A stretch of 64,000 nt of DNA from Anolis carolinensis (GCF_035594765.1 NC_085845.1:167354897-167418896); one strand, 5' to 3'; positions 1-64,000 are shown, counted from the first letter of the stretch. Translations and numbers: made by a program. Notes: generated from the letters alone by a model not told the origin.

Positions 1-219
1 TAGTTTGAAGTCATTGTTCCGCATCCTAGTCTCCAGGGCAGCAGAAAACAAGTTTGGTCCCTCCTATACCTAAATGTACCTAAATGTCATTGAATTAATG
101 GGATTTGCTTATATGTTACTTTACCATTCAAACCGATCAAATGGGACTGCTCTGGTTGAGACTAATAGGATTCCAGCCATGGATTCTATGTATAAGGGGA
201 TCACACGTCTTGGTTAACT

Positions 220-514
220 TGTTTTTTCCATGTCAGGAGCAACTTGAGAAGCTGCAAGTTGCTTCTGGTGTGAGAGAATTGGCAGTCTGCAAGGATGTTG
301 CCCAGGGGATGTCCAGATGTTTTTTGATGTTTTTACCATCCTTGTGGGAGGCTTCTCTCATGTCCCTTACATGGAGCTGGAGCTGATAGAGGGAGCTCAT
401 CTGCACTCTCCCTGGATTGGATTCAAACCGGCAATCTTCAGGTCAGCAACCCAACCTTCAAGACATCAGTCCTGCCAGCACAAGGGTTTAACCCACTGTG
501 CCACCGGGGACTCC
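220..514 (-). mobile_element. Anolis-type tRNA-derived SINE (SINE2 family)
   Basis: A/B-box head, A-rich tail, 9-bp TSD TGGTTAACT (211-219, 515-523). Five more copies in the window. Confidence 0.85.
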
Positions 515-1992
515 TGGTTAACTGAGAGCAGTCCTTTGCTTGGTGTACACTCCAGAAGGACTGTCAAGTCCAAGTCTTAAAAAAAGAAACATAAGAAGAG
601 AAAGTAGGGACTTATATGATAATTAAAAGTGAATATCTGGAAAAAGTCTGACATAGTCAGAGATCTCATATGGTGAGATGATATATTTCTGTTTGAAATA
701 CACTTGCCTTCCAAATGTACACTTATTCATATATATTAGCATGTACAGAATATATGGAAAGATATGGTCCCTTTCATTCTCTTTTTGAGTGATGCATTTC
801 CTCTCTTTTGGCAACTCATTGGTCCTTGGCTACCCTACCTTGATTTGATCTGGAATACAGGATAAGAAGAATGTGCATTGGAAAACAGTTTAATGAAATA
901 AGATACATTATACAAGGTAGATTACATTGTTATGTTAGCAAGCAAGTTTGATAGCAATATTTCTTATAGGCCAAATATGAACCTGGGAGATGTGTGTTTT
1001 ATTATAGCAGACTATGCTCAACTCCACACAAAAATATATGAGAACTGTCTATCTTTGGCATTTTCGTCTAAGGCAGGCAGTACAACTTTCTCTCTGCCAA
1101 AGATGAAAGAGGGTTGTTTACCAGAATAGTAAAGGGTGCAGTCCAAATAATGTCTTATCACACTTCAAGTCTGGACAGAAAAGTTAACTGGATACAGATC
1201 ACATCTAGCTGTAGAGAATGAGTCATCTCCGGACAAGAAGCAAAGAGACGGGAGAGGGCCTAGAAAAATGAGGAGGACTTCTGATTCATCATACTTCAAT
1301 GACTTTTAAAATAACATTTGGCTTATTTTTCTTGTACTTACAAGGATTTGATTAGTTATATGGGCCACTTGTTAGTTCACCTGCCAATTATTAAAAAACA
1401 GAAACCCCTTATCCTCTTTTCAATTCCTTCCTTTCTTTCCAGACTGTAGGAGTAATCGCTTGATTAGTCTGGAGGAATGCAATAAAGCAGTCACTGAGTG
1501 GAAGCTAAGTAAAGAGATCCCAGTTGCACAATTTCCATCTGGATGGCTGAGTCCATCTTGTGATTGTCTCAACCTATGTTTGGTCAGAACACAGAAGTCA
1601 CAAGACATGGCTGCACTGCAGATACGGCTTGTTAGCTTGGCTGTGCTGCAGATATGGTTCATCAGCCTGCTGTTGCTGGATGTTTTTTTTTCTTCCAATG
1701 TATACATCATATTTTCTTTTGTTCATTTGTAACAGGATCCTGTAGATATGTACTGTATTAATGTGGCCTCCAACAACCTGATGCCAGCCACATGGAACTG
1801 GACTATAATTCCTGTCACTCGTAGCAGCATGGTAATTGGCAATACTAGCTGGCAATAATGTAGCCCAATAAATGGGGAATATACTCTATTGGGGAAGGCT
1901 ACATCAAAATATTTGGGGATCATAAACTTGTTTCTGAGGATATATATATAGAGAGAGCTGGTTTTATGTCATTGTCGTAAGACCTTCCTTCC

Positions 1993-2058
<66 letters not shown>

Positions 2059-2064
2059 ATCTAT
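1993..2064. repeat. (CTAT)n microsatellite; second tract at 2239-2285
   Basis: Direct reading. Confidence 0.95.
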
Positions 2065-2235
2065 CTTGAGCAATGATAAAAGTCATAATTTGTTTTTATA
2101 TGTTGGGTTGTCAATTTTCATTATTATGGGTGTACTGTTGTTGTGTTCGGGAATTTAACATCTGCCTTACATGTCTGGAATCCACCCTGAGTCCCTCTGA
2201 GGAGATAGGGTGGAATATAAATAAAGTTTATTATT

Positions 2236-2285
<50 letters not shown>

Positions 2286-2809
2286 TGACTTTGTTGCTGT
2301 TGTTATTTGTCATTAACTTGCCTTCAAGCTATGGTGAACCCATGAATGAAACAGCTCCAAGAACTCTGGTCATCAGCTGCCCATATCACATCTTGCAAAC
2401 CCAGAATCATGGCCTCTTTGATTTAATCAACCCACCTCTATACAGACTCCTTTTTGGCTCCCTTAACAAACACTGAAGTATTTTCCAATAAATCAAATCA
2501 TCTCATGATATCTCCAAAGTACAATAATCTTAGTTTAGTCATCTTGGCTTTGAACGATAACTTAGCTTTGCTCTCCAAGATCAGAATCCTGTTGGTATCT
2601 TATGCAAGAGTTAGCTGCACTAAGCATGCAGTGTTAGGTTAGTTGGTTTTTCTGATATACACAACAGTTCTATATAGCTGAATGCAATAGAAGTGTTCTA
2701 TGTGTGAAATTGTTGCACATAAAATAGAGCTATATGGATGGGCATTGCAAAATTGTATTGTATTGGAAACAAATGTGTATGGTTGTAGCATTGGCTTCCA
2801 ATGCACATT

Positions 2810-3487
2810 GTGCTATACTGTTATCCAGTTTAAGGGAAGTGGATTGTAACTCAGCTGTGGGATATTTATAGCACATTGAAGTGACATAGTTTTGACCTGA
2901 GACAACTGGTAATAAGTCCTTTTTTTGCCCTTTTTATGTGACTGACTTTCAAATAGAGTGTTATCATGCCCTCTGTTCATCTTTTCTAAAGCTAATTGCA
3001 TCCAGTTCCTCCAATCTTTCAACATAGGGCCTACTGTTTTCCAACTCCTGTGCATCCATCATAAAGTGTGGTGGCATAGACATCAAGGTTCAGATGCCCA
3101 GATATGGCCTAATTAATACAGTACAAAAGAGGAACTGTTATTTTTTGTGACTTGGAAAATGCGGTTCCACTAAAGCAGCCTAAAATCACATCAGTCTTTT
3201 TGAAACTATTTGTCAACTATAACTCAAGATAATTTTGCCATGTATTACAGCCAAACCAACTGCTCTTTCCAACTCTGTCAATTCTACTGCTTTGGAATTT
3301 ATTTTATTGCCTAAAGGTAAAACTTTGCAGTTATCTCAGTTAAAATTTATTTTGTTAGTTTCTTTAGTGCTCTATCGTATTATGGTCATCTTGAATTGAT
3401 TTCCATTTTTCTGAGATGTTCTGAAGCCTTTCAGTTTTGTGTCATCTACAGATTTGATAAGGATTCTATAAACTAGTTCATCTATAC
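2810..3487 (-). mobile_element. Old degenerate CR1 fragment
   Basis: Minus strand reads ILIKSVDDTKL and other decayed RT/C-terminal CR1 motifs. Confidence 0.7.
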
Positions 3488-3606
3488 CAGCCATGGGCAA
3501 ACTTCGGCCCTCCAGGTGTTTTGGACTTCAACTCCCACAATTCCTAACAGCCTACCGGCGAGTTGAAGTCCAAAACACCTGGAGAGCTGAAGTTTGTCTA
3601 CGCCTG
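3488..3606. mobile_element. Palindromic non-autonomous hAT MITE (CAGGCATGGGCAAACT TIR)
   Basis: Self-complementary element with 8-bp TSD ATCTATAC/ATCTAAAC. Confidence 0.85.
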
Positions 3607-3669
3607 ATCTAAACCTTTGATTACACTGTGGAAGAGGTCCTCTTCCACAGTGTAATCAAAGATATAGAT

Positions 3670-5112
3670 CAGGCATGGGCAAACTAAGGCCCAGGGGCTG
3701 AATGTGGCCCTCTGGGCACTTACCGCAGCCCCTCCTCATTTTCCCTGTCCTCTTGGCATAAGGACACAGCAGCCTGACACATTGTTATGCCAAAAAGACA
3801 GGGAAGGAAGGCACGCAGCAGCTGAGAGCCCTCTTGTGATACCTCAGGTACCTTTGGCCCCTGACCCTGTGGCTATTGCTGACCAGGACGAAGAAGACTG
3901 ATTTTCTTCTAAGTCAGCAAGATTCAACTCCTTTCCAGATGCCTTCTATTGACATTGCTGAGCCAGCACCAATTAAGGATGCCCTTGAAACAGTGCAGGC
4001 TCTCCCAGATTCTCTGGACAGGTTAGCATTTGATCGCAGGGCCTTTTTGAAAACAGAGAGATCGCAGAGACAAAGCTTGAGGAGAAGCGCCAGATTAGCG
4101 GAGCGTGGTGACTATGGCTAAGCTTAGTTCTCTTGGGAAGAATTGGGGAGTCAGGCACCTGGTTTTGGGGAGCTTATGAACTGCAATAAAAGTATTGCGC
4201 TGTGAACTTTCCTTTGCGGTGTCAACGTTACTTCTCACTGAGAAACATCATTGTCTCTAGCTCATGCATCCCAAGCGATCTGATGGCGCGCTTACTCTTG
4301 AGTAGACCGGGTGCCGGTCTACCTTCTGCCCAAGTTTGGACTGCGTTTCAGCTCCAGTGTACCTAGCTCGTGCCTTGCGTTGAAATCTTGCTTTTGGACA
4401 TTTACTCCAGAGAACTCATCTGTGCTACCTTGCTCCTTTCCCCCACTCAATCCTCAAATCGAGGTTGAGTGTGTTTTGGTTTCTGGACTTTGGACTTTAA
4501 TATTGGAGATAAGAATTTCACTTATTGGACTAATTATGATCTTCTCTGAAGGTCAATTGCCTGCTCAACTTTTGTGCTTATTTTCTTTTGGAACTTTATT
4601 TGCTTCAATAAAGACATTATATTGTTATTGGCCTCTGTGTTGGTTTTCAGTGCTCTCGCTGCCCAGGGGTGTAACACCTCTGGAGTGCTTTCAGCCACTG
4701 CATGCCTTGCCCTCCTCCCAGCATAAAGTCGGTGTGAGTGGCCCTGTCCTTATGCCAAGAGGATGGCCTGAAGAAGGCATGTGATGGCTGAGAGCCCTCC
4801 GGAACACTCATCTGCCGCCTGTGGACAGCCCGAGGATCAGGAGAGGAGGATCAGAGCAGTCATCACATGTCCAGCCTTCCTACCAGTATAAGGATGTGGT
4901 GAGCAGCAGCCCCATCCTTATGACGGGAGGACAACCTGAGGATGACCCATTCCCTGCTCTGCCCAATCCTGGCCCTTCCCTCTCCTTGGCCCTCCCTTTC
5001 CTGGGTCTGCTCCACCTAGCATGTGCCTGGCCATCCTCCCTCCTGGCCTGGCCTGGTCCTTTTGGCAAGACTCACAATGCGGCCCCAAAGCAAAAAAGTT
5101 TGTCCGTGCCTG
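3670..5112. mobile_element. Non-autonomous hAT element interrupted by a solo LTR
   Basis: TIRs CAGGCATGGGCAAACT...AGTTTGTCCGTGCCTG with 8-bp TSD ATATAGAT/GTATAAAT. Confidence 0.8.
3835..4676 (+). mobile_element. Solo LTR (Gypsy/BEL-type)
   Basis: TG...CA termini (TGTGATAC...GTGTAACA), perfect 5-bp TSD CCTCT (3830-3834, 4677-4681), TATA-like motif near 4186 and AATAAA near 4607. Confidence 0.85.
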
Positions 5113-5199
5113 GTATAAATGAACTAGTTTATAGAATCCTTATCAAATCTATTTCATCATATTATCTGTAGGTACAACACCCCTGGCATAATTCCTCCC

Positions 5200-5926
5200 T
5201 GTCGCACCCCAGCCTTGATTCACCTTGCCCTAGCACACAAACTCCACAGCAGGTTTAAGTCTTTGTAGTTTATTAAAGAAAGATAGTAAAAAGTTCTTCA
5301 AAAGTAAAAGTAAAGCATACAAAAGTCAGTTACAAAAATAGTCTTGAGATATAAGTCCAGAGCTTACCAGGAATAAACAACATCCAAAGGAAACATGGCA
5401 AAATCCAAGAAACATAGATAAATGGCCTGCAATATAATCCAAAGCACAGCAGGGAAATTAGAGCTTGCTTCTCTCGTCGTGAGAAAGTTGCTTTGACAAC
5501 CACTTTTCCCCAAAGTTTTGACAACTTCTTTTATCACATCACTCTTTGCAACACATGAAAACATTCCTTTGCCCTCTCACCTCCCCCCATCTGTTTGCAA
5601 TCCTTACACTACGCCACACTCTCAATTCCAAACATTCAGCTCTATCTAAGGAGCCCATCCCATCAAGGCCAGTTTGCTCGTTAACTCGCTGAGATACATT
5701 AGTAAGCTGGGAATCTTCCAACCTCCCATCCTCCCTTCTCAAGTCAGTGTGCACCTGGCTGGCTTCACTGGGTTCAGGGTCATCAACTCCAACCTTGCCT
5801 GTGGGAAACTGAACTTGTACTCTCTGTTCCTCATCTTCCAAAGTTACAGGCCTTTTGGGGAGATTCTGAGCCTGAATCTCTCTTCCCTCATCAGAATCAA
5901 ATCTAGATTCCAGCTGAGTCACAACA
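5200..5926 (-). mobile_element. Solo LTR (second family)
   Basis: TG...CA termini, perfect 5-bp TSD CTCCC (5195-5199, 5927-5931), minus-strand AATAAA near 5270. Confidence 0.85.
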
Positions 5927-7680
5927 CTCCCATACCATTGCTTCCATATCTACAGTGGCAAATGCAGCTCAAGTTTGGCCCTTAAATAGGCAGGATATGT
6001 CAATTAGTGGAGATACCAATAAATAAGGTTGAGTTTGAGGCTTTTAATGGTGCACCACATGTTATCTTTGCAGGAATGTGGTTCCAATCATACATTTGGC
6101 AAGAAAACAGGAAAGCAGAAACTGGGAACACTGGCTGGGGATAATATGGAAAAAGGTCTATTGCTGGAAATGCTTCTCATAAGCTGAATCAGACATTCAG
6201 CTTGCACAGGTTCACATAAGTTGATGGGGTCAACCAATGTTCTGAGGTGCAAAGTCTTCTGAACTGGCTCCAAGCCATGATTATTCTCAGCTTCCCATTG
6301 GAAAAGGTGCCAGTTCATATTTGACTAGGACACCTCCAGTATAGCTGCACCCACTCAGTAGGATAGAAAAATACTGTCTGGATTTTCCTCTTACAAAAGG
6401 AAACATGATGGTAATGAACTGAGTCAAGCATTTCAATATTTGTTATATTGACTAAACACACACAAGGGAGATCTTAAACACTGTTTATTAAGCTATAAAC
6501 TGTTAGACAGAAAATAGACCCCCAAATACTCAATAACCCATTGAGGCAGGCTGTCCTCTATTACACATGGGGATCTAGCTCTCTGCAGCTGTTGAGACAG
6601 ATAATGTTTTTAATGCTATTTAGATGGGCAGCACAATTGTTGCATTTGTCATGCCTTGCCCATATGTAATGGCTTGCTCTTCTTGTGTAATGGATTTCTT
6701 TAAACATTCATTCATCTGCAATTGATTTAGAAGCCAATTCCCCTCGCTGCCAAACACCCACTCAGTTCAAATATGTTGTTTTGTGCTCTTTAAATTCATC
6801 TTAAGCATTCCTGTTTTGTGGAAGAAGTGAAGAGTGGGTTCAGGAAGGAAGCTGAAGAGGCAAGCACTTTTTGCTTTTTTCCCTGCATCTGGAGGAGTGC
6901 AAGTCAAACAGTATGGTTTTAAAGGACTACTGTATTTATCTATGAGGCCTTGCTTAGATGTATGCTCTTGTCTCTGCATATCTGTGGCACAAGGCCTGAG
7001 TGCTGGAGGAGGGAATGGAGTAGGAAAAGAGAAAATCAGGCATCAAAAGAGCTCCTATTCAAAAGAGCTTTCCAATACCTTCATCTAACCACCCCCCTTT
7101 ACTTGGTGAATGCTTTAGGTACAGTCACACTGCCCCCAAGATGTGGTTTTGACCCTATTAGCCACTGGCGTCCGTCCCTCCTTACTCCCCCCATCTCCCG
7201 GTTCAATTTCCTGAGGTTTCTGACTTCCTGAGTGAGGGAAGGGGAAGGAGATATTTAGAAAGGAGGTGGGAAACTGGAGGCGGAGGATCCATGAGAAATG
7301 GGAGGGGTCTCTTGATCATAAATATAAAGGTCCCACCTTTGCCCCTGAAAAGTATAGGAATATTGAGAGGAGGACAGCACCTCTTACTGCAACATCAGAG
7401 AAGCCCTCTGGGAAACTGAAGAAAACACAGCCCATTAGTGTGAGTATGCAGGGGACTTAATAATGTCTGGGCAGCTGGGTGTTACAAATGCCAGGAAACA
7501 TCAGATGAAGTATCAGCCATATGATAGGAACTAGTTCTGCAATGTCAGCTCTGTAGGACTTGCCTTTTCAGCCCTTACTACCTTTACCTAAATGCAGAGA
7601 GGTTTACTGAATATTGCTGTAGTGGGATTGTGAGATATACAAAATAGTGAACACAGAGATTTAAATAATATCATATATAT

Positions 7681-7814
7681 CAGGCATGGGCAAACTTGGG
7701 CCCTCCGGGTGTTTTGGACTTCAACTCCCACAATTCCTAACAGCCGGTAGGCTGTTAGGAATTGTGAGAGTTGAAGTCCAAAACACCCGGAGGGTCCAAG
7801 TTTGCCCATGCCTG
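7681..7814. mobile_element. Palindromic hAT MITE
   Basis: Same TIR family as 3488-3606, TSD ATATATAT/ATATATAG. Confidence 0.85.
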
Positions 7815-8125
7815 ATATATAGACTATATGTGTGCATTTGATATCTGTTTTGGATTCTTTACTTTTAAACAATCGATCTACGTTTTTGGCTTCAACATTA
7901 GATGATGAAGAATTTGCAACTTGTACAGACTTAAACTAATCTATCATAAGAATAAGCAGAACTTGAAACAGTTGTACTTTTTTGAATTACAAGTGAACAT
8001 GCTGAGTGGGGGTTTCTGGGACTTGTGTCCAAAAAGTAACTTTCTAAAGCCTGTGAAAATAGATCTTGTCTCTTTTCCAAGGAGAATAAAATATTTTTTC
8101 TTTCTCTTTCACACACACAAACATA

Positions 8126-8552
8126 GGCCACATCTACACTGCCATAGCATGCATTATATGGTCATTGTAGACCAGTGGTTCCCAACCTTTGGGCCTCCCA
8201 GTGTTTTGGACTTTGGCTCCCACAGTTCCTAACAGCTGGTGAGCTGACAGGGATTTCTGGGAGTTGAAGTCCAAAACACCTGGAGGCCCAAAGGTTGGGA
8301 ACCATTGTTGTAGACACATGTAATGCAACTAGACTTCACTATATGTATCTATCTACACCAGGCATGGGCAAACTTTGGCCCTCCAGATGTTTTGGACTTC
8401 AACTCCCACCATTCTTAACAGCCTACTGGCTGTTAGGAATTGTGGGAGTTGAAGTCCAAAACACCTGGAGGGCCAAAGTTTGCCCATGCCTATTCTACAC
8501 TGACCATATAATGCAGTTTCAAATGACATTATATGACAGTATAGATGGGACC
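8126..8552. mobile_element. Nested MITEs: two hAT MITEs (8173-8307, 8359-8492) inside a Harbinger-type MITE
   Basis: TSDs TTGTAGAC and (A/T)TCTACAC. Outer termini GGCCACATCTACACTG...CAGTATAGATGGGACC. Confidence 0.75.
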
Positions 8553-9504
8553 ACAAATGGATGTTCTATTTGAGAATGATCTTTCTTTACACCCACACAC
8601 ACACCATAGTAATAACAAATTCATAACACATTCTTGTACTTAGTGGATGAAATTGTTGCTTGCTACTGCTTTCCATTAATTCTGGGTTAAACTTTAAAAC
8701 AGCATTACTTTTTTGGGAGGGCAATGTGGTGAAGGAAAGATATCAATGGTAAACAGGGAGCTACATGTTTCCAGATGTTGTCAACAAATGCCTACAATTC
8801 AGCTAGTTGTCCATTGTACTTCACTGAAATGCTGACACAAATTTGGATGGATCAAAATCAGGTATTTCACTGCAACTGTATTGCCTTAACAAAATCTTCA
8901 GCAACCTCTAATTTATTTGCCTTTGAAATTTGGAAGGCATTTTGCATGTAAGTTGTTTAGAATATTATGATAGTGTTTCACAGCCCATTCACACTTCTGT
9001 AATGTTGGCAGTTAGCATAGTGACAGATGTAACAAATAAAAAAAAAAGATGGATAATATCGCCAAACCACTTGCAAAGCATTGAAACCTTCCTGGACATA
9101 CATTAAGGGATGTACAGGTCACAGTTCTTGAACCAGGATATTACAAAAGAAGCCTAGGCAGAGAATAACTAAACTGATTTATATACACAAATTCTAATTC
9201 ATTAGCAGAGGTATGGACAAAGACAGTGGCTTCATGGCAGCCTACTATATTAATACAAGACTCCTCAGTACTGAACATATAACAAAATGAATGTTCAGAG
9301 TCTTAAACTCAGGAAAAGTTTGGGGTTTTTTTTTTTTGCAACCAGGTATATTGCTTCCACACATCAACATTAATGGCCACTGTAACGATCTGAAAAACCT
9401 GTATCATCTTATGCAGTCCTTTGAAAAAATAGAAAGAGGGGTGTTATTTGTATATTTCTAGATACTATTACATTATATCTTACTCCCACAACTGTATAAA
9501 TGTG

Positions 9505-9743
9505 TGTTGTCGAAGACTTTCATGGCCAGAATCATTGGGTTGCTTTAAGCTTTTCAGGCTGTATGGCCATGTTCCAGAAGCATTCTCTCCTGAGGTTTTG
9601 CCCACATCTGTGGCAGCCATCCTTAGAGGTTGTGAGGAATCATATCTCACAATCTTTGAGGATGCCTGCCACAGATGTGGGCGAAACCTCAGGAGAGGAT
9701 GCTTCTAGAACATGGCCATACATCCCGAAAAACTCACAGCAAC
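9505..9743. mobile_element. Penelope-like element remnant, inverted pLTR pair
   Basis: Inverted copies of GGCCATGTTCCAGAAGCATTCTCTCCTGA..., 13-bp flanking duplication CTGTATAAATGTG. Confidence 0.8.
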
Positions 9744-11465
9744 CTGTATAAATGTGCTTTATAACTGAGGCCTTAAAACTGCATCTGAAGAAGTGAAGCC
9801 CCTTCTGCACTGCCATATAATTCAGATTATATAATGCGGATTATCTGATTTGATAATCTGGATTACATGGCAGTATAGAAGGGACTTGAGTTGACGTCCA
9901 TGAAAGCTCATACTAAAATAAAATACAGCCTCCAAGGTGCTGCAACATTTTTTATTCCCCTCCTTTCCTGTTTTTCAAGGAGGAAAAAGTTAGCCACTGG
10001 AGCAGGTGGCAGGTGAAGATTAGAGCAAGTACCTGGAAAGTGAAGAGAGCTCTACTGTTTTTGTGTGACCGTGGTCTTTCCACGGCTTGCTTGCTTGCTA
10101 GGCCTCCTGTTCCAAACCTCCCTCTCCAGTCTTGTGTTCTTTCTCCATCTCTTTCGCCTCTCAGTCGTCTGGCAGTGCCAAGGCTCACAGACGCCAGAGT
10201 GACTGTGATATACTGAAAGCTCATAAAATCCACATTTGGTTTAAATGTGAGCTCTGTGGAACATAAACAAGTCCTGAACAAGGCAAGTGAATATCTTTTT
10301 AAAGGAGCCAATTAAAAAATAATCCAGGAGAAGCTGGGGAACAAGGAGAGAAAGGGAAGCTGGTGGAAGAAGCTGGAGGCAAGAATTCAGGGGTTTCATG
10401 TGGATGGTGCAACGCCTGCTTCTGCCTGACTCTCCTGAGTGAAGGCACAAATCTGAGACAGAAGCTTTAAAAAAAAGAAAAAGAAAAGATGAGGCTGGTG
10501 AGATGACAGAAAGCAAAAAATCTTTCCCTGAGGAAAGAAGGCCTCTGTTGTGCATTAGGGAAAGCTACTGCTCATAAACATTTTTTTTACCCTCACATGA
10601 TCACAAAACTTGGAAGAGGGCTAGGAGTTTGGAAGGAACTATTTCCTGGCACTCCAAATTCCAGCAAGATTTGGCCATGGCTCTCTTCAAAAGGCATGCA
10701 TAAGGGAGTAGTAGGTCCCTGACTAATTTTGGTACTTTCCAGATTGCCCTTTGTTTCAACATGGCACTGCTTGCTATTTCTTTGCCAGTCACTTTCTGAC
10801 AAAGGACCCTTACTCTGAAATGTCTTAGGACCATATAAATCTAAAAATAAAGAAAACATACATACGTAATTGGCCTCATGAGTCAAACAGACTGGAGACC
10901 CAGGCACAATTTGGCTGGGCTCATGGGTTAGCAAAACATCTCAGACCACAGTTTTGGACTGAACTGTGGCTCAGAATGGCCCAGAGCAGGCACTGAGTTC
11001 AATTCTGAATGTGGTTTTACAAGTGGTTTTATTGTAGCCACAAACTGCATCGATTCAAAATATTTTGGTAGTTGTCTGGTTATAGATGAATGTCTACATA
11101 TTTCTCTGTTCCCAACTTCTAGGAATTTGGGATGTTAAGTACCAGGATTGTTCATGTGAAAGAAGTGCTGCTTTCCAACTCCATATTTTATTACCATGTG
11201 GAAAATGGTTGGTACGGCTTAAGAATCCCTTGTTTGCAAATCTGAAAGGCTCCAAAATCAAAAATTGTTCCCATGAGTGTTGAGATTGTGACCCCTTTTG
11301 CTTTCTGATGGTTCAGTATACACAAGCTTTGTTTTATGCACATTTTAAAAAAAATATTGCATACAAAATCACCTTTAGCTTATGTGTATAAGATATGTAT
11401 AAAACATACATGAATGTTGTGTTTAGATTTGTATCACATCTCCAGGCTATATCATTATGCATGTA

Positions 11466-11773
11466 CAGTAGAGTCTCACTTATCTAACGTTCTGGATTAT
11501 CCAACGCATTTTTGTAGTCAATGTTTTCAATAAATCGTGATATTTTGGTGCTAAATTCGTAAATACAGTAATTACTACATAGCATTATTTTGTATTGAAC
11601 TCCTTTTTCTGTCAAATTTGTTGTATAACATGATGTTTGAGTGCTTAATTTGTAAAATCATAAGATAATTTGACGTTTAATAGGCTTTTCCTTAATACCT
11701 CCTTATTATCCAACATATTTGCTTATCCAATGTTCTGCTGGCCCATTTATGTTGGATAAGTGAGACTCTACTG
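11466..11773. mobile_element. Tc1/mariner-type non-autonomous element nested in an older element (about 11228-11848)
   Basis: TIR CAGTAGAGTCTCACTTATC...GATAAGTGAGACTCTACTG flanked by TA. Confidence 0.85.
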
Positions 11774-25792: not shown

Positions 25793-26123
25793 GGAGCCCC
25801 AGTGGCACAGTGTGTTAAAGCGCTGAACTGCTGAACTTGCAGATTGAAAGGTTGCAGGTTCAAATCCCGGGAGCGGAGTGAGCGCCCGCTGTTAGCTCCA
25901 GCTTCTGCCAACCTAGCAATTCAAAAACATGCAAATGTGAGTAGATAAATAGGTACCTCTCCGGCGGGAAGGTAACGGTGCTCCATGCAGTCATGCCGGC
26001 CACATGACCTTGGAGGTGTCTATGGACAACGCCGGCTCTTCGGCTTAGAAATGGAGATGAGCACCAACCTCCAGAGTTGAACACGGCTGGACTTAACATC
26101 AGGGGAAACCTTTACCTTTACCT
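25793..26123 (+). mobile_element. Sauria SINE, full length
   Basis: GGAGCCCCAGTGGCACAGTG head, B-box GGTTCAAATCC, AACCTTTACCTTTACC tail, TSD TTCCTATCA. Confidence 0.88.
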
Positions 26124-26647
26124 TTCCTATCAAGCAAGTGCACAAATGCCACATATTTTCCTATGAGGGCCAAGTGCCAAGTCCTCTAAACCCATTATCT
26201 CACAGCTATTACAACAGGAAGACTACTGAATATACTCTTGTATAGATCTAGAGGTTTTAGCCAAAAAATAGATCCCCAAAACCTGAACTGACTTATCTAC
26301 AGGTCAGTGTGAGTACTGTACCTTAACCTTTAACAAGTAAGGAACCATCCCCTTCTCTGAGTACGGTTAGAAAAGATGAAAGCTTACTCCATACCAGAAA
26401 AACTTAAAAGAAATTGCTTCTCTTTTCCCTTTGGGGGGAAGCACCAAAGAGCCTCCACTACCATTTCCCCTGCCAGGCATTTGATAAGAACAGAAGCAAT
26501 ACCATGACATAAAAAGTGGGTTGGTGTGTCTTTTAGGTTCTCCTGGGATGGATTCTCACCTTTCGTGGCTTGAGTTAGAGAAGGGTGTTGTTTCTTTTTT
26601 GGCAAGAATTAATAACATACCTTAACTTTTTTTTTAAGGAACCATTC

Positions 26648-27255
26648 TCTGGGTTATTGTATGTTTTCCAGACTGTATGGCCATGTTCCAGAAGTATTCT
26701 CTCCTGACGTTTCGCTCACATCCATGGCAGGCATCCTCAGAGGTTGTGAGGTATATGGAGAAATGAAGCAAGGAAGGTTTATATATCTGTGGAAGGTCCT
26801 GGGTGGGGGAAAGAACTCTTGTCTGTTGGAGGCCAATGTAAATGTTGTAATTAATCACCTGGATTAGCATTAAATGGCCTTCCCAGCTTCACATCCTGGC
26901 CTGGGGGGATCTTTTGTTCAGAGTCGTTAGCTGCCCCTGATTGATTCATGTCTGGAATTCTTCTGGTTTCAGAGTGTTGCTTTTTATTTACTGTTCTGAT
27001 TTTGGAGTTTTTTAAATACTGGTAGCCAGATTTTGTTCATTTTCATGGTTTCCTCCTTTCTGTTGAAATTGTCCACATGCTAATGGATTTCAATGGCTTC
27101 TCTGTGTAGTCTGACATGGTGGTTGTGAGAGTGGTCTAGCATTACTGTGTTCTCAAATAATATACTCTGTCCAGGTTAGTTCATCACATGCTCTGCTATG
27201 GCTGATTTCTCTGGTTGAGTTAGTTGCAGTGCCTTTCATGTTCTCTGACTCGTGT
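26648..27255 (-). mobile_element. Penelope-like element 3' fragment with GIY-YIG endonuclease remnant
   Basis: Minus strand reads HERHC..TQPEKSAIAEH...LHREAIEIH..VDNFNRKEE, followed by the pLTR. Confidence 0.85.
26703..26743 (-). ncRNA. Minimal type I hammerhead ribozyme motif (Penelope-associated)
   Basis: Minus strand CCTCTGAGGATGCCTGCCATGGATGTGAGCGAAACGTCAGG. Confidence 0.55.
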
Positions 27256-28217
27256 CAATAGATAACTTTTCCTTATGTATATGGTAAGGAATGGACAGAT
27301 GGTTCTGTTACTAAGGGCTCAAACAATTCATCTTCCTTTGAGGAGATGTGTGCTGTTACACTGCTGGATAGCCTGAAATGATTGACTAAGCAAACTCCTC
27401 CAAAGTAACCAAAGACTAAAGCAGCCAAAAAAGGCAGCTTACAGTGTCATGTTATTATTAAGGCATTGCACTCCAATGTTAACATTAGAGCATTTCCCAG
27501 AAAATGAGAGGAAATTTTTAAAGACACATAATGTTTCCTTGGCTATGCATTTATTTCAAAGTCCAAAGAGCAGAAGGGGAAAAACACTTTGCCATTATAT
27601 GACATGCACAATGTTTCAGAAAAAGTCACTCCCAAAAATTTAGTGGGGAGAGAAGATAAAGGGATTTAAGCCAGCCTGTTCAACAAATAACATTGGAAAG
27701 ATAGAAACTATTCCAAAACAACGAAATAAGTAAAAATCAACCAGTCATGGGGAAAGGGTGGCTAGTTTCTACATTATAGTGAGTCACTCTGTTCTCCAGC
27801 TCTTGGTCCAGTTCAGGGCCCACTTTTTTCTCACTAATGGAATCCTTTGTGCATGGATTATCATGGTCCTGGGCAGGCCCCTGACTCGCAATAAGAACAG
27901 TGACAGGCCATATGTTTCCAAGCAGAGCTGGCATATTACATACTCCTGAATACATGAGTGCCCATGTGTTCTACTTGTATTACAGATTACAACAGCTTTC
28001 TGTTTTAAAAGGCTGCAGAGGACAGTCTTCTGTTCCTAGTGCTGTTCAGGCAGAATGTGTTTTAAACAGAAAGAACCAAAAGTTGGCCTCCACATTCAGG
28101 ACTGGATTAGGAAGCGAACAAGTTATATGAGCCACAGCCTTTGTCACTGTAGTGCTGAAATCTATTTTTATTTAAAGGATAATAATTATTTCCAGCATAG
28201 CACTTCTACATATAAAT

Positions 28218-28586
28218 CAGTGGTTCTCAACCTGTGGGCTGTGAGAATGAAAATCCGGTCTGCGAACCTCCTTCCTCTTTATTTATTTATTTTATTTTGG
28301 CTCCTTTTCACAGAGCTGACTATTGCATTGGATAGACCATATCAGCTCTAGGTTATTAAATATGGCTTTCTGTGGGTGAGCATATGACGACTACTGGATG
28401 GCATGTGTTCTATTTCAGAAACTAGAGCAGATGTGGTCTATCCAATACAATTGTCTGAATCAGCACCACAAATAGCCAAACTGAATCTAAAGTTGATCAA
28501 AAACAGATTTGTAAACTCTTTGGATCTAATATTGGAGAGTGGTCCCTGGTCAAGTTGGCCCTGGTCAAAAAAGGTTGGGAACCACT
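28218..28586. mobile_element. Non-autonomous hAT element (longer form); second copy at 34608-34947
   Basis: TIRs CAGTGGTTCTCAACC...GGTTGGGAACCACTG with 8-bp TSDs. Confidence 0.75.
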
Positions 28587-29339
28587 GATACAAATAAACA
28601 TATAATAATGCTATACATATCCATATCATCTTAGTCCTTTTCTCTGAATGATGCATATGTAATCTACGGAGTACCATTCCTTTAACTGGTAACACATTCC
28701 TACAGTCTGAGTTTGGCCTTGTTTGGAAGGGTGAGTATGATGATGTTATTTATAAATATACAGATAGAGCACATGTGGTGGCATATACTAGCCACTGCTA
28801 CAAGGCAAGATAATTGACATGCTGCATCAGATTTCTGGAGAGAGGCCATACATTCCCCTTTCAAAGTGCTTTCAACCTTCCAGTCAAGTCACAGTTCTCT
28901 CTCATTCCTCCCTCCACCATCTCTCTTTCTCCCCATCTCTATGTCTACCACTGCCCTTTCCAAACTCCAAACTGTTTCTTCTAGCAGAACCACCTGCTTC
29001 TTTTGCTCAACATATTCTCTAAACTTTAACTCAGTGGTTCTCAACCTGGGGTCCCCAGATGTTTTTGGCCTTCAACTCCCAGAAATCTTAACAGTTGCTA
29101 AACTGGTTGGGATTTCTAGGAGTTGTAGGCCAAAAACATCTGGGGACCCCAGGTTGAGAACCACTGCTTTAACTGAAATACTAAAGGAATATCTCCATCC
29201 ACCAGGACCTGTTCATGAACCACTCTTAGCTCTTAACTAGTAATCTGCCAGGGGGACAGATTACTAGTTACCTTCTGTAATTTCTGATGGCACATTCTCA
29301 ATCCAGATATCAAAAGATCATTCCCTGGCCCATTCAGGG

Positions 29340-29815
29340 CCAGGCTGTGGCGCAGGCTGGTAAGCGCTGCAATAAATCACTCTGACCATGAGGTCATGAG
29401 TTCGAGGCCTGCCCGTGGTGGGGTGAGCACCCGTCAATTAAAAATAAAATATAGCCCCTGCTCGTTGCTGACCTAGCAACCCGAAAGATAGTTGCATCTA
29501 TCAAGTAGGAAATAAGGTACCACTTATAAAAAGTGGGGAGGCAAGTTTAACTAATTTACAACGTTGGAATGAGGAAGTGAGGAAGTGCCATCAGAGTGGA
29601 TGATGAAGCAGCTGCTCCCGCCCGTGGCCAAAATCGAACATCCCCTCAGGAGAAGGTTAAATTGCCTCTGCGTCTGTCTGTCTCTGTCTCTGTTCGATGT
29701 GTTTATGGGCATTGAATGTTTGCCCTATATGTATGTAATGTGATCTGCCCTGAGACCCCTTCAGGGTGAGAAGGGCGGAATACAAATATTGTAAATAAAT
29801 AAATAAATAAATAAA
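29340..29815 (+). mobile_element. tRNA-headed SINE with L2-type tail and (TAAA)n
   Basis: A-box TGGCGCAGGCTGG, B-box GAGTTCGAGGCC, L2-like 3' stem-loop. Confidence 0.7.
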
Positions 29816-32173
29816 TTCACAAGCTATTAACCATATTTGGTTTGTTTCAGCATAGGATTTTCAAAGTAAAAGGTGTCAGAAGTGGGTTACCATCACCTTC
29901 TTCTGCATAGTACTAGCTCTTTTAAAAACTATGTATAACTATGGTGCCTTTGCTGTTGCCTCTGAATGATCTTTCACCAGTGTCAAAGCCCCTCATTACT
30001 GAAAATTCACCCAGGAACTACCATTCTAAACTATGAAAATCTTCCCTTCAAACAATTCTTTCAAATTCAACTTGAAAGTGATTCTCTTTTTCTAAAGGTC
30101 TGACAATGTGAACAGACATTTTAGCACACACAGCATGACTGAATCTGCAAAGGACTGCAAGAGAACAGTTTAATTTGCTTTGGGAAGTTTGCTTTGCTTT
30201 AGCCTGAAGGCTGCCAGTTGGCCTCCCCTGTCTTGAAATATTGCATCAGATGTTAGATGGCTTTGATTGTCCGGACAAATGAGCTTGCAATGGCCTGGAG
30301 ATGCTGAGTTGATACAAAATCAAAGGAAAAAAATGTTTCAATAATTAAGTATCTGTTACTAATTGTATCTAACTGTTACTACTTTTAGGAGGTGGAAATC
30401 ATATGCAAAATAGTAATATTTTATGTATACAACTTCAGTAATTGCTAAAATTCATCAAATGTCATTATGAACAAATCTGCAAACAGGAATATTGTCACTT
30501 AATTTGGAGTACTGGGCTGGCAACTGCATAGCAGTTTTGCTTGCCACATCAAACAGGGGGTCATTTGATTATTATATCTTAAAGAAGGAACATGGTTTCA
30601 TTTGATTGGAGTGCAAATTTCAAAGACATCTTAGAATTATTTTTCTGTAGACTAGTGGTTATCAACCTGTGGGTCCCCAGATGTTTTGACCTTCAACTCC
30701 CAGAAATCCTAACAGCTGGTAAACTGGCTTTTTTTCTGGGAGTTGTAGTCCAAAAACATCTGGGGACCCACAGGCTGAGAACCACTGCTGTAGACCAATT
30801 CACATGACTGTGTTATTTAAGAAGACATTTCCCCCCTGTGGTTGCAGCATTTTGAACTTTTATGTGCTTCCACTTGAGCCCAGCTTGCATTTGAATATCC
30901 TGAAAAATCTTTTGAGAATTCAATGAACAATTGATGTAGTAATTCTTAAGCCAGACAAGTGAGGAAACATCCAAAAACCTAAAATAATTTGGAAAAAATG
31001 AGCTAGTGTTGGCTGTAAAATTAGCCATGCAGATCAATCCTAAGCCATCATTATACAAGTCCATTGCATGTATTTTTGTAACCATGAATGCAAGAAAGGT
31101 GCATGCTGTTGATAAAATGACAACTAGGTTGCTATGAGTTCTAAGGCAAATTCATGGATCAGTATTGGACTATATGGCTGCCACAGATAAAATAAGCAGC
31201 ATGTCGTCTAAAAATGTAAAGGCAAGGGTGAGGGATGCTGACTACCCAGAGATTAAGGAATTACTCTTCCATCATCTGTGTTAATGACTAGGCTGGCAAA
31301 AGCTGATAGTAAATGGTGTTCAACAATAACTAGAGAGCCAGTTGGAAACATTTTGTGTGTATAACAGCCAGATATTTGACCTAATTGCAAGAGTTTTTCT
31401 CAATAAGATTAGATTTGGGGCGAGTAAAAAATAAGCATCACTCAGCACACATATTTAAACAGTATAGTTAAGATGTGCACATGACAGAGCTTGATAACCC
31501 TTGTTTTCAGGGTTAGTCTATTCTAGAGAAAACTTGGATTCCTTCTAGAAAGGTTTGCAATTGGTTATACACATGTTATTGCAGATCTCTGCATTTCCAA
31601 CATGCTCCACGTGATCATAATTCAGATGGTTTCAAAATTGTTTTCAAAAATCAGCACCTGGTGCTGATATAACCTCTTATTTTTGTACTCGGATGGTAAA
31701 ATTGTTCCACATCAATAGTTGCTTAATCTACGGAGCAGCTGTTTCAGATCTTCACAATGGCCATCTATGCTCCTACAGCTGTAGCATCTGTTGCAGTGCA
31801 GTTAACAAGATGATGGATCCCAGGAGTGAGAGGAAAAAGATTGAACCCATCTGTTATTGTATATCCTTTTAATATCTGACCCTTTCAAGACTCAATTGTT
31901 TGTTTTCTCTCAACACAGTTGAAAATGAGGCTTTCTCCCCTCCTCAGAATGATGTTTGTCACTGAGCTCTTTTCTTTGCTAGGAGTTTGCAAGAGTTCTC
32001 ACTGTCCTTTGGGAATGCCAGAAGATCCTCCGGCCTACGGCAGATGTGCAGATGGCTGCCAGAACCAAATGTCTTTTGACCCAAATAGAAAATTTTGAAC
32101 TGGAAGTAGGACAGAAGAATGGCAAAGTGTCAGGGACTCCCTGGCCTGGGGCCTGCTCTAGTTAGTGATAGCA

Positions 32174-32180
32174 TATATAA
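32174..32180 (+). promoter_or_regulatory. TATA box of the osteocalcin-like gene
   Basis: TATATAA 100 nt upstream of the ATG at 32274, with no intervening ATG. Confidence 0.6.
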
Positions 32181-32273
32181 GTTGCTGTTGAAAGGCAAAC
32201 GCTCCTGAGAAACGTCCATATCTTCAGGACGAATTAGAGAGACACCAAAAGCATTTTCTAAGAACAGGAGAAG

Positions 32274-35200
32274 ATGGAGAACCTTTTGATGGTGCTGTTG
32301 TTTGCCATGGTCCTCCTGACAGCCCCCTGCTGTTGCGAAGCAGGTAAGTCTACTCCAGGTACAGGTAGGAGCAATCTCTGCCAGAGATTGTGAGTAACTA
32401 ATGCATTACCAGTGAAATGTAGTGTTACCTGCAGTGAATTGTTGTTGTTTTTTTTGGATAACAAAGTTGCAGCAAAGTTACACGTCAAAAGTAATATAAC
32501 AAGTGGGGACAAAGAATTCTATCGTTGTAACAAGCAATGATTTCTGGTGTTTAAACTTATGATTTAAAAACATCTGGAGGGTAATTTTGATAGGAATGTT
32601 CCAATTTTAATGTCATTTTTTCTATTGGTTTTCATTCCTTCTTTCAACAAGTGACAAAGACTAGATCTACACTGCCCTATATCCCAGGATCTGATCTCAG
32701 ACTATCAGTTTATCGCAGATTATCTGGCAGTGTCGACTCGGGCTGAATCTACATTGTGTTATTTCCTAGGATCTGATCCCAGATTATCTGTTTTGAACTG
32801 GATTATATGAGTATACACTGCCAGACAATCTGGGATAAGCAGATAAAATGGACTCAAATCCTGAAATATGGGGCAGCGTAGAAGGGGCGTAAGGCTGGAT
32901 CTATACTGCTCTATATCCCAGGATCTGATCCCAGATTATCTGATTATTTCAGGTTATCTGGCAGTGTAGACTCATATAATCCAGTTCAAAGAAGAGAATC
33001 TGGGATCAGATCCTGGAATATAGTGCAGTGTAAATCCAGCCTTCGTGAGAGAACAAAACCTTGTTTTATGAGGGGAGTGGGAAGGTGATTAGCAACTAGC
33101 TTTAAGCTCTTCCTATGCACCAAAGTATGGGATTCTTACCTCAGCCCATCACGTTTTATAGGTTTTATCTTGCCACTGTGGTAATAACATGACCTCCTCA
33201 CACATGGATGCTTTTAGGGGCAGGACAAATAGCATCACCCAGGTCCTATAATCTCTGCATAGCCATGGACAAAGTAGATTTAGTTTGTAGTTTAATGAGC
33301 AGAATCATGTTCATTTAACTCATTGTGAACTAGAATGCATAAAAGTTACTTTATGGAACTACAGTTTCCAAAATCCCATAGGCAGCAAAGAATATTCTGC
33401 TGGAATCCAAAAATAGGACATATAAAATTAATAATAATAATATAATAATATAAAACTTAATTTCTATTTTTTATTTTTTTTAATTATTTTAGAAATTATG
33501 ACAGACATTCATGAAAGTGAAAAACAAGAAGTAAAATAAAATACACACATATAAAAAAAGAAGAAAAATACAGAAAGATTTAAAGATTTGCACTGTAGTG
33601 TACAGCCAGTGCTTGTTAAACTAATGGATATTCACAGAACTTAATTTCTAGACCTCCCTCGCTCCCCAAAGGGACTCAGGGCAGTTAACATACATATAAA
33701 TGGCAAACATTCAATGCCACAATTTCTTCATTAATATCAAAAGTATAAAATGACAGTAACATACAAATTATAATAAAAATTCCACATTAGAAAAAAAACA
33801 ACAACATTTAAACATGACAGTCAGTAAAAACATTATTGCACAGAGCGAGCGTATACCTGGACCAATTTAAGTGACATCATCAACAACAATCTCGGAAACT
33901 TTTTATTCAGGCAAACTTTTAAAGAATAAGGCTTTTAAGATCATGTCATGGTATGCTGTAGTTTTAGCTCTGGATAAGTTTTAATTCATTTTTACGGATT
34001 TTATTTTAATATTTAATTTGATTTTAATGTTTGTATATTTGTGGATTTTAAATTGTATTGAAATGTTTTTAATGTAAGCTGCTTTGAGTCTCCTTGGTGC
34101 AGAGAAAAAGTATAAATAAATATCATCATAACAGAATAATAATTTAAGCCTGGCCACATTGTTGCGGCCAGGAGCCTGAATATGTACACTTAATCGGTGG
34201 TGTCTAACGTGTGGCTCTCCACGTGTTTTGGACTTCAGTTCCCAAAATTCCTGGCCATTGGAAAAGCTGGCTAGAGCTCCTGGGAGTATGAGGCCCAGGC
34301 ATCTGGAAGGTCGCAAGTTTGACACTTCTGCCCTATCTGTTCCAATTTGGCCAGTTCAATTTGGAACAGTTCTGCTTATTCCTCTAGTGTGCCGGGAACA
34401 AGTCCTCTTCTTCAAACAATCTTTGGGTAAGATAGAAACATGTCTTTACTTCCTCATTTTAAATTGAATTATGGGCAAAAATAGAAAATGCTGAATGAGC
34501 AAAAATGCCAACAAGGTTTAGCTAGTCCACTTTCTCTGATTAAATTTGACATTTGTGATAGATTGTTTATCCATTTTAAAAGCATCACTATACTCTTGAG
34601 TTTACGTCAGTGGTTTGCGAACCTCCTTCCTCTTTATTTAATTTATTTAATTTATTTTCTTTTCACTCCTTTCTGCAGACCACATTAGTTCTAGATTATT
34701 AAATGTGGTTTTCTGTGGACGAGCAGATGGCGGCTACTGGATGGCATATATTCTGTATCAGAAACTAGAGCTGATGTGGCAATTTTCTGAATCAGCAATT
34801 TTCTGAACCCCAAACAACCAAACCAAATCTAAAGTTGACCAAAAACTGAATTGTAACCCATTGAAGTGGTCCCTGGTCAAAGTGGTCCCTAATCAAGTGG
34901 GCCCTGGTGAAAGTGGGCCCTGGTCAAAAAAAGGTTGGGAACCACTGGTTTACATTCATGTTCTTGAAGTTCTTTTGGATTTTTTTCAAATAGGAAGAAT
35001 ACTGAAGAAAGCAGTATAGACTGCTGTATGTGGCAGATTGAACTGACTCACAGGGAAACCTGTGTGTGTCAAGAGACACCACAAGAAAGACAAATGTTTT
35101 CCTGGGTTCCTTTTGTCCCCATAGCTTTAGCTTTAAATTCTTCCCTAGAAGTCCATTATCAGCAATCGTTTTGCACCCCTGGCTTTACTGCACCATGTGG

Positions 35201-38200
35201 GGCATGTTCAGGAAACAGTTGAAAAAAGCAAATTAACACCGTGCTCAGGAGGGGAGAGGCATCCTTTGTGGGACAGCAGGTGTATCATGCTATCTTTTCT
35301 ATGTTTTTCAGATACAAACCGGGCCATCGATGAAGGTGAGTAACTGGTAAGAGGGTTCCTCCCCAAAACTTCCAAATTTTTCATTGTCTGGGACATCGTT
35401 TTTTAACTTTTACTTGCAAAGCTCCTAATTAACAACCTAATATACTATACATATATATCTCACTACTTTGTGTCATCATCACATATCCTCCAACTGCACT
35501 GTTTTGGTAAGAACCGTACCTTGAACTCTCTATCATCTTTCAGTTATGGCTTGGCTTTTCTCTTCCAAACTGCCAAGTTTGTTAGAAACCCATTACTTTT
35601 GCCTCTACTGAATCATCCTTGCCTCGCAAGTGGACAGCAATTATGATGAATAATATTGCTATTGAAGTTGATTTTTGGAATTTCCTAGAGTGCCAAATAA
35701 AATGGAGGAATTTTACAAGAAAGCTTGTGATTTCTGGCACTGCTTAAAGTAATTTTTGAAAAACAAACGTGTCTAGGTGTTTTAAGAGACCTGGCAGAAA
35801 TGCAATTTGAGAATCAGTCCCTCAGTGAATAAACCCCCTGTTAGCTGGACACCTGGCCCCTTTCTTCCCAGTTATTCTGGGAAAACTTTCCTGAGCCCCC
35901 ATGTTTGTGTGTTGTAGCAAGAATAACATCTTAAGGGCTAATAGATGTATTGCGGTATATGCTTTCATGGACCAGGGCCCAAATTTGTCAGATTCTATCT
36001 GATGAAGAGATGTCTGAAGGAAAGATGCATCAAGGTAAAGACTTCTCTACTTTTTAAATGAAGTTTGGCAGGAATTGCTAGGATAGGTACAATTTTGCCA
36101 CCCTGTAAGAACTGAAATGGGATTTTTCCTTTCCAAGATTTCTTCAGCATTTTTGTTAGCAAATATTCTCTAGCAGTTTCTCAATTATTCTCTGAATGAT
36201 GGGTGTGTGTAAGTGTTATCCCATAATCCCTGATTTTGACATTTGATATTTAAGAGGGGTCAAGTTGCAACATTTAATAGAGGACACACAGTAGTATGTA
36301 GATTGTGTGATTCCTGGATTAGGATCACTACAGTTATACAGCCAGTGGTGCTTGGCAGCAGAGCTTAGAAGAGTTACTCATTAGGACTGCAACTCCCAGT
36401 TATTCCACTGCCACAGTGCTGCTGATCATGCTGGATGTAGTTCTGGGATCTGTAGTCTAAAAGGAGTAATGTTTCCCAAGCTCTGCTGTATAGCAGCAAG
36501 ATCATAAAAAGCTCCAATATGCTGTAGATCAATGGTTCTCAACCTGTGGGTCCCCAGATGTTTTGGCCTTCAACTCCCAGAAATCCTAACAGCTGGTAAA
36601 CTGGCTGGGAGTTGTAGGCCAAAACACCTGGGGGCCCACAGGTTGAGCACCACTACTGCAGAGGGATATATCTATACTGTAGAATGAATACCGTTTCACA
36701 CCACTTTAACTGCCATAGCGATGGAATCATGGGAATTGAAGGTCTTTAGCCTTCTCTGCCAAATAGTGCTAGTGCCTCAATAAGCTACAACTCATTGGAG
36801 TCAATAGCATTGAACTATGGTGTCAAACTGTATTCATCCTACAGTATAGATCAGGCATGGGTAAACTTTGGCCCTATAGGTGTTTTGGACCTCAACTCCT
36901 ACCGGTTGTTAGGAAACTTGGGAGTTGTAGACCAAAACACCTGGAGAGCTGTAGTTTGTCCATGCCTGGTGTAGATGCACCTGAGGTAGAGTTGTGTTTA
37001 ACATCCTCTTAATCAGTTATTTCATAAATCCACTCACAGCATTTGTGAAAATACCTTATACCTTTTCAACCATTTAGTGCCTGCTCTGTAGGAGTTTTCA
37101 TATTCACATATTAAAACATTTGTGTGTACAACAGGGATCAAGATAAAGCGGGAAGTAGCCAGTGCCTTTGTGAGAAGGCAGAAGCGGTCATATCCATATT
37201 ATGAAAGGTAAGAGTTTAATGAGAATCAGCATAATGACTTGAATGTTGGACTAGTACTCTGGAATCTCTGTTTAGCCACTGAAATCCATTTGGTAACCCT
37301 GGGCAAGATATTCTTTCCCAGCTTAAGATGAAGCCAGTGAAACTGTCTATGAATACATATTTTTAAAAAACCTCTCGGATAGTACCACTATAAGTCAGAG
37401 TTAACCTGAAAAGGTGTAATAACAACAAAAAGTTAAATACGGCTATCTATTGTGACTAATTTGGAAAACAGGAGACTGGGTAGAAAGCTTTACAATGCCA
37501 ACATTTGTATTTACACAATTAAAAGAAAAAGAAACAGGAGACTGCAGAAGTACTGGAATCAAGAAGTCCTGCCCTGGGTTGCTGTGAGTTTTCCAGGGTC
37601 TATGGCCATGTTCCAGAAGCATTCTCTCCTGATGTTTCACCCACATCTATGGCAGGCATGCTCAGAGGTTGTGAGTCCTCATAGATGCCTGCTATAGATG
37701 TGGGCAAAACGTCGGGAGAGAATGGTTTTGGAACATGGCCATATAGCCCGGAAAACTCACAGCAACCCTGTGATTCTGGCCATGAAAACTTTCGACAAGT
37801 CACACCCTCCTTCAAGAACCCACAGATAACACAGATATCTAATTCAAACATTGTGACCCTTACAGGGATGTTTGGGAAATGAGGATATGCTGTGATATTC
37901 GATGCAGTTAATGTAACATTTCAGAAGATAATGACCCTGTTCAGATGTACATTGTCTCTACATAAGGATTAGCAGATGGCAAGGACTGGCTGTAGTAGGC
38001 ATTGCATGCCCCACATATTTGGGGGTGACAGGTGCTGTAAGAACTGTATTAAAAATGAGGGTTGCTTCTTTTCCCTCTCAGCCCTTGCCTAGCTTCCCCT
38101 AGTGATATCACCAGGACCTATCCTTTGAGTTTTGGCTTTGAAATCATAGGGAATGAGGTGGTGCCGATGTGGCAACCCTATCATTGCCAAGTGAAACAAA

Positions 38201-38616
38201 TGTTTTGCACAGAAATGTCTCAAAGAGCTGGCAGGTTCTCCGGTGTGGCTTTTTGTCACTGATGTCATCAAGGCAGGGCTTTCTGGGGCAAAAGGCCAGG
38301 CTTCTACTTAGGAAGGACAACCTACAAATTGGGCCCAGAGAGTTCACCACACTTGGAATAGAGTAACAAAGTCATGCATGTTCTCACCTACCAAGGGGTT
38401 GGGGTAGGCAAGCTGAGCACTGTTGTTTTAAAGTTTTAAATCACCTAACAGCAGCATTGCATCTTCTTACTCTCTCTGATCTCCAGGTACTATGAGAGGT
38501 TCAAGTCCCCCATGGAGATGAAGCAAGAGCAATGCGAAAACTATGCACCCTGTGACTACTATTCCGAAGTTGTGGGCTTTCATGCAGCCTACAGCCATTT
38601 CTTTGGACATGTCTAA
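32274..38616 (+). CDS. Osteocalcin-like (bone Gla protein 2 / OC3-type) prepropeptide, 98 aa; join(32274..32343,35312..35335,37135..37207,38487..38616)
   Basis: Manual splice (GT-AG, phases 1,1,2) gives MENLLMVLLFAMVLLTAPCCCEA-DTNRAIDE-GIKIKREVASAFVRRQKR|SYPYYERYYERFKSPMEMKQEQCENYAPCDYYSEVVGFHAAYSHFFGHV*. It shows a signal peptide, an AxxF propeptide, a furin site RQKR and a 49-aa mature peptide with E17/E21/E24, C23-C29 and an AYxxFFGxV end. The 24-nt exon 2 is the least certain. AATAAA at 38787-38792. Confidence 0.92.
32664..33041. mobile_element. Tandem cluster of Harbinger-type palindromic MITE units in intron 1 of the osteocalcin-like gene
   Basis: Three repeats of ATCTACACTG...GGATCTGATCCCAGATTATC and their complements. 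Confidence 0.7.
36852..36968. mobile_element. hAT MITE inserted in the TIR of a Harbinger-type MITE (about 36665-36982)
   Basis: TSD GTATAGAT/GTGTAGAT. Confidence 0.75.
37574..37797. mobile_element. Penelope-like remnant, inverted pLTR pair
   Basis: Same family, located in intron 3 of the osteocalcin-like gene. Confidence 0.8.
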
Positions 38617-39169
38617 AACTGGACTTTTTCTTCATGTACTTACCTGGCAGGGACACCTGCGGGGGCAAATCCAATTGGGGAAGGGGCAGGGGGAAGCAAG
38701 AGGTTGAGCAGGGGAAGGGAAATAGCAGGCTGGACGCCAGGCATTTGGCTAACATTTACACAACTGTTTCTCCCCATTTGCAAAAAAATAAAAAAATGTA
38801 GTACTTCTTTCTTCTAAGGAGGGTTTTTTTTTGCCCACAATTGGATAGTGGCTGCCTTGTTGGTAGAGAAATGAATCCACTCTAGGTTTTAGTACAAACT
38901 TTAAATACAAGGTATAGTGTCTGTTTTGGAGATGGGAGTGAGTACCTTGGATTACTCTGTTGAAATCTGGGTTAAAATTCCGAGTGGATTTGCTACTTTG
39001 TTGACATGGAAACTGCTGAGTTATTAACCCATGAGCCACAGCATTTGCTGGAGAGTCATTGCCATTCTGTGAGAAGAAGAGCAGGTAGGGTGGATCAGAT
39101 AGAACTGGGCCAAGCAACCACCAACCCTTTAATTGTTCTGAATGACAACTTTCATCAGTTTATATTTTA

Positions 39170-40010
39170 TACTTTAAAATATATTTTTATTTTTATTGTT
39201 GACCCCAATCCCCCTTCCCCCGGACATAAAATGTATACAATAAACTACAGAAATTACATTTGAAATATCAGTCTTAATCTCAATTTTTCTACATCTTAAT
39301 ATTTTCTCTAAATAATTCCTAACTGGATCCCACATGTTATTAATTATTATAACATTTTCTATGTTGTCTATATTGTTCAATTTACAATTTGTTATTTCCA
39401 CATTTAACACATTTACTATATAATTATACCAATTTGTCAGAGTCCACTTTGTTTTATCTTTCCAACCCCTCACTAAAACAATTTGAGCACACGCTATTAA
39501 TTTCAGCACGCATTATTAACTTGTCAACCACTCTTTCCTTTTGTACATTATACTCCTGGTATCCTTGCATGTAATACATTTCTATTGGCCATTATGATTT
39601 GAAGATTTTACATTATATTAATTTCTCCTTCAATCATTCTCCAATACTCCTGTACTCTGTCACATTCCCATATCATGTGATTAAACACACCTCTTTGTTT
39701 ACAACCATGCCGACACCTGTCCTTCACCCCTGGTAAAAAACGTGAAGGTTGTGCAGAAGTTCTGTACCATTTTTGTAACATTTTCCTTCTTGCTTCTCTA
39801 AGTACATTATATTTTTCATTTGCTATATTACTTATTTCCCTTTGGCTATCTTACCTCTCAATTTCCATATCCATTCTCCACGTTTGAAATATTTCCTCTA
39901 TTACTTCCTCTTTTACAGTTATAATTTGTTCGTACAAATCTCATGCCACTTTTAAAAAGTATTTTATACTTCCTCTTATCATAGGATTTTCAGGTGTTTT
40001 CAATCCTACA
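39170..40010 (-). mobile_element. L1/Tx1-type LINE 3' fragment
   Basis: Minus strand reads WYRT...DRCRHGCKQRGVFNHMIWECDRVQEYW (C-terminal CCHC zinc knuckle), then an A-rich tail. Confidence 0.75.
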
Positions 40011-42060
40011 GTCTCAATGGGATACTCTATAGCTTTTGTGCTTGTGAAGCCCAGTGTTGCTGCAAAATATTCAGGGGAGCCATGTTCTTCAGTAACTCTG
40101 AGAGCATTATCTTTACCTGTGGAAAGAAAACTTTACAACCCACAGTGTTTGCCATCTCATGCCTCAGATGAGGAACCTTTGCCACAGATTTGATGGGAGG
40201 TCCAGGAAATATATTCTTACATTTGCAACACTAGTATCCGCCCCTGCTCTTCCCATATATTTACTTACCAGAAAAGATCTTATTAAAGAAAGAAAAGGCA
40301 AAACAATAGTCTAATGTCTTTTATATGTGAACAGGAGAAAACTCTTTGCTCAGAAAGACGTAGAACTGAAATGGTCCAAGAGAGGACAGGGAAGTAAAAT
40401 GAGGATATTGCCTCCAAATAAGAATTCTGCTCTCCAGCTAAATTTCTCCTTTAGTACTCAATGTTCTAGCATGGCAGTAACTTAAAACTTCAGTTGAGCA
40501 TTTAGAAATACTGTCTAGTTCAGGCATCAGAAGAAAAGGGACTGGCAAACAGACCAATCAAATGAGAATATAGCAAACATAAAAGTTCCAGATGTGGATG
40601 ATTTTCAGTGTCGCTGTCTTTAATACTATAAATCTGAAGACAATTTCAATCTTGGTATTAGCTGCTATCAAGCAGACTTCTACTAATGACGAACCTCTAA
40701 GACAGTGGTTTTCAACCTGTGGGTCCCCAGGTGTTTTGGCCTACAACTCCCAGAAATCCCAGCCAGTTTACCAGCTGTTAGGATTTCTGGGAGTTGACGG
40801 CCAAAACATTTGGGGACCCACAAGCTGAGAACTACTGGTCTAAGAGACCCTGTTATTAACAGTCCTGCTAGGGTCTTGCAAATGCAGGGCTGTTACTTTC
40901 TTCATAGAATCTAGCAGCTTGTCATGAAGTTTTCCTCTGTGTCTACTGCTTCTCACTTTACCAAGTGTTATCAACATTTCTAATGAGTTTTCCCATGTTG
41001 TCTCAGGATTATGTACTGACCACGATAGCTTTAGGGCACATCTATATCTACACTGAAGAATTAATACAGTTTGACATCACTTTTAAATGTCATAGCTCAA
41101 TGCTATAGAATCCTGGGAGATGGAGTCTGGTGAGGCATCAGCAATCTTTGGCAGAGAAGACTACAGACCTTATAAAATCACAAACCCCAGGTTTCTATAG
41201 CATTGGGACATGGCAGTTAAAGTGGTGTGAAACTGCATTAATTCTACAGTGCAGATGCACCCTCAGTTTAGTCATTTTGAATTTTAGGGAAATTTCAGAC
41301 TTAATTTGCTCATAGGCCCATTTAAATGTCTTTTTGATAATCACATGGTATACAACTCTCCTTCAGCACCGTGTTTCAAATGAAACAATTCATTTCATGT
41401 AGCAAGACAGAAATTGTTATTTGGGGAGGCAATATTTTGCCCTTGCTGTAGTTATCCTTGTCTCTCTCTCTCCTGAAAAACACAGTGAATCAGACTCTCT
41501 TTTTGATACTTCAAACATTTCTGTAATTTTGCTGCCACCACATGGAAATTTCATGTAGTGAAGAATGTAGCAGTACTGTACAACATATGGATAGAATTTT
41601 AGATTTAGGAAAAGATTATTATATTATGTCCCAGGAGTTCATATCTTTTAATTCTTTTTTTGCTTTTGATAATGGGGCTACCCATCATCTGATTCACCAG
41701 AAGGTGAAGAGCAAAGAAATCAGTTGCTCTTCAATTCTTTAAATTCTAAGAAAGATGCGCTGAACAGCAACATGCACATTAGTTATACACAAATTACCTC
41801 AAACTCACAGTTGGCTAGTTAGCTTCTACGAATGGTATTTTTTCTTTTGAAATAGATGTTTTCAAATGCTCTTCTGACCAAATAACATTTTGAAATACAT
41901 GTTCGTGTATGGTAGTGTAGTGCTTTAGGGCCTATGCCAGTGATAGAATTTGAAAAAGCTAAGAAAAATTATAAAACATAGACTTCAGCAAAAGGTTTTT
42001 TATACAGCCAAGTATTTAAGCTGCAGTTATCAATCTATTTGCATATTTCATTAGCTAAAT

Positions 42061-44414
42061 CCAGAAGGTAGAAGAGGCAACAAAGGGATCAGCAACTCTT
42101 GATCTAATCTTAACAAATGTGGAAGACCTGATCAATACAGTTGAAGTGGTTGGATCCTTAGGGGCAAGTGACCATGTGCTCCTGCAGTTTGCAATACAAA
42201 GGAATGCTGAAACTAAGACAAGTCAAACACGCTTTCTGGACTTTAAGAGAGCTGACTTCCAAAAAATGAAGGAATTACTGAGCGGCATTCCATGGACGCC
42301 GATATTAAAAAACAAGGGAGTTAAGGATGGATGGGAGTTTTTCAAAAGTGAAATACTCACGGCGCAAATGCAAACAGTGCCAACAAAGAAGAAAAATAAG
42401 ACAAGTGCAAAGAAGCCAGAATGGATGTCCAAAGAACTTCTAACTGAGCTAAAGCTCAAAAGTGACATGCACAAGAAGTGGAAAAGGGGAGAAATCACCA
42501 AAGAAGAATTCAAACGTATAGCCAACACCTGTAGGGAAAAGGTTCGCAAGGCTAAAGCGCAAAATGAGCTCAAGCTTGCCAGGGACATAAAAAACAACAA
42601 AAAAGGCTTTTTTGCTTACGTTGGTAGAAAAAGGAAGAAAAAGGAGGCGATAGGGCCATTGCAAGGAGAAGATGGGGTGATGGCGACAGGGGACAGGGAA
42701 AAGGCAGAACTGCTCAATACCTTCTTTGCCTCGGTCTTCTCAGAAAAAGAAAGCCATCTTCAACCTCAACAACACGGAATGGACGAAGGATTGGGGGAAA
42801 TCCAACCCCAAATAGGGAGACACGTTGTCCAGGAACACCTGGCCTCTCTAAACGAATTCAAGTCCCCAGGGCCAGATCAGCTACACCCAAGAGTACTGAA
42901 GGAACTAGCGGAAGTTATTTCAGAACCACTGGCAATTATCTTCGAGAGTTCTTGGAGAATGGGAGAAGTCCCAGCAGATTGGAGGAGGGCGAATGTGGTC
43001 CCTATCTTCAAGAAGGGAAAAAAGAACGACCCAAACAATTACCGTCCGGTCAGCCTCACATCAATACCAGGCAAAATTCTGGAAAAGATCATTAAGGAAG
43101 TGGTCTGCGAACACTTAGAAACAAATGCGGTCATTGCTAATAGTCAACACGGATTTACCAAAAACAAGTCATGCCAGACTAATCTGATCTCTTTTTTCGA
43201 TAGAGTTACGAGTTGGGTCGATACAGGGAATGCTGTGGATGTAGCGTACCTGGATTTCAGTAAGGCCTTCGACAAAGTCCCCCACGACCTTCTGGCAAAC
43301 AAACTAGTAAAATGTGGGCTAGACAAAACTACGGTTAGGTGGATCTGTAATTGGCTAAGCGAACGAACCCAAAGGGTGCTCACCAATGCGTCGTCTTCAT
43401 CATGGAAAGAAGTGACAAGTGGAGTGCCGCAGGGCTCCGTCCTGGGCCCGGTTCTGTTCAACATCTTTATTAACGACTTAGACGAAGGGTTAGAAGGCAC
43501 GATCATCAAGTTTGCAGACGACACAAAACTGGGAGGGATAGCTAACACTCCAGAAGACAGGAGCAGAATTCAAAACGATCTTGACAGACTAGAGAGATGG
43601 GCCAAAACTAACAAAATGAAGTTCAACAGGGACAAATGCAAGATACTTCACTTCGGCAGAAAAAATGGAAATCAAAGATATAGAATGGGGGACGCCTGGC
43701 TTGACAGCAGTGTGTGCGAAAAAGACCTTGGAGTCCTCGTGGACAACAAGTTAAACATGAGCCAACAATGTGATGCGGCTGCTAAAAAAGCCAATGGGAT
43801 TCTGGCCTGCATCAATAGGGGAATAGCGTCTAGATCCAGGGAAGTTATGCTCCCCCTCTATTCTGCCTTGGTCAGACCACACCTGGAATACTGTGTCCAA
43901 TTTTGGGCACCACAGTTGAAGGGAGATGTTGACAAACTGGAAAGCGTCCAGAGGAGGGCGACCAAAATGATTAAGGGTCTGGAGAACAAGCCCTATGAGG
44001 AGCGGCTTAAAGAGCTGGGCATGTTTAGCCTGCAGAAGAGAAGGCTGAGAGGAGACATGATAGCCATGTACAAATACGTGAAGGGAAGTCATAGGGAAGA
44101 GGGAGCAAGCTTGTTTTCTGCTGCCCTGCAGACTAGGACACGGAACAATGGCTTCAAACTACAGGAAAGGAGATTCCACTTGAACATCAGGAAGAACTTC
44201 CTCACTGTGAGAGCTGTTCGACAGTGGAACTCTCTCCCCGGGGCCGTGGTGGAGGCTCCTTCCTTGGAGGCTTTTAAGCAGAGGCTGGATGGCCATCTGT
44301 CGGGGGTGCTTTGAATGCGATTTCCTGCTTCTTAGCAGGGGGTTGGACTAGATGGCCCATGTGGTCTCTTCCAACTCTACTATTCTATGATTCTATGATT
44401 CTATGATTCTATGA
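42061..44414 (+). mobile_element. CR1 LINE, 5'-truncated, young
   Basis: Starts in the C-terminal part of the endonuclease ([19 protein letters not shown]...SDH), contains the full RT domain, and ends in the CR1 3' tail with tandem (ATTCTATG)n at about 44382-44414. Confidence 0.97.
42119..44314 (+). CDS. CR1 ORF2 remnant (reverse transcriptase), uninterrupted 731 codons
   Basis: Motifs [48 protein letters not shown]. No native start (GTG, 5' truncated), so probably not expressed. Confidence 0.9.
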
Positions 44415-44568
44415 AATCAAGCATACTTAATGCAGTGTTCATATCTTTACATCAAAATGGCAGATAAAGAAAATGTGACAGTAAGACATTTTCTCTTTTT
44501 TATTTGCACAATTTCCCTGCTGCAGAAACAGAAGCGGGTTTCTAAGAGTTGCGCAATTACCTTCTGCT

Positions 44569-45357
44569 TCACTGCAGCTTGTCAATGATCAATGTGACAT
44601 ATTCTTCTACCATCTTAAGAGTCTTTTGGAAACTTTCACAAACTGGCTTCAGTATATTAACAGTATCTTCCAGGCAATCCGTAGTCATTTCAATGGTATT
44701 TTTTGAAGAAGACTGTCCCCGAACAGCTAGTATCCGCACGAAACTGGTAAGTGAGAAAGTTGCGGTTCCTATAGACATGCTGCGAGCCCTTGAGTCTGTT
44801 GGCAGCAGTACACTGGATGTACTTGAGCTGACGTCTGGAAGTACTTTAGTAATCTCTTCATAAGTCATCAGAAGGTCACTCACTCGAAGAGACAGCACAG
44901 GAGTGCCTGATGAGTCCCGAATAGCAGCCTCGAGTTTTTCTAGGAGATTGCCCTGTTTCAATAAGATTATTGAAACAGGACCACAGATATTGTCATAAAC
45001 TCCTTTATACTGAACACTAATTTCCCTTAGAAGTTTAAGTTTGTCATCCGCAGAGGAGCTAGTAGTTTTGGTAATCTTGGAATACAAAGTATGGCCGATT
45101 TTCTCCTTGATCTCTTTATCTTTTGAGTCCACGAGTTCCTGCAACTCTCTCAAAGAACTCATCAGGAGCTGAAGATTCTCCTTGATGCTAAGGGTTTCCC
45201 TCACTATAATAATCGGGAATTCTGTTTTAAGGAACTGGTTGAACATTCGGAATAGAGTGTTAGTACAAGAGACAAACATGTAGACACAGTCATATAGACC
45301 GCGGCTAGCATTGACCAGTCTTGACTTTTCCTTCTCTGCACCAAAAAAGGACATCAT
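44569..45357 (-). CDS. C12orf60: C12orf60 orthologue, single coding exon, about 262 aa
   Basis: MMSFFGAEKEKSRLVNASR...NTLFRMFNQ...PVLSLRVSDL resembles mammalian C12orf60 as I recall it, and the position next to SMCO3/WBP11 is syntenic. The ORF track start at 45393 is a TTG immediately after a splice acceptor (ttctccag, AG at 45396-45395). First ATG is 45357. Minus-strand AATAAA at 44499-44504. Confidence 0.85.
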   Translation of the reverse strand: MMSFFGAEKEKSRLVNASRGLYDCVYMFVSCTNTLFRMFNQFLKTEFPIIIVRETLSIKENLQLLMSSLRELQELVDSKDKEIKEKIGHTLYSKITKTTSSSADDKLKLLREISVQYKGVYDNICGPVSIILLKQGNLLEKLEAAIRDSSGTPVLSLRVSDLLMTYEEITKVLPDVSSSTSSVLLPTDSRARSMSIGTATFSLTSFVRILAVRGQSSSKNTIEMTTDCLEDTVNILKPVCESFQKTLKMVEEYVTLIIDKLQ

Positions 45358-47110
45358 TTTCAAAAAATGTGGATGTGTCCCACGAAAATACAAACTGGAG
45401 AATGCTCAGTGGAAGAACATCAATCAAATGGTTGTCTCAGCCATATATCTTCGGCAATCCCATCAGCAGCGCTTTAAAACCAGAGTGAGGTAAACCTATT
45501 ATATGATGAATAAAACAATAAAAAATTCTAAATATTTAGCTCTACATTTTCCTATGTTATACTTACTGAAAATACACATAATTAAAAAGTTAACTGTATA
45601 AATGACAGTTATTGAGAGCACAAAGTTGGAAAGGCTATTCTGCACTAATTTGCCACTGCCCATATTATTGTCCTGATTTCAGCTAAACACTGGCAGGCTT
45701 TCTACTAGCAGTCATAAATAACTATTTATCTTTGTCATTGGAATCAGTTGAGGTTGCACAAATTATCATGTCTGTGCCTCGATACTGTATGAGGTCCAAA
45801 GATGATGAGATGCCTTGCTCTCCCCTAGGAGACTCCATAGACTCCAGTATGAAGTGCTAAGGGCCAGGTTCACTGGTCTGCCAACTATTGCTTTCCCTAA
45901 ACCAAAACAACCAGTTTAGCTACAGTACCTAAATCTTTGGAAACTTCCAGATTACACTACTATAATGCACTCTACATGTGGATGTTCTTGTAGATAAAAT
46001 AAGAATAATTGTATTTCTTACACGCCTCCCTTTGTGGCTCGAGGCGGGTTACAAGACAGCTTAAAACACAGAATAATCTCAAACATTCTAGAAAATACAC
46101 ATATTAAAACATATTTCTACAAAATACATATTAAAATACACTGAACAAAGATTAAACACAAGACGTATGTTTAAAATTTGTGATTAAAACTGGCTGGGTA
46201 GGCCTGTCGGTAGGGATATGTTTTAGATGCTATGGAAACAGCAGTAGAATTGCTGACTAGAGTACCATATACAAACCATATTACCAGTTTTAAAGGAATT
46301 GCCCTGGCTACCAATGTGTATATGTATGTGTATGTGACTTCAAAGCTACCTGTGTATGATGACCCCAAGGCAAGGAATACTCAGAAGTCGTTTTTCCAGT
46401 TCTTAGGTTCTTGACTATCAACACACTTATCTAAATTCAAGGTACTAGTGATGACATTTAGAGTCTTAATTGACTTGGGACCCTGATGCTTGGAAGAGCA
46501 TTTCTACTATGTATACCTGTCCAAAGACTAAGACAAAGGTCCACACTTTGCCCACCTCTGCCTTAAAAGTTGTTTCCTTGCTCAACAATGAAGATCCCAT
46601 TAGAAATGCATTTTTAGCTGGAACACCATGCCTAAAACACTTTAATGTTCCACGCAGTGACAAAATGTGCACATTTTTATAGGTAGACAACTGGCCATGA
46701 GAACTTTTGCTTAATTGGCAGTATTTTTGTTTTGGTATATTCAGAAAGAAACATGAACATTACGTCAGCGGTTGAAAAAAAAGCTGCATATATTTGGAGC
46801 CAGGTTCTACGAGCTTCTGTCCACTAAAAGAGAGCTTAGTGAAAGGCACAATGACTATGGCCTTGTGATCTGTAATGCTAAGCTAAGCAAGTCCAAGCAA
46901 GCATCAGTACAAGAGGACATCGACATGATGCCTAACTCCTGCAATCAACAGACAGAAGACCAAAAAAGGGATGTTTGGAGGAGCACTGAAATGAATTGTG
47001 ACAAACTCTAATGTAAGAGTGCTTTCATTACTAAATTGTTTTATGTGACAAGGAACAGTGTGGTTGGAAATAACAAGGAAGTGATAATCTAGATTTGGAT
47101 ATTTACTGAT

Positions 47111-47367
47111 TTTTTGTGTGTGTCAGGAGCAACTTGAGAAAACTGTAAGTTGCTTCTGGTGTGAGAGAACTGGTCATCTGCAAGGACATTGTCCAGGGGA
47201 TGCCCAGATGTTCTACCATCCTGTGGGAGTCTTATTTCATGTCCCTGTGTGGGAAGCTGGAGCTGACTGATGGGAGCTCACCCCGCTCCCCGGATTTGAA
47301 CCGCTGACCTTTCAGTCAGCAGTCCTGCCAGCACAAGGGTTTAATCCATTGTGCCTCTGGGGATTCC
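47111..47367 (-). mobile_element. Anolis-type tRNA SINE
   Basis: Family similarity, TSD ATTTACTGAT. Confidence 0.85.
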
Positions 47368-49210
47368 ATTTACTGATTAGTGGAATACTATTAGTGGATG
47401 AATTATGAGGAAGCATTTAGCTAAGACAAAGCTTCCTTTGTAATAAAAATAATGGAACCCTCCATGTTAGCAAGAATTGTGAGTTTCCTATTTGGCTTTC
47501 TTGTCTGATTCCATTGACAAGGATTTCAGCTTCACTACCTCTCTGGAAGCATAAATATGTAACTTTGGGTCCTTAAATACAGTTGACGTGCACAGAGAAA
47601 TGGTAGGGTAGAGGCTTTGTTCTTCTCCAGCAGTTAGCCAACACCTGGTGTTACCCTGGTATTCAGACAAGAATTAAGCAGCCGTTATCATCTTAAAGGT
47701 GCCTTATTTGCTTTTGCCTTGAGTACAGACTGCATTTTATCCCTTTTACTGCCAAAGCTGTGTGCAATCTAGAAAGTAAGTGTCAGTTCTTGGAAAACTT
47801 CCTTGTTTGGCTGTAACCTTAGCCAACATGACTAGTGTCTGCACTACCTAGTGGATCCTGGAAATTTTAGTCCAAAAAGGAACATTTCCAAACTGTGGGC
47901 AAAGAATACATCACACAGGATGTGAGAGTATCTTTTAGAGTGATTTGTCAAACCAATTTGATTAATTAACTTTCCCTCTCTCTCTTTTATAAAGAAGCCG
48001 CTTGTTCATGATACAACACATCTTTGTGGCCAAGCGCCATCCAAATATGGTTTCAAAATGGTATTGCATTCATGCTTCTTAAATCTTACTTTCCAGGTTC
48101 TTCTGCCCAATAAACTATATTGAACCTCATGGTAAACGTCCTTGGCTTTCTCTCCATCATCTGAACACTTTGCCCAGTTGACCGAGTATGACATAACCAG
48201 GAAGAAGAAAGGTATCTCTTTCAGTATTATGTTATGTGAGAAATACATTTGTTTTCTTCTAATGCTAATGGGAACTGTGATCATGGTCTAATTTTTAAAA
48301 GGTATTTCAAAAACAAACACCATAACATGAGTATATAAATTAGCAACCTTTTTTCTAGTGTTGGTCAGTTTGCATGAAAACCTTCTAAACATGCATGGCA
48401 TTACTACCACACTTGATTGATTCTGTGTGATCGCTTGATTAGATGGGGAGACGGAGGCACAATGAACCTGGAGTTTCTCACTTAGCTTAGAAGCTAAACT
48501 GCCTGCTTCTTGGTGTCTCCTCTGAAAGTGCAGAGGGCACTTATATCCCCCAAACATTAATGTAGCAGAATCAAACCCCCTTCCCTATTTCTTGATTGGA
48601 TCTCATCACATTGAGATATACTCAATTTCTGGGGTGCTTTGAACTTGATTTCAAATGGGTCCTGTCACATTATGTTTGCCCCATTTTATCAGTAATCTGT
48701 TTGGAATTTGTCGGCAAAATGTCACAGAAACAGCGTAATTTCACTCGGGATTCTAATTGTGTTTTTTGATGTAATATGGTTCTGAGGAGCCGTTTTTAGG
48801 TGTGATTGTAAAACAAGTATCCATACTGTCAGCTAAAATCTCTTGAGAATGGTAGTTCAAAACTTCTAGCTATGTCACTGTAAAATATTAGATTTTTTAA
48901 AAAGTGACATAGAGAGGCATTCAAATTGATTGGGAAGATCCAGGCTCCCATAGTATGATGAATCAAAGATCAATATTTTCAAAATGTAAGAATTGGGTGT
49001 GATGGGGGTCAGTATGCATATCATCTGAATACAGTATGCATCTAGTCCTAATAAATATGGGATGCATACTGATATAAATGTATATCTCAATGTGATCAGG
49101 TTAATTGTTATATCCCATATGAGGTGACTTGAGAGAAAAATTGCTACTAATTGTTATTTTTAAACACTTATATCTACTTTGCAGTTTAATTATAAGCTCA
49201 TCTTCACAGA

Positions 49211-49894
49211 ATGAAGCTAAGTGACCTCCTCTACCCAAGTAATCCAAAAAGACGCCAGGATGTGATTGTCCTGCACCAGGAACTCCTTGATCTTATGAAA
49301 CTTAATTTTAAAGTTACCAATGAATTGATTCGAACAATGAAGGAACATCTTGGAGCCAAGATTACAAACATTACAATGAAAGAGAATGGTACCATCAAAG
49401 AGAACTGTGACATTATCATTCAAGCCATGAAGTCTATTCAACAAGAAGTACAGAAGCTTGATAAAGAAATTAAGGAGAGACTAGAGCCAGGAATGTACCA
49501 AAAGCTTTATGATATCAAACAACCTGAGTTGGAGAAAATTGCAATAGCTTATCGAATTCTCTCTGCTATACTTGGAGAGGCTAGTGCTTCTGCAGGTACA
49601 GTAGGCATAAAATTAATATGCTCAAATATTGTAATCGTTACAGTTAATAAGTTGGTTGCTCTGCTTGCTCAAATTGGGATATCGGTCCTTGGAGGCATTG
49701 CCATTACTGTCTTTGCTTTGGGAATTGATGTGATTCTTCATGCCATCCTAGGGGCGGTAGAAAGAGATCAACTTCTAGCATCTATCCAAAGTTATGAGGA
49801 GCATCTAACTGAATTTAGGGAAGCCTCTGAGACATATCACTGTGCCATCAATGAAATAAGTGCAGCGGTGAGGGGCAATGCTGACCTAATGTGA
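49211..49894 (+). CDS. SMCO3: Single-pass membrane and coiled-coil domain protein 3, 227 aa, single coding exon
   Basis: SDLLYPSNPKRR, GTIKENCDIIIQA, LEPGMYQKL, ILGEA, ILGAVE and SYEEHL.EF motifs match SMCO3, with a hydrophobic segment near the C-terminus. Acceptor tttgcag at 49184 just upstream of the ATG. Confidence 0.95.
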   Translation: MKLSDLLYPSNPKRRQDVIVLHQELLDLMKLNFKVTNELIRTMKEHLGAKITNITMKENGTIKENCDIIIQAMKSIQQEVQKLDKEIKERLEPGMYQKLYDIKQPELEKIAIAYRILSAILGEASASAGTVGIKLICSNIVIVTVNKLVALLAQIGISVLGGIAITVFALGIDVILHAILGAVERDQLLASIQSYEEHLTEFREASETYHCAINEISAAVRGNADLM

Positions 49895-50863
49895 TAAAGA
49901 AATACTCCTACTCAACAGTGACTATGTGCCATGACACATGGCTATCATTCATAATGCAACTGACACAAGTTTCATTTTCTTGTTAAAGTGGTTAGTTGCC
50001 TTCTGCAAATAGTGATACAAAGTTGGGTACTAAGTAATTTGTTAAAGACAAATCACATTGTTAGCAGTAAGTTAGAAGTAACCGGTTTCTGCAGATGTGT
50101 GAAATGGGCCAACGTGCTTAGTCCAGTTTAGTTGTTGTACAAGAAAAGCCATGACAGCAAACTTTTTAAAAATCTATCATTATTGGAGTAAAAAATCATT
50201 ACAAATGTTAAACAGAGCAATCTTATATACCCAATTATGTTATGGTGCATAGATATGCCACATTTTTATGTGCTCAATAAGGGAGTGTACAGGAAACACA
50301 CATTAACTAGAAAATATAAAACACTGAAAGTTTTCTTTTCACAGTGGGCCAAATACTGCGTAGCAGAATAAATTTATTTATTTTGTCCCACAGTATATAA
50401 GTGATTCAAGAATTAAAATGAGAATACAAAAGCACCATTACTTAAAGCTCTACTTTTTCACAGAGCATTAATTGATGTTCCCTGTTTATTGTCAGTGTGC
50501 AAAGTGAATAATACAAACTAACACCTTCTATTTTCACAATCTATGTCTAGGTCTTTCTAGCACACACACAAACTGGAATAAAACCTGATATCAATCAGTA
50601 AATAATTAACTTCAAAATGTACAGTATGGACATTTCTATTTTCATTATTATCTTCCTGAGAACTTGTTGTGTGTTAATATAATTAATAATCTAAGACACC
50701 AGATCCATAATATTCTGCTACAGAGTACAGGTTTGTAATAAGGATAGATAAAAACACTTATAGCAAATTAGATATCAAGATGTAGGTTATTCAGTGTGAT
50801 CTTAAGATTTGCATGTCATGAAACAAAATAGTTGAAATCGCATAATCTGAAAGTTTATATACT

Positions 50864-51457
50864 ACTAGCTGTGCCCGGCCACGCGTTGCTGTGGCAAGTA
50901 TGGTGGTATGGGAAATAAAGTATTGAGGAATTGTATATTGTATATTGATAATCTTATATTATCTGTTTAGAACTGGATTATATGAGGCCCCTTCTTCACA
51001 GCTGTATAAAATGCACACTGAAGTGGATTATCTGGCAGTGTGGAGTCAAGATAATCCAGTGCAAAGCAGATAATATAAGATTATAAATGGGTTATATAGC
51101 TGAGTGGAAGGGCCTAGAGTCTACACTGCCATCTAATCCAGTTCAAATCTGATAATCTGTGGAAGAAGCCTGAGGCCTAAATCTGCCTGTCCCCTAACTG
51201 AACCCTGGCTGTCCCTTGGCTGAGTTGGTTGCTAGGAGACCAAGTGGGCAGAGATTAGCCCTCTAAACTGGCAGCAATTGGATAAAAACAATTATTGCTC
51301 TCCCTCTAATTAGGACTTTATTTTTCTTTTCTTTTTGTTGTATCAACCTAGAGGCATGGATGATGGGTTGTGTTGTCTAATTTCAAGGTTGGGGGGCCCT
51401 GCAGTTTTGTTGTTTTGTGGGTCGCCGTGATGCCATCACTCATTTATATATATAGAT
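50864..51457. mobile_element. Helitron/Helentron-like non-autonomous element carrying MITE fragments
   Basis: ACTAGCTGTGCCCGGCCACGCGTTGCTGTGGC hairpin terminus and ...TTTATATATATAGAT end, no TSD. Confidence 0.6.
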
Positions 51458-52385
51458 ACAAGTAAATACAAGCTTCTCCTTTACAGCTATAAATATAAAA
51501 TAAATAAAATGTTCTTACCTGTGTTTTCTTCATCTGTGCATGTTCCTTTCCAAATCAGCCTAGGACCAAATATTAGACATTTCAGCAATGTATGACTACT
51601 GTATTTAAATTCTATAAATAAGGCTTTAAAATATAGAAGTAAATGCATTCACTATGTGGCTTCTTTGTTATTGCAAGCATATAGAGATTTTTATTTTTTT
51701 TTGTTATCAGTGGTAACCCCAGTTCACAAATTGTAGAATGCAGGTAAGTTCTGATGTGTATTTCAATCTCATATACAAGCTTGAGCTTTTTCAAAGATGT
51801 GTAAGGAGCATCCAACATATATTTCCTATTATACAATAATATTTCACACGTGTAATTGAAGGTTTGGGGACTGTCGATGCACTATTTAAAATTTCAGGCT
51901 GTGAAGCTGATTTTAGATGTAGATGTTCTAATTCCTGTTGCTGTCCTTTTCCTCTCTTGACAATCTTTGTCTTACCTTTTCATTTTCTTCCCTTTGCTTC
52001 TTTTCTCTTCTTAATTACCTTCTCTACAAAACAACTACTCACAAATATATTTTATATATCAACTGATTTAACAATATAGGTCACAAGGACAGAGTACATA
52101 GGAAAACATCAATCAAACATCCTTCTGTATTGGTTTAAACTGTAATGAAGCATAGCTCCCTAGCAAAGATGAATAGACAAAAAAAAATCCCACTCAAACC
52201 TGCAACTCTGCTTATTATGTTTCCTTGGAAAGAGAGGATGGAAAAGGGGAAAACACATTAAGGAGATAGGAGATAGGGCATCTTGGTATAATGGTTTCAA
52301 TGTTTGTACAGATGGTGACTTCATAGAGGCCTGTGAGGTGGTTGGGTTAGCTAGCATGATTCAAAAACATTGCAATGACCTCATA

Positions 52386-52612
52386 GGAGCCCCCAGTTGT
52401 GCAATGGGTTAAACCCTTGTGCCGGCAGACTGCTGACTTTAAGGCTGGGCTGCTGACCTGAAGATTGCCGGTTTGAATCCAACCCGGGGAGAGCACAGAT
52501 GAGCTCCCTCTGTTAGCACCAGTTCCCATTGCAGGGACATGAGAGAAGCATCCCACAAGAATGCTAAAATATCAAAACATCTGGGCATCCCCTGGGCAAC
52601 ATCCTTGCTGAT
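52386..52612 (+). mobile_element. Anolis-type tRNA SINE (3' truncated)
   Basis: Family similarity. Confidence 0.8.
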
Positions 52613-53994
52613 GGAGCTGGGTCAAATGGCATATTAAAATTAAGCAAATCAGTTGTATAACTCTTTGCCTTGTTTTTTGGATTGTACATATTAAACACCA
52701 ATAGCTTCTACTTGTCACTTAGAAAAGTTGAGATATTTGCTGTAGTAGCAAACCATTTTTTTTCAGGATGGAAATATTCAAGTTTAAATTTTGTACAATT
52801 ATCTGATGGTGTTATTGAGACATCCACTCCCTCCCAAAATAACACATTGTTTTGATTGAATTTTTTTTTATTAAATTAATACAACTTCCGCAAATGCGAA
52901 AGACATATGGTTCAGTCTTTCGCAAAGGTCCATCTCCGCAACCACCCAGGGCCTGGAAATCCCTGAAAGGATTAAATCAATCATCTACCAAGCCCAAAGC
53001 TCTGGGGAAATGGAAGGGAAATGTTCCTAAAACATTCAGCTAATCCCAAATCCCCTCACCTGGAGTTTGCCCTAAGAGTTTCCCCTTATGATTACATTCA
53101 TGGTTATGATTTAATTATGAAACATGAACAAGGGGGGGGGGGGGACTCTTATATATATGTGTTACATTCATTGGAACTGGAATGCGCTGGTGTGGCCAGA
53201 AGCAGATATGACCCAGCGTGCCCAGAATAACTTTTAACTTTATTTTAGTGCTTGTGGAACTGTTAGGACTTGTGGTGCTTGTGAAATTGGTTTGAGGTCG
53301 TGCTGAGAGAAAATCTCCTCAGGTAGGCAAAGCAAACAGGAAAAGACCCAATTTAAAGATACAACAGGGGTCAGGCTCCAGAGGATATCCAGGTGTTTCA
53401 GAAATATCAGATATGAACGGTGTCTCAATAGAATTGAGACACAGTTCATTGTTCTGTGTGGTTTCCACTGAGTTGTCTATATTTGCAAAACTCTCTTCAT
53501 AGTCTCAGAGCCTGGCTCCTTTTATATATACTCATATCATCCCATCATGGCCTCTTTACATGACCTTAAACCATATGATGAAGCCCAGCCTGGGAGAACC
53601 CTCCAAATGACTCCAGCTTCAAATGGACAAATGACAGTGCTTCATTTTTCCCACCACGAGGAAAACTCAGTCTACCTCCGACATCACAGGAAATCTCCTG
53701 CCAACGAAAGCTTGGATCCGAACTTGATGACCATTTTTAAGCCAATCGGGATGGAGCAGGTCTTTTGAATGGCTGTCAAAGGAGGATAAAATGTCTTGCA
53801 CTGAGTTGCAAGGGTATGTCCAATCATTTCAGAGCGCAGACTCTGTATCAGACATCCTTTCATGTCTGAAATAAATAAACTTCAGTTCCCGTAGCTTTCA
53901 AACCTGGTTTGCATGTTAATCCAGTTTTAAAGTAGCAAGGCCCTCCGGGTGATGGATCTACACCGCTCCTTAAGTTGTTATCTGAATTTCGAAT

Positions 53995-54226
53995 GGTTAA
54001 CTAATTAATGCTAATCAAGGTGATTAATTGCAAGTTACACATGCCTCCAAAGAGACAAGAGTTCTTTCTCTCATCCTGGATCTTCCATAGATATATAAAC
54101 CTCCCTTGCTTAGTTTCCAATATACTCACAACCTCTGAGGATGCCTGCCATAGATATGGGTGAAACGTCAGGAGAAAATGCTTATGGAATATGGCCATAC
54201 AGCCCGGAAAACTCACAGAAACCCAA
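53995..54226 (+). mobile_element. Penelope-like pLTR fragment
   Basis: Reverse complement of the 26648-26880 segment. Confidence 0.8.
54132..54172 (+). ncRNA. Minimal type I hammerhead ribozyme motif (Penelope-associated)
   Basis: CCT-CTGAGGA-stem II-GAAAC-GTC-AGG. Confidence 0.55.
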
Positions 54227-55324
54227 TGAGAGGAGGAGTTGGTAAGAGTAAGAGATGCTGGAATGTGGGGAGAGCTAGGTTTCCATAGCAACAGGTCACT
54301 CTGAATTGCAAGGCTTCGGCCTGCAGAAGCAGCCAAAAAGATAAGACAGCTGCAAACTCTGAATAAACAATAGGGCTCAGTCTGAAGAATCTTGGACATG
54401 TTCATTGCGGCAACTGAGAGGAGCAGGAACAGGAGGTGGAACTGGGAGGAGTTGAGAGGTAGGCCTAGAAGAAAATAATGTTAGTGTGTCTTTGTGTAAT
54501 CATCTGTGACCTATAATTACTGCACCATTTTGTTTGTTTTTTGTGTAGTACGTACCTGGCAATTCCAGAGGGAACCCGTTAGTTTTCTGCTGCAGTAATA
54601 AAACTTCTTTAATTTTTAATCTTTTTTTCTGGTCTCAACAGGGAAACAAGGCCAGGAATATTTAAAGGCAAGCCTGCCTTAACAATAGAATTTTGGGATT
54701 AGCAGTTTAGGGTATGGGCCAATGCCTCACTGAACTACAAGCCCCAGAATTCCACAGCATATTGCCATGGCAACTAGAGTGGAACATAGAGCTATATCAT
54801 TGTAGATTGATATACAGACCTCTTTGGAGCACCTCCTTGGAGAGATACCAAGTGTAATCTGATGAAGTCCCAAGAAAGAAAGCAACAAATTGTAGCCAAT
54901 GAATGTTAATATGGTGCTCATCCCCATCACAGTGGAGGGAATATCAGTCCCACAAATGAGATATTTCAAGAAGAACTGAATGGCTAATAGAAATGAATGA
55001 CCCAGTCAAGTCAAAAGCAAAGCTTTTATTAACAAGATTTTTTTTAAAAAATCAGTACTAGTAATTAACCTTAATTTGGTTAACAAAAAGTTTGCAGAAC
55101 TACATACAAGCCCCCAAGAGCTCTAAATCTCTTCACCAGGTAAAGTGTGTTTTTAATAATGAGAGGGTTAATTCTGTTTCCACTTTTGTAAAATAGTTGT
55201 TTCGGTAGTAGTTTAAAAATATATATTATTATTAATACATTAATTGTGATATTAATTACATTAAATATTATTGTAAACCACCTTGAATCCAACTTTGGGA
55301 GAAGGGTGGACAATAATAAATAAA

Positions 55325-55651
55325 TAGCAGTGACACAGTGGGTTAAACCACTGAGCTGCTGAACTTGCTGACCAAAAGGTCGGCAGTTCAAATCCGGGGA
55401 GCGGAGTAAGCTCCCACTGTCAGCTCCAGCTCCTGCAAACCTAGCCGTTTGAAAACATGCAAATGTGAGTAGATCAATAGGTACCGCTCTGGTGGGAAGG
55501 TAACAGTGCTCCATGTAATCATGCTGGCCACATGATCTTGGATGTGTCTATGGACAATCTCGGCTCTTTAGCTTAGAAATGGAGATGAGCACCAACGTCC
55601 AGTGTTGGATATGACTGGACTTAATGTCAGGGGAAAACCCTTACTTAACCT
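55325..55651 (+). mobile_element. Sauria SINE
   Basis: Similar to 25793-26123. Confidence 0.85.
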
Positions 55652-55985
55652 AGTATACGGTAGTAGGGAAATAAAAGAAATAATGCTTACCATGTGAAAT
55701 GCAAGTGAACCTACACTGTACCCTTAATGCAGTTTGATCCCACTTTAGCTGCCATGGCTCAACGCTATGGGATCCTGGGATTTGTAGTTTGGTGAGGCAC
55801 TTTAAGGCAGAGAATGATCCCACAGCATTGACACATAGCAGTTAAAGTGGTCCCAAACTGCATTTCTTCTGCAATGTAGATACACCCAAACTCTTTAAAA
55901 CCGCATTTGTAAATGTAAATGTAAATCTACTTTTTTATTTGCGGTTTTGTCACATGGGATTTCCTGCTTGGAAAGCGACAACTTT

Positions 55986-56527
55986 TGGATTGCTGTGTGT
56001 TTTATGGGCTGTATGGCCATGTTCCAGAAGCATTCTCTCCTGACGTTTTGCCCACATCTATGCCAGGCATGCTCAGAAATTGTGAGGTTTGTTGGAAACT
56101 AGGCAAGTGGGGTTTATATATCTGTGGGAAAATCTGGCTATCAGTATTTAAATATTTTAAAATTAGGACGGTCAATAAAAAAGAACACTCTGAAAACAGG
56201 GGGATTCCAGACATGAAACAATCAGGGCTAGCTAATCACTTTCCAACAAAGGCAGCAGCCAGGCTTTGAAACTGCAAGGCTATTCAATGCTAATCAAGCT
56301 GGCCAATTGCAACATTCACACTTGCCTCCAGTAGACAAGAGCTCTTTCTCCCAGCCTGGACATTATTCCACAGATATATAAACCCAACTTTCCTAGGTTT
56401 CCAACAGACCTCACGACCTCTCCCATAGATGTGGGCGAAACGTCAAGAGAGAATGCTTCTGGAACATGGCCATGCAGACTGGAAAATAAATAGCAACCCA
56501 TTGATTCCGGACATGAAAGCCTTCGAT
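55986..56527. mobile_element. Penelope-like remnant, inverted arrangement, abutting the WBP11 promoter
   Basis: Two opposed pLTR copies. Confidence 0.8.
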
Positions 56528-56573
56528 AACAACTTTGTCATAATTTGTCATAATTTTTATGGCCAAAACTAAC

Positions 56574-56924
56574 CCGGAAGTTAGGCGCTGAATTTTGAAT
56601 CTTTTAGAAAGTCTATGTGTCCAAAGGACGCCCTTTTCGCCGGAAGTGGGACGCTCTGTCCTTCTTCCTCTCGCTCTCTATTGTCGTTGCTGTGGGGTTG
56701 CGCGGCTTTCCGAGATGGCGGCCAGTGCTGGAGGTTTAGTGGAGCGGGGCTTGTAGGGCCCGTTTTCCTCGGTGGCTTGCAGCGACGGGGCTGGGAGCCA
56801 CGATTCTTTTACCTTCTGGCGAGGATTTAGCTGGTGTCCGGCTTCGCTTAATGTGCCCGGCCTTGCCCTGCCGAAAAAAAAGGGGAGCGGAAGCTTGTTT
56901 CCTGGGTTTCTTGTTGTAGTCAAG
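56574..56924 (+). promoter_or_regulatory. CpG-rich TATA-less promoter and probable non-coding exon 1 of WBP11
   Basis: Only CpG-dense non-repeat stretch. ETS/GABP sites CCGGAAGT at 56574-56581 and 56640-56647, YY1-type AGATGGCGGC at 56713-56722, candidate donor AAG|GTAGGA at 56925. Confidence 0.75.
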
Positions 56925-57023
56925 GTAGGACCCCGTGCTTCCGTTTTCCAGGCCATTGAAAACGCTTCCATTTACAAGAATGTGCTTAACTCAGCGATAT
57001 AATGACTTTGGGTGCCTCTATAG

Positions 57024-57201
57024 CAGGCATGGACAAACTTGGGCCCTCCGGGTGTTTTGAACTTCCAACTCCCATCATTCCTAACAGCCTCAGGCCCTTT
57101 TCTTTCGCGGCTGGGGGGGGGGGGGGAAGGGCCTGAGGCTGATAGGAATGGTGGGAGTTGAAGTCCAAAACACCCGGAGGGCCCGAGTTTGCCCGTGCCT
57201 G
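57024..57201. mobile_element. Palindromic hAT MITE with G-run centre
   Basis: CAGGCATGGACAAACT...AGTTTGCCCGTGCCTG. Confidence 0.8.
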
Positions 57202-57359
57202 GTCTACACTGTAAAATTAATGCACTTTGACCCCACTTCAACTGCCATGGTGCAGCGCAATGGAATCCTGGGAGTTGTAGTTTTACAAGGTCTGTCACTT
57301 GCTCTCCCAAAGAGTGTCGAAGCCTCAGTAAAACTACAAACTCCATTATTCCAAAGCGT

Positions 57360-58110
57360 TTGGCCATAATAAATAATAATATAATACTGTATTCATATCC
57401 CACACCTATCTCCCCGAAGGGGTCAGGGTGGTTTCCAACAAAAGTATGGCAAACATTAAATGCTGTAATCAACCAACAAAAGAAAAGAAAAAGAAAAACA
57501 ACCCAATAAAATCCCCAAAACCCAACACAAATTTAGCCAAATCTGAAAATCCGTATAAAATTATTCAATTTTTATGCAGCCAACAAACCCAGGGTGAAAC
57601 ATCATTTCTGGTCGGTGGTAATTATACATAATATTTTAAGTCTCCTCTATATGCTAAAGTTCATAAATGTGTTTTTAGCTGTTTATTTAAAGATAGTTAG
57701 GAGGGGGCCATTTTTATTTCTTTAGGGAGATAATTGCAGAGTCGGGGGCCGATTACAGAGAAGGCCCCCTCCCTTGTTTCCAGCAACCACGCTTGAGATC
57801 GGCATGGGGCTGAGAGCAGGGCCTTCTTCATTGACCGTAGTACCCGAGCAGGTTTGTATATGGAGATGCGGTTTGCTGAATAGTCTGGACCCGAACCATT
57901 TAGGGCTTTAAAAGTAATAACCAGCACTTTGTATTTAGTCCAGAAGCTAGTGGAGCTGCCACAACATGGGGGTGTTTTTTCTCCCTGTACGGCGTTCCAA
58001 TTAGTAATCTGGCTGCTGATCTCTGAACTAGTTGAAGCTTCTGAACTATCTTCAAAGGCAGCCCCACATAGAGAACGTTGCAGTAGTCCAGACAGGGTGT
58101 GACAAAGGCG
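57360..58110 (-). mobile_element. L2 LINE 3' fragment
   Basis: Minus ORFs VHAFVTPCLDYCNVLYVGLP...LQLVQRSAARLL and TFKALNGSGP.Y...AFSVIGPRL, typical of the L2 ORF2 C-terminus. Confidence 0.85.
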
Positions 58111-59245
58111 TGGACTTCCATGGCAGTTAAAGTAGTGTTAAAGTGCATTAATTCTACAGTTTAGAGGCACCTTTGATGAGGTACCAGCAGTTTTTTGTGG
58201 AAAAGACACAATAATCAAACCACAACTCTCATGACTCCATAGTATTGAGCTATGGCACCTTAAGTGGCATCAGAATGCATTAATTCCTCAATATAGATGC
58301 ACGCTGAGTCAAGGTAACCTAGTGAAGTTCCATTGTGGTGGTCTTTAGTTCTTCATTGACAGTCATGTACACATTTCCATTTCCAGCTTTTAAATCCTTT
58401 TCAGGTTGACTTTGATTTCATCTCAATGGGTAGAAACAGACTGGAGATTGTGGTTGAATCATGAAGTAAGAATAGTCTGCCCTTTGTATTAATTGATTCA
58501 ATCAACCATGGCTTGGGTGTGTTTTTAAAAAAAAAATCTAAAAAGCAAGCCTTGATTTTGACATTTTTTAAAATAAGGGACATCTGGATAATCAACTATA
58601 GAGGAAACATGGAAAATTATTACTATATATGATTACTGCAGCAAGTATCAAATATGCCCAGTGATATTTTCAGAGAGTAGAAAAGAAGTAAAAATCAACA
58701 TGCAATATGTGTGAGACTTGTAGATTAGTCCGTGTTATATGTTTAGTATGTTTAGATTTGTGTAGGTTAAGATGATTGTTTTAGATATAGTTCAGTAAAT
58801 TGTAGTCTTGTGTTATATGTCAAGAAGCAACTGTCTTTATGGGGGTATTGCTCTTTTTTCTGTAAGACTTTTCTGTATCAATTTTTTGTTTGTATTTCTG
58901 TACTTCTGAATAAAACTAATGTTAAAAAGATCAATTCTTATTTGCTAAAACCAAACTAATTTTATTATTAGCAGGATAATAAGAAAGAACATTGCATTCA
59001 ATAAATAAGTTTTCAGTCATTTGTGATAATCATGGCTTATTATGCCTGCTTCCCTTGTGTGGCTTTTGAGCAAACTATGGCGAGATAGTGCTTTAAAGTG
59101 GTCCTCATGTAGAAGAGATGGCTACTACTGTGGTGTGAGATGAGAGTAGAGCTAGAAGGATTTTGTTAATATTGACAGCATTCTGAAATATGTCTTCTTT
59201 AGTCTAGGTCAGTCATTGGAACTGTGAAAGAAACACTTGATCAAA

Positions 59246-62200
59246 ATGGGGCGAAGATCTACCTCTTCCACCAAGAGTGGGAAGTTCATGAATCCCACAG
59301 ACCAAGCTCGTAAGTATCTGAAAAGCCACTCCTTCCTTTTTAAGGCAGATAATGATTTAAAGGTGCCACACATTAAAAAACAGTGTATTGTTTTAAAACT
59401 TCAATATGTTTTAGGCTAGGCTGCATCTTTAATATGCCATGTTTTTAATATTAACCAATATCAGAAGAATGAAATCAGTATGAAATATTAGCGATATGAT
59501 GGTGGCAAGAATGATTTTTAAGGAGGGCTTTTGTTCAAATTTTGGCAAACACTTTTCTTGTCGATCACTTTCCTGAATTCAGCAAGAAATCAAGGCGTCT
59601 TCTGATGACTTCTATGTTCATCACACTGACCTTAAATTTTTTGTGGTGGGGATGTCTGGGGTGTTTTGAGGGGGGTACTGCTACTATTTTCAGTATATTT
59701 CAACTATTCGGGGAGCTTTTTCATTCAATTTTTTTAATGTTGTGCTGGAGGTGTTATAAAAGTTAGAGTTGTGTGCATCCTGTCCCAAGTCGTACCTCAA
59801 GAACACATGCTGTACAAGCACAACTTGGAGGAAAAAAATCAGAAGTCGGTTAATGCATAGTTCTCCTTTGCTAACATTTAGTTCAATTAAGGCTACCGGT
59901 AACTTGTTTAACTCTTCTTGAAACTTATTAGTATTCTTATCTGAATTGGAATGCTGCGTCTCATGCAGACGTTCATGGTAGCACTGTTTTTTTCCTTCCA
60001 TTTCTGAATTGTAGTTAGGGGTGCTGATATGCCAGATATTTAGCATCATCTCAAAATAAAAACACCATCACATTCATAATTGATCATGTTTAATATAGTC
60101 TAATATTGAAACCTAATATTTTATAACTTTAAGACCGTTTGAAAATATATGAACTATTTGCTCTATCATGCCCATGTTTTCTGCATATCTTAACTCCTGA
60201 ATTCTGTTTATGGGGCGTTCTGTAACTGCATGTGTTGCGGTAGCTTTTGCGAGGCTACATTAGGGCATGGTCGTGTTTTGAGGAGTAGAGCAACCAGAAA
60301 ATATTGTTTCACAACTCTACTCTTCCTTCCATATATGCCAGCCATCTATCCATCTTTTAGTTTAAGCAAGTGGGTGGGCAGTCAAAATAGCATGGAATGA
60401 TGTAATAAAAGATGGTTTAATGTTGAGGCAAAATATTGTCATCTTCCATTAGCTGAAAATTGGACAAATCTATAATCATCTTGCAGTATCAGTTTCACTT
60501 TGTAGCCAAATGTCCTTAAAGCTTGTGCATGGCATATCTTGTTCTATATAAGCAAGGCTTTTTTCAAGAGGAAAATTAACTGTCAGGAATATTTGAAATT
60601 GCGCATGAGTGAGTTTTCCATTGAAAGTGAATAACTGGTTCATAGTGTTGATAAAGTGAACCCTCCCTTCCACTGGCCAATGGACTAGTTGCAAAGAGAG
60701 AAGAAAGAGGAGACGACTAGATTTTATCTCCCGCTTTTCCTTTTGTGTGAATATGAAATGGATCAGTTTTTTTCAGGTTGTTTGTATCTTTGCAGGCAAG
60801 GAGGCTCGAAAGAGAGAGCTGAAGAAGGTGAGAGATCATTCCTTTAATAATACAAAAAAAGTTCAGGCTGGCCATTATTTAATGCTTGCATGTGTTAGCT
60901 AATCAGCCCTTTCTTCTTTAAAACTCATGTTTTTGTCCATCCATTTCACTCTGTTTCAAAAGTGTTTTCTTAGTGTTGTGGAACCATTAACATTCTGTAG
61001 TTATATGTATTCCAGCTTATCTTTAAACCCAGATATCTATGCACTGTTTGGCCAAAGGAGCAGAGAACTATATAACTATAATGTAGAACCTACAAAACCA
61101 CAGAGATTATGTAAAGTATACAGATATATGTATTACAGATATGCGTGTGTGTGTAAAATGAAGGTCACATCAAGAATCAAAATTAGGAAATTGTTTTTAT
61201 TACCCTTATTAAATTGGTTGTTAAAATGCATGATTTTCATTTTAAAAATTATTATTTTCTGGTGACTTCAGAACAAGAAGCAACGCATGATGGTGCGAGC
61301 AGCAGTGCTAAAGATGAAGGATCCCAAGCAAATAATTCGGGACATGGAAAAACTTGATGAAATGGGTCAGTGTGACTATTATCCCTTTTGCAGTTTGACT
61401 CAAGAAACAAGATCGGGAAAATGAATTTATAAGGCTGAGGGATTCGGAGAACAGATTTAAAACATGGCATCAGATAATATGTAGATAATTATGTTAAAGA
61501 ACTTTTTTGTCTGTTTGTAAAAAGACTGATATATTACTCTTCAAAGATTCTAGTGTTTGAATGAATAATTTATTACAATCAAAAGAACAGACAAGATTCT
61601 GGTGTTTAAAAAAGAGACCTATAGTTTCATAAAATTCATTTCCAGCTGATTAGATAGCCAGTAGAGTAGCAAGTAGCATATACAAATATGTGAGGGGAAG
61701 TCATAGGGAGGAGGGAGCAAGCTTGTTTTCTGCTTCCCTGGAGACTAGGATGCGGAACAATGGCTTCAAACTACAGGAAAGGAGATTCCACCTGAACATC
61801 AGGAAGAACCTCCTGACTGTGAGAGCTGTTCGGCAGTGGAACTCTCTGCCCCAGACTGTGATGGAGGCTCCTTCTTTGGAGGCTTTTAAGCAGAGGCTGG
61901 ATGGCCATCTGTCAGGGGTGCTTTGAATGAGAATTTCCTGCTTCTTGCAGCTGGTTGGACTGGATGGCCCGTGAGGTCTCCTCCAACTCTACGATTCTAT
62001 GATTCTAATTAAAACAATTTAAAAGAGTTTCAAAAATGTAGTTAAATGTAGATTCTTCACCTTAGTCTTAGCCTGGGATCACAGTAAGTGTTAGCTGAGT
62101 TTTCCTGGGAAATTGGATGTCACAACAGAACTGGCCTCTTGCTATACATTTTTTAACCTCAGATGATAGGGAACACTTGAATACCTGAACCACCAGAAAC

Positions 62201-62838
62201 GACTCATGAGCTGACTGGTGTGAGAACTGCTTGCATATCAAGCCATGTAGGACTTTGAAAACCACCAGGAAATTGTGTTCAAAAATGGTGTGGGGAACCA
62301 AACTCTTTGAACATTGGCCCAATGTTTTCTCAATAACTGGTCCCAGTTAGTACCTTCACAGCATATTTTAATAATTTGAGTTTGTAGCCTCTTTTCTGAG
62401 GGCTGTCTAACAACTGGAGGGAGTTACCTGCAAATTCTTGTAGGAAGGAGTCTGGCACTAGCAACTTGGTTTCTGTATTTCTTTTTTCCAGTCAGAATCT
62501 TGAATTCTTCACATGTTTGTCCTTTTCATGTTAACTTGGTGTGATGGGAAGAAGAGAATGACAAAATATTCAGGTTCCACTTCTAAAACTCTCTTCCTCT
62601 TCTCTATGGCTGTCCCAATCCTGCTAATGATACTGGACCAGAGTTTAACCCAGTACAGCAACCACAGTTGAATGAGAAGGTGTTGAAAGACAAACGCAAA
62701 AAGCTGCGTGAAACATTTGAGCGTATCCTGCGGCTCTATGAGAAGGAGAATCCAGACATCTATAAGGAGCTACGCAAGCTAGAAGTGGAGTATGAGCAAA
62801 AGAGGTCTCAGCTTAGCCAGTACTTTGATGCTGTGAAG
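59246..62838 (+). CDS. WBP11: WW domain-binding protein 11, 5' part; join(59246..59309,60796..60827,61272..61365,62642..62838), continues beyond window
   Basis: Spliced exons give MGRRSTSSTKSGKFMNPTDQARKEARKRELKKNKKQRMMVRAAVLKMKDPKQIIRDMEKLDEMEFNPVQQPQLNEKVLKDKRKKLRETFERILRLYEKENPDIYKELRKLEVEYEQKRSQLSQYFDAVK, the conserved WBP11 N-terminus. All junctions GT-AG and in phase. Confidence 0.97.
61680..62007 (+). mobile_element. CR1 3' fragment in a WBP11 intron
   Basis: Closely similar to 44070-44414, ends in ATTCTATGATTCTA. Confidence 0.92.
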
Positions 62839-63813
62839 GTATGTGCCCCTACCAGTTTTGAACAACATTGGTGTAATGTTGATTTTTTTTACTTCCTGTT
62901 TCTATATCATGCTCTCAAGAGACAAAAATAGACTTCATTAAAAATATCTGGTTTACTCACAACCTTCATGTATTCAGCATACAGATACAATACAATCCAG
63001 TCACAGATGGATTTGAAGTGGTTTCTCTGTGCAGATAATACAGGGCATCATTCTTATAATTAACAGCAACATGAGTTTGCGGTCCAAAGTCTAATAGCAT
63101 CTCTGTGTTCTAAAATGGAGTCTGAACTCTGAACAGTCCCAGATCTGATCATGTGGTCTGCATCCCCTCCCACAACCTCAAGAAACATAGAGTAAAAGGA
63201 AAGCTGCATACCAAAAACATACATATACAATACAGTAAGCAAACAGAATCGTATACAAAACAAATTACTAGTGGAGGCTTGAAGAAGGTTGCTATTTCCA
63301 ATAGGGAGGGTCCTTGAGGCTGGATAGCAAACATTTGTTTACTACATATGATAATTGTTATGATTTTGCTGAAGCACTGAAGGTGGTTGTATTTTATCAT
63401 TGTGGCTATTGGTATAAAACTGATACTGAAAAGAATTTGGAAGCTACAAATAGTTAAGATACTAAGCATTTTATGCTGCTGTATAATGAAGTTCTGTAAC
63501 GATAAGTCAAGTAGGAAAAGGTTCTGTCAGGAGAGGATTCTGGTTGTGGTCTCTTCCATTGGATCTAGTAGAGGCTAACTTGCTGGTCTTACCTTCTCTT
63601 TCTGATGTATCCAGCTATAGTAGCACTAAAATGTCTACTATCTGATCAAACCAGTCGGGATTACTGTTCCTGCCTTTTAGTCTTGTTGAAACCATCCTGT
63701 GACTGTCTTAAAACAGGTTTCTGTCAAAGTAGACATTCTGCGTTAGCTTTTGAGTTGCTACATTTTCTTTTAGGCTTGCATACATCTTGTAAGAAAGTTC
63801 TGTTTTAGTACTT

Positions 63814-63816
<3 letters not shown>

Positions 63817-63894
<78 letters not shown>

Positions 63895-63897
63895 ACA
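63817..63897. repeat. Compound (CA)n(TA)n(CA)n microsatellite
   Basis: Direct reading. Confidence 0.95.
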
Positions 63898-64000
63898 ATT
63901 AATTGTATCTTCTTGTTCACTGCTTGCAACTGTTATGACTGGTATAGACTAATGTGTGATCCATACTACTTTGATATTGAAATGGAAGTCTTTATATGGA

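Follow-up and report, generated by a model that had tools for sequence, protein, structure and literature searches.

Downstream of the matrix Gla protein gene (MGP) of the lizard Anolis carolinensis lies a second, four-exon gene for a small Gla protein, and the question that this locus raises is which member of the Mgp/osteocalcin family it encodes. The stretch analyzed here, referred to as the window, comprises 64,000 nucleotides of one strand (GCF_035594765.1 NC_085845.1:167354897-167418896), and all coordinates are counted from its first letter. An initial annotation, made from the DNA letters, described the gene at 32274–38616 as an osteocalcin/MGP intermediate of the OC3/Bgp2 class, the name OC3 having reportedly been given by Cancela et al. 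in 2014. In sauropsids and amphibians, Leurs et al. 2021 assigned Bgp2, which Cancela et al. had called OC3, to the Mgp locus; in their account, the gene is always found there, is often unannotated or entered as ‘Mgp-like’ in databases, and was lost in mammals and ray-finned fishes (PMC8006282).

The gene, called Bgp2 from here on, is built of four exons on the plus strand, all with ag|..|gt borders and with intron phases 1, 1 and 2; its coding sequence of 297 nt specifies a protein of 98 residues (98 codons plus stop). The coding part of exon 1 (32274–32343) encodes the signal peptide MENLLMVLLFAMVLLTAPCCCEA and ends in a phase-1 donor, and a candidate TATA box (TATATAAG, 32174–32181, plus strand) would lie ~95 nt 5′ of the ATG. 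Exon 2 (35312–35335) is only 24 nt long, runs from phase 1 to phase 1 and contributes the propeptide segment (D)TNRAIDE. Exon 3 (37135–37207) reads IKIKREVASAFVRRQKR and then SYPYYE, thereby combining the carboxylase docking region IKIKREVASAFV, the furin site RRQKR and the first residues of the mature peptide. The coding part of exon 4 (38487–38616) supplies a Gla domain of 42 residues with the ExxxExC motif, C23 and C29, and the C-terminal end FFGHV followed by the stop codon. The propeptide ends in RRQKR, where the predicted cleavage leaves a mature peptide of 49 residues with Glu at positions 6, 10, 17, 21 and 24 and Cys at positions 23 and 29. Re-reading the sequence confirmed every element of this structure as initially annotated, namely the exon positions, the phases, the RQKR cleavage site and the 49-residue peptide with E17/E21/E24 and C23–C29. 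The accompanying remark that the gene is invisible to an ORF track holds for a bacterial-style track only; NCBI gene models exist in Anolis sagrei and in many other reptiles.

MGP lies upstream on the same strand (13791–20362; exons 13791–13851, 15702–15737, 19548–19629 and 20224–20362), encodes 105 residues with intron phases 1, 1 and 2, and groups by its exon 4 with tetrapod MGP in the maximum-likelihood tree described below (98/87). Its stop codon and the Bgp2 ATG are separated by 11,911 nt, and exon 3 ends identically in both genes (TATGAAAG|gta), which bears out the tandem arrangement at a distance of ~12 kb that had been proposed. An earlier hand count of 22 identical residues in 43 between the two proteins is correct, the sum being made up of YE (2), the R encoded by the split codon (1) and exon 4 (19). 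BLASTP of exon 4 against its MGP counterpart returns 19 identities in 38 residues (E 3e-13). When Bgp2 exon 4 is searched by tblastn against the whole window, it matches only itself and MGP exon 4, so the resemblance is not a chance match. Downstream of Bgp2, the window contains two genes of the DUF4533 (C12orf60/SMCO3) family, including a single-exon gene on the minus strand (44572–45393; Pfam PF15047, E 1e-31) that serves as a synteny marker. The locus was compared at the DNA level with that of the agamid Phrynocephalus forsythii (orthologue P0001), where a DUF4533-family gene on the minus strand lies downstream of Bgp2 (L001:21626-22405), in the same position and orientation as in the window. 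The gene order MGP–Bgp2–DUF4533 places the gene in the Mgp locus, where Bgp2 is expected.

This closeness to MGP invites the reading that the gene is a recent, lizard-specific tandem duplicate of MGP that converged on osteocalcin-like processing. It lies 11.9 kb from MGP on one strand and agrees with it in intron phases, exon 4 is closer to the MGP of the window (50% identical) than to Anolis osteocalcin (42%), and NCBI calls many of its orthologues ‘matrix Gla protein-like’. Several features of the gene depart from MGP: RRQKR directly after the docking motif, the exon 2 segment (D)TNRAIDE and the C-terminus FFGHV.

The database relatives of the gene speak to its age. The exons were searched individually, and the A. 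sagrei protein P0012, which differs from the window protein at 6 of 98 residues (at mature position 11, for example, the window protein has Arg where P0012 has Met), served as a full-length stand-in for alignment and folding. A word search recovered Bgp2 orthologues of the same architecture in squamates and turtles, 63–92% identical, under the inconsistent names ‘matrix Gla protein-like’, ‘osteocalcin-like’ and ‘osteocalcin’. When exon 4 was compared with PDB sequences by phmmer, human MGP (3.6e-5) and osteocalcin (4.8e-5) scored nearly equally, which accords with the first impression of an intermediate. Pfam scans, run on the exon translations and on full-length orthologues, returned no match, an uninformative blank given that the models scanned evidently did not include PF25890 (BGLAP_C), to which databases assign the family. 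Because the conflicting names left the family open, a profile search of a representative library was run; it yielded 95 family members, 30 of which were named by cluster look-up. Orthologues of the same architecture were found in birds, a crocodile, a frog, a caecilian and probably a lungfish, a distribution that does not fit a duplication confined to lizards.

The maximum-likelihood tree (54 rows, 100 columns, LG+C20 by PMSF), in which the window is represented by exon 4 and fills 42% of the columns, places the gene inside a Bgp2 clade of 20 rows (99/95), nearest to A. sagrei P0012. The clade also takes in birds, turtles, a crocodile, a frog and a caecilian, and a lungfish ‘osteocalcin’ falls just outside it (94/62). 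The crocodile Bgp2 has a divergent C-terminus and sits on a long branch. The Bgp1 clade of canonical osteocalcin (100/99) excludes the window gene, and Mgp is split from all Bgp rows, the window gene among them, at 98/84. Two shark/chimaera sequences, which we take to be chondrichthyan Bgp, lie on the Bgp side of that split, and shark Bgp shares with Bgp2 the N-terminus YYER...KxP...CExYxPCD. Together with the spread of the architecture from turtles and birds to amphibians, this makes a recent duplicate of MGP exceedingly improbable.

The window gene is very probably the orthologue of Bgp2/OC3, that is, the osteocalcin paralogue that was left beside MGP while Bgp1/BGLAP moved elsewhere, and that sauropsids and amphibians kept but mammals lost. 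No difference of kind separates it from Bgp2/OC3 as described (Cancela et al. 2014; Leurs et al. 2021, PMC8006282): it shares the clade, the place beside Mgp, the furin site, the ~49-residue mature peptide and the four-exon layout common to Mgp and Bgp, with the signal peptide in exon 1, the docking region in exon 3 and the Gla domain in exon 4. The signature SYPYYERYYE..KSP..E...E.CENYAPCDY is common to the window gene and to turtle and squamate Bgp2. Tree, synteny and literature (PMC8006282) all back the initial assignment to an MGP-linked osteocalcin paralogue of this class, and the ancestral tandem duplication proposed with it accords with the published account and is thus not new.

The likeness to canonical osteocalcin extends to the signal peptide, the propeptide, RxKR cleavage, a peptide of ~49 residues, Gla positions 17/21/24, C23–C29, D30 and the ...F(F/Y)GxV C-terminus. 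The peptide length, the furin site, E17/E21/E24 and C23–C29, along with the name ‘osteocalcin’ borne by orthologues in some databases, could also mean that the window gene is the only osteocalcin of the species, canonical BGLAP being still at, or back at, the MGP locus. We give this reading next to no weight. The Bgp1 clade leaves the window gene out, and a word search with python osteocalcin among database proteins, separate from the window's own assembly, found canonical osteocalcin as a distinct gene in both A. carolinensis (P0195) and A. sagrei (P0169), each with a ELNPSCDELADQVGFQEAY-type signature. Both Bgp genes are present, on contigs of different size, in about eight other squamates (among them Candoia, Rhineura, Varanus, Tiliqua, Hemicordylus, Gekko and Podarcis). 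Grouping with BGLAP in a genome that has no other copy is an outcome that the initial annotation had held against its own claim; the protein does not group with canonical BGLAP, which these Anolis species carry as a separate gene. The window Bgp2 also differs from canonical osteocalcin in its MGP-linked locus, in its Tyr-rich N-terminus with E6 and E10, in having CENYAPCDYYSE where canonical osteocalcin has CELNPDCDELAD, and in exon 4, which is 42% identical to Anolis Bgp1 over 33 BLASTP-aligned residues. Finally, the propeptide reads K-16/A-10/F-7 rather than F-16/S-10/V-7 or, for canonical osteocalcin at large, F-16/(S,G)-10/V-7.

If the gene is Bgp2, its resemblance to MGP requires a different account. 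Beyond the intron phases, the exon 3 end and the half-identical exon 4, the two share an ANxF-type half-site (A-10, F-7) and the core CE(D/N)Y.PCD. The window Bgp2 also has Glu at the positions of MGP Gla37 and Gla41: alignments set its E6 and E10 against human MGP Glu37 and Glu41, which are Gla positions of MGP. This agrees with the initial annotation, with the qualification that the second of the two positions is Gly in the window's own MGP. The two also differ: the furin site of Bgp2 removes the docking region, which MGP keeps in its mature protein, and Bgp2 lacks the ESHESxES phosphoserine exon, the basic C-terminal tail and Phe-16 and stands with Bgp in the tree. The Tyr-rich N-terminus, which aligns with QERIRER of MGP, is also found with Glu 6 and 10 in lungfish and shark Bgp (YYERLREQ and YYERHREY); these are accordingly retained ancestral characters of a slowly evolving gene, with no sign of a hybrid origin. 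The stem of Bgp2 in the tree is short: it measures about 0.24 changes per column, and that of Bgp1 measures 0.53. As judged from the alignments, the MGP-like residues of Bgp2 appear to be ancestral Bgp/Mgp characters that Bgp1 lost. Of the proposed osteocalcin/MGP intermediate, then, the MGP-like residues are real, but the gene is better described as a slowly evolving Bgp with ancestral features, given the Mgp/Bgp split, the short stem and the shark-Bgp-like N-terminus.

The gene is also transcribed. Logan contigs from four runs (X2, X3, X7 and X8), each from a different study of the same organism, were aligned to 35200–38850. The joint 37207|38487 is spanned by contigs of all four runs and the joint 35335|37135 by contigs of three (X2, X3 and X7), both with GT..AG introns and both exactly at the predicted bases. 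A contig of X2 overhangs before 35309 with ..CCTGACAGCCCCCTGCTGTTGCGAAG, the 3′ end of exon 1, and the same contig ends in poly(A) just after 38796, about 11–16 nt after AATAAA (38787–38792). This defines a short 3′ UTR (38617–38803, plus strand) with a poly(A) site near 38803, and those of X3, X7 and X8 reach farther than 38850, so a longer Bgp2 3′ UTR also exists. Being spliced and polyadenylated, the contigs identify the four runs as RNA; the run tissues are coded, and contig depth is no reliable gauge of expression level. An absence of spliced transcripts had been named beforehand as evidence against the gene, and the junction contigs establish the opposite: Bgp2 in this lizard is intact, transcribed, spliced as predicted and polyadenylated.

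Transcription by itself would be compatible with a functionless relic that is heading for loss, as happened in mammals. Such a fate has precedent in the loss of Bgp2 from mammals and ray-finned fishes (PMC8006282), the crocodile copy with its divergent C-terminus and long branch could be read as a step toward it, and a carboxylase contact, Phe-16, is already gone. The window gene, however, retains its reading frame and all its splice sites, and its spliced, polyadenylated mRNA recurs in four studies. Over the in-frame codons of exons 3 and 4, comparison with Phrynocephalus forsythii, whose exon borders are identical, yields dN 0.069, dS 0.77 and dN/dS 0.09, a ratio that spans some 150 My or more since these lizards diverged. 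No change is seen at the Gla, Cys and Asp positions: E17, E21, C23, E24, C29 and D30 are the same in 16 squamate and turtle Bgp2 sequences and in MGP exon 4 of the window, and E17, E21, C23 and C29 in all 41 aligned family members. A furin motif is present in every Bgp2 tabulated. Bgp2 is under strong purifying selection, and we consider a decaying relic very unlikely.

The paralogues also differ in the carboxylase docking motif. A structural study of the carboxylase defined the conserved propeptide contacts as F-16, A-10 and L-6 (L/V/I-6), with F(-16)A impairing the carboxylation of factor IX; the weak binding of the osteocalcin propeptide was attributed to Gly at -10 and is offset by a second exosite in the mature peptide (PMC12647623). 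In our alignment, Mgp, Bgp1 and Bgp2 are colinear over their pro-regions, and docking residues are numbered here from the cleavage site or, in MGP, from the equivalent point. MGP has F at -16, A at -10, F at -7 and I/M at -6, and shark Bgp has F, A, V and V/M at the same positions. Bgp1 keeps F at -16, the mark of its AFVS motif, in 20 of 20 propeptides tabulated, with S or G at -10 (A in 2 of 20), mostly V at -7 and mostly V at -6. Amniote Bgp2, in turn, has a conserved Lys at -16, placed between two I/V residues, followed by A at -10, F at -7 and V/M at -6. The window Bgp2 thus retains two of the three carboxylase contacts, A-10 and V-6, and has Lys in place of F-16, which makes the efficiency of its carboxylation uncertain. 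Read from the alignments, the docking motif seems to have decayed in a complementary manner, Bgp2 keeping the MGP-type ANxF half without Phe-16 and Bgp1 the opposite half. Bgp2 may couple the high-affinity A-10 contact of MGP to cleavage of the osteocalcin type. The idea that Bgp2 spaces its docking Phe and its first Cys as MGP does (30 residues, against about 40 in Bgp1) was rejected, because the Phe residues compared are non-homologous and all three proteins are colinear in this region.

Where Bgp2 acts can be approached through incidental data from chicken. Leurs et al. 2021 came across no expression data for the gene (PMC8006282). In a chicken trachea transcriptome table, OC3 co-varies with aggrecan, epiphycan and chondroadherin (PMC11802539), and in chicken brain punches with MGP, CHAD and MFAP5 (PMC12208832). 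These co-variations suggest cartilage or connective tissue, not osteoblasts, as its site of action. A possible, if rather doubtful, scenario combines the two lines: an ancestral bipartite site (F-16 plus A-10/F-7, as in MGP) would have been split after the Bgp1/Bgp2 duplication, with Bgp1 keeping F-16 and Bgp2 keeping A-10/F-7; the carboxylase would recognize each differently, and Bgp2 would be a peptide of cartilage or connective tissue with up to five Gla residues, whose role was lost in mammals.

The gene class itself, its linkage to MGP, the tandem duplication and gene models in close relatives were already known, and our finding adds no new gene class. What is new is the evidence that Bgp2 mRNA is spliced in this lizard, the measure of how strongly purifying selection acts on the gene and, as read from the alignments, the complementary way in which the docking motif has decayed in the two paralogues. 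We know of no published functional or expression study of Bgp2/OC3. Since Bgp2 is absent from mammals, studies of mineralization that rely on mouse and human have overlooked one member of a family of three. Anolis lends itself to experiments, as its genome can be edited and the cartilage of its regenerating tail calcifies, and an intact, expressed and constrained Bgp2 in this lizard is a usable entry point for study.

How the protein may work can be sketched from its parts. The 98-residue precursor would enter the secretory pathway through its signal peptide, and gamma-glutamyl carboxylase would dock on the propeptide through A-10, F-7 and V-6, facing Lys, not Phe, at -16. The enzyme would convert E17, E21 and E24 into Gla, and perhaps E6 and E10 as well, after which a furin-type convertase would cut behind RRQKR. 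The released 49-residue peptide, with its three helices and a C23–C29 disulfide, would then resemble osteocalcin in binding calcium and hydroxyapatite. In this scheme, cleavage, carboxylation and mineral binding are predictions, and the five Gla residues and distinct mineral-regulating role envisaged in the initial annotation are what such a peptide could have. A fold of the osteocalcin type is consistent with the AlphaFold model of the A. sagrei orthologue, which predicts three helices with pLDDT above 90 over residues 60–98. Foldseek matched this model best to the osteocalcin crystal structures 1q8h, 1vzm and 4mzz (porcine, fish and bovine), with target TM 0.7–0.9 and rmsd 0.7–2.6 Å; the shortness of the domain keeps the E-values weak. 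As a separate observation on the mature peptide, the residues that flank its Tyr-rich N-terminus, a conceivable site of Tyr sulfation, are rich in Arg.

Contigs that extend beyond the proximal poly(A) site of Bgp2, the MGP-linked osteocalcin paralogue (site near 38803; AATAAA at 38787–38792), were recovered in three RNA runs (X3, X7 and X8), running from 38804 to beyond 38850, with those of X3 reaching about another 1.6 kb or more. Such contigs indicate either a second, much longer Bgp2 3′ UTR or read-through. An X8 contig joined to exon 4 begins 58 nt within intron 2 (37077–37134) and lacks the joint between exons 2 and 3; candidate explanations are a precursor that was not spliced, an alternative start and a contig break. 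In each of the four RNA runs, the contig depth summed over the SINE-like repeats in the Bgp2 introns (36420–36663 and 37518–37883) is very high, presumably from the many other repeat copies in transcripts, and this depth is not a feature of the Bgp2 gene itself.

The Protopterus annectens ‘osteocalcin’ (P0026) is placed just outside the Bgp2 clade in the ML tree (94/62), and displays the Bgp2-type propeptide residues A-10 and F-7, counted from the cleavage site, with the N-terminus YVERYYEQFKTP. The lungfish MGP, on the same contig, has a neighbouring accession number. The Bgp2 taxa of Leurs et al. 2021 comprise lissamphibians and sauropsids only (PMC8006282). Crocodile Bgp2, annotated in Crocodylus porosus as ‘matrix Gla protein-like’ (P0029), diverges at its C-terminus (PCRYHSRQMRYRFDYRHYSEEY) and sits on a long branch (1.09) in the same tree; the gene may be decaying there, or its model may be wrong.

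Downstream of Bgp2 lie two single-exon DUF4533 genes (C12orf60/SMCO3 family), at 44572–45393 (−) and 49211–49894 (+), which are divergently oriented paralogues and form part of a gene order that agrees with the synteny of human 12p12.3. No ART4 was seen in the window between Bgp2 and this pair. Bgp2 and the DUF4533 pair flank a LINE copy, with an unbroken 731-aa ORF at 42119–44314 (+) encoding a reverse-transcriptase domain (RVT_1, E 3.5e-35).

The MGP of the window reads IRGR, with Gly (GGC, 20231–20233) in place of the Glu found in the IRER of other tetrapod MGPs, the residue that becomes Gla41; by this replacement, the lizard’s MGP may carry one Gla fewer.
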